A DNA stretch of 63,900 nt, filler included, from Globobulimina sp. (taxonomy: Eukaryota): assembly GCA_003354225.1 (NCBI GenBank). It is 51 parts of 51 records of this genome, joined end to end, with 100 filler letters (N's around TTAATTAATTAA, not from the genome) between each part and the next. Parts side by side here need not be neighbours in the genome. Positions count along the whole stretch, not along the records: positions 42,682 to 43,836 come from PIVH01022159.1; 50 more parts are not named here. One strand, given 5' to 3'. The first letter of the stretch is position 1. Every line of letters starts with the position of its first letter. The notes under the pieces were generated by a model. That model did no database searches. It was not told where the DNA came from and was given only the letters and a program-made list of their open reading frames with translations. Both the position numbers and the translations under genes were made by a program. Shown one piece after another: positions 1 to 63,900 of the stretch.

Positions 1-60
1 GCTTTTTACTTGATTTCAAAAAATGTCGTTTCTTGAAAAAAGTAAATCGGGACGAGTCGA

Positions 61-156
61 TTTTAGATTGTCCTAAATATGATTTTTGATTCGTCGTAGA
101 TACTTTTATACGAAGATAATCAATGAGAATCATATTTAGGATCTCCAATCTAAAAG
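61..156. repeat. Imperfect inverted repeat (hairpin/MITE-like)
   Basis: TTTTAGATTGTCCTAAATATGATT (61-84) is the reverse complement of AATCATATTTAGGA(TCTC)CAATCTAAAA (128-156). Confidence 0.7.
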
Positions 157-224
157 ACAAGTGTAGACATTGGAGACATGAAATGTAACGGTCTCGAAAA
201 TCACTTAGTTGGCCATAGTCAATT
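128..224 (+). repeat. Dispersed ~97-bp repeat, copy 1
   Basis: Near-identical to the reverse complement of 63784-63880 on another contig. Confidence 0.9.
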
Positions 225-648
225 CTATGAATTTCATTGAAAAACATGCTTTTATATATTTAAACACAATATTAACACGCAAAGGAAGATATTTTATTAA
301 ATTCCATCGATTAATATGGTCAAAATCGGCTAAATTCCGTACATATTGCCACCATTAAAACGGCGGATATCAACACATTAAAACGATCAGAATCGATTCA
401 TGAATACCACCAATATCGATCAATAAAAACGGACATATTCCAAAATCCATACATTAATACCGCCATATTCCATATATTAATACGCCAAAATCCATATAAT
501 ATTACGGCCAAATTCTATATCCATTAATACGGCCAAATCACATGCAAGAAACAACCAAAAACCAGAATAGCACGTTAGAGCACTAGCAGGCGGAGCACTA
601 AGTTATATTATTATTTTTTATCTTTTTATTATCATTTTACCTTCCTGC

Positions 649-718
649 CATACTGGGAACGCGTACGCTGGTAATACTGGGAACGCGTATGTCATACTGG
701 GAACGCGTACGCTGGTCA
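649..718 (+). repeat. Short tandem repeat (3x ATACTGGGAACGCGTA)
   Basis: Three copies, read directly. Confidence 0.85.
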
Positions 719-731
719 TTGGGTTTCGTTT

Positions 732-1156
732 GTGAGTATGAAAGAGGGTGGCGATGATTACCGTTTTTTTGACGATTCACTCAAACCAATCCCATGTATC
801 TTTGATGAAATATTTGCTGAGAACACAGGGTTGCCCTCTGACCCAACACCTTCATTATTTTTATATCGCTGCAAACGGAATAATTTAACACCACCACAAA
901 CTTCAAATGTATTATCAGTGTCAGATACGCCACCACCCCCACCTTGTGATTCGATTAATAATGTATCAGATACACCAAATAATAACGTTTTAACACCTTC
1001 CGATTCGAAACGGAATAATTTAACACCCCCACAAACGGCAAATGTATTATCAGTGTCAGATACACCACCACCACCATGTGATTCTATTAAAAATATTGTT
1101 TTGCCACCAATTCCAACACCAACACCAATTCCAACACCAATTGCCAGCAATTCCAC
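732..1156 (+). CDS. Pro-rich low-complexity ORF with internal 135-bp duplication (partial)
   Basis: KRNNLTPPQT..VSDTPPPP.CDSI occurs twice; PTPI repeats; GTG start uncertain. Confidence 0.3.
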
Positions 1157-1256
1157 NNNNNNNNNNNNNNNNNNNNNNNNNNNNNNNNNNNNNNNNNNNN
1201 TTAATTAATTAANNNNNNNNNNNNNNNNNNNNNNNNNNNNNNNNNNNNNNNNNNNN
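1157..1256. other. Artificial contig-joining spacer (first of 50; recurs about every 1255 bp)
   Basis: N44-TTAATTAATTAA-N44 gives stops in all six frames; intervening contigs fall from 1156 to 1154 bp. Confidence 0.99.
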
Positions 1257-2333
1257 CAAATTATTCAAATTAAAACAGCCAGTAATTAGTCGAAAGTATT
1301 CATCAAACTCAAAGTCATACAATTTGAACTCAAATCCGTTTTTAATATGATATTTATTCAAATATTTAGCATCATCTGGACTTAAAATGAAATACTTTCT
1401 CCATAATTTATGAATCATGGAAGGGAAGAAGCGGATACATTGACCATTGAAATGCCAATATAACCGATGTTTGTCAGAGCAATGCAAATGGAATGATAAA
1501 ATAAATAAATATTCATAATGTGAAACAGATTTTGTTCTTTGATGCATAATACCATCATTTTCAACAATATTATTTTTAAGTCGATACAAATAGATTGGAT
1601 TCTTAATTTGCCTGCGATTTATGATAAATATATATCGCGACTCTTTCATTTGATAGTCGTTGCATTTTGCGTGCAATTCGTCAATCATTGTCTTGAACTT
1701 ATTATAAATTATATTTACAGACTCAAATGAATCCAAATTATAATTATTATCATCGCCAAACCAGGATTCCACATATTTTGCATTGGAAGACCGGAAATCC
1801 GCAGTTGCAAAATTAATGTGCGAGTATTCAATATCCGTGTTTCTTATTATATTCTTGACATTTTTTGGAACAAACATCAAATCGAACTGCAAAGGACATA
1901 GATTCTTATTCAAAGCCAGCGATAAATGGTTTAAATATTTATTGAATGCAAATAAAAAATGAATGTAGATCTTGATATCATCGTTTATGATAAAAGTGTT
2001 TTTGGAAGGAATGTTGAATGAATTTATAATATTTTCATCAAAATAATCAATTGCATTCTGAAAAACAGTCGTTTCTTCGGTCAAAATGTTGTTATCGATA
2101 TCGATGCAATATTCACGAAATTGTGTGATTGAAAAATGTATATTTCTGTAGCATAAATAGCATTTATTCACCATATAAATACAATACACGTCCCATAATA
2201 ATGATATTTCGACATCGCTGTAATTCCATAAATTCTTATCAATGCTTCCAATGTTATCGGTCATTGTTTTGTTATTAAATTGATTGCGAATTTGTTCTAT
2301 TGAATCATCAAAAATGGTTTGTAAAACATCCAC
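1257..2333 (-). CDS. Hypothetical protein (3' truncated)
   Basis: About 360 open codons in AT-rich DNA; no motif recognised. Confidence 0.55.
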
Positions 2334-3245
2334 ATTGTTATAATTGGTTTCTTTTATGCATAAAGAACGAAATAATTCTGTAATTACAATGGGCCGCGCG
2401 AATGATAATAAANNNNNNNNNNNNNNNNNNNNNNNNNNNNNNNNNNNNNNNNNNNNTTAATTAATTAANNNNNNNNNNNNNNNNNNNNNNNNNNNNNNNN
2501 NNNNNNNNNNNNGACAAATCAAGGCAGACAAAGTGCATCCAATCATGTGACCAACAGTAAAATTAAAAGCAGATTAGGTTGTGCCAATACAAAATATGCA
2601 GATACAGCCAGCTTTGCAGAGGCATTGGATTTGGTGAAAAGTATGCATTCTGCGGGGCAGTTACTATCTGTAGGGAGTTTGGGCTTAGATGTGAGCATTT
2701 GAGGCGGATCGGAGGGACGGAACAGATCTAGCATTGAGTTGCCTGGCTATCAGAATGATTTAGTAACATTGCTTTATAATTATATACTTTGACAGTGAAT
2801 ATACCCATTGTTTGTTATTTAATCCATGGCGGTACGGTGGCATTACGTGATCGATGCCTATACTGAATGTGATGCGATATTGGATGCGTGGTATCGGGAC
2901 AAATGGGTGCTTTGGGTATTTCTGATGTGGTTTTTGGTGAATATAACCCAGAGTGTCGCACATCGCATGTATTGCCAGCCGTGGGGGATATGAATGAATT
3001 TCGTTTGTGTTGACTGTGTTTGCTTGTTCGTTCCTTTTTGTTTACAAAAGGTCACGAAATCGTACCGTTTCTGTGGAAAGAGCCTTATACAACTCCGATC
3101 TAAAAACATTTTTAATAAACTTCAATAGAATATGCTTAGTTGGCTATCTACCTCAGAAACATTAATAAACTCACAATAAATAATCACAAACAACCATTGA
3201 TAATATCAAAGCTTAGCTAGGATTAGCGAGGATTTTCATTTTAAA

Positions 3246-3668
3246 ATGGCAAACAAAGAAACAATCATAAAAACAGGATCCACAGTGACTAAAACAGAGA
3301 AGTTTCCTTTAAAAATATTCAAAACAAACGCAACAAAATGTAATATTAATAATAACAAGAAAGAAGGTGGAATTATAAAGAATTGCGATCATCTATTACG
3401 AATTGCATATTGTTTACGATATTTTCAATTATTATGTAAAAAAAACAATGATTTAAATTCGCAACAAATATTGATTGAATTTTGTAGTAACTCATATTTA
3501 ATGTGTTTAGAAGATTATATTCATTTAATGACAAAACATTATGAGACTCAAACATTAAATAAAATTAGTTATGATTTGCAAAAATGTCATAATATGGAAA
3601 TATGTGCAAATATGAATGACTGTAAATGGACAAAAAGACATTATCGAAATAGAGAGGATGAGAAAAAT
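3246..3668 (+). CDS. Hypothetical protein N-terminus
   Basis: ATG after AAAA; open to contig end; Cys/His pattern (EDYIHL..KH, C...RHYR). Confidence 0.5.
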
Positions 3669-4380
3669 NNNNNNNNNNNNNNNNNNNNNNNNNNNNNNNN
3701 NNNNNNNNNNNNTTAATTAATTAANNNNNNNNNNNNNNNNNNNNNNNNNNNNNNNNNNNNNNNNNNNNACATTAGATGCTGAATTTTAATTATTAGCCAT
3801 TTAACTAAATTTAACTAAATTTAATTAAGAATTGGCCAAACAATGAAGGTTTTACTTTTGTGGGGGCTTTGTTGATTTGGTCTGACCTATTAACTTTTGT
3901 CTTTTTTATTGAAACTATTAACTTTTTTTTCCATTTTTTTGGTTTGTTTTTTTATTTACTTGAGTTGTCAATTAATTATTTAAATTATACTTTTTTTTTA
4001 AATTCGAGAAATTTCTGATCAAAATATATTTCTCCGTGTTGGTCGGAATAAACTCAAGTTTAGCAGGAACAAACACAAATAAATGACCGATATATGCGCG
4101 TGCAGAGCCCATACTACCTTTGGAAACACCGAGTGTTTGAACAATTTAAAATCATATGTAGATTTACATGCAAAATGTCCGGCCTATTTCGGCATATCAA
4201 AATGTTTTTGGGTACCCCATGTTTTGCCTAGCAATATTAATGCACTGTGTTTACATAAAAAGCAGTGGCTAAACAGTAAATATACTGTTTGTCTCGTTGT
4301 ATATGCTATCGGTTTCCATCAAAACATTTTATTTTTTGAGTTTTTTTGTTTGGGTTTTTTGAGTGTCAGCAGTTGAAACC

Positions 4381-4924
4381 ATGAGCGAATGGAAACCCCC
4401 ATCATTTATGAACGAAGTGTTGGACCAAGATGCCAGCTCTTTTTTAAATGAAAAAAAAAGACATACTGGCACACCAAAGGCAACAGAACCACCAAAAAAG
4501 AAAAAGAAAAAGAAAAAGAAAAAAGAAAAAACACCGGTACCAGAGCCGGAACCAGAACCAATCGAAGTGATTGAATGTGTGACTCCTGAACCTGTGCAAA
4601 TTACATATCAAGATTGGATATTTCAATATTAGATTCAGATTGTAATAATTTGATCCATTTAACGCAATTTCAAGCTCATTTTAAAGAAATCAATCCTCAA
4701 CTTTCAGAAACTATATTTCTTGATATTGACAGTGATAAAGATAAATGGATTTCGACCTATCAATATCAAGTATGGAGGGATTTATTAGATATCGATGCAT
4801 TGCAAACATTGAGGGATAATTATAACAAATATCCAGTATGTTTCTGTAATATTTCTCTCGCAAATTCGCAATATATAAATACTAAAAACGAAACTAACAA
4901 GGAACCAGAACCTGAGCCAGAGCC
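4381..4924 (+). CDS. EF-hand-like protein with Lys tract and EP repeats (apparent frameshift near 4625)
   Basis: LDSDCNNLIH and IDSDKDKWIS resemble EF loops; two overlapping ORFs; probable intron near 4837-4900. Confidence 0.4.
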
Positions 4925-5378
4925 NNNNNNNNNNNNNNNNNNNNNNNNNNNNNNNNNNNNNNNNNNNNTTAATTAATTAANNNNNNNNNNNNNNNNNNNN
5001 NNNNNNNNNNNNNNNNNNNNNNNNGTGGATAGTGATACCAAAAATTTGATGATGGTTATTGTGGCAGTGGCTAGTGTATGTGGGTGTGTGGTGTGTGTTT
5101 TATGCGTTGTTTGTTTGGTGTTTTTGAGGAGAAAATGTGTTCGAGGGCATGGGTATGTTGGTGGTTATGAATTAGCTGCAGTTTAATCTTAAAACAAACT
5201 TGATTGATATTTGTCTTAATTGTCTTTCATTTTTCGTGTGTTTTTTTTCAAAAAATAATAAGTGCGAAAAAACGATGTCTATGATTCGAGCGTCACAGAG
5301 ATTATTTTTTGTTCGATCTTTGTCATTGAATTTGAAATAATACTTCATAATCCAACACTTGAAAAGATGACTGAGCAT

Positions 5379-5880
5379 TTACCCAATTTGCTCTGACCGT
5401 CCCTCCACACAGTGACCCTTTGAATACCCATAATTATAAACTGATTTCTGAGTAGAACTCCTCGCAGTATCGCAATCCTCCTGAATCCATATGTCACCAC
5501 TATGACCAAACACAGGTCCATAATATGAATTATGCAACACAGCCTTATCAGATTTATTCTATTTAATATCAAACAATAATGGGCATTGCTTTTGTTCCGA
5601 TTCATTACCTGACCGAATGAGAAATAAAAATGCATTTTTGTCTTTAGTATTCCAATTATGTTTTGATGCCCATGGCACACTTGTATATCCTCCAAATATA
5701 TCCCCGAAATTACTTTGAATAATTGTTATCGTTTGTCTTTTGCCATCGCATTTGTTATGGAAATCTTTCCCTTTGAATCAATTTTCCGTTGCTCGGAATA
5801 ATAGTTTAAATCTTTTCATATTTGATACTTTGGTCAATAATGATTGAACGAACCTCATATCCTCTTCCATCGTCAGTAAT
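5379..5880 (-). pseudogene. TLDc-domain pseudogene
   Basis: FKLLFRATEN*FKGKDFHNKCDGKRQTITIIQSNFGDIFGGYTSVPW...AFLF...YGPVFG with in-frame TGA (5778-5780) and TAG (5559-5561). Confidence 0.8.
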
Positions 5881-6285
5881 TTTGAACCTACGATACCTTT
5901 GGAGAATGAGGCACATTGATTTTATTGAATTTATTTTCATATTCATTCCGGATGTAATGCCATATGATTACTTTAGAATAGGACGTGTTTAGAATATTGC
6001 CTTTTGGAAATTTTTGATTTAAAGAGCTTATTCTAAACTCGTCATGTTTTAAATTCGTGACGTATAGAATATTACATTCATACGCCCATAGGCTATAAAC
6101 AGGCAGTGTTTCAAAAACGAAATGTTTTGAATTCAAACTGTAATTTTAAAAACAATGTGTTTCAAACAGGTCCTATTCTANNNNNNNNNNNNNNNNNNNN
6201 NNNNNNNNNNNNNNNNNNNNNNNNTTAATTAATTAANNNNNNNNNNNNNNNNNNNNNNNNNNNNNNNNNNNNNNNNNNNNTTGCA

Positions 6286-7436
6286 ATGGACGCAGACGAA
6301 GATGAAGAAGAAGAAGAAGAAGAAGAAAAAGAAGAACAACCACCGGTAGATATATTAGCTGAGCATTTGCACGAAATAGAACAAGAAGAGGATACAAATA
6401 CAAATCAAGAAGAAGCAAATCCGAATACAAATACAAAGACATTTAATATCACTGAAAAAGGTAAAAATATAATGGGAAATATTAATGTCGATGATTTTGC
6501 CAAATATCGCGATATTATGGGCATAACAGAATTATCAGAAAAAATTGACAACGCGAATTTTCTACAAAATCAAACATTGCAAACCGTTTCTGAAGAAACC
6601 AAAAAAACGATAACAAATATTAAGCGATCGGGCAAACTCCAATTAGCAGAATTTGCGAAATTACGCGAAGCAGTGAGTCAAGTACAAGTGGACCAGGATG
6701 AAATGCAAAAAATGATAAAAACATCAAATGCAAATTGTCCCTCATTGATAAAAGAAATTGTTCAACAATCAATAAATACATCATTTAGTACATTAAGTTT
6801 GGAGAATTTCAACCGTTCACCGTGTTTATTCTCCGCCGCTTCGTCAATGAACCAATCATTGATGCACCAAAACCCCAAAACGAACTGGTTAGATAACTTA
6901 GAATCGCATTATCAAGACACAAATGATAAAATTGATGCATTGACGACTTATTTGCGTTCATTAAAACTGGATCAACGAATAATTACAGTTTATAAGAAAA
7001 TCGATGACAAAATTAATCAGTTAAAAGACAATGATGAAACCGGTGAAAAAATCAAAAAGATATTACATTCAATTCAATTTGAACAAGAATCACATTCGAA
7101 ATTAATTGATAACTCATTAGATACATTTCGCGAATTATTCGAAGATGATTTAACACAAATTATGGCATTTATTTCTGATATGAAATCGCAGAGTATTTCA
7201 CCGATTAAAAAATCAAAATCAATGAATGAAGATATTAATATGAATTACAATGATGTGATTGATACAAATTGTAATCGATTAAACGAAACGTTTATGAGTC
7301 AATTTGTAATAGTTTTAGTAAATAATTTATCCACAGCGGCTGACAATAATTTTCATAAATTATTTTTGATTATAATTAAAATAATAAATAGTTTGATTTA
7401 TTTTCAATGGCAACCAATGAGTAAATCGAATTGTGT
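6286..7436 (+). CDS. Acidic/coiled-coil hypothetical protein (partial)
   Basis: Open across the whole contig; poly-Glu start; helical composition. Confidence 0.55.
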
Positions 7437-7536
7437 NNNNNNNNNNNNNNNNNNNNNNNNNNNNNNNNNNNNNNNNNNNNTTAATTAATTAANNNNNNNN
7501 NNNNNNNNNNNNNNNNNNNNNNNNNNNNNNNNNNNN

Positions 7537-8112
7537 GGCTGCATGTAACAAGCAGAAATGTGTGAAATTGTGCGCATTATAATGAATAGAAACGCTTTTA
7601 GAATAATTAACTTTTTGTAAATGTATCCTTAATGTCGCAACTTTATCGTATAGCTTTGTTTGGGCACAGACCGCATTGGCTTTCTTTAATTGAAAAGAAT
7701 GAGGTTTGGCTTCTTTTTTTTTATCAATAAGATATCTCTCTTCTTTTGCTTGCAATTTATTGGCTTTCTCCATTTGTTTATTCATCATCGATGAAAATGC
7801 TGTAAAATCGTACGCATTTTTGCCTGAAGTATCGGTTACAATACCGGCTGTTTTCTCGTTTTCATCTTCAAATAAAGTATCAAATTCTTCCTGGTCGATA
7901 TCGACATCGCCATCATCGTCACTCTCAAATACTGGGATTACTCGCAATGGTTCATCAGCATTGTCAATGTCTGAATCGTTGTCATCAGACTCAATGTTAA
8001 TGTCAATATCGTTATCGATATCGTTGTTCCATTTTTTTAATTCATTGCGAGATATTACTGTTCCACGGTATGAATCGCCTAAATCAATGTCGCGAATACG
8101 ACTTGGATTCAC
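7537..8112 (-). CDS. Asp-rich hypothetical protein fragment
   Basis: Open frame with D/E-rich segment. Confidence 0.4.
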
Positions 8113-8431
8113 TTCTCTGTGTGTTTTTTGTGTTGCTGTTGCTTTTTTTCATGTGTTTTATAGGTGCAATTACTTAACACATCAACGCCAGTATCAATAA
8201 ATTCATTTTTAGCAATTGTATCGTCATCAAATGCCGTTTCTGGATCTAGTTCTTTTGTTTTTTGTGTTTTTGAATTAGTTTTTGATGGTAATTTGAATTG
8301 AAGGTAACTTAACCAGGCGCGGTATCAAATAATTGAGCAATTCTCTGTCCTAAGAATGCCATGATTAGCGGAAAAATGTTTTGAATCACTTAAAAAAAAA
8401 CTCATCCTGCACTACTGAATAATTATATATA

Positions 8432-8692
8432 ATGGCAACTTGTAAACTTGTTTATAGTTATTCAAACCAGGCAGCTTTGTTGAGTTCATTAATAGCTGTA
8501 TATTTTGTGTTGATCCTTATTGTTGCTGCATATTCATTCAACTATTTAGATGAATATAGATCTACCAAATATAAAGATTTAAATCTATTCATTAAGTTCA
8601 AATGGTACATCAAAGATTTATTTTATAGACGATTATCAGCATCAATTAGTATAATCTCCATCCATTTATTGGATCAAATCACTGATTTATCA
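8432..8692 (+). CDS. Membrane protein N-terminus
   Basis: Hydrophobic helix; IHLLDQITD motif; truncated by contig end. Confidence 0.45.
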
Positions 8693-8792
8693 NNNNNNNN
8701 NNNNNNNNNNNNNNNNNNNNNNNNNNNNNNNNNNNNTTAATTAATTAANNNNNNNNNNNNNNNNNNNNNNNNNNNNNNNNNNNNNNNNNNNN

Positions 8793-9830
8793 ATAATTCG
8801 TATCCGTATAATTTTGTATAATAGTAACTAATCCGAACGAAGATTTTAAATTAGAATGCGGCGACGGAGGCTGTCAAGATTTAGTTTTAACCATAATTAT
8901 AAATGATAACACCAATGGATGGGAAGAAATAAGTTGTGGAGCTAGCAATGGGTGCAATGGAGCTGTCATTGAAATTATCAACAATGGTGCCAACACCTTA
9001 AAAATTGAAACGTTGGATTGCGAGGCCTTTGCGGCCTGCAAAGATGCACAGTTTATTTTAACCGGAGATGTTATTATAGAAGAATGTAAATGTAGTGACT
9101 AGTATGGATGTTTTGGAGCTACTATCAATACGGCAGACTGCTTAATGTTAACTTCTATTTATAGCCCAATCTGAGGCACAACACCAAGTTATACATCATA
9201 ACCTAACCAGAGATACAAGTGTCACAGTGGTCGGTCCCGAGGGTCAAAATTGTGTTTGGTATCCGGACAACGGAGCGCCCCAAGTTTGTACCAGTCAAAG
9301 TGCGCCGTGGCACTCCATAAAGTCAAGGGATAAAATAGAATGTGACCGTGCCTCAGATTGCTGTTTATGCGAATCCATTTCTTGTAGAAATTGCGACGAG
9401 TTTAAAGCCAGTGGTGATTTTGCCGCATTTATGAATACTGAGATTAGCATCGCAGGAACAGCGGAGGACGCAGCCTCTATTGACTGTGGTGGTTATTCCT
9501 CGTGCGAAGGAACAGTACTTTCAGGGAGCTACATTAAAGAAGCAAAGTGCAATGCGTATCGAGCCTGTTATGGTATACTATGGGACATTGCATGCAGTTC
9601 AGAGGATTTATGTGGAATTGAATGCGACGAAGAATCGGCCTGCGAACAGGCAACAATTACCGCTACAAATGTGAAACACTTCAAATGTGATGGAAATAGG
9701 GCTTGTTTGGGCGGCGAGTTTGCGTTCAGCTGCGATGAAAATGAGGAATGTGAGATTGAATGCGATGGGGATCAGTCCTGTTTGGGTGCTGTTATTGATG
9801 TGAGCAATGTTGATGGCTTAAAATGTAATG
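8793..9830 (+). CDS. Cys-rich repeat surface protein (spliced, partial)
   Basis: Repeated C-x4-5-(S/A)C-x6-7 units (IDCGGYSSCEG, KCNAYRACYG, ECDGDQSCLG); the same pattern occurs in an upstream exon at 8793-9140. Confidence 0.7.
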
Positions 9831-11305
9831 TATATTTTTGTGCGAAAAAAGCTCTATTTTTTCCGAACTTCAGTTGCCTTCGTTTGAGCGTTTACTCACA
9901 AAAAACTTTGTACTTAATAGCAATTGTCACAAATCATGGGTTGTTGTGNNNNNNNNNNNNNNNNNNNNNNNNNNNNNNNNNNNNNNNNNNNNTTAATTAA
10001 TTAANNNNNNNNNNNNNNNNNNNNNNNNNNNNNNNNNNNNNNNNNNNNCTCCCAACTCCCACGCAATCCATACAAAAAGTCCATATTAATATACACACCA
10101 AATATCTCCGTTTTTTTATTTTGTATAATAGTACCATTCAAAAGCCAGGAGGCTCTATGTTATGGTTTTAAATATCCGGATGGGCGGAATTGCATAGTTT
10201 GGTACGATAAATGCCCGGCGAAAGTTCGTTATTATTTTGGGCTAATATTATGGATAAGTAATATGGATAGAATATGGATAGGAAATGGCGAACGGAATGC
10301 AGAATATCACTGCTTATGCCTTAATCAATGATTGGCTGAAATTTATAATGGAATTGGAGCAAATGATCACTCCTTAAAAGCTATCGGGAAAACAGCACAG
10401 AAACGCTATAATTAAATATATTCTGTGTCTGTATAGTGATAACTGTCATAATTATCAATTATGAATGTTAATAAAACTATTAATATTAATAAGGTATTTA
10501 AGTTCACAGAATCATGCGCACGGAATTACAAATTGAGTGCGAGGATAAAAAAACACAAGAAAAAAAAACATAAGAAAAAAATATGAACCAAAAAATGAAA
10601 AAAAATGAAAAAAATATCCAATATTTAATACAATGCTGAGTCATCATTCGGATCACAAAAAGCACACTAAAATAAAATAAAAAAAAATTGATATATACAA
10701 TCATTGATTTTTACATTATATGATCAATAATTAGATTTATGTTGGCTTCCAATGATATTTCACCTTTTGATGGCAATGCGAGCGGTCCATCAAATCTTAA
10801 GCAATCACTTCTGAATAATACAAATTCATCCATTGCAACTTCCTCCTTTGAATTCTCCAATAAATGGGATAATTGCTAAATGCATATGGGCTAATTGCAT
10901 AAATCGAACATAAACAATATAAATAAAAACATACTTTCAATTGTGCAGCTTTCCTGGATGTACTGTGTAACACTGCATTGATAGGTGTTGATGAATATTT
11001 ACGCGGACAATTTGAACTAGCCCTAATTTTGTTGGTTTTGACTTTTTGTGACATGATCAAGCAACAATTATTGAAAAAATGTGAAAATTTAAAGTGGAAA
11101 ACTTCTCACATATAATTGAAAAAAATGTACACAACTTATCGCCATGGGAGGTGGGGTTATTAGTAATGGGATAATGTATTTAAATTCACAGAATCATGCG
11201 CACGNNNNNNNNNNNNNNNNNNNNNNNNNNNNNNNNNNNNNNNNNNNNTTAATTAATTAANNNNNNNNNNNNNNNNNNNNNNNNNNNNNNNNNNNNNNNN
11301 NNNNC

Positions 11306-12460
11306 AAATATAATAATATGATGAGTAAGAAATTGGATAAAATGAATAAAAAAATTGATATTATTAACAGCATTGACAGTGATTGGTATAAATACAAACT
11401 GTTGAATTCGTGCGAGAAATTTGAGAATTTTAACTATTTTCTACAATGTAACGATAAAATACCTGAAGTTAATCAAGATGGAGAGTTTATAATTGATTTA
11501 AATAATAATTGGATAAATAAAGCAAATAGAATACATGAAAAAATATTAAAGTCCGCAATCAATATACCAATCGATGACGAAACAGAAATGGACGTTGACG
11601 ATGAAAAAGAATTTGAAAATAATATTTTATACGAAGTAAACAACAAATTAAAAATGAATTGTATGACATCATTGTATAAAAAATGTATTGAGAGCAAAGT
11701 ATATCATGATATCTTTAATAATGCGAGTATCAAACAAAAAATTATGATGTTAGCAAGACGGTCAAATAAAAGTATGGCTTTTTTAAATAATATCATTGGA
11801 ATTGATTGGTTGAATGAAATGAATATAAACAACAACGATTTAAATTTATTAATAAGAATATTATACGGACTGCCATTAATAGAAAAAAATAAGAAAATTA
11901 TATGTAACCAATGCCACAAACACGTACATCACGAAAATGTAATTGAACATATGAATAAATGCAGATTTGGACCCAAAGCACATCATTTTAGACATGACAA
12001 AATTGCATATTATCTGTATCAATTATTTAACGACGAATTTGATAATGTTGAGTATGAAACGAAATCGAGAAAGAGCGGGAAAGTAAAAGAGAAGCCCGAT
12101 ATTTGGGTGCGTAACACCGTGGAATATGAGAAGGACAGACACAGCAAATTGATGCTGGATGTCATTATAAGCGATATATTTAGTGATGAGAATAAGAGAA
12201 ATACAGAGAACGGCAATATCACACATTTTATGGCCGGAAAAATAGGAGAAAAAAAGAAGTTGGCTATATATGAAAATCGATTCGAATCGGATTTATTAAA
12301 CGGATTTAAATTTAAACCATTGGCATTTGATAGTTTTGGTGGAATGAGCAAAAAAGTAAAACAAACTTGCAATGCAGCACTAAATTACAAAGCAAATAGA
12401 TTAAGCCACGATATTATGATTGAAAAGAATAATTTTTATGCGAAATTTTCAATTTTTATT
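11306..12460 (+). mobile_element. Non-LTR retrotransposon C-terminus with CCHC knuckle and restriction-like endonuclease (CRE-like)
   Basis: CNQC-x12-H-x3-C, then RHD, KPDI, LMLDV, KKLAIY and FKPLAFDSFGG; motif order typical of RLE-type elements. Confidence 0.85.
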
Positions 12461-12675
12461 NNNNNNNNNNNNNNNNNNNNNNNNNNNNNNNNNNNNNNNN
12501 NNNNTTAATTAATTAANNNNNNNNNNNNNNNNNNNNNNNNNNNNNNNNNNNNNNNNNNNNTGCCTTCCATGATAAGGATCCTAATTTGCAACCATATTCA
12601 TTCAATATTACTATCTATTATATCCACACCAAGGCATTCATCATTGTCATTAATCACCGCAATTGAATGTAATTA

Positions 12676-13085
12676 GTGAGCCGTGCATTTAGATTCGAGC
12701 TGGTGAATATTCGGTCAAGCTTTTGGAAAACTGCAGAAAACTGTACGTTACCATCGACCATTTCACAGGAAGCAAAAAGTCAATTGGTAATGGAATCAAA
12801 GTACATGAAAGATTCTTTGACGATGTTTTTATTAAACCATTTTGTCATTATTGGTGGCGAATGCGGACAAAAGGATATTATGTCAAATGCGAATTCGAGT
12901 CGGAGAAAAAACACAAAATACCCCGATTATATGATGACTTTACCGGATGGAACTAAATTGGTGATCGAGGTGCAAGACCATTCGAAACATTTTACCAAGA
13001 AAGGATTGTAAGCAGATCGATCAAAGATTTATTTTATTGCACAAGCAACAAAGAATAAAGTTATTGTGATATTTATTTCGTTTTG
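12676..13085 (+). pseudogene. PD-(D/E)xK / Vsr-DUF559-like endonuclease fragment with in-frame stop
   Basis: YPDY..LPDGTKLVIEVQDHSKH..GL*ADRSK...VIVIFI. Confidence 0.45.
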
Positions 13086-13816
13086 GAGTGCACATATGAT
13101 GCTGTTGGTGCACATATGGAATATATTGGTTATTCAGTTAATGGCAAAGAGGAAGTACTCAAAGCAAAGAAGACTTTTAAGTTTAATAATTTTATGGGAT
13201 TACATAGAAACATTCTTACATTGACAGTTAAGTTTAATTCCATTTTTTTAAATAAACAGCTATATATAATACAACAATATATGCAGCAAACAGAGCGATA
13301 TTCTTTACCAACGAGTTTAAATAAAGCCTAATATAATGAAATCAAGCGGCAACAACGTATGTTAATATGTTTTAATCCGATTGTTGGTGTTTTACTGTTG
13401 ATTGTTGATTTGTGATACTGATTGTTAAAAAACTGTGAAACTGTTTACATCTGAAGTTCACAGTTTTTTTAGAGCTTGCACACATTTATCATGACTCAAA
13501 GCAAACCGCAAGTTGTTATTTGTGTACGCGAAATCCGGCACCGATATTACAAATCAACAAACAAAATTAAATACGCCGCAGAAAAATTATATCCCGCATT
13601 AACATGGCGAGAAAGAGCACATTCAGTTGGATTGGTTATAAATAACAAAGTACCACAAACATCATTGGAATTGGTATCTGATGAAACATTAGAAGAGGAA
13701 ATGGTGAATCGTGCAANNNNNNNNNNNNNNNNNNNNNNNNNNNNNNNNNNNNNNNNNNNNTTAATTAATTAANNNNNNNNNNNNNNNNNNNNNNNNNNNN
13801 NNNNNNNNNNNNNNNN

Positions 13817-14071
13817 TTCATCTAAATCTATTTCACCATTACCATCAATATCGACGGCCGCTACCATTTTTTTGATATCTTTTTTGTTCCATTTTGTAAA
13901 TCCCAAACTTTGGAAAACCTCATATATCTCATCTACAGTAATCACGCCATCTCCATCTTTGTCAAATAATTTAAAAGCATCGCGAAACTCCTCTTTTTCT
14001 GCATCGGTAATACCTACTAAAAGGTCTGAGGCCTCTTGTTTCTTTCCCTCTTGTTTCTTTTCTTCTGCCAT
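13817..14071 (-). CDS. Calmodulin-like EF-hand protein (N-lobe)
   Basis: EFRDAFKLFDKDGDGVITVDE and VDIDGNGEIDLDE canonical EF-hands. Confidence 0.9.
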
Positions 14072-14202
14072 TGCGTCAAGATAATGTCAGATGGTTTTTT
14101 GGCGATTTTGATAGTAACTCCAGCCTGACTACACATTTAATTTAGACTAAGAATGAAACGCATTATGATAATCCTTGCACTTTGCGGTGAAGTGAATTCG
14201 AA

Positions 14203-14610
14203 TTATTTGGGTTGGTGTTGTTGTTGCAGAGCAATCTGCGCTTGAAGTATTTGCTGCATTTCACCAATTTTAGATTCTTTGTCTTTTATTTTATGCTCAA
14301 TATTTTTAATTTGAGTGTCAATTTGTTTGATTTGGTCAGAAATGATATTCATTTTTACTTTAACGTCAGTCTTTGCCTCCTCAACCTCTACTTTTACTAA
14401 AATTGGTCCGGATTTTTTATAAATAACAGCGTCATCCTCTAAAAATTGTAACTCTGCCAATAATAACAAATTCTCATTTTTTGAGGTGTCTAAACGTGTA
14501 CGTTTTTCCAATTTTTCAGCGGTTTGTAATTTCAATTTCTTGTAATTCCCTACAGCTACTTGGTATTTTTGATACAACCCTGTTTGTTGTACTGTTTTTG
14601 GCAAAGCCAT
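14203..14610 (-). CDS. PFDN6: Prefoldin beta-type subunit 6
   Basis: KNENLLLLAELQFLEDDAVIYKKSGPILVKVEVEEAKTDV between coiled coils. Confidence 0.85.
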   Translation of the reverse strand: MALPKTVQQTGLYQKYQVAVGNYKKLKLQTAEKLEKRTRLDTSKNENLLLLAELQFLEDDAVIYKKSGPILVKVEVEEAKTDVKVKMNIISDQIKQIDTQIKNIEHKIKDKESKIGEMQQILQAQIALQQQHQPK

Positions 14611-14645
14611 GATACTTTATTATCCCTAATTATTTATACACAAAG

Positions 14646-14971
14646 ATGGCTACTTGGAAAACAACTTCTAATGACCTTAATGTTTGTGGCTTCTCAAAGG
14701 TTCACATTATATCAAGTATCACACATGAAACACTTTCATATTATTCACCGAATGATATTTCTACAAAATGGCACCATCAATATTGCTCAACAGAGGAAAT
14801 TCAACAATTATTCGACTATAATTCAGAAACAAAAACAAACACCCATTATTCAATAACATTATATGACAAAATATATGAAATGATACATTTAAAAATGGAT
14901 TATACTGGAAATTATTTCAATATTATAAACATCACATGTTTAGTTGGTAGATGTAAATACGATGAATGCAT
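14646..14971 (+). CDS. Hypothetical protein, divergent from prefoldin
   Basis: ATG 35 bp from prefoldin ATG; open to contig end. Confidence 0.45.
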
Positions 14972-15071
14972 NNNNNNNNNNNNNNNNNNNNNNNNNNNNN
15001 NNNNNNNNNNNNNNNTTAATTAATTAANNNNNNNNNNNNNNNNNNNNNNNNNNNNNNNNNNNNNNNNNNNN

Positions 15072-15648
15072 TCTCAAATTTAGGCAAACGGATATGAGCT
15101 GCTGCTTGAGCTACTTGTGGAGGAGGAGGTTGCACATGTTCAAGATGAGGAGGATGCTGTTGAGGCTGTGGAATAGCAGCAACAATTGGTGTCATTGCAG
15201 CTGTGACTGCAGCTGCGACAAGTTCGACTAACTGAGTAGGATCCTGTTCTGCTTTTACAGGAGGAGGAGGATTTGGATGAAGCATAAAATCTAACCGTTG
15301 CTGAATGGTTGCATGGATACGACGAACAACAAGAAATTGATCTCTATATTCTGTTATTTCATCTGAATCAGCATCGATTTCTTTTTGTGTATCATTTTGA
15401 ACTTTTTGATCTTTTAGCTCAATACAATAGTTTATAAGTTTCTCTACTGCTGTGTCATATCTGGATAACTTGTCTTGTAGTTTTGTATAAAGATCACCTA
15501 CTTTTGCTTCAAAATCATGCAGTTGTTGTTCATTAGCCTTTGGAATGTTTGCACGTTGTGCTATAATGTCTGCAATTTCTCTTTTGAGTTTGTAAATGTT
15601 GTCTCTGGATTTGGTACTAGAGGCTTTATAACCACCTAAGGAAGACAT
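15072..15648 (-). mobile_element. Bel/Pao-like LTR retrotransposon gag N-terminus
   Basis: Coiled region, P/Q-rich linker, then IRLPKFE, resembling the start of DUF1759 (KLPKLELP). Confidence 0.6.
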
Positions 15649-15764
15649 GACTCAATACAAGAAAATACAGGAATTGGAAATTTACCAATAGGAAAGTAAA
15701 ATTCGAAAATTGGAAAAATTTCCAAAATTTAAAAATTTTCAAAATTTTGGAAAATTGGAATTTT

Positions 15765-15790
15765 CTTGAAGCTCCAAATTGTTGAAAAGG
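15765..15790 (-). promoter_or_regulatory. Putative LTR 3' end and primer-binding site
   Basis: Minus strand ...TTTTCAACA ATT TGGAGCTTCAAG about 120 bp upstream of gag ATG: CA terminus followed by TGG. Confidence 0.4.
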
Positions 15791-16466
15791 AAAGGATGAA
15801 TGCTTGTGTATGCAATGTAAACGTTTTTATGCAACTCTTGTTTGAGCTTCAAACAGATGCAAACGTTGTAGTACTCTTTTAATACTACTGCAATGATCCA
15901 AATAAAATTGTACAAAATAAAATTATAGCACTCTTTAGCACTATAATTACAACAGGAAATGTGTGAAATATTAAATGGTTTAACCCTAGTATTATCTGAC
16001 TCCAGGATGTTGGTGTAATTTTGACTGACTACCCCAAAATATTGGTGATCGGATAGAATAGGAAAAGGGAAAAAAGGGAAAGGAAAAAATAATCGGACCG
16101 TAAATTATAAGGACCGTAAATTATAAAATTCAAGGACCGTAATTTACAGTACTCAAATATCAACCAACTACATGTATCTATTTTAACCCCTCCTTTCGTT
16201 TGTGAAAGATCAGCAAATTTATGCTCNNNNNNNNNNNNNNNNNNNNNNNNNNNNNNNNNNNNNNNNNNNNTTAATTAATTAANNNNNNNNNNNNNNNNNN
16301 NNNNNNNNNNNNNNNNNNNNNNNNNNGCGCAGCATTGTTGTTGTGGTGGCTTAATAGTTTGATGCACATTTACTTGCCCTTTGTGTTGTGTTGTGTTTTA
16401 TTTATATATATCATCGGATTTGAGTGCAAGTTCAAAATTGTGCATAGTTTGTTAGTGTACTGTTGT

Positions 16467-17309
16467 TTACAACAAATCATGCAAATAAAGATAACATCCT
16501 ACTCCAACACATGACAAATAAATAGTAAAAACAAATCCAAATTGCGAATACACGGATTTCATATCGTGTGTAAAAACAGCTACAACCATAAAATGAAAGT
16601 ATCCAAAAAACCAAATCGGAATAAGAGATTGTACGCCTTTTTGTGCACTCCATTGCGGCCAACACCAAATTAAAACATTACACCAATTCAAAAAAACTTC
16701 AACAATGACACCCAGCCAACCTAACATAAATGCGACAATCCATCGATTTGAAAATGGAAACATTAATATTTTTTTATTTTTATTTTGCGGCAAAAATTCA
16801 ATTGCCGCAATTCCTGCAAATGCAAACATTAAAATAATTTCTATATTCCATCCAATTAATACAACAAAACATGATCGGCCTGACATTAAATACAATAAAA
16901 TTCAACATAAAGAAAACAAACGTAGAGGGAAAGATTTTCTTTATTTTATTAAAATACCTTTTACCATCCATAGAGCAGCATATTTGCTGTCATGTGTTAT
17001 ATAAACATTTATGAGTTCATTCAGTATATCCATCCCAAAAAATGACAAACCCGCTGCTATTACATTCCATCTTGATTTGTTAAAATGTTGTGCATAAAAA
17101 TATAATGTCATTGTAAAAATTGGTATAATCCACCAACCGAAATCATTTGGATTGCGTAATGTCGATAATATTTCTATTGTTTCATGATGGAATGAGTTAA
17201 TTCCTTCTTTCTTTAACCACGGTTTAAGATATTCAAAGTAATACGCATAAAATGAACCGAACCACACAATTAAGAAAGAAACGAGTGTCGCTTCTTCAGA
17301 GAGAGCCAT
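16467..17309 (-). CDS. Multi-pass membrane protein of a prokaryote-type hypothetical family; one intron (16880-16957)
   Basis: GT..AG removal joins ..LWMVKG|RSCFVVLIGWNIEI..; Trp-rich TM segments. Confidence 0.75.
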
Positions 17310-17414
17310 CGTTTAACAGCGGCGAAATTGAGTTGGCAGAGCAATGTTTTTTTTCAGCAAACACTTCGGTTTCTTGCTTTCTTCCTACATTTATCTACAT
17401 TCAAACAGACAAAA

Positions 17415-17481
17415 ATGGCACAATCAAAAGCTGCAGCAACAAAGCGTTTGTTTCGTGATTTGCGTGAATGGAAGAACTGTT
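17415..17481 (+). CDS. Ubiquitin-conjugating (E2)-like N-terminus
   Basis: MAQSKAAATKRLFRDLREW matches the E2 helix-1 A.KRL.+DL pattern. Confidence 0.55.
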
Positions 17482-17623
17482 NNNNNNNNNNNNNNNNNNN
17501 NNNNNNNNNNNNNNNNNNNNNNNNNTTAATTAATTAANNNNNNNNNNNNNNNNNNNNNNNNNNNNNNNNNNNNNNNNNNNNTTTACAATACTAAGTTTTC
17601 GCCTGTTCATTTCATTACATTTT

Positions 17624-18199
17624 TTGTCTTTAGAATATTTATATTATATCCGCAGTTTGTTTTGGTGGCAGTTCAATCAGCGATATTTATCAAATATTAT
17701 TTGTATTTATCGCAGATATCCAATAAAATCCGAGATGCATACGATCAGAACGTATTTTTTAAAACAATATTCGAAGCAGTTTAAAATTGATTATTCAGTG
17801 ACATTAAAACTTGCAATGCAAACATTTTTATCTGCAGAAATAATGTTTGCATTAAATTTATATATTTTTGGTTATTATGTGGGACTATTGAGACAGATGT
17901 TGTATTCCTGCATAGTTTTAATGGTATTTATGTTGTTTGTGTCAAGTGCATCGTTGTTAAGTGAATGTAATGAAAAATTTGAACAAATATTATGGAGAAA
18001 AGGAAAAGAATATTTGATATCAGCTGAGGGGTATTCAGACAATAAAATGTGTTATAACCATACTTTACAATATGTGCAGAAATATCCATTGTGTGTAAAA
18101 ATTGGCTCTTTTGTTGTCACGAAAAGGAATAGTATTAAATTTGTAATAGCATTTGCAATGACAAAAGTGGTTGCAATTGCGCTACGTTCTGTTTTGTAA
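17624..18199 (+). CDS. C-terminus of a multi-pass protein resembling gustatory-receptor-like/7TM ion channels
   Basis: TM helices followed by YVQKYPLCVKIGSFVVT and a final TM. Confidence 0.45.
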   Translation: MSLEYLYYIRSLFWWQFNQRYLSNIICIYRRYPIKSEMHTIRTYFLKQYSKQFKIDYSVTLKLAMQTFLSAEIMFALNLYIFGYYVGLLRQMLYSCIVLMVFMLFVSSASLLSECNEKFEQILWRKGKEYLISAEGYSDNKMCYNHTLQYVQKYPLCVKIGSFVVTKRNSIKFVIAFAMTKVVAIALRSVL

Positions 18200-18836
18200 A
18201 TTGTAATATCATGTTTTGCCATATGGTTTGTGGCTTGTTTTGTTACGTTTTAGTGAGTATTCTGAAGAACAAAAAACATATTCTCAATTGGTTCTTCGAA
18301 ATAAATATCGGACATTAATTTTACTACGTTTTTTATATGCCGATATTCAAAACGTTGAATAAGATCACATTCATCGTAATACAGTTTCAATATAGCCTCA
18401 AGCTGTGGTTCTGTGAGACCCAAAGAGATCCAATATATTGAAATCTTGCAATTTCTTTTGAATTTAACCCATCAACACCAGTGTGATTTTGCATTTTGAA
18501 CATTCGCAGTCTATCTTGGGTTTGAGCTCATTTGTTCAGCCAATTCTGAAGCTTCGCTGTCACTTAACATCGATCCATAATCGATAATAGCAACTGACTT
18601 ATCATATGTATATACACCATATGTAACCATGAAACCAATGCGTGTGCCAAAAAATCCCTTTCTTTTTCAGAGACACCGTCACCAGCCATTATATACGCCG
18701 TCAAATATATCCAATTTGTAATATCATTTTTAACACNNNNNNNNNNNNNNNNNNNNNNNNNNNNNNNNNNNNNNNNNNNNTTAATTAATTAANNNNNNNN
18801 NNNNNNNNNNNNNNNNNNNNNNNNNNNNNNNNNNNN

Positions 18837-19616
18837 AATTTCGGGAATTTTTTAGATTTTGACTCTAATTTGAACAACGTGTTGAAATTAATTTGTGTTA
18901 AATATGCCATGACATCACCAAATTTCTTTTGTTGAATCTGTATATAATTATATACCAAATAGAAATACAAAGATACACATATACAGTAACAAAACATACA
19001 GAATCCCATACACCAGAACCAGAAGCAAACGTTGTTTGGTTTATCAAATCCGAGATAAATTGCGATTTTCCCACTGTCTCAATATCCACCGTGGACTCAT
19101 AACATGTTTGGAAATATGCAGATGCTTTTTGAACCGATGCATAATTAACTAGCGTTTCTTTGGTATTATAAAACAACGCATCCAAAAAAGTTTCTTTTTC
19201 CATTGTTGCAATGGTTTGAAGGCGTCCATACGAAGGATATATTACATTCGTCCAACTGGCATCATCATCCCATCCGTCGCAAACATAATGATAAAAATCA
19301 TGACATGGATCTATATAATCATTTATGTATTTTCTTTTTGTTGAATGAAGAAACAATATAATTCAAACAACGTATACGGACCAACTGAGGTATTTAAAGT
19401 ATTTGATATGTCGGCTGCCAATTGTAGACATTCTGTTGTTAAGCAATATTCAGAAGTTGAACTTTTATTCAATTTGGTGCCAAATATCCCAGCAACAATC
19501 GACACCGTAATCAATAACATGCATGCAACAATCAAGCAGCCCAATGTAATTTTATTGACTTTTTGCTTGGAATTCGAATCATTATCATTATCTAATTTCC
19601 CGTACGATGTTTCCAT
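18837..19616 (-). CDS. Neprilysin/M13 metallopeptidase N-terminus (spliced; intron 19311-19381)
   Basis: Type II TM anchor, YCLTTECLQLAA, SVD|PCHDFYHYVCDGW, KASAYFQTC. Confidence 0.92.
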
Positions 19617-19657
19617 GTCTCACAGATTGACAAAAAAAACTTACGGTTTTTTTTCGA

Positions 19658-19991
19658 ATGTCTCACTCAAGGCGTTATTATGAGCATTTTGAACCAGAAC
19701 CAGATTATCGAATTCGATGTCATCGACATACTTTTACCAAAATCGCAAGACATAATGAAAGGTTCAATTTATCGCAATTGCCAGCGTTATATGAACAATA
19801 TAGCACTAAAAGCATTAGATCTGTGTATAAAGGGAGATTACTTGATTTAGTATCGCATTTTGATGATATATTCGGAATCAAATATAAGAATAATGCCACT
19901 TTAATTATATCTTTAATTTTTAAACGTAAACACCATAAACACGAAGAAAGAGATAGAGACCATCACCAACATCAAAACAAACACAAAAGTG
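19658..19991 (+). CDS. Possible OST-HTH/LOTUS-domain protein
   Basis: FNLSQLPALYEQY....YKGRLLDLVSHFDDIF pattern. Confidence 0.35.
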
Positions 19992-20311
19992 NNNNNNNNN
20001 NNNNNNNNNNNNNNNNNNNNNNNNNNNNNNNNNNNTTAATTAATTAANNNNNNNNNNNNNNNNNNNNNNNNNNNNNNNNNNNNNNNNNNNNATAGGCACA
20101 AGCAAAACAATCAAGCTCATAAAAAGAATTTTATAAATAATGTAGAAAGTTAAAATATAATAAACATAAGAACAATAGTCAAAAAAAACGTCTTTTCTTC
20201 TTTTGTGGTTCAGGACTCTCCGCATCAGAACTACTCTCCTTTTTTTCCCTTTTCACTCCTCCCACTGTTTTCTTTTTGTTTGTTTGCGGTGATGGCAAAG
20301 CTGCTAATATT

Positions 20312-21007
20312 TTATATATATTTTTTTGTTTTTTGCGAAAATGCGTACACTTTTAAAAGAAAAAAAAACAGACCTTTTTTATTTTTATTATTTTTATTAT
20401 ATGCACTTGGTTCACAGCTCAGGCTTTTGAGCTTTTCATTACAAACTGACAAAGCCGGCGGTGAATAATTATCACCAACCTCTGGTGAGACAGCTAACAA
20501 TTTAATAATAGCCGCGCGGTTGCACAATTTCTCGGTCTCAGCAACTTTTTTTTTCAATTTTTCACTCGATGCTGACACAATCTCTTCTAACAATGTATCG
20601 GCCAATATTCTCACATATTCGTCGGCCAATATCACTCCAAAATGAATATCCGTCACCAACTCACACCATTTAACCAAATTCTCCATTTCCTTTTGTTGGG
20701 CTTTGGCGCTTAACAGGGAAAGCTCGACAAATACCAAATACATAAAATCAACCAAAATCCTTTGCGCCGAATAATTTCCAATGATATCATCAATACTAAA
20801 AAATTCATTGCTCTCAATCTGAAAAATTCCTGATTTCTTGACGCCATCCATAGAAACAATGACTAAATGATTTGTAAATCCATGCTTATTTAAATCATTT
20901 ACATTGGCAGCACTTGATATTGCTGTTGTTGGTGCCTTAAAGTCGTCCATCGGGTCGAAGACAAGTTCAATGATAATTTCACCGCTTTGTGAGCCGCCAG
21001 TGTTCAT
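20312..21007 (-). CDS. Hypothetical protein
   Basis: 231-codon ORF with protein-like composition; 3' end low-complexity. Confidence 0.5.
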   Translation of the reverse strand: MNTGGSQSGEIIIELVFDPMDDFKAPTTAISSAANVNDLNKHGFTNHLVIVSMDGVKKSGIFQIESNEFFSIDDIIGNYSAQRILVDFMYLVFVELSLLSAKAQQKEMENLVKWCELVTDIHFGVILADEYVRILADTLLEEIVSASSEKLKKKVAETEKLCNRAAIIKLLAVSPEVGDNYSPPALSVCNEKLKSLSCEPSAYNKNNKNKKGLFFFLLKVYAFSQKTKKYI

Positions 21008-21052
21008 GTTTTCTGTTTTAAAGTGTTGCTACGTTTTTTGCGGTGATTAAAT

Positions 21053-21246
21053 TGAGAGAGTTTGGTGGATTGGCGGCGAAGGAGAGGTATTTTTGCGTCG
21101 CCAGAAAGCGGTGCAAATATTATGAGAGTTTGGTGGATTGGCGGCGGAGGAGAGGTATTTTTGCGTCGCCAGAAAGCGGTGCAAATATTATGAGAGTTTG
21201 GTGGATTGGCGGCGGAGGAGAGGTATTTTTGCGTCGCCAGAAAGCG
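21053..21246 (+). repeat. 68-bp GC-rich tandem repeat (about 2.8 copies, runs off contig)
   Basis: GAGAGTTTGGTGGATTGGCGGCG.. at 21056, 21124 and 21192. Confidence 0.95.
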
Positions 21247-21613
21247 NNNNNNNNNNNNNNNNNNNNNNNNNNNNNNNNNNNNNNNNNNNNTTAATTAATT
21301 AANNNNNNNNNNNNNNNNNNNNNNNNNNNNNNNNNNNNNNNNNNNNATATCCATAACCATAACGAGCCTGTAATTCTTGTGGAAGATGCAAACGATATCA
21401 ATGACATCGACAGTGTCGACGATGATAATTATAATGACAATGACGTTGAACATCATCATCATACACATACACATGATCCCGTCGTACACTCTGTCTTTCG
21501 TAAAATGGGATGTCTCATTTGCTTTGGTTAAGTTTTTATTTATGTATTCACCCAATAATATTATGCATCATTTCCCATGCATTTTGATGTATTACTGAAT
21601 AGGTTTTATCTTT

Positions 21614-22351
21614 ATGATGGCAGTGGAGAAATTTAGTGCGCATTCACATTCCCATTCGTATCATCATAAAGATCGGGATACAGAATGCAAAGAACTGATT
21701 GAAAAGGATAACAAACACAGCCATCATGGACATGGACATAGCCATTCACAGTCCTCCGCATCTTCTGACAATATCACTTCATTTATGGTTGGTTTGTTGA
21801 GTCATTCTGCTGTGGACGGAATTGCTTTGGGCGCCGTATCAAATGAAGGCAATGCCCACTCATTGTCCTTATTGGTGTTTATGGCATTAATGGCGCACAA
21901 AGCACCTGCTGCAATATCCATGACTGCATTTTTAAAAAGAAAATTAAAAAATGCAAATTCACAAAATATTAAAAAAACTGTTATTAAACAACTGCTGTTA
22001 TTCAGTTGTGCTGCTCCGATATTTGCAATTTTAACTTATTTGGTCTTGTCGTGTATTACGTTTATGTTTAATTATAATGTGAATGATATGGATGAGGAGG
22101 AACAGAATGAATCGTCTCAAATGTTGGGATATTGTTTGTTGTTTAGTGGTGGCACATTTTTATATGTTGTTACGTTGCATATTATTCCTGAAATTAAGGA
22201 ATGGAGAAATAGTAAGGAGACGGAGAAGGAGTTAGAGAGTGATCTGCATGAAACACATAATCATGACAGTCATGGCAGTTTAGCTTGGATTGATTTGTTG
22301 ATTCTTACCGTTGGATGTGTTGTCCCTTCGTTATTTGAACATTCCCATTAA
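21614..22351 (+). CDS. ZIP-family zinc transporter (ZIP9-like), last exon
   Basis: His-rich loop, GLLSHSAVDGIALG, MAHKAPAA, LLFSGGTFLYVVTLHIIPE. Confidence 0.93.
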   Translation: MMAVEKFSAHSHSHSYHHKDRDTECKELIEKDNKHSHHGHGHSHSQSSASSDNITSFMVGLLSHSAVDGIALGAVSNEGNAHSLSLLVFMALMAHKAPAAISMTAFLKRKLKNANSQNIKKTVIKQLLLFSCAAPIFAILTYLVLSCITFMFNYNVNDMDEEEQNESSQMLGYCLLFSGGTFLYVVTLHIIPEIKEWRNSKETEKELESDLHETHNHDSHGSLAWIDLLILTVGCVVPSLFEHSH

Positions 22352-22753
22352 AACTTAAGCTGTATAGTCACTGCAGTGCAAGGTTTCGGGTTCTTTTTAA
22401 TTTTGGAACATTGCCAATAGGTTTTCAAGCACTCCACCATGTTAAGATTATTTAATTACAAGCATTCGCAGGATATTGATAAAAAAAATAATATAAATAA
22501 CNNNNNNNNNNNNNNNNNNNNNNNNNNNNNNNNNNNNNNNNNNNNTTAATTAATTAANNNNNNNNNNNNNNNNNNNNNNNNNNNNNNNNNNNNNNNNNNN
22601 NATGGTCCATGCTCATCATAGTTACTTACAGAGTGAAGCAGTCAAATGTTAGTGAAAATAGAAAATTTAAATGTTGATTCATTAAATGAACTAAAAGCAA
22701 AAACCCTATTGCAGTGTACGCAGAAAGGGGATTTTAGTTGGTCGGGGTTAAAA

Positions 22754-23236
22754 TCAATTGAAATAATTGTGTACTGTCATATTTAAATTGGAATAATTGT
22801 GTACTGTAATAAATTTTGGGGGTCTATAATATGAGTATATTGCGATTTGTTTATGTTTTGTATGGATAAGAATGCCACAGATTGCGATATTTGTCTCTCT
22901 GCATTGTGTGATTGGTTTAAAATCGTTGAGTCTTGTGATATCTAAATTATCTCTGTATATTATACCGCATTCTGTTTTTGGTGCCCAGAATTTATATTTA
23001 TTAAATCTGGATTCATGTACTCTGAATTTGTGTTGTTTATCGTTTTTGTCATAATATGTACCGTTTTCGATGTCCGCCCTTGCTGTTACAACAAGTTCTT
23101 GTAATAGGAGTATATCCAAGTTATATTTATGTAATAGTCTTTCAATGTGTTGTTGTTTATAATGGGAACGGTTTGCATCTTGTAGGCCCCTAATATTTAG
23201 GTGCCCAATTTTTAGAACGTGGAAAATGGCTGGATT
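22754..23236 (-). mobile_element. APE endonuclease N-terminus of non-LTR retrotransposon ORF2 (copy 1)
   Basis: LKIGHLNIRGL..YNLDILLLQE..CGIIYR..IYSYYRPP. Confidence 0.8.
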
Positions 23237-23309
23237 TTAGTTTCCAGGCTATGGTTATTATTATCGGAATCCACCAATTGGTATTTGTGAATAATATGTA
23301 ATTTCACTT

Positions 23310-23756
23310 TTATGTTATCCAAAGGGATTTTGGCAACAGTTTGTAGGGTGAAGACGGATAGTATTCCAGATTGCAATACCTCGAAAAGAGAATTAAAAAT
23401 AAAATTATCGATTCTGGAGCATGGTCCAATAATTTGAGTTTTTCCAATTCATCGCTAATTTCGTCATTTATTGTTTCAATTTTATTGTGGGCGTTATCTA
23501 ACTCCACAGATTTGTCCATGAATTTCCTATGGATTGAATTCATTTTCTCTAATTGTTTGTCATTATTATTTTTTTTGTTTAATACGGTAATGTCAACATC
23601 ACCATCCTCGTCATCATTGTCATTTTCTGCTTCATCTTCATTATCATTGAGGTTTGTTATTGCGTTTATTACGGAAGCTTCCGCGATTTGATGGTTATCA
23701 TTGATGAAAGATTGTGTGCTTTGTGAGGATACTGTGGATATGGAGTCGGTAGTGGC
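23310..23756 (-). CDS. Acidic/coiled-coil frame upstream of APE (possible ORF1 C-terminus)
   Basis: Open from contig edge to 23310, same strand as APE. Confidence 0.35.
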   Translation of the reverse strand, partial: ATTDSISTVSSQSTQSFINDNHQIAEASVINAITNLNDNEDEAENDNDDEDGDVDITVLNKKNNNDKQLEKMNSIHRKFMDKSVELDNAHNKIETINDEISDELEKLKLLDHAPESIILFLILFSRYCNLEYYPSSPYKLLPKSLWIT

Positions 23757-23856
23757 NNNNNNNNNNNNNNNNNNNNNNNNNNNNNNNNNNNNNNNNNNNN
23801 TTAATTAATTAANNNNNNNNNNNNNNNNNNNNNNNNNNNNNNNNNNNNNNNNNNNN

Positions 23857-25011
23857 GGGCACCGGGTATAAAAGGAGCATTGGCCCATGGTTGACGTTTT
23901 ACTCTCATCATTTAAGGCTACGCCTTCATACCGCAATGGCAATTGCCGTTCACTAAAAGTCATTGTTTGCATTTTTACCGGTTCTGAGTCTGACATAATA
24001 CGCCTATTTTCATCACACATTGGCAAAACCACTTGCTTTGACCGTACAGAATGCAATTGTTCGATGGAAAACTGCCTGGAATTTCCCAGCCTATTCTTAA
24101 TATCGGTGCTCGTTCTTTCGCCGCTGCTCTCCGTTGCTGTTGTTTTTTCATTGTCAGTGTCAGATGACTTTGACATACATTTTTTACAATGTTTCTGAAA
24201 CGTAAAAGATAAATATTGTCGGTTCACAGTGACCATTATAAATATACATAACGCATTAATTACTAAATCGACATTTGCGGCCAGCCATAAATAATGAGAC
24301 AGCTGCGAATTTCTGGCGAGAGCTCTATAAAATAAAAATATCACCGATGAGATACATGACACAGAGCTAAAAACAACATTATATTTAATAATTTTGATGA
24401 CTTCAACTTGCTGCGAATTAATGATTTTATACAAAGGTTGAACAAATACAAAAACAAAGAACATGGAATTAAATACTTCGACGCCGACACTTAAATAAAA
24501 TATCCATGACTGATATCGGTCAAATAAGCAGGCGGTCGGTATTGAGCTTAAATGATTTGTGTGGACGGGCAATCCACGAAAGGTTAACGGACATAAAATG
24601 CAATACAGAATAAAATAGCATGCGATGTAAATAGGTAAAATATATTTGGTCATCACCGGCGGTAAAATTTGAGATTGTGTGGATAATATGCTTGCTTTTG
24701 CACGTTCTAAAAAAAATCCATAACCAAATGTTTTTGCTGCTTCGTGGAATATGACGCAAATACTCATTCCGTATACACAATACATTTCAGGCAAATGGTT
24801 GGAAATATGGTTCAAAAGACATTGGACTGAACATATTGATGCTGTTATATACGCACCATATAAACAGAAATGTTCTCTCTTTTTTTTAAATATATTGTCG
24901 TTGTTTTTCAGTTTCGAGTACCATTTAAATGCACTGCGCTGGATTACCATTAACAAAGTACATGTTATGAAACCTAAGGGAATAAAGGGATATTTTATAA
25001 TTAATTGTTTC
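23857..25011 (-). CDS. Orphan 7TM (GPCR-like) protein
   Basis: About seven hydrophobic segments, GFFLERAK after TM3, VDLVINALCI in last TM, S/T-rich tail. Confidence 0.7.
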
Positions 25012-25111
25012 NNNNNNNNNNNNNNNNNNNNNNNNNNNNNNNNNNNNNNNNNNNNTTAATTAATTAANNNNNNNNNNNNNNNNNNNNNNNNNNNNNNNNN
25101 NNNNNNNNNNN

Positions 25112-26099
25112 TATTTTTGATAATACTTTCAATATTACTGACACATTGCTCCTTGGCCCAATTGAAAGTTTCTTTCGACACTTTATATCTAAATTGTTCT
25201 GTAATAAATATATATATATATATAAAGATACAGTGTACAAAAGTAACAGCACTCACATAACTTAAGCTAAATGGTGGATAATTATCATATAAAAGCATGA
25301 GAACAATGTTTTGGACAATATTAAACATTTTTTGTTTAACAGATTTAGATTGCGGATATTTTTTGAAGAGTTGATCCATAATAAAACTGTCTTCGATATT
25401 TTCAAAATCACTATTTAAATGACTGAGTTCTGTGTACTTGTTTTGTATATAATATATATGATTTATGACAAGTATATAAAAAGTATGATAAGTGCACTTA
25501 ACACCGTCTTCTTTGCTGATCTCAACGAAAGAGCGCGCGATATTGTCTGTTATTTGACGGCTTATTTGATAATTTGGATTGTTTTCACTTATTTGAAATT
25601 GAGCAATATGGATTCTTAATTGACGGGCAAACATGTTTGCCACTTTGTGGATGGGATCAATTGGGATATCATTGCCTGGTAAAGGACCGCCAGCTGTTTG
25701 CGCAACGTTGGCACGGTTTGGATGGATTGGTGGATGCGATGGTTTTGGTACATTCTGTAATAACCAATGACAGAACCAGTCATAGAGATTTCTTTTATTT
25801 GTCTGGTTAAGTGGGCCGAGTAAAGCATCGTAATTTAAACTCTTAACAAATTTATCAATGCCATGGGAATTCTCAAAATCATCTGGTATCCAATCATTGG
25901 TTAAATCTTCATTATCAAATGCTTCTTCTTCATAAAATTGGATAAGAGAATGCATTGCTGCTTTTGTATTTTCTTGACCATAATATTCCTGTAACGGATT
26001 TAACAAATTTTCCAAATCTCTTGCAGCTAAAAGGGACATTGTAACCAAAGAGGATTTTTCAACAAAAAAACCAGAGCTACTTCTTCTGTGAAAACACAT
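25112..26099 (-). CDS. Hypothetical protein (probably spliced)
   Basis: Long ORF with a duplicated acidic motif (DWIPDDFENS / SDFENIEDS). Confidence 0.5.
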
Positions 26100-26760
26100 T
26101 CTCTGCGTTCTCCTTTCAACAAATTTAATAATAATATAATTGTGTGACGATTGATAATAAATTCAAATACTAGTATCAGAATAAAAAGTTTACAAGAGAC
26201 ACAAAAAATTGACTTCTTAAATTAAGTTTCGAAGAAATAAACTTTGCGGAGAAATGCTGCCATATCNNNNNNNNNNNNNNNNNNNNNNNNNNNNNNNNNN
26301 NNNNNNNNNNTTAATTAATTAANNNNNNNNNNNNNNNNNNNNNNNNNNNNNNNNNNNNNNNNNNNNTGACTTTCTCCCTAAGCACATCTTTCTGCATATA
26401 TATATCCATTCTGTTATTGATAGCGTTACATTACCATATCAAACAAACGTACGGACAACTATTGTGATTTGTGAATGCAAAAAATCATCACAACATAAAA
26501 AAATTTACATATATATGGCTTTGTTTTGTTTTATATATAAAACAAACCAAACCAATCACACGCACTTTCTGATAACCACTCAAAACAATCAGACAAAAGT
26601 GAATTCAAACACACACATCGATCAGCTTGTAAATAAACAAAATAATTGAATATAAAGCAAAATAAACAAGCTTGTATTACACATCGATCAGCCATACTGT
26701 TAAATGCGTGCACCATCAGCCCCAAATTTAACAGTAATCAAATGCTTTTCATCGATAATA

Positions 26761-27521
26761 TTAACATCCTCCAATGTTTTCTATATATAACTCATTATCA
26801 TACACAAATAAAACAACAACATTCAAACAACATACATTGGATTGCAGCAATTTTAATTTTGAATAAAAGTGAATATCATTAATATCCGCATCAACACCGG
26901 ATTGCTGTTTATACATTTCTTTTATCGCAGACACTCTCGTATCTTTACCGACTCTCTTGTTCAAAACTATATACTTATCCTGACTGAAAATATTAATTTC
27001 AAAGCTATCATCTTTCTTTGTAACTCCATGAGTATCCTCCTTCTCTTCCATGTTATACTTACTCTGCACTTTCACCATTTTAATTTCTTCGAATATTTTC
27101 TCACATAAATGTTTATTGTTTTTAATACCAAATGCTTGGCCAACATCGTTGCTGCACGTTAATGAGACAATATCTTCTCCAGTACATTCACTTTCATTTT
27201 CAATTTCATATACAATTCGATAATATAATTTATTTGGTAATTTTAAACTGATCAGCCATCGTAATACATCATCAGTGCTCCATTTAATTATTGACTTATT
27301 CATCCACGTTTGCTCATTTTCAAACTCCTCGATCCGTTTCCTTTTCCTTATCAGATCTTGCATAGCATTGTAAATATATGTTTTATCCTAAATAATTGTG
27401 CAAAAAATCAAACGTTTGACACCATTGAATAGCATTTATGCATAAAGCAATACCTTAAAAGCTGTGATACCTAAACGATGTAAATCATCCTTACCCAAAT
27501 CCTGCAAACAAGTACCATCAA
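26761..27521 (-). CDS. Tandem SAM-domain plus ubiquitin-like-domain protein (spliced)
   Basis: DGTCLQDLGKDDLHRLGITAFK|DK; KWSTDDVLRWL..CTGEDI; FEINIF..TRVSAIKEMYKQQSG. Confidence 0.65.
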
Positions 27522-27621
27522 NNNNNNNNNNNNNNNNNNNNNNNNNNNNNNNNNNNNNNNNNNNNTTAATTAATTAANNNNNNNNNNNNNNNNNNNNNNN
27601 NNNNNNNNNNNNNNNNNNNNN

Positions 27622-28604
27622 TGTGTGATCAATAGCTTTCACTATTTGTTGGGAATTAATTGGGCGCTTCAAATTATTTTCCATTTCTTTAGCAAAGCTA
27701 ATATAATAAATATATTGTCTGACCTGTGATCTTTCCATATGTTTGATTGGGTTATGATATGGAATACGTTGTAAATCCTGTTTAACAGTGTCGCCAATCG
27801 TCGAATAAGCACCAAACATTGGGATTAATTGCAACGAACACTTCGGCTCTATTGCTTTAATACATTTCCAACCATGATTTTTTTCAACTTTTCTGGTTGG
27901 TGCTACAGCCATTATATATTTGATCATGTATCATCTTCATGTATCATATTAAACAACTTAACATCTCCGGTTTCTTCCTCGATGTCGATAAGACACGATT
28001 GAATAACGACTGATGTCAATGGTGCCCAAATCTTAGCGAGTTGGGAGATGAATTTATCATTTTTAATTTTTGAATCGAAACCTTCAACATCTATAATCAC
28101 AATGTATTCGATCTTGTATTCGATGCGAATATTATTAGAGGTTCCAGCCATGGATATTCGTGATGGAATTGGCGGTGATATATCAACACCGACTGTGCAA
28201 TGTCGTGCACTTTCTCCAACAGGAAAATGACATCCCTCTTTACATAAAAATAATGATTCTAGACAAGAATTAAATGATTTTCCTTGTTTTTTTTGACCAA
28301 AATTTAATATTACTGCCAATTGTTTGTTTTCCATATCTGGATCGTCATAAAAATCTCTCAAGTCCATTATTTTATTGCCATTCACTGTTAGTTTATTGGT
28401 ATCCATATCGCGTATCATTGTACTCACTGCTTCCTGTCCAAACTGTTTGTCTGCATGACGTTTCTGTATAATCCTGTCGATAGGATGGAAATATGCCAAT
28501 CCCACACAAGTTGTTGCAGCCACACATATGTCTACTGCTCTACGAAGGTTATACTGCTCCGAGTCTACAAGGTTATAATATCTGCTTACTGCTCTACGAA
28601 TCAT
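27622..28604 (-). CDS. GBP/atlastin-like GTPase (frame change at 27924-27927)
   Basis: G1 GQKKQGKS, G2 HCTVGV, G3 IIDVEGF. Confidence 0.75.
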
Positions 28605-28876
28605 CTGTTTACTGGCTTACTTCGTGAAAATCTTAATATCCAGGTGAAAGTAACTAGACATGCTTCAAATAGGTATGATTGATATTCGATAATAATGCAA
28701 TCTTAGTGTTACATTTTGAGTTACTGTTAAACCACAGAAATATTATGGGAAAAAGCAAATCTTTTACCAGAGAGCANNNNNNNNNNNNNNNNNNNNNNNN
28801 NNNNNNNNNNNNNNNNNNNNTTAATTAATTAANNNNNNNNNNNNNNNNNNNNNNNNNNNNNNNNNNNNNNNNNNNN

Positions 28877-29872
28877 GCTGCAATAACAATGGGTGATTTA
28901 ATTGCTTTGAAACATAGAATTTGGATATTTTTTTATGGGCAATTGACGCGCACCATAACTTACAATATGAATGGCAACCTTTACACAGTTGCATGTACCA
29001 ATTATGCGTATAATCCAAATTCAAAAAAACACATAAACAATTTGTAAACGCATCCAATGCCCATAATATTTTTGTCACACTTTTAAACAAAAGATAGTAA
29101 TCTGAGCCATCAAAGCCATCGACAAAATACACGAGCCCTTTTTCAATGGAACCTGCAAATAAATGAATCTGTGTAACACTCACTGAGATTAAACCCAATA
29201 CACAATGTTTTGTAATAACATTTATTAATACTTTTTGTTGTACATTTAAACGATATTTATCCACCGTAAAATCATAGCCGTTTTTGCTTCTTGGGTCAAG
29301 ATCTACGGCGACGTCCATCAACTTCTTAATAAACAAGGAAATCATTGAAATTGATAACATAAAATCAATGAATATTGCACCAATAAACTGGACCATGTCA
29401 ACTAAATTATATCTTTGCTTTGCAACCTCAGTATACAAACAAATAAAGTCCACCGTAACATCAATTATGCGGATTATAAAAAATAAGGTCATGCCAGTAT
29501 ACACAATATAATACACAGCAATTGAGATACCATATTTTGTTTCTCTGAATGCAATTTTTATACGATGACAAATACAAAATACATAAATATGCACTCGAAT
29601 GTATAACAAACTGATGCTGCATTAAATAGATAATAGCATATAAAGTCACATTGAATATTAATGACAGCAAATGACATGGCAGTGGCTGCAAATGCGCAAT
29701 GTAATGTCGATGATATCATACAACCAAAACTAAGTTGAATAAATGTATTGCTGCGATTGCCAAACTTGGATGATTTGTCTTTATGTAACATGCATAATGA
29801 AATAACAAACATAAGTAAACATGAGATGCAACAGAGCCAAAATACAGCTGTCACAAAATAACTGTTTGGCAA
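28877..29872 (-). CDS. Orphan 7TM protein (spliced)
   Basis: Two overlapping hydrophobic ORFs; LFIKKL, ALDAFTNCLCVFL, Y..LC..CH tail. Confidence 0.65.
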
Positions 29873-29976
29873 AGAGTTCCTTGGCTATCTAGGCAGTTTC
29901 CTGAGGATACCCTGAATATGTATTTGTTCGCTGGAGTTGTTTTTGCATGGCAACCCACTTTCGTTGAAACAACGAA

Positions 29977-29977
<1 letters not shown>

Positions 29978-30018
<41 letters not shown>

Positions 30019-30031
30019 TACTACTACTACT
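29978..30031 (+). repeat. CAA/CAG/CTA trinucleotide microsatellite
   Basis: Read directly at contig end. Confidence 0.9.
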
Positions 30032-30260
30032 NNNNNNNNNNNNNNNNNNNNNNNNNNNNNNNNNNNNNNNNNNNNTTAATTAATTAANNNNNNNNNNNNN
30101 NNNNNNNNNNNNNNNNNNNNNNNNNNNNNNNTCTGCAATATCTAATATTTTTGACGATTTGCAGGCAAATATAGTGTGAAACAATATAATTATTGCGGCG
30201 TACATAATGAATTAATGGCCACAAATAAGTATTAAATTGTGATATAGGTTATCGTGGGGA

Positions 30261-30993
30261 TTGTACCATGCACAAGTGTTTGTGGAGCAGACTGTTGAGT
30301 GCAAGGATCACACAGTTTACACGCATCATGACAGCGAATCTAAAATACATTCAATAATTCATACAAATAAAGCGTTACATTGTGGGTTTTGTAATAAACC
30401 ATTTGCGAGAGCATCAAATCTCGATCAACATTTAAGAGTTCATACAGGTAACAACAAATAACTAATAATATAGATAACTACATAACAATATACACAGATT
30501 ATAGACCCTGGAATTGTTCCCATTGTACCAAGACATTTAGGCAAAAACATAGGTCTGTAATGATATGTACATTTATAATATGTATGTACAGTCATGTTTA
30601 TACATATTGCAGTTTGAAAGACCATTTGAGAACTCATACAGGCGAACGACCGTTCAAATGTCCTTTCTGTGTACGCGCATTTAAAGTAAAGGTGTGTTAT
30701 TATAAACTAACCTTATTATGTCTTCTCATAACCTTATTATGTTTGCTAATTGCTAATACAGCATAATTTAGTCACGCATACAAGACTCCATAGTTATGCG
30801 CATATCCTGTACATACGCGTACTGCACGTACATATATATGTATATACATATACAAAACATAGCCGGTGAACGTCCATTTCAATGTAATGCTTGCACAAAA
30901 CGATTCGCTTCAAAGTCATCATTGAATGGTCATATTCGGCAGAAACATCCTTCATTGTGGACAATACAAAAGAATAAGAATAAGAACAGATAA
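30261..30993 (+). CDS. C2H2 zinc-finger protein, four fingers over several short introns
   Basis: CGFC..HLRVHTG; WNCSHC..S|LKDHLRTHTGERPFKCPFC; HNLVTHTRLH; GERPFQCNAC..HIRQKH. Confidence 0.9.
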
Positions 30994-31386
30994 ATGTGTC
31001 TAGTTTTATACCCGTTTGTTTTTATCTCTTCCGAAATTTTATGTCATATATTAATGTGTATATGATAGTCCAAAAATATGTAACTTGTATTTTGTGTATT
31101 TTTTACTTGTCTTTTAAAAATATTTGTAACACCCAAATAAAGTTCGATCTCGATGGACCAAAAGATTTATTAATATTTATATACTATAACAAATATAGAT
31201 GTTTGGTTATTATTTGTTTATATAATTACTTTTTTTCTCCACATGTCTGTTTTTAGATTTTATCATTAAATTTTATTTTGTGGTCTNNNNNNNNNNNNNN
31301 NNNNNNNNNNNNNNNNNNNNNNNNNNNNNNTTAATTAATTAANNNNNNNNNNNNNNNNNNNNNNNNNNNNNNNNNNNNNNNNNNNN

Positions 31387-32541
31387 ACCCTCGGATAACA
31401 GCACGGAACCATGGTGTCTGAAAGTGATCGAGCCGTCGTATCGTAAAAATAAAACTGGCGGCACGGCTAAAAATGATACGCGTTTTGGCAGTTTCACGGA
31501 GGGCGAAGTGGATGAAAAGTTTCAATTTGTTGTGCGTTTCTGGGCTAAAAACAGATATGAATCGTTGCGGATACATTATGTAGATTTGACGGGTACTCCT
31601 TCGGCGAATTTGTATAATTCAGAAGCATATATTTACACTACGCAATGTTATATGGATCGAGCCTGTGGTTTGTGTGGCTATTACAATGGCGAAGCAACGG
31701 ATGACTTTACATATCGGATAGATTACAACAATGCCAGTGATGTATCCGATACTACGCAGTTTGCGGAAATCAGCACAGAGGATGTCGACGATCCGCATAA
31801 TTATGTATCATGGACCAATGCGCAAGAATTTGTGGTAAAATGGGTCAACGCTGATCTATCAGCACAATTACGACCCAATTCTGACACAGTTAAGCAATAA
31901 AAACACATCATACAAACTCTCTCAATTTGTACGTGTACGTATACAAATATACTATAAAGTGTTACGATGCCGCTGCGTATCTAAATTGTACGAGTTTCCC
32001 CTCCCACAATCCACACTTATGTCCAAATTATTGTACCTGCATCAACACCGCAGACAAAATCGTCGAAGTACCCACCAACAACAACGGCAGCAATGTCGGC
32101 ACTTCCTGTCTCTTCGACTTATGCGCTTGTATGGGTGGTCGGACCTGTCCAGACTTGGAAAAACAATACAAAATCTCCAAACATTTCAGCCAGTTGACCC
32201 CACCGCGAACCTGGACCACTTGCGCAGAAATCCTAGCAAATGGCGACGAAAACGAATTGGAAGAGTTCTTCCAATATATCGGCGAAGCGAAGTGTTACCA
32301 CGATGCTGGAGAGTCGCAAGTGTGTTGTTCGGCGAGTGCCTGCCCCAAACCATATACACACGACGGTATCACTGAATATCTCTACCTACCGCCATCATGC
32401 AAGGAAATGACGCCTACTCGCTCCCCTTCCCCTGCACCTACGCAGTCACCCATACCCCGACCCACTCGCTCCCCGTCCCCGGCACCTACCACCGCACCTA
32501 TACCTGCACCGACCTCCTCTCCCACATCAGGCCCAACTAAC
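31387..32541 (+). CDS. von Willebrand D-domain protein with PT/PS mucin-like tail (spliced, partial)
   Basis: ACGLCGYYNGEATDDF, CLFDLCAC and PTRSPSPAPT repeats. Confidence 0.8.
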
Positions 32542-32816
32542 NNNNNNNNNNNNNNNNNNNNNNNNNNNNNNNNNNNNNNNNNNNNTTAATTAATTAANNN
32601 NNNNNNNNNNNNNNNNNNNNNNNNNNNNNNNNNNNNNNNNNAGATGCATTGACTTCATTTTTTGTTGCATTCAATTTGAGCTTGGCAACTGGACTGCGTG
32701 CAATGCAGATTACAGAAAACAAAGTTGAATCAATGATTATGACTGATTTGGTTGAGAACAAAAAGGAGGAGAAGGTTTCAAATGATGTGACAGCAGTTTA
32801 TTATTACGGAGATAAC

Positions 32817-33796
32817 TCACATTGTTGTCGATCTAATACAATACTTATGATCTAAATCAACAATAATATGTCTGACGCCATTCATTTTTTTGGTAACTAT
32901 TGCATATTGTTTACGTTTCCCAACATAAACAGATATACAATAATCAGGATTCTTAGCAACCCCATCATTTGCATATAGTCCCTCTTTATTCGACAACCAG
33001 ACGCCACACAATTCAAAACCAACCATTTCCAAAATCATATCCGTCATATTTCCAAATCCAAATTGTTTCAAAATCTCTCGTTTATCATCATCCATTACTA
33101 CACTTCTTAACACATAGATGTTTTCATCCGTATATCCAACAAACATTTTATCTGAATGCCAACACACGGCCACAAAACATCCATTTCTTGCTTTTCCTCT
33201 CAATCTCCATTCACCAATACATTCCTCACTGTGACCTGTCATAACACTCATATAAATCTCCAAATTTCCTGTCATTTCATTATATGCGCACCAACATTCA
33301 TATTTTCCTGATGGTGATCTACATTGTTATTATATATTATATTTTGATAGCAATATAAAATTATAAATACATACATACTTTGTAGAATTCCCTATTTTTG
33401 GAGTTGCATTAATCACATTCATTTCACCAGTTTCGTCATATTCAAATTTGCGCGTTTCTGCTACATCAAAAAAAGAGATTTTATCGTTATCGATTCGAAG
33501 CTGGTGGATACGAATATGATTACCAATGTTTACTTTGTCCACAATTCTTTGTATTAATTGTCCATTTTGACAGGAATACACATAAAAATTAACATTTTGT
33601 TTTGAATTGTGACCAATAACAAATCTCTCGTCAGGCAAATATTTGTAATATATGGTGTCATGCGCTTCAGGCAAACACCGTGCAAGCAAACATTCAATAA
33701 AATCTGATCCTGTAATATCCATTCCTTTGTCTGTTATGTCAATTGATTTTTTGTGTTTGTCCACATTATCTTTGAGATATCCAATAAGTGTTGGCG
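32817..33796 (-). CDS. Hypothetical beta-rich protein (two exons)
   Basis: Consecutive same-strand ORFs separated by an AT-rich GT..AG segment. Confidence 0.45.
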
Positions 33797-33897
33797 NNNN
33801 NNNNNNNNNNNNNNNNNNNNNNNNNNNNNNNNNNNNNNNNTTAATTAATTAANNNNNNNNNNNNNNNNNNNNNNNNNNNNNNNNNNNNNNNNNNNNA

Positions 33898-34914
33898 TAT
33901 CTCTCAAACCGCACTCAAAGAGTCAAATTTGGTACCAAATTATCGACATCTGCCCCTGTTCCTGTTGGTGTGCCACAGGGGTCCGTACTTGGGCCATTAT
34001 TATTTTTACTATTTGTAAACGACTTGCCCTCTGTTATTCGAAATTGCAAAGTCACTATGTTTGCAGACGACATTCAGTTATGCAAAAGCTATTGTAAAGC
34101 TGATATGTTAATGGCTAGTGAACAACTCCAATCTGACTTAAACTCAGTGGTAACATGGTGCAAACAAAATGGGCTTAAAATCAATCCAGTAAAGACTCAA
34201 ACTATTACCATTGGTACCAGCCAAAATCGAAAGTATCAACATTCGAATCCAATCCTTACCCTATCCGATCATGTATTGGAAAATGTGACCGAAGCCAAAA
34301 ATTTGGGACTTTTACTGGACCAAAATCTTAGCTTCCTGCCCCACCTAAATGCTGTCACAAGAAGATGCAAGCGTGATCTATTTGCTCTAAATCGTATCAA
34401 AAAGTGCATCCCACGAAAGACTCTAGTACATACAATTGAAACTACTATCTTCCCGAAAGCCTATTATGCACCATCCGTCATACAAGCGGCTCCTCCATCT
34501 TATATCAACCAAACTCTCACCCGTGTTGTTAATTTTGGTGCCAAATTGGTTTGTCATCTGAGAAAATTTGACCGGGCTACAGAAGCACGAAAAGAACTAA
34601 AATGGTTGGATGCCAAAACTCACTTGAAATATTGTACGCAAAATATGGCATACAAGATGTTTGTTGAAAAGAACTCTATTGTGGACTTTCATATTAGTAC
34701 ATGTAGACGATCAGTACGTATTAATGCAATGCCAAAATTTCAAATTCCATCATATTCGATCAATGCAGCCAGGAGGGCGTTTAGTTACAGGGCCCCGATG
34801 TTACTTAATGAAGCATGTGAAAACTTGAAAGTTGACATTAATGAACCAATATCTTGTAAAAAATTTAAACTTTTGTTGAAAGAGTTTTACGACAACTTCT
34901 ACCACAGAAGTTGA
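33898..34914 (+). mobile_element. Non-LTR reverse transcriptase C-terminal half (CR1/L2-like)
   Basis: YLSNRTQRV, GVPQGSVLGPLLF..VNDLP, FADD, LKINPVKT, KNLGLLLD. Confidence 0.95.
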
Positions 34915-36719
34915 CCATACAGATCCGGTTGGTACTGGAACTGTTACTGCACGGGCTCAGATAAGTACCTCAGAAGGAGCACCCAAAGCCTTTGATACGT
35001 GCGGGTATTCATCAGCATATTCGGCCATAAACGAACCCACCAATGATCCCGNNNNNNNNNNNNNNNNNNNNNNNNNNNNNNNNNNNNNNNNNNNNTTAAT
35101 TAATTAANNNNNNNNNNNNNNNNNNNNNNNNNNNNNNNNNNNNNNNNNNNNGAATACAATGAACAAAAAAGAAAAGACATTGAACAAGAAAGAAATGAAT
35201 ACAAAAATAATTATGATCCTCGTAGTCGTTCGGGAACCACACACTAGTGGACTTGGTTTTGCACGGGCCCACGACGCAATATTATTTGTTTGTAATTTTT
35301 GTTAATACATAATATTCGTTTGAATAATATTTAGAATGATTAATAATGGTTGATTTGAACATTGGATTTGCATAACGATTGTGCATTGAATTGGAAATAA
35401 TATCGAATTAGATTTGTTGATATATTGGATTAATTACTGAATTTGTTATTGACTTTTATTGCATCTGTTACTGAATTTGATTATTTACATTTGATTTGTA
35501 TAAGCACATACACCGCCCTTTATTTTTAATATTAATATCAATATCCGTTTATATGACGCCATTCGTTTTCGTGATATTATCCATCGAATTTTATTGCTTA
35601 ACTGACAGAATATTTATGTCCGATTCATTAGAGTCATATGTATCCATTTCATCGGTTTTTAATGCATTTATTTCATCAGTTTTATTTCCCATTGATTTTA
35701 ATATCTATATCTTGTCATCAATTCTTCATCGACTATTTATCAAATTCTAATCTACCACAAACGCGTCCATTTGGTATTAATTCTGTTCTTTCATTGCTGA
35801 CATTTAACGCGTTATTGTCGATCACTGGCTGTGGTGGTTGTTGATTGTGCATGTGATGGTATATCAAGAAGAAATAAATATAAATATAAATTATTAAATA
35901 TATTTTGATGGCATTCTTGGCCAAAATAAGCCGCTTCTGCTTGCTTATTATTCATATGGAAATTGATACGATTTATTTTATGTATCTGATTTATTTTACG
36001 TCTTTTGTATTCGTATTCTGTATCGGATTAAATCTGATTTAAACGTGCATTGGTTGGTACTTGATGTTAACGGACATAACCGGATGATAACGAACATTAT
36101 CATATGAACATGGTGGAATTGTACAGTATTTCATGGCAGACATGCATTTACTTATCAAGGCCACAACTTATTTAACTCAATACAACTTTATATATTGCCG
36201 AGTACAGTTTATGTTGGTCGAGCGGAGCTCCCTGACGCGTATTAATTTATTGTACAGATTCATATTGATGTACATATACATGGACGGAATAATAGGTACG
36301 GAATAANNNNNNNNNNNNNNNNNNNNNNNNNNNNNNNNNNNNNNNNNNNNTTAATTAATTAANNNNNNNNNNNNNNNNNNNNNNNNNNNNNNNNNNNNNN
36401 NNNNNNAAATATTGTTCCATTGTTTATGATGGCAGTGATGTTGAATAAATATATGAAACTTGTTGATGTAATAAAATTGTAATTAATATAACAATCAAGT
36501 GATTTTCAATCATCTTTTTGTGACATTTTATTCTAAACAAGTTTTTAGTTTTTCAATTGTTATTTGTCACTATTCGCAACGTACAATTCGCAACAATATA
36601 AAATTCGCAACAATATAAAAATATAGAATATATCTGATATTATTTTAATAAATGAATATGTTTAGTGGTTCATATCTGTTTATATTTGTACGAATAATAA
36701 AACCTACAATAAAAAATAG

Positions 36720-37170
36720 AAATGCATCAGGCAACGAATTGAGTCCCAAAAGCAGACTATTATTATCTGGAGGTATTATAAAATATGAATATTACACGTT
36801 TTGTAACTAATCCAGAAGTCAAATATTTGCTTTATTTCTATATATAGATGGATATTACAGTGAAGGTGTAGGAGGAAGAGGAGGTGGAGGATATTACAGT
36901 GAAGGTGGAGGGGGACGAGGAGGATATTACGGTGGTGGTGGATATTACGGTGGTTATGGTGGTCGTGGTAGGCGAATAAGGCGATATGGATATGATGGCA
37001 GAGGAAGTTATGGTTTTGGTAGAGGAGGCTCAGGATATTTTGGTGGATATAAAGGAGATGCTAGTTATGGTGGTTATGGTGGCTCTGGCGGTGGTTATGG
37101 CTACGGGGAAGGTTATATGGGTCATGGCAGTGGCTATGGAATGTATAGACGATGGAATAGATACTCTTGA
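36720..37170 (+). CDS. Gly/Tyr-rich protein (exons 36720-36772, 36848-37170)
   Basis: NASGNELSPKSRLLLSG|DGYYSEGVGGRGGGGYY...GYGMYRRWNRYS*; GT-AG intron in phase. Confidence 0.7.
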
Positions 37171-37289
37171 TTGGATATATATTAATTATGTAGAAATATG
37201 AATTAATTGTTTTATCAAAATTTATTGTTGTTTGTTATTATTGCGTTATTAGAAATAATTCACCATTTAAATGGTCCGAAAACCCAAAA

Positions 37290-37561
37290 TTATGGATCTT
37301 GCATCCATGGAATATCAACACTAAAAATATTCTGTTTGAATTTTGCCTGTTTCTGTTTTTGAGTCCAATGTGTTGCATAATTCAATTCCATGCCAAGCCT
37401 AAACACATTTGACGCAGCTGGGCCGACCAAATAATCCGCCAATCGCAACAACTCAATATCGATTATTACATTCCATAGATCATTGTCATTCATATCGTTT
37501 AAAAACCAGTTCCTTTCCCTCGTTGAACTCCGTTTTGTTTTGGAATTATATATAAAATTCC
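37290..37561 (-). CDS. Alpha-1,6-fucosyltransferase-like (GT23) C-terminus
   Basis: IIDIELLRLADYLVGPAASNVFRLGMEL. Confidence 0.65.
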
Positions 37562-37828
37562 NNNNNNNNNNNNNNNNNNNNNNNNNNNNNNNNNNNNNNN
37601 NNNNNTTAATTAATTAANNNNNNNNNNNNNNNNNNNNNNNNNNNNNNNNNNNNNNNNNNNNGTTGTCACAGTCTTTTCTTCTTTTTCTTCATCAAAACAA
37701 TCATTTTGCATTTGATTCACTGATGGCAATATCTCCAAAGCTATAGCTTCTGCAGATTTAAAGTCCATTGTCGACCACTTAACTCACAAGACCTTATTCG
37801 AAAACTACATCACTTCACAGTCCACCTC

Positions 37829-38816
37829 ATGTCAACTCTCACCACCATTGGTGACCGAGTAAAACTGAAAGACTCCCATCTAATCGGCACAGTCCGTTTC
37901 ATCGGCGAAATCAAACAAAAAACAGGCATTTATTACGGCATAGAACTCGACGAAAAGAAAGGCAAAACTGATGGTTCCAGCTACAAAACATTTTATTTCA
38001 AGACCGAGCCTAAAAAAGGCGTTTTCATAAAACAACAGCAAATTCTAAAAACGAACACAAAATACAATCAACACGTACCACGCATCACTGTCGGCGACAC
38101 TGTCTTTGTACGAAAGTTTGCGTGCAACGCTGTCATTCGTTACATCGGTTCGCCAGAGTTCAAAACCAAACGCAAGCGCTCCAAATCCGGCGCCTTGGCC
38201 AACACTAAAAAATCGAGCCAGCGGTCCTTAGCTTCCACGTCAAACTCTCGCAGTGAGTTCAGCGAAGCTTCCACGTTGTCACTGACGCCAACTCCGACCA
38301 GTCCTCGCTCAGAGAAACAAAATTTAAGTTTCAACCACGAGCCCATTCAGCCCACCACAAGCAACATATGGTACGGTGTGGAATTGGCGCTGTCCAAAGG
38401 AAAAAATAACGGCAAAGTGCAGGGAAAATGGTACTTTCAATGCAAGCCAAAACATGGCTCATTTGTTAGGAAAGAACAGATTGAAATATTAGACGAGCAC
38501 AAAAAATCTCAAACCAAATACAACAGAACGTCAAAGAAAAAACGGCATGGTCGACAGAGGTCGCAATCGGTGGATTTGACATTGAATTTGGATGCTTTGA
38601 ATGCGAAGGGTCTCACTTTTAATGTTGGCGATGGCGTGAAAGGGAAAATTGATCCTAAGATTAAGAAAAAAGCTGTGCGTTCGAGGAAATCGACATTGAC
38701 TGCGGAGCCTCGGCAGTTGAAGAAAAAGAAAAAACAGTCAGCAAAACATCGGTCGACATCGTTGGCGGATCGGCGGGCAATGAATGCGAATACTAAGGGC
38801 AAAATGAATGTGTCTG
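37829..38816 (+). CDS. Tandem CAP-Gly domain protein
   Basis: IGDRV..GTVRFIG..YYGIELDEKKGKTDG; WYGVELALSKGKNNGKVQGKWYFQCKPKHGSFV. Confidence 0.92.
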
Positions 38817-38960
38817 NNNNNNNNNNNNNNNNNNNNNNNNNNNNNNNNNNNNNNNNNNNNTTAATTAATTAANNNNNNNNNNNNNNNNNNNNNNNNNNNN
38901 NNNNNNNNNNNNNNNNAATACATCAATGTAAAAACAAACGTGAAATACGAAAATATAAAG

Positions 38961-40023
38961 GTGTGGTTGAGGGCGTGCGTTGGTGTCAAAGTAATTGCAA
39001 TGTAAAAGAAAGCGGGGTAAGATCAGCTAATGTGGACTCAGAGGGCAATGTGACCCAATCCGCGATGGTTATATGGGGCCCACGAATGGAGACCGGCGCT
39101 GTGGCCAATCTTTATGACATTGATGACGCCGTTGGCGTTGCTAAACATGTCTTGATATATACCGATCACGCTATGCTCGTTGGGGAAGCTGCCACGCGAT
39201 TCGCGGTTCAAAATGGATTTAAACGCAAAGATTTGTATAATAATTCAGACGCAGAAGAAAAATATATCGGTTGGTTGAGTGGTAATTGCAAAAATCATTA
39301 TTGGCGCAATGTTCATAATGGTGAAGGCTGTTCGTTGGTGGATCAACCATATGAACTTGATACGGAGTCCAGTGTTAAGGATATCACAGGTTTTGTTTTT
39401 ATCTCTAGCTCTTACGCTGTTACATGCCATGATTTTCACTGTAAAAAAGTTTTTTTTGAGTGTGTCACTTAATGCATGAGGTACACTGACCTTTTTTTTT
39501 ATGTGTAGGATGTGATGGAAATGAAACTGGAGTAACACCACCAAAGGGACAATCACAGCAAGATTTAACCGGTGGGTTTGTAACCGGCAGTGTAGCGATC
39601 ATTGGAATTGATGAAAATGGTGAGATGGCATTAGCGACCAGTTCCAATGGACTGAAAGGTAAAATCGCAGGAAGAGTGTCGGATGCTGCCATTCCCGGTG
39701 CTGGCGGTTATATTGATCCATCAGTGGGTGGCTGTGCCGCGACGGGAGCCGGAGATGTAATTATTCGATTTTCACCGGCCAAGACTGCAGTAACTTTAAT
39801 GAAACAGGGATGGACACCAAAGCAAGCAGCGCAAGCAGCCGTTGATGAAATTGAAGAATGGTGCGGCGATAAACAAGCCATTGTAATATGTTTAAGTAAG
39901 AATGGGCTTCCTGGCATTGCGGCTAATGAAGCAACGGGAAAACCAAAATATGCGTATAGGAGTGCACGATGTGAGGAAGCTGTATCTGCTGATGTTGATA
40001 ATCCAAGAGGGACTTGCAAATAA
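38961..40023 (+). CDS. Aspartylglucosaminidase-like Ntn hydrolase (intron 39390-39508)
   Basis: METGAVANL..AVGVAKHV..HAMLVGEAA; ATSSNGLKGKIAGRVSDAAIPGAG; AATGAGD. Confidence 0.85.
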
Positions 40024-40171
40024 ATGTGGATGTAACATTAAATATGTACTATTTTTATTTTTTCGTGTATTNNNNNNNNNNNNNNNNNNNNNNNNNNNNN
40101 NNNNNNNNNNNNNNNTTAATTAATTAANNNNNNNNNNNNNNNNNNNNNNNNNNNNNNNNNNNNNNNNNNNN

Positions 40172-41326
40172 TTTATTTTCATAATTTAAATACTTGTTTC
40201 TTTATCCAATTTTACCCGCCATAAAATGTGATATATTCTCGTTTTCAGTGTTTAATTTATTTTCGTCGCTATAGATGTCACTGATAACTATGTCTAACAT
40301 TAATTTGCTAAATTTATCTTTTTCGTATTCAATCGAATTATTAACCCAAATATCCGGTTTTCATTACTTTTTCCATTTATGTTGCGTCATCAAACAATCA
40401 TGCCTAAAATAATAAGCAATTTTATCATGCCTAAAATGGTGGGCTCTCGTCCCAAATCTACATTTGTTCATATGTTCCAAGACATTTTTAGTATTTTCTT
40501 ATGACATTGGTTTCAGACTATTTCACTGTGTTTATCAATCAATGGTAAGCCATATAATATCCGTATCAATAAATTAAAATCATGGTTGTTTAAATCCATT
40601 TCATTCAACTAATCAATGCCAATAATATTATTTAAAAAAGTCATGCATTTATCCGAACGTCTCACATTCATTCTAATTTTTTCAGCAACACTTGCATTAT
40701 TAAATAGTTTATGATATATTTTGTTTTCAATGCAGTACGTAATACATCTTGTTTTTAGTTTGTTGTTTACTTCATATAATGTGTTATTTTCGTATTCTTT
40801 CTCATATTCGTCAACGTTCATTTTTTCTTCGTTCTCATTGTCAGGTTTTAACTTGGCATTTTTCAACATATTCTCGAATAATTCAATGCTACAATTTATA
40901 GTTTCATCCTCTTTCTCGTAACTAATAATATTTCGGCTATCTCAATGTTATATTTCTTTGTTGTGTTAATATTGTTCCACTTTACCGCGTTTTGTACATT
41001 TTTTCTAATTTTACCTCCCGTTCTATATAATACCCGTTCTATATATGAATTTAACAATTTTGTGGACTCCGGAAATGTATGCTGGCGCGATTAAGTTCTG
41101 AATACTGCGAAATGAATAAACCCCCAAAACCTTTGGAAATTGAAAAAATTTGTTTGGTTTCATCATCAATTGGTATTTTTATGGCGGCTTTAATTATTTT
41201 TTCATGAATTTCATTTAGTTTATTCATCCAATTATCTGTATCAATAAATTTGCCGTTTTCATCCGTATCATGTATGGCATCGTTGCACGCCGAGAAATAA
41301 TTTAAATTTTCAAATTTTTCGCATGA
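40172..41326 (-). mobile_element. Degenerate, interrupted copy of the RLE/CRE-like element
   Basis: SCEKFEN..IPIDDET, LYEVNNKLK, FLNNIIGID, HFRHDKIAY and KPDIWV match 11306-12460, with stops, frameshifts and an insert. Confidence 0.85.
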
Positions 41327-41426
41327 NNNNNNNNNNNNNNNNNNNNNNNNNNNNNNNNNNNNNNNNNNNNTTAATTAATTAANNNNNNNNNNNNNNNNNN
41401 NNNNNNNNNNNNNNNNNNNNNNNNNN

Positions 41427-42581
41427 AACCACTGGATGCCGCCGCCTTCGGGCAGGGGCGTCACGCCGACGTCCCTCACAGTGATATCATCGCCGACTCG
41501 CAACCTATCACTGAGCACCTCCTTCGGCGCAGAGCCCAATGCCGAGGCTAAAACATGCGAATAAATGTATAATTTATGAAACGGACTCAAGTTGGTATCG
41601 TAGCGGTCGTTGTCGTAGATATTGGCATCAAGGCGACGCAATTGTTTGGCGGGGAAACCGTCCCAAGACTCTAAGTGCGAGAAACTTAATATTCGACATG
41701 TAATCGGTGAGCGTTTGCAGCCGGTTAGCAATAAGGAACGAAACGAGTCATTGCTAATGGAATACGGTAATAAGAGGATATCGGCGCGGAAGGAATCGCT
41801 GCGTTCGAATAAATTGCCGCGGCAGATCTCGAACGTGCGTTCAGTGCCAGGCTTGAATAAACTTTCGCGATGAACGCGTTTGATGACAGATTTGGTGGCT
41901 GACATTTCTACGGCGAAGTGAATGCCGTCGGCGTTGCACGAACGGATTATGCCTTGATAGTTGTCGCGTTTTTTGATGTTGTTTTGTTTCAAAGGGATGA
42001 AGCAATGCACCACGTCGCCCACGGCGAAGGTGGTGGCTTTCGACTGAGATGCGGAGGCTTTCTCGGCTATGGTCTGTGGGTTGTGAGTGTACGCAAAATC
42101 GCATGAGAAATATAGGGAAACTAAATACCATTTTGATGGATGGGATTTGTTCCACTAATAAATATTTTCGGTTTTGATAGCCGTTTTTGATCAAAGCCAT
42201 GAGGTTTTGAGTGGCGAAATGGAAGAAGTTTTTGTTTTGTTCGATGCCAAACACGCGGCGTAAGTTGGGATACGAGAGGAAGGTCTGTAAGGCCATGGTG
42301 GCTGTACCGCATTGTAAGTCGTGTAAGGAAGCGGCGGCCGAAGCGTTTAAATGGTTGCGGTCTAATAATTGAGTCACGGATGATGTGTATAATTCGATGG
42401 ACTGTGAGGTGGAAGAGGCGGTACTGAATGGCGAGGATTTTTGTAGTTTGCTTCTGTTTTTTGCGGGCGATTTTTTTTGGTTTTTTTTGGGTGTTTTGTT
42501 CTGGTTTATTTGCGATAATGAATGGACTTTGAAGCCATACAAAAATGCGTTTGGGTTGGAATTTGATGATGATGCAATTAA
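41427..42581 (-). CDS. Degenerate DOT1-like class I methyltransferase domain protein (spliced)
   Basis: LLDRNHLNASAAASLHDLQCGTATMALQTFLSYPNLRRVFGIE; FEICRGNLF..ADILLL. Confidence 0.45.
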
Positions 42582-42681
42582 NNNNNNNNNNNNNNNNNNN
42601 NNNNNNNNNNNNNNNNNNNNNNNNNTTAATTAATTAANNNNNNNNNNNNNNNNNNNNNNNNNNNNNNNNNNNNNNNNNNNN

Positions 42682-43835
42682 TTCATATTATTATTCCAAA
42701 TGCTATTTAATTGTCCTTTCATTGCCGTCTTTGTATTTAATATCGTTCCAATTATCCAATTCCTTCCACTTTGACTTTCCGATACAATTTGAAGCAATCC
42801 ATCAATTTCACTCATATTAAAGTAAGAAAATAATCCATCAGCAATCCAAATTGTATCATAATCTTTTTTAAATCCATTACGTAATAAAACCTGAATCCAT
42901 TTATTATCTCGGAAATCAACACATAAACTCTTCACATTCTCTCTTTTCATAACCTTACATTTATTCACCAATATATCATCTCTATATTTAATAATATCTT
43001 CCAAATCCAATTCAAATATATTCACGTCATCCATATCCAAACATGCCATACGATATGGCCTTGAATCACAACCAACCCCCATAAAAACCACTTGTTTCTT
43101 CTTACCATTTCCAAATTCATTCATAGCTTTTTCAATTCTGTCATCAATCCATTTTGTTCTAAATACAATATATTTTAATAAATCTTTATTATATCCATTC
43201 TCATCATGCCCAGCACCAAATTCCATACTCATACTTATCTGCTTCAAATATTCAAAACCAACTGTACCAGCAAATATTTTTGCAAAATCATCACGCAACT
43301 CACCATTTTCCTTTTTGCTTTCAATGGCTCGACCTGCAGCCATGAACAATGATGTCTTGTCCAACGGAGATATTGTTTCATTTTTCTTTTCCTCCAATAA
43401 ATTATTACTGTTTGCTAAGTTCGAAAGCTCCTCAAACCATCCTAGTTTTTTAGCAAACTCAATAACTCCATCATCACATTTTCCCTGCAGAAAATAATCG
43501 CGATGTTGCTCGCTCAATGCGTTTTTTGCCGCATATTGCATATTAATTAATAATCTCGGACATGAACTGGGAACTTTATGTATCAACCCAGCGAATGGGC
43601 GCACTTTCAAAGATGTGCCCATAATAATTAACATATCACAGTTACCAAAATCCGTAGATAATGATTTGAAAAAATTATGCGGCAGTCCTTCACCAAAAAA
43701 TACAACATCAGGCTTAACCACACCGTCGCATTGATCATTTTTGCATATTGGTACCTCAGAATTCATTATTTTGGGAGTAAAATATTTTGCATCATACTTT
43801 TTTCTGCATTTTAGACACGTTCCCGTTCTGTAATG
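42682..43835 (-). CDS. Class I sirtuin fused to LCM/TIGR00027-like SAM methyltransferase (both ends truncated)
   Basis: CLKC..CKNDQC, KPDVVFFGEGLP, GTSLKVRPFA, PRLLIN; then TSLFMAAGRAIES, RTKWIDD, QVVFMGVGCDSRPYR, IFELD, WIADGL. Confidence 0.9.
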
Positions 43836-43936
43836 GNNNNNNNNNNNNNNNNNNNNNNNNNNNNNNNNNNNNNNNNNNNNTTAATTAATTAANNNNNNNN
43901 NNNNNNNNNNNNNNNNNNNNNNNNNNNNNNNNNNNN

Positions 43937-45090
43937 CTGTTCCATTCATCGAAAGACAATTGCAGGAAATGTGGCCGTGTTGTTTGCAAACAATGTCTAA
44001 AATATAAAATCAAAGATGTACGCAATATATGCGCAGAATGTTATAAATCAAAAGACAACGAAAACAGAAACAAAAACAAAAACATAAGTCCATTATCTAT
44101 AGAAAAAACCAACATCTATGCTCAATATGAAGATATGAAAAATAATCCATATTTATCTGAAGATTCACTAAAACAATACCAACGACAATTTAATCTGCCA
44201 ATGGCAATGCATAAACCAAGTCTCTTATCCGACACATCCGTGCCTGTTCCACAAAGTCTATTAGATTTCACCACTGATATCCCATTGCCTGGCAGTAAGG
44301 CGCCCTCTCCACACATTATCTCACCGCTATTGAAAGAGGATGACGACGATCAACGTTTTAAATATCAAAACCCAAACAAAAAACGTGCCTCCTTCACCCG
44401 TGAATTTCGTGAGAGGAAACTGTCAGATCATCAGCGTAAATCGAGTCAAAGTGTTGGCAGTATTGGACTGTCCAATGCATCGCATAAATCTCCAAAGTGT
44501 GTCAATGTAAAAAGGAAAAGTATCACTGTTATCAAATGGATTGCGGATGAAATATTTGATATTGATGAGAAATGTATGAAATTAGTAGAAGAGGCTTGTT
44601 ATTCGCAAGCAAAGATCAACAATACACAAGCGATGATTATCCGTTTGGATGGGTATAGTTTTGGGATCTTTACTGCTAAAATGAAGAAACCGTTTGATAA
44701 ACGTTTTCATTCCGCAATGGTGTATACGGCATGTGATTTGTTGCGCGAATTCGATGCGTATACCGTCTTTGTGCAAAGCGATGAGATTTTGTTAATTTAT
44801 CCAAGCTCACATCATCAAAGTAAGGCAAATTATTTATTTGCTGGGAAAATTGCTAAAATATTGTCCATTGTGTCTTCGTTTGCGAGCATGCGATTTATTC
44901 GCCATTTGCAAAGGGAATATTTGCATTTGGTGGATAAGGATGAAAATGTACAGAATTGCTTTGCGAGTTTCAATGGGAAATGTTTTAATATCCCGGATGA
45001 GAATGAAATATTTAATTACATCATATGGAGATTGAAGAAGAATGTCCGCGGATATCATAAGAAAATATTGACTGTAGATAATGAGTTTTG
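43937..45090 (+). CDS. FYVE-like zinc finger plus Thg1-like (tRNA-His guanylyltransferase) domain
   Basis: Open from contig start: NCRKCGRVVCKQC..ICAECY; then IIRLDG.SF..FT..KPFD, QSDEI, IFNYIIWR. Confidence 0.85.
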
Positions 45091-45779
45091 NNNNNNNNNN
45101 NNNNNNNNNNNNNNNNNNNNNNNNNNNNNNNNNNTTAATTAATTAANNNNNNNNNNNNNNNNNNNNNNNNNNNNNNNNNNNNNNNNNNNNAAATCTGTTT
45201 CACAACTACAAAAGCTCCACACTTATGTTCCGCAAAAAAGGTGCCTGGCACATCACAATGATAATCTTTACAATCAATATCGGTGTTTATCAAATAATTA
45301 CCGTGGTTGTATCTCTTTGAATAGGCATTGTATCTCGTATTTTTCTACGATAAACTGGAAAGAATTGTTTTCGAAACGGATGATACAATAATAAACGAAG
45401 ATAAAGGTAATGAAAGGTGGTAATTAATGATAATTGTCTGCAAAAAAAACAAAATAATGATAAAAATAAATGGAATGTGTGTGTGATTGCTAAAAAGATG
45501 ATTGGTAAATGTCGCCGTTTATTTTATGCGAAAATGCGTGATTTTGTGATGTAATCAAATTAAAATAATGTCAGCTGCTCAAACCTGAACAAAACACATG
45601 CAAATACAATAGAGAAATGCCTTTAACTTTTTTTCCTGAAGGACTTTTCGAAAAATGTTTGAATCCCGAGTTGTTCAAGTAAACAACAACGAGGAAAAGA
45701 AAGATATGAATGTTTAGTGATTTATAATGTATGTAATAGCAATACGAATTTTAAATTAATGAATGGAGTGATAATTTAG

Positions 45780-45900
45780 GTGAATAAAATCAAAACAAAT
45801 TCAATTCGATTAATGTTGACAGAATTAAATATTGATATTACAAAATTTACAATGCATACATTTAGAAAAAATTACAATCAAATTGCAGATAAAAAGAATT
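45780..45900 (+). pseudogene. Possible tyrosine-recombinase remnant
   Basis: LNIDITKFTMHTFRK resembles the H-x-x-R box; flanks contain many stops. Confidence 0.25.
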
Positions 45901-46454
45901 TATCATTGTATATTCATATTTTACTATGCATTGCTAATTTGCTATTAGAGATAATTGAATATTTATATTTCACAAAATTAATGACTTTTTGAAATATATT
46001 TCAAAAAATTAAAAAACTGTGACTTTTTGAAATATTATTCATACTTTATAATTATTCATAATCGAATTAATTATATATATATATTGCGTGTAATAATGCC
46101 ATAATCACTCCGATAACGTATAATAATATCGCATAGTACTTCAATGGAAACATCATTATGCAAGCAACAGTCAGGTTTAGTTGGAAAAACATTTATTGTT
46201 CGAACCAAACAAAATGCTCCGTATTGGTCGTCATAAAAATCATCATCAAATTTATGTTCAACTACTGCCTCTGGATCTAATATCGGTTCTTTCATTGTTA
46301 AAGCAGTCAGCGGTGATTGATTAGTTGCATGGCGTGGTTGACATNNNNNNNNNNNNNNNNNNNNNNNNNNNNNNNNNNNNNNNNNNNNTTAATTAATTAA
46401 NNNNNNNNNNNNNNNNNNNNNNNNNNNNNNNNNNNNNNNNNNNNAACCAATTGC

Positions 46455-47375
46455 TTGTTTTTGATTTTTAGTACCTGCATTCAAACGAGTAGATTGATTG
46501 AAGTTTTTGGTAGTCAGAGAAGGAAGAGACAGCTGGCAAATGCAAAAGCAGGAAGAGTGGATGCATCACAATTGTCTGCTGGGGATGCCATGATAAATAT
46601 TATTCGCTCGACTGAGGCTGATCCTGGCAAGAGAGAAGACGTGATCAAGAAGACGTTGGCTGATAGGAACATTCCACCACATAATCCAGAAGCAACAACT
46701 CCAGAGGATGCGTATCCCTTAAACAGTATTGTTCCTCGCAACATCCAAGATTCGATTGAAGAATTATTCACAATTCGATACGCATCGATAAATTTAGCGT
46801 ATTCCAGTGGACGTAAATTAGTATATAACGATACAACTTCGCATCGCTACATTTTAAAAAGTGTTGCCGTGGGTCAATATCGTTTTGATTGTAAATCCGC
46901 AAATAAAATAACATCACAGATAATACGTCAAATTGGTTTAAAACAAACTGCTGTGACACGAGGACTATCGGCAGACGCGTTTAACGACACAATATTACAA
47001 ATTGTATCATTCTTAGTTAGCGAGTCAGTATATATTGAACGTAAAAGAGCGCGTTATAATTTATACACAATTAGTGAAATAAAAGCATATTTTTGTCACA
47101 ACAAAGAGGAAACATCAGATTTAAGTGACTTTGCTTTGCGTGAATATATTGTTGAGGGCGAAATTGAATTTGAAGCGGAATACGGTTATTCAGTGCATTC
47201 GAGTGATAGTGAGCCAATCAGTGATAAATTGATATTGCAAGAATTAATACGGTCTTATTTCCAACAGATAACTGACAAAGTAAACTATTGGATTATTGAG
47301 AAAATTATACAAGAAATTGAACAGTATTCATACGGCGAAGAGAAAAATTACACTGATTTTTGGCGATATTGTTAA
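46455..47375 (+). CDS. RPA49-like (RNA Pol I subunit) fragment joined in-frame to unrelated sequence
   Basis: LIEVFGSQRRKRQL..IPPHNPEATTPEDAYPL; composition changes after about 46760. Confidence 0.55.
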   Translation: MFLIFSTCIQTSRLIEVFGSQRRKRQLANAKAGRVDASQLSAGDAMINIIRSTEADPGKREDVIKKTLADRNIPPHNPEATTPEDAYPLNSIVPRNIQDSIEELFTIRYASINLAYSSGRKLVYNDTTSHRYILKSVAVGQYRFDCKSANKITSQIIRQIGLKQTAVTRGLSADAFNDTILQIVSFLVSESVYIERKRARYNLYTISEIKAYFCHNKEETSDLSDFALREYIVEGEIEFEAEYGYSVHSSDSEPISDKLILQELIRSYFQQITDKVNYWIIEKIIQEIEQYSYGEEKNYTDFWRYC

Positions 47376-47780
47376 TAAATTGATCACCAAACACTTGATA
47401 TTGCCTCATTTTTGGCAGTAAATTAATTAAATATTAAGCGCATTTTCGCACTGCGCATTATCGCATATCTCTCAACAAATAACTCTGTTACATTGTCATT
47501 TATTTGGTCGTTATTTATAGCAATCAGTTATTTGACGTAGAAATTAATTTTTTGATTTGATAAATTCCATTATTTTATCGATTTAATTAATTGTAACTNN
47601 NNNNNNNNNNNNNNNNNNNNNNNNNNNNNNNNNNNNNNNNNNTTAATTAATTAANNNNNNNNNNNNNNNNNNNNNNNNNNNNNNNNNNNNNNNNNNNNAA
47701 AACTAAAAAAAAAGACTGTGCTATTTTATAATGTTCCGAAAGTTACTAAGATGTTTTGTTGACAAAACCTGTTAAAACAG

Positions 47781-48852
47781 ATGGCTGCAAAAAAAGTCCA
47801 AAAAAAGAAAAAAAGAAAGAAGAATGCAAAGAAAAACAAAACTAAAAACAAAAACAACTCCAACGAGGACTGGTCAGTCCCACAAGAATTAATGATAATG
47901 TATGACGTTTATACCAAAACAGCAAAATCAATATTAATTACAAACGATGATTTTGTGGAAATATTATCCCTTCATATCCTATCTATGTTGAGCATATTTG
48001 ATAAGTTACAATTATTATTTGTAAATAAATTATTTTACAAATTGCTAACTTCATCAGATTCATATCAGAGATTGATTTTAGATCCATATTATTTTGACAT
48101 TACACCTAAATATTTACATCGAACCAATACTGAAAAGGCGGTGTCCCAGACATGAAGATATGATTTCCAATCCACAACCAATTCATTAATTGATTCATTC
48201 AAAGAGCAACAAGATCCAATACAAAGTACCCAACACTTTACACTCGATCTCAAAACAATAAGTAATTTAAAACTGTTTGAATTTAAATGGATGCAAAAAC
48301 CAAAGCAATTCAAAAGTTTATTTAATTTATTATCTGCTTCACCAAAATTGAACACATTAATTTTCCATCAATTCAGCAACTTTGATGATGCAAAAAATCA
48401 ATGGATCAATGATGATATTAAGGAGCAAAAAGCAAATCAATCATATTCTTATTTCTTTCCATTTCCAAAAATGAATTGCTTGCAACATTTAGTACTTTCA
48501 GTATCAAATGATTATGCTCCGACTCATACAGCTTTATTATTTCTGCGACGCGTACCAAATATACAAAGTTTACATGTATTGATAGGAATTACCAACGCAA
48601 ATATGAACATGTACAGCATATTAAATGCAAGTTGCAATGCAAAAGCATCGATATTCCATTTGTTTGATGGATTAAAAGTGCTGAGGCTATCTGGAATGAA
48701 GTTATATTTATTGATTACGGATAAAGGATGGAATGTGTTTATGGCTTTGCTATCTAAATGGAATTGTAATGTGAATACATTGATTTTAGATTTTAGTGTG
48801 GCAACGTTGTTCGCGGTTGTTCGCGGTGCTTTGAGATCAAAAATATTGGCGT
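47781..48852 (+). CDS. F-box/LRR-like protein with single in-frame TGA (48153-48155)
   Basis: LHILSMLSIFDKLQLLFVNKLFY; LRR-like PKLNTL, PNIQSLHV; both listed ORFs share one frame. Confidence 0.55.
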
Positions 48853-48981
48853 NNNNNNNNNNNNNNNNNNNNNNNNNNNNNNNNNNNNNNNNNNNNTTAA
48901 TTAATTAANNNNNNNNNNNNNNNNNNNNNNNNNNNNNNNNNNNNNNNNNNNNTTGTTACTGCATTTAACATTGTCTCAGCG

Positions 48982-49674
48982 ATGCCTTTGTTGCTGAAAA
49001 TAACCAACTTAGATGGATACAGATACAGTGCATTTGATGTGTCGCTTATACAAATATCATCCATTACGGTGCCTCGATTGCAAATATGTTATGCCAATGG
49101 CAATAAATTGGAAGGATTTCTCATGAAATATATTACCTTGTTTGCAAGTATGTATTTAGTAATTATCAAAATCAAAATATTAGTGGGACAATTATTGATC
49201 GCCTTTGGTATTTTTCGAATGGAAACCATTTCACAAAAGCAAGTGTTGAAGGATTTTAAGAAGACACTGGCAGAGACAGCAAAAGAGAGTATTTTGTGGG
49301 ATCTGACCTGGAATCGTTTAATTTCAGTCCGAACACAATATTCTGCGGACATCGGTCCATCTATATGGTCTGAACTAGCGCCTCTAATTACGGCGGTATG
49401 GTATATATTGATATCAAACAACATTGATGATGAAAAGGACTTGTTCTATGATGATGATTTGAGGAATTTTGGCTTGTTTTGTACTTATTGGATTGTGAAC
49501 ACTGGCTCTTTATTCCAGTTCCAAGCATCTTTGTATCTCACTGGAAAGATCAAACGGAAAGAACTTCTGGAGATGGCGAAAATATTTGGTGTGCTGACTA
49601 TTGTGATTCCTGTGATGATCACTGCCATGGAATATAATGTATTTTGGGATTTGCTGCGTGTGTCAGGTTTTTGA
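48982..49674 (+). CDS. Multi-pass membrane protein fragment
   Basis: Several hydrophobic segments. Confidence 0.45.
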   Translation: MPLLLKITNLDGYRYSAFDVSLIQISSITVPRLQICYANGNKLEGFLMKYITLFASMYLVIIKIKILVGQLLIAFGIFRMETISQKQVLKDFKKTLAETAKESILWDLTWNRLISVRTQYSADIGPSIWSELAPLITAVWYILISNNIDDEKDLFYDDDLRNFGLFCTYWIVNTGSLFQFQASLYLTGKIKRKELLEMAKIFGVLTIVIPVMITAMEYNVFWDLLRVSGF

Positions 49675-50251
49675 AATTATAAACGAGATATTAAATTTTT
49701 ATTGTGATATTAACATTTTTACAGTTTATTGTATTATATATGAAGACTTGGATTTTAAAACCAAACCTTGCTCTTTGTTTTGTTTAACTTGCTTCAAAAT
49801 CATCAAGAACGTGCGTAACCTCATTAAAACAAGTTGTTTAATAAATTTCAAACGGTGTTCTAAAAGATTCCAATTTTTTTGTTTGTATTTTTGTCAGTGG
49901 AATAAATGATAAAAAGGAACTATCGAATAGATGATAAAAAACATGAGGATTATGATGGATATGATGAATAATCATACCACCATCTCACATCAGGATGCTT
50001 TGGATTTAGTCTTTCTCTAAAACAAAATAGAGAAAATTAAATATTGGCGCTTCTAACCAAAATCAAGAAATAAAAACAAAATCAAAAAAACAATTAAAAC
50101 AAAATCNNNNNNNNNNNNNNNNNNNNNNNNNNNNNNNNNNNNNNNNNNNNTTAATTAATTAANNNNNNNNNNNNNNNNNNNNNNNNNNNNNNNNNNNNNN
50201 NNNNNNTGTGAATTGCAAATGCAATCTCAATCCAATGGACAGTCATCAAAC

Positions 50252-50322
50252 TCCTGCCTAGCTCAAGTAGAGCACTGGATAGATATATCCAGAAGATTCA
50301 GGTTCAAAGCCTGAGGCAGCCC
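50252..50322 (+). tRNA. tRNA-like sequence (pseudogene or SINE head)
   Basis: CTGCC/GGCAG acceptor, GCTC/GAGC D-stem, CTGGA/TCCAG anticodon stem with 8-nt loop, TCAGG-TTCAAAG-CCTGA T-arm. Confidence 0.6.
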
Positions 50323-50382
50323 CAATTAAACTTATTCAAATAAATGAATTGATATAGAAAAAGAATTTAGAAAAGGAATTGA

Positions 50383-50463
50383 GTGGCAATCCACCACTGC
50401 AAACATAACAAAAAACTATATTGGAAATATTAAAATAGATTTGAGTAGCAATCCACAGCCACA
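50383..50463 (+). repeat. GTGGCAATCCAC motif, two copies
   Basis: 50383 (GTGGCAATCCACCAC) and 50445 (GTAGCAATCCACAGCCAC). Confidence 0.75.
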
Positions 50464-50574
50464 ATCAAAAGAAAGAAAAAATAGAATTAAAAATTTGGAA
50501 TTAAAATAAAATGAACGGGCACCAACCCATGAACTGGCATCATTTATAATGAAATATTGAATTAAAAAATGGAC

Positions 50575-50965
50575 GGTGGGATTTTATATGGTACGCAAGC
50601 AGCAATGGGTATCGCTGCTATTTATTTATGGAGTGCAGCAGTCATAGGTACCGCTGCTATTTTATATGGTACATGCGCCTTCATTGGTACCGGTACCGAG
50701 GGCTATTTATTATGGTACGGCATACGTGGATTTAAGGAATTTTATGTCTATTTTATGTGGATTTTAGGTGCCTTTTATGGGGTGGATTTTAGGTATATTT
50801 TATGTTGGATTTTAGGGATATTTAAGGTGGATTTTAGGTGGATTTTAGGTGCATTTTATGAGGTGAATTTATTGGTTGATTGTAGGTGCATTTTAAGAAT
50901 ATTTGATGTTGGATTTTAGGAGGATTTTAGGTGGATTTTATTGTGCATTTTATTGTGGATTTTAT
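50575..50965 (+). repeat. Degenerate minisatellite (ATTTTATATGGTAC, then GTGGATTTTAG)
   Basis: Many short imperfect copies. Confidence 0.75.
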
Positions 50966-51460
50966 TTAATTAATTATTTTATATTTGTTCGTCTTACAAA
51001 TGTTGCCACTGTGCGGTTCTGCAGTTAAGGGTGTTACGTTTTTAAATATAAACGTTTCCAAAGATTATTAAACTTTTTTTAAACATCTTGAGTTTTTAAC
51101 TAAACTTTAAATAAACAATCCTTTGATGCGGAAGAATGCCTTGATGCGGGAGGAGTACAACCGGAAACAGAAAGCGAAGGAGTCCGCCATTCAGGATTAC
51201 AGAGGCATTGCGAAGGACATTAAAGATTATCAATTGATTGCGTTGAATCAATATTTGATGGGTAGCATGTGCTTTTTTTGTCGCAGTTCAACTGATAATA
51301 TGCATTTTTGTGCTAGGTCGCGTGAACGGCGTAATTGAGTTTGTATTTGGCGCAAATCGCNNNNNNNNNNNNNNNNNNNNNNNNNNNNNNNNNNNNNNNN
51401 NNNNTTAATTAATTAANNNNNNNNNNNNNNNNNNNNNNNNNNNNNNNNNNNNNNNNNNNN

Positions 51461-51952
51461 TGTTCCAGACACAGTATATGTTAATGTCTGGCAACTATCG
51501 GTAAACGCACCGCAGGCTATGCTGTTAAATGCAGATTGGGATTGGGGAACGTCGATGGTTACAGATAATGTGTTACATGCGCCACTACCATCGCATTGGA
51601 TATTTGTCGATGATATGGATGTGACTGTCATTTGTCTGCATGCATTTTGATTATTACATTCTAAATTGACACCAGCTGGATTTGTGGACGACAATACAGC
51701 GTTTTCGCATGAATTTATTCCTCCGCATATCATGTGACATGCAGTATTTCCTGCATTGGAAGGGCAATTTAGCGTAACTCCATCGCAGCTGCTCTCGCCA
51801 CAATACAATCCGCATTCATCTCCATCATACGAACACGAAAGCGTTTGGCCAATGCATTGATTTGGTGCTGAACAATTAAAGAATGCATTGGTAGAAATTA
51901 TTAGAAACTGACACCAGGCCAACAATAATAACGAGTGCGCAGTATAGGACAT
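51461..51952 (-). CDS. Secreted Cys-rich repeat protein N-terminus
   Basis: Signal peptide MSYTAHSLLLLAW..; C-x4-5-SC repeats like those at 8793-9830. Confidence 0.75.
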
Positions 51953-52010
51953 GACTGAGGGTGTTTTTTTTTCTGAGTGGAAAAAAGTGTTTAAAAACAG
52001 TAACAACACA

Positions 52011-52614
52011 ATGCTTCGTTTAACTTTGACCGCTGTGTTATTAGTGGTTGTTGGAGCAACGGACTATGCACTCTCTGTAGATTTACATACAGTGACCGCG
52101 ACTAAACCAGAACCATTCTATGGTATCAACTATACATATTTTTGACCATTCATAAATTCATAATATGATTCGCTAAAAGGATTCACAATCGATTGGTGGC
52201 GAAGTGATGATCCAACGTATGGCAAAAAATGGGGAAATGCCAGGTAATGTTTAGTATATATATATCACTACGTATTCATAGTTGAATGGCTGTATATCCT
52301 TTAAAAACATACAGTATTTTAACAGTCGATTTAACCAATTCCAATTTCATTGCTTTAACAGCTGCATTATCTCCAGCGTTTTTACGTATTGGTGGATCAC
52401 CGGAAGACTCCATAATTTACAATGTGTCCGGTGCCTGTTCCAATGTAAATGCGTCACTTCCCGGATATTCCTGTTCGCAGACCACAAACAACTATGGTAC
52501 TCCCTATATATTGTACCCTACAAATAATACTGCAATAAACCTCAGGTTGTATGACTGTTGCTCGCTGGCAACAAATCAATGCGTTCGCAATCAGAACAAA
52601 CTCAACGTTGTTAT
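52011..52614 (+). CDS. Heparanase-like GH79 (introns 52123-52179, 52244-52314, 52497-52545)
   Basis: Signal peptide; GFTIDWW..WGNA|SIL; ALSPAFLRIGGS; G|CMTVARW. Confidence 0.9.
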
Positions 52615-52714
52615 NNNNNNNNNNNNNNNNNNNNNNNNNNNNNNNNNNNNNNNNNNNNTTAATTAATTAANNNNNNNNNNNNNNNNNNNNNNNNNNNNNN
52701 NNNNNNNNNNNNNN

Positions 52715-53068
52715 CGCTGCTATATTTGTTGACAATTTAGAGATTGCCTCAATGCTTTCTCCGTACATAGTAAATAGTGAATAGACTGTTTTTTGTGATT
52801 CTTGGTATTTATTTCTGTAATCTGTTGTTTCATTCATATCGATATGTAATTTAATTTCTGGTGTCATCGATTGTAATGATTGAGTACCGACAGAAGTCAC
52901 AGCAGGCACAGTTTGTTGTAATTTGTTGGGTGCTGTTTGCGATGGATTTTTATGAACATTGTGACGTTTGTTAATAAGTCTTCGATTACCACGATTCCGT
53001 TTGGCATGCTTACCTCTGCTATTTCTATTATTGTTTTGGGGAGATTTTAAACCCATTTTATGTTTCAT
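52715..53068 (-). CDS. Hypothetical basic low-complexity protein fragment
   Basis: Open to contig end. Confidence 0.3.
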
Positions 53069-53341
53069 AATGACTGCTCATAATAAGTGGTATGGTCCTT
53101 GTAATATTGCATAATTTCACCCATTATATGCCATATATGCAGCATTTTTGCTAGTTTATAACTTATAAATAAATAAATCAATTTGAGCATAATATATAAA
53201 AACGTTGACAAAGTTTTATATATAATTCCATTAGAAGTTGACCAAAATTGAATAAGGACGTAAGTCCGATCGTGGAAAAACACTGTGAGATAAGATTTAA
53301 AGTTTAAAATTTTTACTTTGATTTAAAGTTTAAAACTTACA

Positions 53342-53868
53342 ATGAGCACAACAAAAAAGAAGTTTATTTTACGAATTCCACTTAGAAAATTGAATGAGGC
53401 AAAGAGGAAAAGGAATAATAAGCTCGCAACAAACAATAACAATGATACACATTCAGTCTCTAATACTGACTCACCAGAATTGCAATCAATCATAGCAGAT
53501 ACAAATGAAAATCATCATAATACTCATAATAATAACAATAATAATAATGATGATGAATCAGTGGATATGCATGATATGAATGATATGAATAACAATAATA
53601 TTAAGTTTATTCCTCCTTTGTGCAAACAATTAGAAGATAATGATATTTACACCGACGATGATGAACCATTTGATTCCTCAAATAATCCAAGAAAATTAAA
53701 ATTAAAATCAAATTTTTTATTGGATAATGATGACACAATGTTTTTCAGAGAGAACAACAAAGACAAAGAAGCAGAAGAAGAAGAAGAAGAAGAGGAAGAC
53801 GGTGATACTGATGACGGAGATATACAAATGAAATGTGAGAGATTAAAGCAAGAGAAAGAGAAAGAGAA
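53342..53868 (+). CDS. Asn/Asp/Glu-rich hypothetical N-terminus
   Basis: ATG-initiated, low-complexity, open to contig end. Confidence 0.5.
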
Positions 53869-54148
53869 NNNNNNNNNNNNNNNNNNNNNNNNNNNNNNNN
53901 NNNNNNNNNNNNTTAATTAATTAANNNNNNNNNNNNNNNNNNNNNNNNNNNNNNNNNNNNNNNNNNNNTTTTTCAAAAACTTTTCAAACAGCCTTTTTTT
54001 TTTCAATCAGTTCGATAAGTCTGCTAGTTTTAAAAAAAGGTTTTAAAAGCAGCACAAATTGATTAGGGGATGGGATGGTTAATTTTTATTGAATTTGTGG
54101 TGAAATATGATGCATTTTTATGGCCTTTTACAAAAGAAATTTGGGTAC

Positions 54149-54353
54149 GTGGCAATCCACAGCCACAGCAACATCACCATAGCCACACAAAAACAAATGG
54201 TATTTATAATTAGATAGATATTTAATTTGTGGCAATCCACAGCCACAAAAAAAGTGAGATTTAAGTGGGATTTAAGTGGCAATCCACCACAAAAAAAAGC
54301 AAAAGAAAAAAATTGATATTAATTTGAATAAATTTATTTGGTGGCAATCCACA
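54149..54353 (+). repeat. Spaced array of four GTGGCAATCCAC motifs
   Basis: Copies at 54149, 54229, 54276 and 54341 with unique AT-rich spacers. Confidence 0.9.
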
Positions 54354-54843
54354 CTCAAACATTTAAATGAAAAATGGCATTTGAAGGAGTGTTTTTGTGG
54401 TGATACACAGTCACAAAAAACAAAAAATATATTAAGGTAGTTGTGTACTTAGTGTACCAGTAATAGAGAATTAATTTCCATCCTAATTTGTGTTTGTTTG
54501 ATGTCGTATGTGTGCGTTGTTTGTCATATTCTAATCTAACAGACTCTTGTGCAATACTCTGACATGCTATGGATGTGAAATGAAACCAGTTAAAAAACCC
54601 TGAAGTCACTTTCCACTGAGCTTTGCAAACTCGTAAAGTGCTTATTTATTGTCGTGTGCGTGTGTTGTATATCATATTTCAGTTTGATAGATTTTGAAAA
54701 AATACTAATTTTTAGCATAATAAAAAGTTAAAAAACATCAACCTCACTTCTTCCTTTTCTTCACATCCTTTTCTCAACATCCTCTTCTCAACAACACTAA
54801 TTTATATTCAATTTACACATTCAAATCAATTAGCATTTGAAAC

Positions 54844-55122
54844 ATGTCTGACGCAGCAATTCAAGGTTTATCCAAAGGAATAGTAAATATGGCATTGTAC
54901 GAATTAGAGAACGATGAAACAGACTCATTCGGGCATTCATTATATAGCATCAGTAAATCTGTGGCAGAAACATTAAAAATAGAGTTTAGAGATAATAAAT
55001 TTTTGCAGAGAGAGGTGAGATTGATATTAATTCATGGTTTAGACAGCGGCGCAATAATATTGGGTAAAAATAGAAACCGTTACAGATCCGCGCCAGCCAA
55101 AAAAGATAAGATTGACATTGAC
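54844..55122 (+). CDS. Possible H15 (linker-histone-like) winged-helix protein
   Basis: MALYEL..GHSLYSISKSV..VRLILIHGLDSGAIILGK..RYRS pattern. Confidence 0.35.
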
Positions 55123-55222
55123 NNNNNNNNNNNNNNNNNNNNNNNNNNNNNNNNNNNNNNNNNNNNTTAATTAATTAANNNNNNNNNNNNNNNNNNNNNN
55201 NNNNNNNNNNNNNNNNNNNNNN

Positions 55223-55814
55223 TTAATCGATCTGAAGCTCCATTAGCATCCCAATCAATATTATAGTCTTCTGACGTGTATTCATTTGTATAATTGTAAT
55301 CTATTAAATCATTATCTAATATGATATAACTTGTAATAGATAATGGTTTAATATGCCTACCATATGCTCCACCGCAATATTGCATAATTAACATTTTTAA
55401 ATCACAATATTCATAAAATGAATTGGTCAAGTTTATTAATTCCATTTCACCTTTCAATCGTGTATATCCTGGAGTAACTGTTATATTAGAATCTTCATAA
55501 ATTGGATCATGTAAAATGTTAATCATTCCACCGTTTAATAAAGGAGATCTCCATAATTGTTGACCTCCTGTATTTGCATCCGCAAAATTAAATTCACCAG
55601 GATCAAGTACTAATGCTGGCAATGGAGTTTGATCAAACTCTCTTCCTATTTCTGAATTTTGTTGTCTTATGTATTCTACAGCTTTATCATATGTGCCTAA
55701 TAATTTCCATTCATATCTATCTGACAGTTCACCGAACCAATCTAGGGTTGATTTGTAAAATACGGCAAATACATTATTTATATAATAATAATGAGCACTT
55801 ACTGTAGTTGGCAT
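55223..55814 (-). CDS. Prokaryotic/viral hypothetical protein (possible virion protein)
   Basis: Shine-Dalgarno-like GAGGT 4 nt before ATG; no introns. Confidence 0.65.
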
Positions 55815-55825
55815 TTTGACCTCAC

Positions 55826-56374
55826 TTATTTTAATTCAATCGTTGGCTTGTTTGTTGAATTAAATGTATTTTTAGTTGGATGTGTTTTAAACATATCATC
55901 ACTTTGCATTTCTTTAATGTATTCAATTGTTGTTGGTGTTGCAAATTGAATTCCTATTGTCCTTACCACTTTTTTATTTAATTGTCTTACTATGTTTTGT
56001 CGTTCAGCGATTAGATAGAAAAATTCATCTGAATAATTTGACAAAGTCAAACCATACAAAGTTAGTGTATCACAAAAAGTTTTTTCACCAACCACAACTT
56101 TAGATAAATTTATAGTTTCATTCAATACATAATTTATTTCATGAGCCATTTCATTTTTAACATCTTCAAATTGATTTCTTATATCAAGTGAGCTTTTTCT
56201 ATAATTGTGTAATTTTATAAATCTTTCACAGAATTTTGAAATTTCCAAATTTTTAAACATTTGAATTTGAGTTCCTGATTGCTGTTGATTCCTTTTAGAG
56301 TCAGGATCAACTCGAAATAACATGAATCCTGATTTTGTATTAAAAAATGTACTAATATTGTAATTTATATCCAT
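55826..56374 (-). CDS. Prokaryotic/viral hypothetical protein
   Basis: TAATG at its start; 11-bp gap to the next gene. Confidence 0.65.
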   Translation of the reverse strand: MDINYNISTFFNTKSGFMLFRVDPDSKRNQQQSGTQIQMFKNLEISKFCERFIKLHNYRKSSLDIRNQFEDVKNEMAHEINYVLNETINLSKVVVGEKTFCDTLTLYGLTLSNYSDEFFYLIAERQNIVRQLNKKVVRTIGIQFATPTTIEYIKEMQSDDMFKTHPTKNTFNSTNKPTIELK

Positions 56375-56650
56375 TANNNNNNNNNNNNNNNNNNNNNNNN
56401 NNNNNNNNNNNNNNNNNNNNTTAATTAATTAANNNNNNNNNNNNNNNNNNNNNNNNNNNNNNNNNNNNNNNNNNNNCGAAATTTAAAAATGCATCAATGG
56501 ATAAAAAACATTGTTTTTTCCCTTATTTTTTATGTAAAATTCAGTAAAAATAAAATAAAATGTTACTGTACATTTTACTGTACATTCTTATTATTTTGTA
56601 AAATTTGATTAAATGGAGGCATAACATTAACATTATTGACTGGATTCACT

Positions 56651-57619
56651 TTAATTGGGGGCTGATTTATTCGCCATTAATTTGTAATACATTTGTTTGA
56701 TTTGTTGCAATTCTTTATTATTTGCCAATAATTTTTCATTTAATACCCGCAACTCTTGTTTTTCGTCTCTCAAATCCTGATTCCGTTTACGTAAATCTTT
56801 GAGACGATTCGTGCAATCATCGGGATTGCCGATATTTAAATTGGTAATGATCGATGTAAATTGTTGTAAACATTGCAATTTCACACCATTTCCATTCGAT
56901 ATTAACTCATATTGATTGGATATAAATGTTTTATTTAAATGAATCGCACCAATTTGCAATGGAATATTGCAATTGTTTGCATTGTATATCAATGATATTC
57001 CAACATGAATATTGATATCAATACGTATGATCCAAATATATTCCATTCTGTATTTATTATTTTTATTATGAAACATTATAATTGGTACTAAATTAATATC
57101 ATTTGGAGGTTTTGAATCATTAATATTATTATTTGTAAGTACATTTTTAATAAATTCTTCTTTGTTGATTGCCAAAGTCATTCTTTTTTTGGTTAATTTT
57201 TCTTTATTTTTTATCGGAATTTTATGCCATTTGGTGTTCAAAATAAGCCTTCTCATTTTTTCTTTATTTTTCATAATTTCTTTTATTTTATCTCCATTTA
57301 ATATATTTAATTTATATTCGACTGTTTCAGATACGGACACCGGTAATTTATCGCATTTAATTTTAAATTCTTTTTCCATTTCTTTGCAATCAAATAATTT
57401 ACCCATCATTATCCATTCGTAATTAATATTTTTATCTAAATTCTCTTCCAACACACAATATAATTTATGACCGGTGTCTTTTTCATGAAATCCATAATTA
57501 ATTACTTTTATTCTTTTGTTTAAATGTTTGATTCTTTGTATTAAACAGCCATAATCCTGCAAAATGGCACTTGTTTTATCAATAAACTGCCAGACATTAC
57601 AAATATTTTCTTTTACCAT
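56651..57619 (-). CDS. Hypothetical protein with DUF3825-like segment and C-terminal coiled coil
   Basis: INYGFH..KLYCVL..N..W and LVPIIMF..EYIW..HVGISL; heptad tail. Confidence 0.5.
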   Translation of the reverse strand: MVKENICNVWQFIDKTSAILQDYGCLIQRIKHLNKRIKVINYGFHEKDTGHKLYCVLEENLDKNINYEWIMMGKLFDCKEMEKEFKIKCDKLPVSVSETVEYKLNILNGDKIKEIMKNKEKMRRLILNTKWHKIPIKNKEKLTKKRMTLAINKEEFIKNVLTNNNINDSKPPNDINLVPIIMFHNKNNKYRMEYIWIIRIDINIHVGISLIYNANNCNIPLQIGAIHLNKTFISNQYELISNGNGVKLQCLQQFTSIITNLNIGNPDDCTNRLKDLRKRNQDLRDEKQELRVLNEKLLANNKELQQIKQMYYKLMANKSAPN

Positions 57620-57733
57620 ATTTGGTATTANNNNNNNNNNNNNNNNNNNNNNNNNNNNNNNNNNNNNNNNNNNNTTAATTAATTAANNNNNNNNNNNNNN
57701 NNNNNNNNNNNNNNNNNNNNNNNNNNNNNNTTA

Positions 57734-58884
57734 TTGTCAGAGATATTGCCATTGTATTTTTTAAGCGGTATCAGCGACATTCCATTGCAAACGAGAGAGA
57801 ATAACATAAATTACGAGAAACATTTGGAACTGTTATATGAGTACTTCTCGCATAAAATAGCTGATTCGAATGATGAATATCATAAACAGACTTTGGATGA
57901 ATATATAAATATCATATCACGTTTGGTAAAGTTGGAGGACTACGACCACTTTCAACACGGTGTCAATAATAATAATCAGCCGGAGATTAATTTTAATTCT
58001 TATCCAAAATTAGCATTGCATTTGTTATCTATTTTGGAGTGTAAGTATTCGTCCAATTTATTCCCGAGAACATGTTATCGAATCATACGGACTTTGTGTA
58101 AGAAAATAGAATTATTTGGATGTTATAATACAGAAAATAATGAATTGCTAAGGATATCGCTGAAGAAGTTATGTGTTCACTCGCCAGAGTTTTTTAATAA
58201 TTTGTCCTTTTACCAGTTATTATCTATGTGTTATACCAATGTCGAAGGGAATTATCACCATTTTATAATGGATTCTGTGTGTAATAAATTGCTAGAAATG
58301 AAGTATAAAATGTTGGGTGGCAATATATCCAGCGCGGATTTGTCGTTTTTATGCAATAATCAATATTTAATATATTGGTTAAAACGGATTGTTGAGCAAT
58401 ATAATAAAACAAAATACGATCAGAATAATAGAGGGAGTGTCAACGAATTGAGTCTCAAATCGATGGATGAGATCAATGACAATTTGCCCATAAATGTATT
58501 AGGATATGATGGGATATTATTTATTTTATTAAAATATTTTGATAATTTAACCTATTTAAATAGTAATAATAAATCGAATGAATTGACGGATAAAATTCTA
58601 GCTATTATTGATGATATTTTATATTTATATCAACATAACAACAAACATTGTAAAATAAAGCAGAGTAATTACAAACAAATGGAACATTGGACGCTGTGCT
58701 GTGCCTTGAATTTTATCATTAAGAAATGCGCAGAATTTGGTAATAAATCAAATGGATTAATGTTTGGTGCCGACGATATGCTGCAAATTATGCAAAAAAT
58801 CTCGGCTGTTTCCGGGATGATTTATGATATAAATGGCATCAAAAAAGCATTGTCATTAACACCAAATGAAGTGAATGATGAAAG
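57734..58884 (+). CDS. Helical hypothetical protein fragment
   Basis: Open across the whole contig. Confidence 0.55.
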
Positions 58885-58987
58885 NNNNNNNNNNNNNNNN
58901 NNNNNNNNNNNNNNNNNNNNNNNNNNNNTTAATTAATTAANNNNNNNNNNNNNNNNNNNNNNNNNNNNNNNNNNNNNNNNNNNNTGC

Positions 58988-59908
58988 ATGGCAATGATAT
59001 TTATATCTTTATTTATTATTTTACTTTATTTCTTATCATTATCATTCTCCTCTTCATGTGATTCTAACACAGCATCCGAATGTGATTATGATTTCCGAAT
59101 ATTTTGTTGTGGCGTCTATGGTGGAGCTTATGCCTCATCCCTAACATCCTTCCTTTTATCTGAAACAACAGATCCATATAATTTCTTATCAATGGATGTC
59201 GGCACATCGTTGGACTGTTTAAAAATTGCCAACGACAATGGGCAATTATCGATTATTTTAGATGAAGAAAAGCAAGAATCAGAAAATCTGTACACTCCAA
59301 TTGGACATTTTCGAAAAAAACAACTGAACGGTTTTTTAGTCTCTCACTCTCATTTGGATCATGTGGGCGGATTAATATTGTCCTCTCCCGACGATTCATT
59401 CACAGCCAAACCCATTATCTCGAGACCTATCGTCATTGATCAGTTTTTAGCACTCTTCCAACCTCCGTTGTGGCCCAGTTATGGCATATTTGGATATTAT
59501 AATATTTCAATCAATGAAAGTAACAATTTCTTCACAGAATTGAATGAATATACTTTCAAGATACAAACGTTTGCCTTGGCGCATACTGTGCCGTCTACTG
59601 CTTTTTTGGTATGCAATTCGAATGAAACATTATGCATTTTGTTTCTTGGAGACACTGGTCCAGATCCTGTAGAGCATAGTGATAATTTAAGCAATTTGTG
59701 GATGAGTGTGGCTCCATTGATTGTAAAGGGCAAATTGGGTGCAATATTTATGGAATGCAGTTATGATAATTCTCAGCCTGATGACTCGCTGTTTGGTCAT
59801 TTGAAACCGAACTGGATATTGCGAGAATTATATGTTTTATCTGAATATGTTGCACAAGAGATGGGCAGTGATGATGTGCTCAATGTGTTGAGTGATTTGG
59901 ATGTTTAA
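58988..59908 (+). CDS. Secreted class II cyclic-nucleotide phosphodiesterase
   Basis: Signal peptide; GVYGG, SMDVGT, SHSHLDHVGGL, LAHTVPSTAFL, FLGDTGPD, IFMECSY, LFGHLKP. Confidence 0.9.
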   Translation: MAMIFISLFIILLYFLSLSFSSSCDSNTASECDYDFRIFCCGVYGGAYASSLTSFLLSETTDPYNFLSMDVGTSLDCLKIANDNGQLSIILDEEKQESENLYTPIGHFRKKQLNGFLVSHSHLDHVGGLILSSPDDSFTAKPIISRPIVIDQFLALFQPPLWPSYGIFGYYNISINESNNFFTELNEYTFKIQTFALAHTVPSTAFLVCNSNETLCILFLGDTGPDPVEHSDNLSNLWMSVAPLIVKGKLGAIFMECSYDNSQPDDSLFGHLKPNWILRELYVLSEYVAQEMGSDDVLNVLSDLDV

Positions 59909-60238
59909 ATACTTCATTCAGTTGTAGTAATTTAAATAGTGCACCACTTGCAAATCAACGACGTACGTTTAATAAGAACGCGGTTTGTCTGTTTCATAGT
60001 TATAACATTCTTTACATAGCGTCACCTCATTGGGTATATACGCGCATTCGTCGAATCCATAGTCATAACTCTCAACACAAGATTCACATATTTTTGTGGA
60101 ACATTTCGAACATTCGTATTGCTCAAAACAATAATCACNNNNNNNNNNNNNNNNNNNNNNNNNNNNNNNNNNNNNNNNNNNNTTAATTAATTAANNNNNN
60201 NNNNNNNNNNNNNNNNNNNNNNNNNNNNNNNNNNNNNN

Positions 60239-60777
60239 GTTATTTATAAATTACAGCAACGGTTCACGATTGACAATAATGAGCTGAATGTTATTGCAGC
60301 CAAACAAGGCGTATTATCTGTCGTAGCAACCGGTACAACCATACTTACAATGCTTTGTTTAGCATTATTTGCAATGCCACCGGTATTTGTCTCCATTGAT
60401 GCAACTGCTTCGATGTTATGTGTTATATTAAGTTAAGACTGCACAAATTTTGTATGAGTGCACAATGCAATGAATTGATTACAGTGTATTCGTGGAATAG
60501 CCATTTGGCGGACGCATTTTGTTTATGCTGTGTTCGTCCAATATTACGGAAGCGGTTTGTGAATGTTACTGGCGATGAAAAAAAAATGGAAGCGATTATT
60601 CATGGAAGTTGTGCAGGTTCAACAGTGTCAGATTTAGCAGCTTCGTCGGCGCAGTTAACATTAACAACAGAATCGAAAACGGAATTGACATACAAACAAT
60701 TATCAGAACCAATTCCATCAATGGCTAAAAAATCACCAACATTAAAACAAACCTGCTCAGATCCAATCAAATTGTAA
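60239..60777 (+). CDS. C-terminus of an orphan 7TM-like protein (spliced)
   Basis: AAKQGVLSVVA..FVSIDA, then Cys-containing tail. Confidence 0.4.
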
Positions 60778-61492
60778 ATTAATTATATTTATACAGTATA
60801 ATGAGTATATTATGATGAACTTAGCCCAGACTTTCATCGTTATATTGTTGTTTTAGCTTTGTGTGTTTGTATTATTATTGTTTTGTGTTTTGTGTCCTTT
60901 TGTGTCTGTCCTTTGTGAATTACATTTATTTTTTGAGTCAACTGACTGTATAATTATTAAATTTAGTGTGTTTCTACCACTTTGTTGTGGTTTGCTAATG
61001 TGGTTACCGGTTCAGTCTGTGTGTTTCCCGGAGCAATAGGTTTGTTAATTTCCATCGTTCATATTATCATATTAAATATTGAATTATTGATTGGAATCAC
61101 AGGAGATCGAACCTATGAAGGTATTCCTGTGTATGAGAGAAATTATTGGTGAGTTTAGATCCTGGGGATGTTTAAGCAATCGGCGAGTATGGAGCCAGAC
61201 TTACTCCCTGGCTGAATGTGCCCCCCACTACTCATTTTTAATAATATACAACAAACTATCATAAGTCTATGGCAACAGAAAAATATACACTTTACTTACA
61301 AACAGTCATCATTTAATACCACTCGATAACAATTTTACTGATTCTCCTCCGTACAAAGTCACACCAAATCTATATTCTGTTTGTTTTAAATTNNNNNNNN
61401 NNNNNNNNNNNNNNNNNNNNNNNNNNNNNNNNNNNNTTAATTAATTAANNNNNNNNNNNNNNNNNNNNNNNNNNNNNNNNNNNNNNNNNNNN

Positions 61493-62583
61493 CAGTCCTT
61501 TTACTTTTAACATAGACCTTTGCATAAAACATTGCACCATTTCTAGTGGCACATAAAAAACAAAACACAATCATTCCAAATTGAGTCCATTGATATCTAT
61601 AAAATATTACAGTTGGAATAAAAGTCAACAAAGAATATGTTACAAAACATATACCAAACAAATATATTCTGCCATGTTTGCCAAACAAGTTTATAACTTT
61701 CCATTTGATGCCATTTTGATTGGATTTTCTGAATAAATATCGATACGTTGTCAATGAGCTTTTATTTGAAACAATTTTATTTCTACAAATTAATTGAATG
61801 ACAATGAAATACAACAATTGGTGGCCCACATTAAATAAAAATGGATATAATATATGTGAAAACAATGTGGAACATTCATTCATTTTAGCAATACCTTGCC
61901 ACGGATTAATATGACAAATATTATCTAACCATCGACTGTCAATATCAAACCAATCGAGTTGTTGCGATATTTGCCACCTTTAATAATAACGTTTTTTGCT
62001 GCTCCGGTTCCAACAAAATTGCAGATGTTTTGCCAGAAACATACCTTAAAATGTAAGTGATGATGGACGGTGTAATATGTATCAACAAAGATGTTGTTTT
62101 ATCCACAGAGTGGAATACCAACGCATTGCCAAATAAAATTATAGCAAATAAGAGAGGTCCATTGCATAAACTGAATACAATACAAAATAATGTTTGATGT
62201 GGGTATATCCATAAATATATAATCAATAAAGCATTTACAAAATAGCAAAAATCGAATAAAAACCAGTGCCATGATTTGTTTTTATAGATCCAATATCTCC
62301 GTACGACCATTACTGGGAATTTGAAAGTATAATACCATGGAATTAAGCCAGCAAATAATCCGCCACCAATGCCATATACTGTAATACCAAAATTTGCGAC
62401 AGACCAAATAAATTCCATTTGTGTGTTGGCCATAAAATTCATAACTTGACCATGTGATTTTTTCATCCATTCTTTAATATCAACATCTTCTTCATCATGA
62501 TCAGGTGTTTCCGAACCAGTTATAATTTGCAACGCAGTGCTTATTTGTGGTGGGGGACTGTCTGGGCTGTTTAAGTCAGACAT
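61493..62583 (-). CDS. GPC1: Glycerophosphocholine acyltransferase (DUF2838); intron 61978-62044
   Basis: HWFLFDFCYFVN, GPL..AI..GNALVFHSVDKTTSLLIHITP, LR|W, RNGAMFY. Confidence 0.88.
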
Positions 62584-62746
62584 TATCTGCGATTATTTCA
62601 AGAACTGTGGAGATCGCGACACCTCGTGCTGATTGGCGTAGGTAACNNNNNNNNNNNNNNNNNNNNNNNNNNNNNNNNNNNNNNNNNNNNTTAATTAATT
62701 AANNNNNNNNNNNNNNNNNNNNNNNNNNNNNNNNNNNNNNNNNNNN

Positions 62747-63001
62747 TTTTGGTGCCCAAAATTTATATTTATTAAATCTAGATTCATGTACTCTGAATTT
62801 GTGTTTTTTATCGTTTTTGTCGTAATATGTTCCGTTTTCGATGTCCGCTCTTGCTGTAACTACAAGTTCTTGTTGCAGGAGTATATCTAGGTTATATTTA
62901 TTTAGTATTCTTTCAATATGTTGTTGTTTATAATAGGAGCGATTTGCATCTTGCAGGCCCCTAATATTTAGGTGCCCAATTTTTAGAATGTGGAAAACAG
63001 C
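62747..63001 (-). mobile_element. APE endonuclease N-terminus (copy 2 of element at 22754-23236)
   Basis: LKIGHLNIRGLQDANRS..YNLDILLQQELVVTARADIENG; nucleotide similarity to 22975-23380 extends to about 63150. Confidence 0.85.
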
Positions 63002-63783
63002 TTAATTTTTCTTTCTGGGCTATAGTTATTATTATCAAAATCCACCAATTGGTGTTTATTAATGATATGTGATTTCACATTAATGTTTTCCAAAGGGATT
63101 TGTGAAACAGTTTGTAATACAAGGATTATTTGCGTTTTCAAATTGCAATAAAAATAAAACTAAAAAATATAGGTACATGGAAGAAAATGGTACTGCGAGA
63201 AAGAATAAAATAATTCAAAGAGACAACAGCAGAAAAAAGAAAAAGTAATATCATTGTTATCGGGGTATAAAACGACCCCTGATAATAATAGTCAATAAAC
63301 AGGCAATTTAAACATGGAAAAGACGTGTTATTGATACATTGGATGAAAATCCATATGATTGCGATATTGGTAGTTGGTGGAACTGATAATACATGGCATG
63401 TCATAAAAGATTGGAGATCGTAACTGTAGGGAAAAGGTGAGTGATTATGGGTGATTAATATTTGTTTGTGGTTGTGATTACAATTTAATGGCTGGTTTGA
63501 TTTATTCTGTGGTTTTATCATCATCGTCTTCTTCAATTTTGTCGCTTTTCTTTTTATTTTTATTATTGTTGGTGTTATTATTGGTATTATGATGACTTGA
63601 CTGTCCATATGATTTGTATTTATTATTTCTCCTGTTTTGATTTTGGTTTTTATTATAGATAGGACGTCGTGGATTGTTGTTAAATAATGGTTTGTTTAAT
63701 GCATTTTTGTTAAAAATCGATATGGCCGCTGGTTGATGGAAGCGGAGTTTATGTATTGTTTCATCAACTTCATTAAATCCGCC

Positions 63784-63880
63784 AATTGACTATGCTCAAC
63801 TAAGTGATTTTCGAGACCGTTACATTTCATGTCTCCAATGTCTACACTTGTCTTTTAGATTGGCAATCCTAAATATGATT
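63784..63880 (-). repeat. Dispersed ~97-bp repeat, copy 2
   Basis: Reverse complement of 128-224. Confidence 0.9.
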
Positions 63881-63900
63881 TTTACGAGGGAATTTCGTAT

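Follow-up and report, generated by a model that had tools for sequence, protein, structure and literature searches.

We describe a gene that joins a sirtuin to a SAM-dependent methyltransferase within a single reading frame. Its N-terminal part is a predicted SIRT2-type NAD+-dependent lysine deacylase, and its C-terminal part a predicted SAM-dependent carboxyl O-methyltransferase from the OPCMT_like/TIGR00027 branch of the LCM family. The contig on which it lies is very probably a piece of a genuine eukaryotic gene for a two-enzyme protein of approximately 600 aa, and the owner of that gene is most probably a foraminifer. Both kinds of enzyme are known; their joining is very rare and, as far as our searches reach, new.

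The window, by which we mean the whole 63.9-kb stretch of DNA analysed, consists of 51 contigs of 1154-1156 bp each, ordered by length. The N runs around TTAATTAATTAA are spacers, the genome is not continuous across them, and ORFs of the window that cross a spacer are artefacts. GC content of the contigs ranges from 25 to 47%, and the contig carrying the fusion (42682-43836) is typical at 33%. Other contigs carry ordinary eukaryotic genes, among them genes for a CAP-Gly protein, an RNA polymerase I A49-like factor, Thg1, a class II cAMP phosphodiesterase, a ZIP transporter and a reverse transcriptase, and the window is therefore taken to be part of a fragmented eukaryotic assembly. Searching the entire window with Rfam gave no matches.

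An earlier note on this DNA had claimed one uninterrupted frame holding the C-terminal half of a sirtuin followed by a methyltransferase. We find exactly such a frame, a minus-strand ORF fragment (P0001) that matches Pfam SIR2 and LCM as well as TIGR00027, and its translation contains every motif that had been quoted: CxxC...CxxxxC, KPDVVFFGE, GTSLKVRPFA and LIN on the sirtuin side, and KTS..AAGRAIES, FRTKWIDD, GVGCDSRPYR and FELD on the methyltransferase side. The fragment aligns to residues 152-543 of a 612-aa orthologue, P0002. The contig leaves out some 151 N-terminal aa, among them the catalytic His and the NAD motif, and about 70 aa at the C-terminus. Coordinates of the features are collected in Table 1.

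Table 1. Features of the fusion gene fragment, in window coordinates; residues are those of P0001.
Feature	Coordinates	Strand	Basis or remark
Fusion-gene ORF fragment P0001, 384 aa	42684..43835	-	Reaches both ends of the contig (1155 bp) without a stop
C-terminal half of class I (SIRT2/3-like) sirtuin core, residues 1-133	43437..43835	-	Pfam SIR2; alignment to human SIRT2 8xe7
Zn-ribbon module, C7/C10/C31/C36, CxxC...CxxxxC	43728..43817	-	All four Cys also in P0002
Variable linker, residues 134-147, FEELSNLANSNNLL	43395..43436	-	5/14 identical to P0002; no stop
Predicted OPCMT_like/TIGR00027 (Pfam LCM) SAM-dependent methyltransferase, residues 148-384	42684..43394	-	Cut ~70 aa before the C-terminus
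Thr161, equivalent of the ML2640c carboxylate-binding landmark Thr20	43353..43355	-	Alignment to 2ckd
SAM-binding motif I GVGCDSRPYR, residues 253-262	43050..43079	-	Alignment to 2ckd
Tyr338, equivalent of the second ML2640c landmark Tyr194	42822-42824	-	Alignment to 2ckd

The sirtuin half of P0001 includes the FGE, GTSL and LIN motifs and the terminal LGW helix. Pfam SIR2 matches residues 4-80 at profile positions 107-180 of 180 (E 3.6e-18; 66.6 bits, cutoff 24), and human SIRT2 (8xe7) aligns at 4.1e-31 over chain residues 149-273, from the Zn ribbon to the last core helix. Three of the Zn-ribbon cysteines, C10, C31 and C36, align to cysteines of SIRT2; C7 precedes the start of that alignment. 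Sirtuins are defined by the catalytic His in its HG motif together with the N-terminal Rossmann NAD motif GAGxS...GIPDFR. The earlier note had placed the His just beyond the contig edge, and alignment to P0002 puts it there, since P0001 begins two residues past the catalytic His of EAHGH in P0002. The orthologue itself carries GAGIS at 45, GIPDFR at 53, TQNID, HGH at 150, FGE and GTSL; it scores 194.2 bits with Pfam SIR2 and matches SIRT2 (4.2e-84), SIRT3 (8e-78) and Hst2 (4e-54).

In the methyltransferase half, Pfam LCM covers residues 163-350 of P0001 (E 1.6e-32; 113.3 bits, cutoff 22.3), and NCBIfam TIGR00027 reaches 117.8 bits against a cutoff of 93.55 despite the domain being cut off by the contig end. 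Its solved relatives, from a phmmer search of all PDB chains at E <= 1, are Rv0731c (6id6, 4.4e-12) and ML2640c (2ckd, 3.1e-10); one other match was a chance one (E 0.71), and no LCMT1/PPM1 chain matched within that search. PMC10193983 describes an OPCMT_like family of more than 10,000 homologues whose physiological role is uncertain, and mentions homologues in Chlamydomonas, plants and fungi. According to the same paper, ML2640c and Rv0731c are small-molecule carboxyl methyltransferases that both methylate 3-OPC; related enzymes methylate cholic, cinnamic, indole-3-acetic, naphthoic and quinaldic acids; and the OPCMT_like enzymes tested prefer rigid carboxylic acids and do not accept flexible ones such as lauric acid. 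PMC10193983 gives Thr20 and Tyr/Phe194 (ML2640c numbering) as the residues that hold the carboxylate in the family, and Arg28, Arg90, Ala113, Ser114, Gly115, Asp135, Asp164, Leu165, Glu189 and Gly190 as the SAM binders. We read residue roles in the fusion from the alignment to 2ckd, in which the chain numbering is that of PMC10193983 minus 3.

Both carboxylate landmarks are present in P0001 (Table 1), with equivalents at Thr319 and Tyr497 in P0002. Six of the ten SAM-binding residues of ML2640c are identical in P0001: R169 (Arg28), R226 (Arg90), G255 (Gly115), D277 (Asp135), D307 (Asp164) and G334 (Gly190). The four replacements are A113G, S114V, L165F, a main-chain contact, and E189D, with G253-V254-G255 standing where ML2640c has Ala113-Ser114-Gly115. 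At the position of Glu189, which binds the tail of SAM, P0002 keeps Glu and P0001 has Asp. Since the landmarks and SAM-binding residues are kept, the chemistry to be expected is methyl-esterification of a carboxylate; and since the closest characterised relatives are small-molecule carboxyl methyltransferases, methylation of the lysine freed by the sirtuin is argued against. We know of no characterised OPCMT_like enzyme with a known protein substrate.

The two halves are separated by a short linker. The earlier note had given its length as about 20 aa; a linker is indeed present, but its variable part is ~14 aa. The EEKKN motif directly following it also occurs near the N-terminus of unfused methyltransferase paralogues, and therefore belongs to the methyltransferase module. 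The linker of P0002 is 6 aa longer than that of P0001. The two proteins are collinear, small gaps being confined to the linker, and their identity falls and rises again along the chain (sirtuin 97/133, linker 5/14, methyltransferase 162/235), a pattern that points to two constrained domains and a free linker.

Contigs from Logan for four public runs were mapped on the fusion contig, with the junction set at mid-linker (~43415). The earlier note had called for read support across the junction, and contigs of three runs from three studies supply it: record 2 of run X1 (42806-43836), record 6 of X2 (43366-43652) and record 14 of X6 (43326-43709), all spanning the junction with at least 31 bases on either side. 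X1 is possibly the same sample as the window assembly. Run X8, like X6 possibly an RNA run, covers 42711-42910 only. In X1, one contig of 1465 nt extends 434 nt past 43836, and another of 565 nt extends 411 nt past 42682. Nowhere on the fusion contig did the mapped run contigs have an insertion, deletion or joint.

The same contigs hold 51 natural differences, 40 of which are listed individually. Of the listed differences 22 are synonymous and 18 non-synonymous, against a synonymous share of 21.7% predicted from the observed substitution spectrum (binomial p 4.5e-6), and none creates a stop (5.2% expected per change). By region, the ratio of synonymous to non-synonymous among these 40 is 6:4 in the sirtuin, 3:3 in the linker region and 13:11 in the methyltransferase; in the linker region (residues 144-157) the frame is kept, and all differences are synonymous or conservative. 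The reading frame of the fusion is under purifying selection. An intron or intergenic spacer, the other possibility raised in the earlier note, is excluded by the spanning contigs, the substitution pattern and the orthologue in a second species: the linker is coding, and collinear with its foraminiferal counterpart.

That orthologue, P0002, is 67% identical over 100% of P0001, with SIR2 at 45-231 and LCM at 321-508. In EukProt it is filed under the foraminifer Bolivina argentea. The data set behind it is presumably transcriptome-derived. Transcriptomes of Bolivina argentea are described in the part of PMC8153729 available to us, in which the words sirtuin and methyltransferase do not appear; our literature search brought up no account of a SIR2-LCM/TIGR00027 fusion.

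Two distinct sequences, together with strain variants that are nearly identical, have so far shown the architecture. In a search of 5.8 billion proteins, one of 76 matches, P0002, contained both Pfam domains. With P0002 as query, phmmer gave 14,886 matches among 1.84 billion representatives; the best 150 were all sirtuin matches, and the methyltransferase part was absent from these best 150 of the 14,886 sirtuin-like representatives. The methyltransferase part alone, compared by phmmer with 224 collected proteins, matched P0001, P0002 and the bacterial P0065 only. A profile search with the methyltransferase returned 6784 matches, and none of the best 120 carries a SIR2 domain; P0002 is absent from those 120, so that this set is not exhaustive. 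No fusion was found in JGI metagenome contigs, which gave one weak methyltransferase match (L001, 23% identity), or in IMG/VR contigs, which gave five distant sirtuins (23-29% identity).

Sirtuin relatives of the fusion are eukaryotic SIRT2-type proteins. P0079, named Nonionella stella in EukProt, is an unfused sirtuin of 435 aa with 57% identity to P0002, and two unfused metagenome sirtuins (P0003 and P0004), 55-58% identical to P0001, end just past the sirtuin core. For the methyltransferase, the best 120 of 6784 profile matches include a eukaryote-like clade of eight proteins: P0229 (Nonionella stella), P0230 (MMETSP), P0225, P0226, P0231, P0256, P0270 and P0318. The other 112 are bacterial-type, and from Mycobacterium where named. 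In all eight members of the clade LCM is the sole Pfam family above its gathering cutoff, and they are ~30-33% identical to the fused methyltransferase. Four of them (P0226, P0229, P0230 and P0270) have an N-terminal extension of ~130 aa that reads as a putative coiled coil.

The earlier note had suggested that phylogeny might reveal a bacterial origin of the methyltransferase half, and a recent one is not borne out: the best prokaryotic matches are only 26-31% identical, and the tree places the fused pair beside eukaryotic paralogues. That identity range comes from the best 80 of 286 confirmed matches on GTDB contigs, in a scan that reaches only sequences matching one peptide pattern; these matches belong to cyanobacteria (Moorena, Calothrix, Xenococcus) and to Mycobacteriaceae and other Actinomycetota. 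In the ESM Atlas the best three rows for the methyltransferase half are bacterial LCM clusters, and all 30 matches share that family set. The tree has 29 rows: the two fused proteins, the eight unfused eukaryotic ones, 13 loci picked from 81 and six picked bacterial proteins. P0001 and P0002 join at 100/100, and the pair lies beside the unfused eukaryotic paralogues, apart from both bacterial groups, with a support of 87/75 (not starred); most eukaryotic rows, including both fused ones, are deviant in amino-acid make-up, and the branch to the fused pair is long (1.92). In an earlier tree with 26 bacterial rows of one narrow clade, the fused pair was likewise nearer the eukaryotic paralogues. 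The grouping of the methyltransferase half with eukaryotic paralogues instead of bacteria is suggestive only. We favour an origin of the fusion within foraminifera or their relatives, in which a SIRT2 gene became linked to a methyltransferase paralogue already present in eukaryotes.

Two doubts about the gene itself have to be weighed. The contig is just 1155 bp long and comes from a very fragmented assembly, so it has to be considered whether the contig is a chimera, or whether the frame reads across non-coding DNA between two neighbouring genes or exons; given a junction spanned in three runs from three studies with no gaps or joints, an in-frame linker and the same architecture in a second species, we regard an artefact as highly improbable. 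The gene could also come from another low-GC eukaryote or a giant virus accompanying foraminifera, a question that touches origin and not mechanism. The spread of GC among the window's contigs would allow this, as would the use of field-collected cells for foraminiferal data sets, which is stated in PMC8153729. It seems unlikely nevertheless: the best match to the whole fragment bears the name of Bolivina argentea, the unfused sirtuin relative of P0002 and one unfused methyltransferase paralogue are both named Nonionella stella, the GC of the fusion contig is typical of a window whose other contigs carry ordinary eukaryotic genes, and the sirtuins of IMG/VR are distant and unfused.

As to function, we put at a little short of even the chance that the two halves are both active enzymes with a common target, the fusion existing to serve that one target. 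The sirtuin half would bind a protein and deacylate one of its lysines, which would thereby regain its positive charge; the methyltransferase tethered to it would methyl-esterify a carboxylate, nearby or at the C-terminus, in that protein or its complex, and so take away a negative charge. Both steps would move local charge in one direction, and a single polypeptide would tie the modification to the supply of NAD+ and SAM. This same-target model draws support from the methyltransferase clade, in which the domain repeatedly follows an N-terminal add-on (the sirtuin or the ~130-aa extension), an arrangement more in keeping with an enzyme directed to a target than with a free enzyme of detoxification, and from the Pfam family itself, which also contains LCMT1/PPM1, carboxyl methyltransferases that act on protein. 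Against it stand the lack of any LCMT1/PPM1 match among PDB chains at E <= 1, the Asp that replaces Glu189 in P0001, and the character of the characterised OPCMT_like enzymes, which are monomeric small-molecule enzymes according to PMC10193983.

That last point leads to a somewhat unlikely alternative: a genuine fusion whose methyltransferase has a free small-molecule carboxylic acid as its substrate. The joining to the sirtuin would then serve only to co-express or co-localise two activities of one metabolic response, with no protein substrate in common. In one speculative version, the methyltransferase would esterify an acid set free downstream of deacylation, or of the turnover of NAD+ and nicotinamide. 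Its strength is that the closest solved and characterised relatives, ML2640c and Rv0731c, methylate 3-OPC and that the fusion retains both carboxylate landmarks. By textbook chemistry, however, none of the direct sirtuin products known to us (nicotinamide, O-acyl-ADP-ribose and free lysine) has an obvious free carboxylate; fatty acids from defatty-acylation would be poor candidates, since flexible acids like lauric acid are not accepted; and the stability of the fusion from one species to another, at 67% identity, points to something beyond co-expression. We consider it improbable that the methyltransferase half is instead catalytically dead, and that it regulates the sirtuin either as a targeting domain or as a sensor that binds SAM or a ligand. 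The Asp for Glu189 and the Gly/Val for Ala113/Ser114 in P0001 would fit a loss of activity, as would the long branch to the fused pair, but both catalytic landmarks and all other SAM contacts are retained, Glu189 is kept in P0002, and the methyltransferase is conserved like the sirtuin in its identity between the two species and in its ratio of synonymous to non-synonymous differences.

Within the preferred same-target model, a more specific and doubtful proposal is that the fusion acts as a charge switch, an enzyme dedicated to this role and using two cofactors, whose OPCMT_like domain would esterify a protein carboxylate on the target deacylated by the sirtuin; that the target might be cytoskeletal or a phosphatase is speculation. 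If true, the fusion would be the OPCMT_like family's first member directed at proteins, and a Rosetta-stone clue to the family's role elsewhere. The finding is limited to a poorly studied protist group. The fusion of an OPCMT_like domain to a protein deacylase is a concrete hint on the substrate or pathway of a very large family, and a natural example of a single polypeptide depending on NAD+ and SAM.

Among known enzymes, human SIRT2 and SIRT3 and yeast Hst2 (PF02146) share with the fusion the Zn ribbon, FGE, GTSL, LIN and the last core helix, whereas their second Cys pair is CxxC and that of the fusion CxxxxC. The C-terminus of the fusion's sirtuin leads straight into a methyltransferase, as in none of the 74 other sirtuin matches from the search of 5.8 billion proteins and none of the best 150 representatives. 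The LCM family (PF04072) to which the methyltransferase half belongs also holds LCMT1/PPM1 and TcmP, and we infer that the half uses their chemistry, carboxyl O-methylation. LCMT1/PPM1 is the leucine carboxyl methyltransferase of protein phosphatase 2A, and the methyltransferase half showed no specific sequence likeness to it among PDB chains at E <= 1. In PMC10193983, LCMT1/PPM1 are named as protein carboxyl methyltransferases, and OPCMT enzymes have less than 20% identity to LCMT1 and TcmP. The unfused eukaryotic paralogues have AAGRAIES and FRTKWIDD in common with the fusion, and P0225 has EEKKN as well; they carry no sirtuin, and four of the eight have the ~130-aa N-terminal extension in its place. 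The OPCMT_like enzymes ML2640c (2ckd/2uyq), Rv0731c (6id6) and MnMT2-6 belong to NCBIfam TIGR00027, whose cutoff the fusion passes, and their landmarks and SAM contacts are kept in the fusion; the known members are standalone monomers of ~300 aa, mostly from Actinomycetota according to PMC10193983, whereas the fusion is eukaryotic, ~612 aa long and joined to a sirtuin.

The window (1-63900) consists of 51 contigs, each of 1154-1156 bp, chained artificially via N/TTAATTAATTAA spacers. Open reading frames that span these spacers carry runs of X in their translations and are artefacts. The GC content of the contigs ranges from 25% to 47%, and this spread suggests a mixed or heterogeneous source for the window.

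Features on contigs of the window other than that of the sirtuin-methyltransferase fusion
Feature	Position	Strand	Match	Contig GC
RVT_1 (reverse-transcriptase) ORF	33970-34911	+		39.7%
Protein with two CAP-Gly domains	37829-38815	+	6.2e-39	43%
Single frame, open at both ends, on the contig next to the fusion contig in the window	43937-45090	+		

The RVT_1 frame is probably a retrotransposon fragment. The CAP-Gly protein is of the microtubule-binding type, and is of possible interest given the very dynamic microtubules of this organism. Residues 214-353 of the doubly open frame form a Thg1 tRNA-His guanylyltransferase domain (E = 1.7e-25), and residues 4-38 give a weak match to a FYVE-type zinc finger (E = 9e-4, below the Pfam cutoff); this frame may be a second unusual fusion in the window.

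Within the methyltransferase half of the fusion contig, the window letter at 43206, 43209 and 43221 disagrees with the Logan contigs of all three covering public sequencing runs (X1, X2 and X6). One of these differences changes His210 to Gln; this residue falls in a methyltransferase loop that is variable. The window-specific letters represent either an allele or small assembly errors in the window.

Among the relatives found with the methyltransferase profile are four proteins of 611-616 aa (P0291, P0297, P0322 and P0325), which come from Logan and JGI contigs. The domain scan covered two of the four, P0291 and P0322, and each has two LCM/TIGR00027 domains in tandem.

Two close sirtuin relatives, P0078 and P0080, one of them bearing the name Phlyctochytrium planicorne, have two SIR2 domains in tandem with the truncated copy first, which could reflect tandem duplication or a gene-model artefact. 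In a partial protein of 596 aa (P0101, Cichlidogyrus casuarinus by name), a SIRT2-type sirtuin is fused to a domain of the esterase family, dienelactone hydrolase; this is a further fusion of a sirtuin to an enzyme, and may be a gene-model artefact.

Follow-up and report, generated by a model that had tools for sequence, protein, structure and literature searches.

Does a short contig from Globobulimina sp. encode a protein in which a FYVE-type zinc finger and a Thg1-like (TLP) domain are genuinely fused, and, if so, is the protein still a working 3'-5' nucleotidyltransferase? To our knowledge, Thg1-like enzymes are the only polymerases that make RNA in the 3'-5' direction. Their known jobs in eukaryotes are tRNA-His maturation and mitochondrial tRNA editing, and the protein described here, which we call FYVE-TLP, bears on roles beyond these two. 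The window (the whole stretch of DNA analysed, 63,900 nucleotides) is made of 51 contigs of 1154 to 1156 bp each, with spacers of the form N...TTAATTAATTAA...N between them. Positions 43937-45090 are one entire 1154-bp contig of a fragmented, AT-rich, eukaryotic assembly. Because the window is unrelated short contigs strung together, synteny for the FYVE-TLP gene is not readable from it.

Frame +1 from position 43937 has 384 codons and is free of stops to both contig ends; the other five frames contain 16 to 36 stops. At the base composition of this contig, an open frame of 384 codons would arise by chance with a probability of about 1.6e-13. The initial annotation had the frame open for 66 codons upstream of the start in the ORF track, and this is correct (the ORF-track ATG is at 44135). 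When the window was searched by tblastn with five longer relatives (see below), only contig 43937-45090 matched. The full protein is about 840-940 amino acids long, so the window contains its middle part only. We therefore annotate 43937..45090 as an internal gene fragment on the plus strand, as are all features below, with 384 codons open at both ends. The gene it comes from is genuine and conserved, and lies in the nuclear genome of a foraminifer-like eukaryote.

The two domains that had been proposed for this frame were compared with Pfam profiles. The Thg1 profile (PF04446) matched residues 214-353 at 89.9 bits, above its cutoff of 29.2 (E = 1.7e-25), and bacterial-type enzyme BtTLP (4kgk) was matched at E = 2.7e-9. 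The FYVE profile (PF01363) reached 19.7 bits against a cutoff of 27.8 (E = 9e-4), with residues 4-38 of the fragment matching profile positions 22-64 of 67. This sub-cutoff score comes from a finger truncated by the contig start. The C-terminal two thirds of the finger are at 43937..44050, with the Cys pairs CRKC, CKQC, and CAEC, and because the contig start cuts the finger, its first CxxC pair is missing from this sequence. Six cysteines, the last three pairs, are on the contig. A loose run-contig end at 43943 continues in frame as SSTFAKKTLF by hand translation, in agreement with the finger of the orthologues. Complete fingers in relatives exceeded the FYVE cutoff of 27.8 in three of the five longer relatives (P0002, 35.1 bits; P0003, 31.8 bits; P0004, 39.6 bits), and all four CxxC pairs, the eight-Cys pattern, are present in P0002 and P0004. 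The finger was modeled with a pLDDT of 50-75 only. A RING finger was also considered, as the fragment matches RNF4 at E values of 0.005-0.9, but was set aside in favor of FYVE, since the relatives' complete fingers are matched by FYVE profiles and by solved FYVE domains.

An assembly chimera or a gene-prediction artefact, in which finger and Thg1 domain come from different genes, could in principle explain this arrangement. The contig is just 1154 bp, the assembly is highly fragmented, and the window finger alone falls below the Pfam threshold. However, the junctions are spanned by single contigs of other sequencing runs, including across the linker, which the initial annotation had singled out as the place where a chimera would show. 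One 984-nt contig of run X1 covers 44006-44989, from the finger into the Thg1 domain. One 1397-nt contig of run X7 covers all of 43937-45090 and continues 71 nt before its 5' end and 208 nt past its 3' end, and a 1590-nt contig of run X6 extends 751 nt beyond 45090. In run X5, which is from a different study, contigs that are >99% alike join the finger to the linker and the linker to the Thg1 part. Furthermore, the same fusion was found elsewhere, in five longer relatives from separate sources (458-937 amino acids), all with the same order of parts and with conserved linker motifs. These are P0002 from Bolivina argentea (458 amino acids, 54% identity over 100% of the query), P0003 (894 amino acids, 48% identical to the window protein by BLASTP), P0004 from Elphidium margaritaceum (841 amino acids), and P0152 and P0153 (937 amino acids each). 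Two of them are thus from named foraminifera. A chimera is extremely improbable, and the in-frame FYVE-Thg1 fusion that had been claimed is real and also conserved.

In a tree of 145 Thg1 domains, the seven members of the family, the fragment P0005 among them, group as a single clade (support of 1.0), whose stem is long at 0.79 substitutions per site. The midpoint root of this tree adjoins the FYVE-TLP family and gives no sister group for it. The named near neighbours of the family are Amoebozoa (Arcella, Clydonella, and Nematostelium). A FYVE finger occurs in 3 of the best 150 Thg1-family representatives, and all three are members of the FYVE-TLP family. The architecture had not been recognised at the outset, and a combination of FYVE and Thg1 was not found in the searched literature. 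A search of the ESM Atlas for FYVE-TLP found no usable match, and relative scans of JGI metagenome contigs (303 pattern matches) and IMG/VR viral contigs (200 pattern matches) gave no confirmed relatives. A profile of 150 TLPs run against word-indexed proteins scored 5 out of 8000 candidates, which says nothing on how widely FYVE plus Thg1 is spread. The FYVE-TLP gene has so far been seen only in foraminifera.

We then asked what the finger might bind. The signature of PI3P-binding FYVE domains consists of WxxD, R(R/K)HHCR, and RVC (PMC7431699). In the window finger the R(R/K)HHCR patch is SKDNCR, as the initial annotation had read it, and alignments of the relatives and of the FYVE domain of ZFYVE16 (3t7l) bear this out: the window and four of the five longer relatives have [SG]KDNCR at this site, and the fifth (P0153) is without it in the comparison because its predicted start omits that region. 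The WxxD motif is W[LM]P[YH] in the relatives, with the Trp kept and His or Tyr at the Asp position. The position of RVC reads RNIC, KVC, or RVC and is only partly kept. The finger resembles those of ZFYVE16/endofin (3T7L), RUFY1 (2YW8), and EEA1 (1HYI) in its sequence matches to solved FYVE domains and in the eight-Cys cross-brace pattern of P0002 and P0004, but it differs from PI3P-binding FYVE fingers at the first two motifs and in part at the third. By alignment, then, it is a finger without the PI3P-binding signature, which makes targeting to PI3P membranes less likely. The FYVE-like domain of Rubicon has been reported not to bind PI(3)P (PMC7431699), and by analogy the FYVE-TLP finger probably has a ligand other than PI3P.

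Between the finger and the Thg1-like domain is a low-complexity linker of about 167 amino acids (44051..44551), which is poorly conserved apart from islands. Family alignments place these islands at 44141-44161 (NNPYLSE), 44240-44341 (VPVPxSLLDxTTDIPLP...ISPLLKED), 44435-44467 (RKSSQSVGSIG), and 44510-44539 (KRKSITVIKW). The linker had been called disordered, and it is predicted to be so in the orthologue models, where the equivalent region of P0003 and P0002 has a pLDDT of <50. Across the family the linker is about 170-250 amino acids long with a few conserved short motifs, and in runs X6 and X7 one variant lacks 30 nt, in frame, at 44473. Full-length relatives have a disordered tail of about 330 amino acids after the TLP domain. 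Their tails carry NPNY and repeats of Y-x-T-M-hydrophobic-hydrophobic-H, short motifs that may be of a trafficking type.

The TLP palm domain begins at 44576 and runs to 45090. The initial annotation had its motifs right, but the domain is also cut by the contig 3' end and belongs to a much longer protein. In a model of P0003, the catalytic domain has a pLDDT mostly >90. The closest fold was that of BtTLP (4kgk_D; Z of 19.3, rmsd of 2.5 A, 188 residues aligned), followed by MaTLP (Z of 18.8) and then by Thg1, with unrelated rows at a Z of 5.5 or less. In this model, the domain clearly has the predicted TLP palm fold. Five catalytic or nucleotide-binding motifs can be located: MKLVEE (44576-44593), RLDG (44642-44653), KPFD (44687-44698), QSDE (44774-44785), and GKIAKI (44843-44860). 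The carboxylates of RLDG and QSDE had been described as intact, and the three metal-binding positions (D29, D76, and E77; D238, D282, and E283 in window numbering) are invariant in all seven family sequences. Also invariant in the family are K251, P252, D254, and S281, which correspond to K44, S75, and the KPxD loop, the residues of the activation step (PMC12632743). Overall, the kept residues are K215, E218, R236, D238, G239, K251, P252, D254, S281, D282, E283, G303, K307, F345, W364, and R365. They correspond to BtTLP E12, R28, D30, S74-E76, K99, and R147, the roles of which have been described (PMC3701042); these equivalences to published enzymes rest on alignments made in this analysis. 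As aligned, the two-metal site and most of the residues predicted to hold the activating and incoming nucleotides are clearly kept.

Does this pattern reflect an active enzyme? The main rival to activity is that the protein is a pseudoenzyme, in which the Thg1-like domain is a nucleotide- or RNA-binding module of a large scaffold protein. The six long members, which have diverged by about 50% in sequence, all keep the three carboxylates, K44, P45, D47, S75, R27, K95, and R147, which is not expected of a dead enzyme. The catalytic part is also under purifying selection: among 36 listed differences in a variant that is ~93% alike, the counts of synonymous and non-synonymous changes are 16 and 4 in the Thg1 part, compared with 6 and 10 in finger plus linker.

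Other features of the domain are altered or lost, and these are what a pseudoenzyme would explain. The changes of FDxR to FNGK and of WRQ to WRL, noticed at the start, are both present and go deeper than that. FNGK replaces the near-invariant FDxR at 44969..44980 (DdiThg1 D128 and R130; BtTLP R131). The D128 column is Asp in 134 of 138 non-family representatives and reads N/D/N/N/N/N/S in the family, with Asp only in Bolivina. The R130 column is Arg in 135 of the 138 and reads K/K/K/K/R/K/N in the family. Among the residues for the triphosphate of the incoming NTP (R27, K95, and R130), the first two are kept as R236 and K307, and the third is Lys in five of seven sequences, Arg in one, and Asn in one. 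Lys in the R130 column preserves the positive charge. D128 and R130 have both been called critical for catalysis (PMC12632743), and the D128N and R130K changes count in favor of a pseudoenzyme, as does the long stem of the clade.

The active-site helix (WRLKKNVRGY; 45026..45055) keeps Arg147 (R365), but Asp150 and Asn154 are both absent, and they are gone from all members of the family. The D150 column is Asp or Glu in 132 of 138 non-family representatives, with no acidic residue in the family, and the N154 column is Asn in 133 of 138, again with none in the family. The helix register shifts by one between two alignments, and the absence of Asp150 and Asn154 stands in either. Because these family-wide features are missing, we class the protein as a divergent TLP rather than a typical one. 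Asp150 has been described as the acidic "gatekeeper" of this helix (PMC12632743), and MaTLP R136 and N137, the latter being the equivalent of Asn154, contact the 5'-terminal base, the template, and the alpha-phosphate (PMC4820378). However, in DdiThg1 the replacement of Asp150 raised adenylylation 10- to 40-fold on a Watson-Crick substrate, and in yeast Thg1 N154A was tolerated (both from PMC12632743). Such substitutions are thus tolerated or activating in the enzymes reported there, and an enzyme without Asp150 may still be active.

Starting just downstream of the active-site helix, about 32 residues are missing from the helical subdomain, seen as a 32-column gap relative to the 25 nearest TLPs. 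Thg1 uses this subdomain to read the anticodon. In our reading of the alignments, the deleted segment contains the equivalents of MaTLP F174 and N179, and R188 is replaced; these three residues form the MaTLP site equivalent to the anticodon-reading part of Thg1. The beta-hairpin, which binds the tRNA elbow in MaTLP, is about 8 residues shorter in the family. The loss of the helical subdomain and the shorter hairpin could mean a loss of RNA binding instead of a new substrate, and both add to the case for a pseudoenzyme. Taking the two sides together, we regard a pseudoenzyme as unlikely, though it has to be taken seriously.

Alternatively, FYVE-TLP might be an ordinary tRNA enzyme with decorations, carrying out 5'-end tRNA repair or tRNA-His G-1 addition while the finger and tails regulate or localise it. 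According to PMC12632743, every TLP tested except DdiTLP2 repairs 5'-truncated tRNA in vitro. The nearest solved structures are also of tRNA-repairing TLPs, and the conserved Arg of the beta-hairpin is present in the relatives. However, the protein is not a bona fide Thg1, which is defined by a HINNLYN motif and a KPND loop (PMC12632743): HINNLYN is absent, the loop is KPFD, the anticodon-reading part is missing, and TLPs score best. The loss of the F174/N179 segment, the replacement of R188, and the loss of the substrate-contacting Asn argue against an ordinary TLP as well. The best-known task of eukaryotic TLPs, 5' editing of mitochondrial tRNAs, would find no substrate encoded by the mitochondria of foraminifera, as retarian mitogenomes are without tRNA genes (PMC10127745). 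In addition, the N termini of the relatives begin directly with the finger and, in our own reading, have no obvious presequence. Therefore, we think it rather improbable that this is an ordinary tRNA enzyme.

We somewhat favor the reading that FYVE-TLP is still active as a 3'-5' nucleotidyltransferase, that its recognition of RNA substrates is altered and probably non-canonical, and that a finger binding protein or membrane tethers it. From N to C terminus, it would consist of the finger without the PI3P signature, the disordered linker, the TLP domain, and the disordered tail. ATP or GTP would first activate an RNA 5' end, and templated nucleotide addition in the 3'-5' direction would follow. 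The loss of the gatekeeper Asp150, of Asn154, and of the helical subdomain suggests that the enzyme gates and recognises its substrates differently, probably no longer in the standard tRNA mode. The finger and disordered arms would most likely be tethers to a partner protein or compartment and not a PI3P sensor. A redirection to a membrane, a partner protein, or a non-tRNA substrate, which the initial annotation proposed, is an inference. A bolder version, which we offer as a long shot, is a foraminiferal 3'-5' RNA polymerase without the Asp150 fidelity gate and the tRNA-reading parts that extends or repairs non-tRNA 5' ends, stationed by its non-PI3P finger and tail motifs at, for example, vesicles or the pseudopodial transport network. 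If true, it would be the first 3'-5' polymerase in nature with a defined role that concerns RNAs other than tRNA and is spatially confined.

The family is a natural experiment: selection maintains its catalytic core, yet Asp150, the Asn in contact with the 5' phosphate, and the segment for reading the anticodon are gone. The core is also joined to a zinc finger of the targeting type, and the family occurs in a lineage without mitochondrially encoded tRNAs. With an active FYVE-TLP, the non-tRNA substrates of reverse polymerisation could be approached directly, and the Asp150 gatekeeper model would have a second natural test, after DdiTLP2. An inactive one would be an example of the Thg1 fold reused as a scaffold.

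Among known systems, FYVE-TLP is most like BtTLP (PDB 4KGK/4KGM) and MaTLP (PDB 5AXK-5AXN). It has the same predicted fold (rmsd of 2.3-2.5 A over both comparisons), shares the three carboxylates, and has a KPFD loop with the TLP-type aromatic residue. Of the residues that hold the triphosphates in BtTLP, R28 and K99 are kept as R236 and K307, and R131 is changed to K348. Unlike BtTLP and MaTLP, it has no Asp150 or Asn154, has FNGK for FDxR, lacks the helical-subdomain residues and part of the hairpin, and sits in a chain of 840-940 amino acids alongside a zinc finger and long arms predicted to be disordered. With eukaryotic Thg1 (human 3OTB/7CV1, Candida 3WBZ, and yeast 5XOX), it shares the superfamily, the fold (Z of 17.4-18.8), and the metal site, at 13-19% identity in structural alignments, but not HINNLYN, KPND, or the anticodon-reading segment. 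Two other TLPs without a FYVE finger have possible additional domains: in P0017 the TLP is joined to a domain of the tyrosine-phosphatase family (28.7 bits, with a cutoff of 22.2), and P0007 has a weak NUDIX match below the cutoff. The Dictyostelium TLPs, eukaryotic paralogues whose roles have diverged, were compared by description. DdiTLP2 has R187 at the Asp150 position (PMC12632743), so that FYVE-TLP, like DdiTLP2, is a natural exception to an otherwise invariant acidic residue 150; as described there, DdiTLP2 is also without K44 and P45, unlike FYVE-TLP. DdiTLP4 is described as essential, cytosolic, and acting on non-tRNA RNA in vitro, and FYVE-TLP is likewise a candidate for a non-tRNA role. 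By the same descriptions, neither DdiTLP2 nor DdiTLP4 has the zinc finger that sets FYVE-TLP apart.

The feature at 43937-45090 (plus strand) occupies exactly one contig, and its frame +1 runs without a stop over the full length (384 codons; the predicted product is P0001). Each of the five remaining frames contains 16 to 36 stops, and at a base composition of 36% G+C the chance of an open frame this long is ~1.6e-13. The ORF-track ATG at 44135 lies 66 codons into the open frame, as the initial annotation had stated. Because the frame is open throughout, both ends of the protein are set by the contig edges, not biology. The window consists of 51 contigs of 1154 to 1156 bp each, ordered by length, with spacers of N around TTAATTAATTAA between them. 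Since it is a concatenation of unrelated contigs, adjoining "genes" are not genomic neighbors. Contig G+C ranges from 0.25 to 0.47, and the most G+C-rich contigs, which include 31387-32541 and 41427-42581 (each ~0.47), may come from a different organism. The contig before 43937-45090 has one minus-strand open frame (42682-43766), cut by the contig end. It fuses, in frame, a Sir2-family deacetylase domain, of which only the C-terminal portion is present (PF02146, 50.5 bits), to a leucine carboxyl methyltransferase domain (PF04072, 113.5 bits), a second unusual fusion.

P0001 matched Pfam Thg1 (PF04446) over residues 214 to 353 with 89.9 bits (cutoff 29.2) and FYVE (PF01363) over residues 4 to 38 with 19.7 bits, under the 27.8 cutoff. 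With the first Cys pair lying upstream of the contig start, the FYVE match spans only profile positions 22 to 64 of 67. At a run-contig loose end at 43943, the upstream in-frame sequence (SSTFAKKTLF, by hand translation) agrees with the relatives' finger. The nearest solved structure by sequence was the Bacillus thuringiensis Thg1-like protein (BtTLP; 4KGK, E 2.7e-9), and no bona fide Thg1 structure appeared at E 1 or better in the comparison with P0001.

When 1.84 billion representatives were searched in full with HMMER, 3219 Thg1-family matches had E ≤1e-3. Only four reached E ≤1e-30: P0002 (458 aa, labeled Bolivina argentea, a foraminifer), P0003 (894 aa), P0004 (841 aa, labeled Elphidium margaritaceum, also a foraminifer, and MMETSP, a transcriptome project), and P0005 (a 203-aa fragment). 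A further search, directed at longer proteins, brought in P0152 and P0153 (937 aa each). We refer to P0001 and these six relatives as the FYVE-TLP family. All five longer relatives are organized alike: the finger comes first, then a linker in which the conserved islands recur, then the Thg1 domain, and four of them add a ~330-aa tail. FYVE exceeded the Pfam cutoff in P0002 (35.1 bits), P0003 (31.8 bits), and P0004 (39.6 bits). The predicted start of P0152 falls within the finger (23.8 bits), and P0153, with a truncated or mis-called N-terminus, has no FYVE match and keeps the last two Cys pairs.

Contigs from sequencing runs also cover the feature. A 984-nt contig of run X1, possibly the source sample, covers 44006-44989, from within the finger across the linker into the Thg1 domain, and run X5, from a separate study, covers 43937-44343 and 44345-44816 at >99% identity. 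In X7, a single 1397-nt contig (90 to 95% alike) covers all of 43937-45090 and extends past both ends, and a 1590-nt contig of X6 extends 751 nt past 45090. Because run contigs bridge the parts and their order is conserved in relatives, a chimera of finger and Thg1 is excluded for practical purposes. The run contigs and the five longer relatives thus bear out the in-frame fusion proposed in the initial annotation, which is real and conserved. The stretch described there is, however, a fragment of a ~840- to 940-aa protein.

Runs X6 and X7 hold a diverged variant (~93% alike) with a 30-nt in-frame deletion in the linker (44473-44502), a segment also absent from the Bolivina orthologue. One of these two runs carries the organism label of the near-identical runs; therefore, the gene exists in two diverged forms, which are alleles, copies, or strains. 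Among the differences listed for this variant (n = 36, with 16 further places of the table outside this count), 22 are synonymous and 14 nonsynonymous, divided into 6 and 10 in the finger and linker and 16 and 4 in the Thg1 part. The catalytic part, with its 16:4 synonymous excess, is thus under purifying selection.

Among the best 150 of the 3219 Thg1-family representatives, Thg1 was found in all 150 and FYVE in 3, all from the FYVE-TLP family, which indicates that the fusion is rare beyond foraminifera. A tree built from 145 Thg1 domains grouped all seven members of the family in a single clade with support 1.0, and the stem leading to it was long (0.79 substitutions per site). Searches of one literature library returned no paper joining Thg1 or Thg1-like proteins/guanylyltransferase with FYVE, none linking Thg1 with foraminifera, and only one unrelated paper each for Thg1 with Rhizaria and Thg1-like with domain architecture. 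Within the TLP family, FYVE-TLP is a real and conserved variant restricted to one lineage. Other uncharacterized TLPs among the matches have additional N-terminal parts: P0017 (693 aa; tyrosine-phosphatase-family domain PF13350, 28.7 bits, cutoff 22.2), P0007 (492 aa; a weak NUDIX match under the cutoff), and P0076 (564 aa; an Andalucia godoyi protein whose source name refers to mimivirus R259).

The relatives' C-terminal tails, none of which is on the window contig, are disordered (P0003 598-893, P0004 598-840, P0152 599-936, and P0153 658-936). They share one to three copies of Y-x-T-M-[LIVM]-[LIVM]-H, found in 0 of 147 other proteins compared, as well as KR[KT]SLP, [KR]RYSKY, and NPNY, and they end in a shared helix, S[AT]K[DE]RI...NARLQ (pLDDT 80 to 92 in the model). 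The shared motifs resemble sorting or SH2-type motifs of the YxxM/Yxx-hydrophobic and NPxY kinds.

All four CxxC pairs of the finger are present in P0002 and P0004. In P0003 (residues 44 to 60), the third pair reads C-K-Q-Y-C, with three residues between in place of the CxxC of the others, and this model has the lowest finger pLDDT. Finger pLDDT was ~40 to 75 in the predicted models because the alignment is shallow. The basic-patch position reads SKDNCR in P0001, as first annotated, and a relative aligned to the ZFYVE16 FYVE domain (3T7L) has GKDNCR for RRHHCR and WMPH for WVPD. Three motifs are described for classical FYVE domains (WxxD, R+HHC+xCG, and RVC), and domains of FYVE-like type without them, such as Rubicon's, are described as not binding PI(3)P (PMC7431699). 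The FYVE-TLP finger likewise lacks WxxD and R+HHC+xCG. Given these losses and this precedent, PI3P binding by the finger is unlikely.

In the AlphaFold2 model of P0003, the Thg1 domain (~330-575) has pLDDT mostly >90. Foldseek placed BtTLP first (E ~1e-10), the archaeal MaTLP second, and Thg1 third. VIA-align superposed model residues 341-547 on chain residues 15-239 of 4kgk_D (Z 19.3, rmsd 2.5 Å, 188 residues aligned), whereas unrelated folds scored Z ≤5.5. Column audits against 81, then 138, nonfamily representatives showed that the family keeps K215, E218, R236, D238, G239, K251-P252, D254, S281-D282-E283, G303, K307, F345, W364, and R365, which were mapped onto BtTLP by sequence alignments. 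In BtTLP, R28 and K99' hold the triphosphate of the incoming NTP, the carboxylates are D30, D75, and E76, and roles are also described for S74, E12, and R147 (PMC3701042).

Other columns have changed, including the later motifs that the initial annotation called altered. At FDxR, the Asp (DdiThg1 D128) is N346 in P0001 and N in 5/7 family members (D in 134/138 nonfamily sequences), and the Arg (DdiThg1 R130, BtTLP R131) is K348 and K in 5/7 (R in 135/138). The GGR Arg is K304 and K in the family (R in 108/138). The active-site helix reads WRLKKNVRGY, versus WRxx(x)DxxRN in most TLPs, and two alignments of it disagree by one position. One equates N369 with D150, G372 with MaTLP R136, and Y373 with N154; the other equates K368 with D150, keeps the Arg as R371, and equates G372 with N154. 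In either register, the six long members lack both the acidic residue at the D150 column and the Asn at the N154 column. The D150 column is never acidic in the family, against D/E in 132/138 nonfamily sequences, of which 133/138 have N at the N154 column.

These losses could mean that the domain is a pseudoenzyme, which we consider less likely, as the three carboxylates, R236, and K307 are kept. D150 is described as a negative gatekeeper of adenylylation whose replacement raises Watson-Crick activity 10- to 40-fold, and yeast Thg1 as tolerating N154A (PMC12632743, a 2025 preprint). By analogy with these effects, the family's losses point to altered gating rather than certain loss of activity.

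The RN dyad is placed by alignment at MaTLP R136 and N137. In the MaTLP-tRNA complex, R136 touches the 5'-terminal G2 and template C72, and N137 touches the alpha-phosphate (PMC4820378). An alignment of the family to the 25 TLPs nearest to it shows a 32-column gap directly after the active-site helix and a hairpin ~8 residues shorter. By our reading, the gap would remove the segment with MaTLP F174 and N179, while R188 has another residue in its place; F174, N179, and R188 form the site that was deduced to recognize the anticodon in Thg1 mode. The MaTLP hairpin binds the tRNA elbow in repair mode, and its deletion leaves 5 to 13% activity. The relatives keep the conserved hairpin Arg (beyond the 3' end of the window contig), as might a conventional tRNA-repair enzyme carrying added parts; with the F174/N179 segment and the substrate-contacting Asn both lost, we regard such an enzyme as quite improbable.

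In eukaryotes, TLPs are known to mature mitochondrial tRNA-His and to edit the 5' ends of mitochondrial tRNAs (PMC6471195). Mitochondrial genomes of foraminifera and radiolarians are described as having no tRNA genes (PMC10127745), and the relatives' proteins start directly with the finger. Therefore, a mitochondrial editing role for FYVE-TLP is unlikely. The initial interpretation is partly supported: FYVE-TLP appears to combine a non-PI3P FYVE-type finger with a TLP remodeled on its substrate-facing side, and, of the redirections proposed, PI3P-based membrane targeting becomes less likely because the signature motifs are absent. The most likely reading, favored with modest confidence, is that the protein still acts as a 3'-5' nucleotidyltransferase whose substrate recognition has changed. 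Among known TLPs, DdiTLP4 is reported to have an essential cytosolic role of unknown kind and activity on non-tRNA RNA (PMC6471195). DdiTLP2 is described as the one exception to an invariant D/E at position 150 among the Thg1/TLP enzymes studied (PMC12632743), and the FYVE-TLP family likewise has no acidic residue there.
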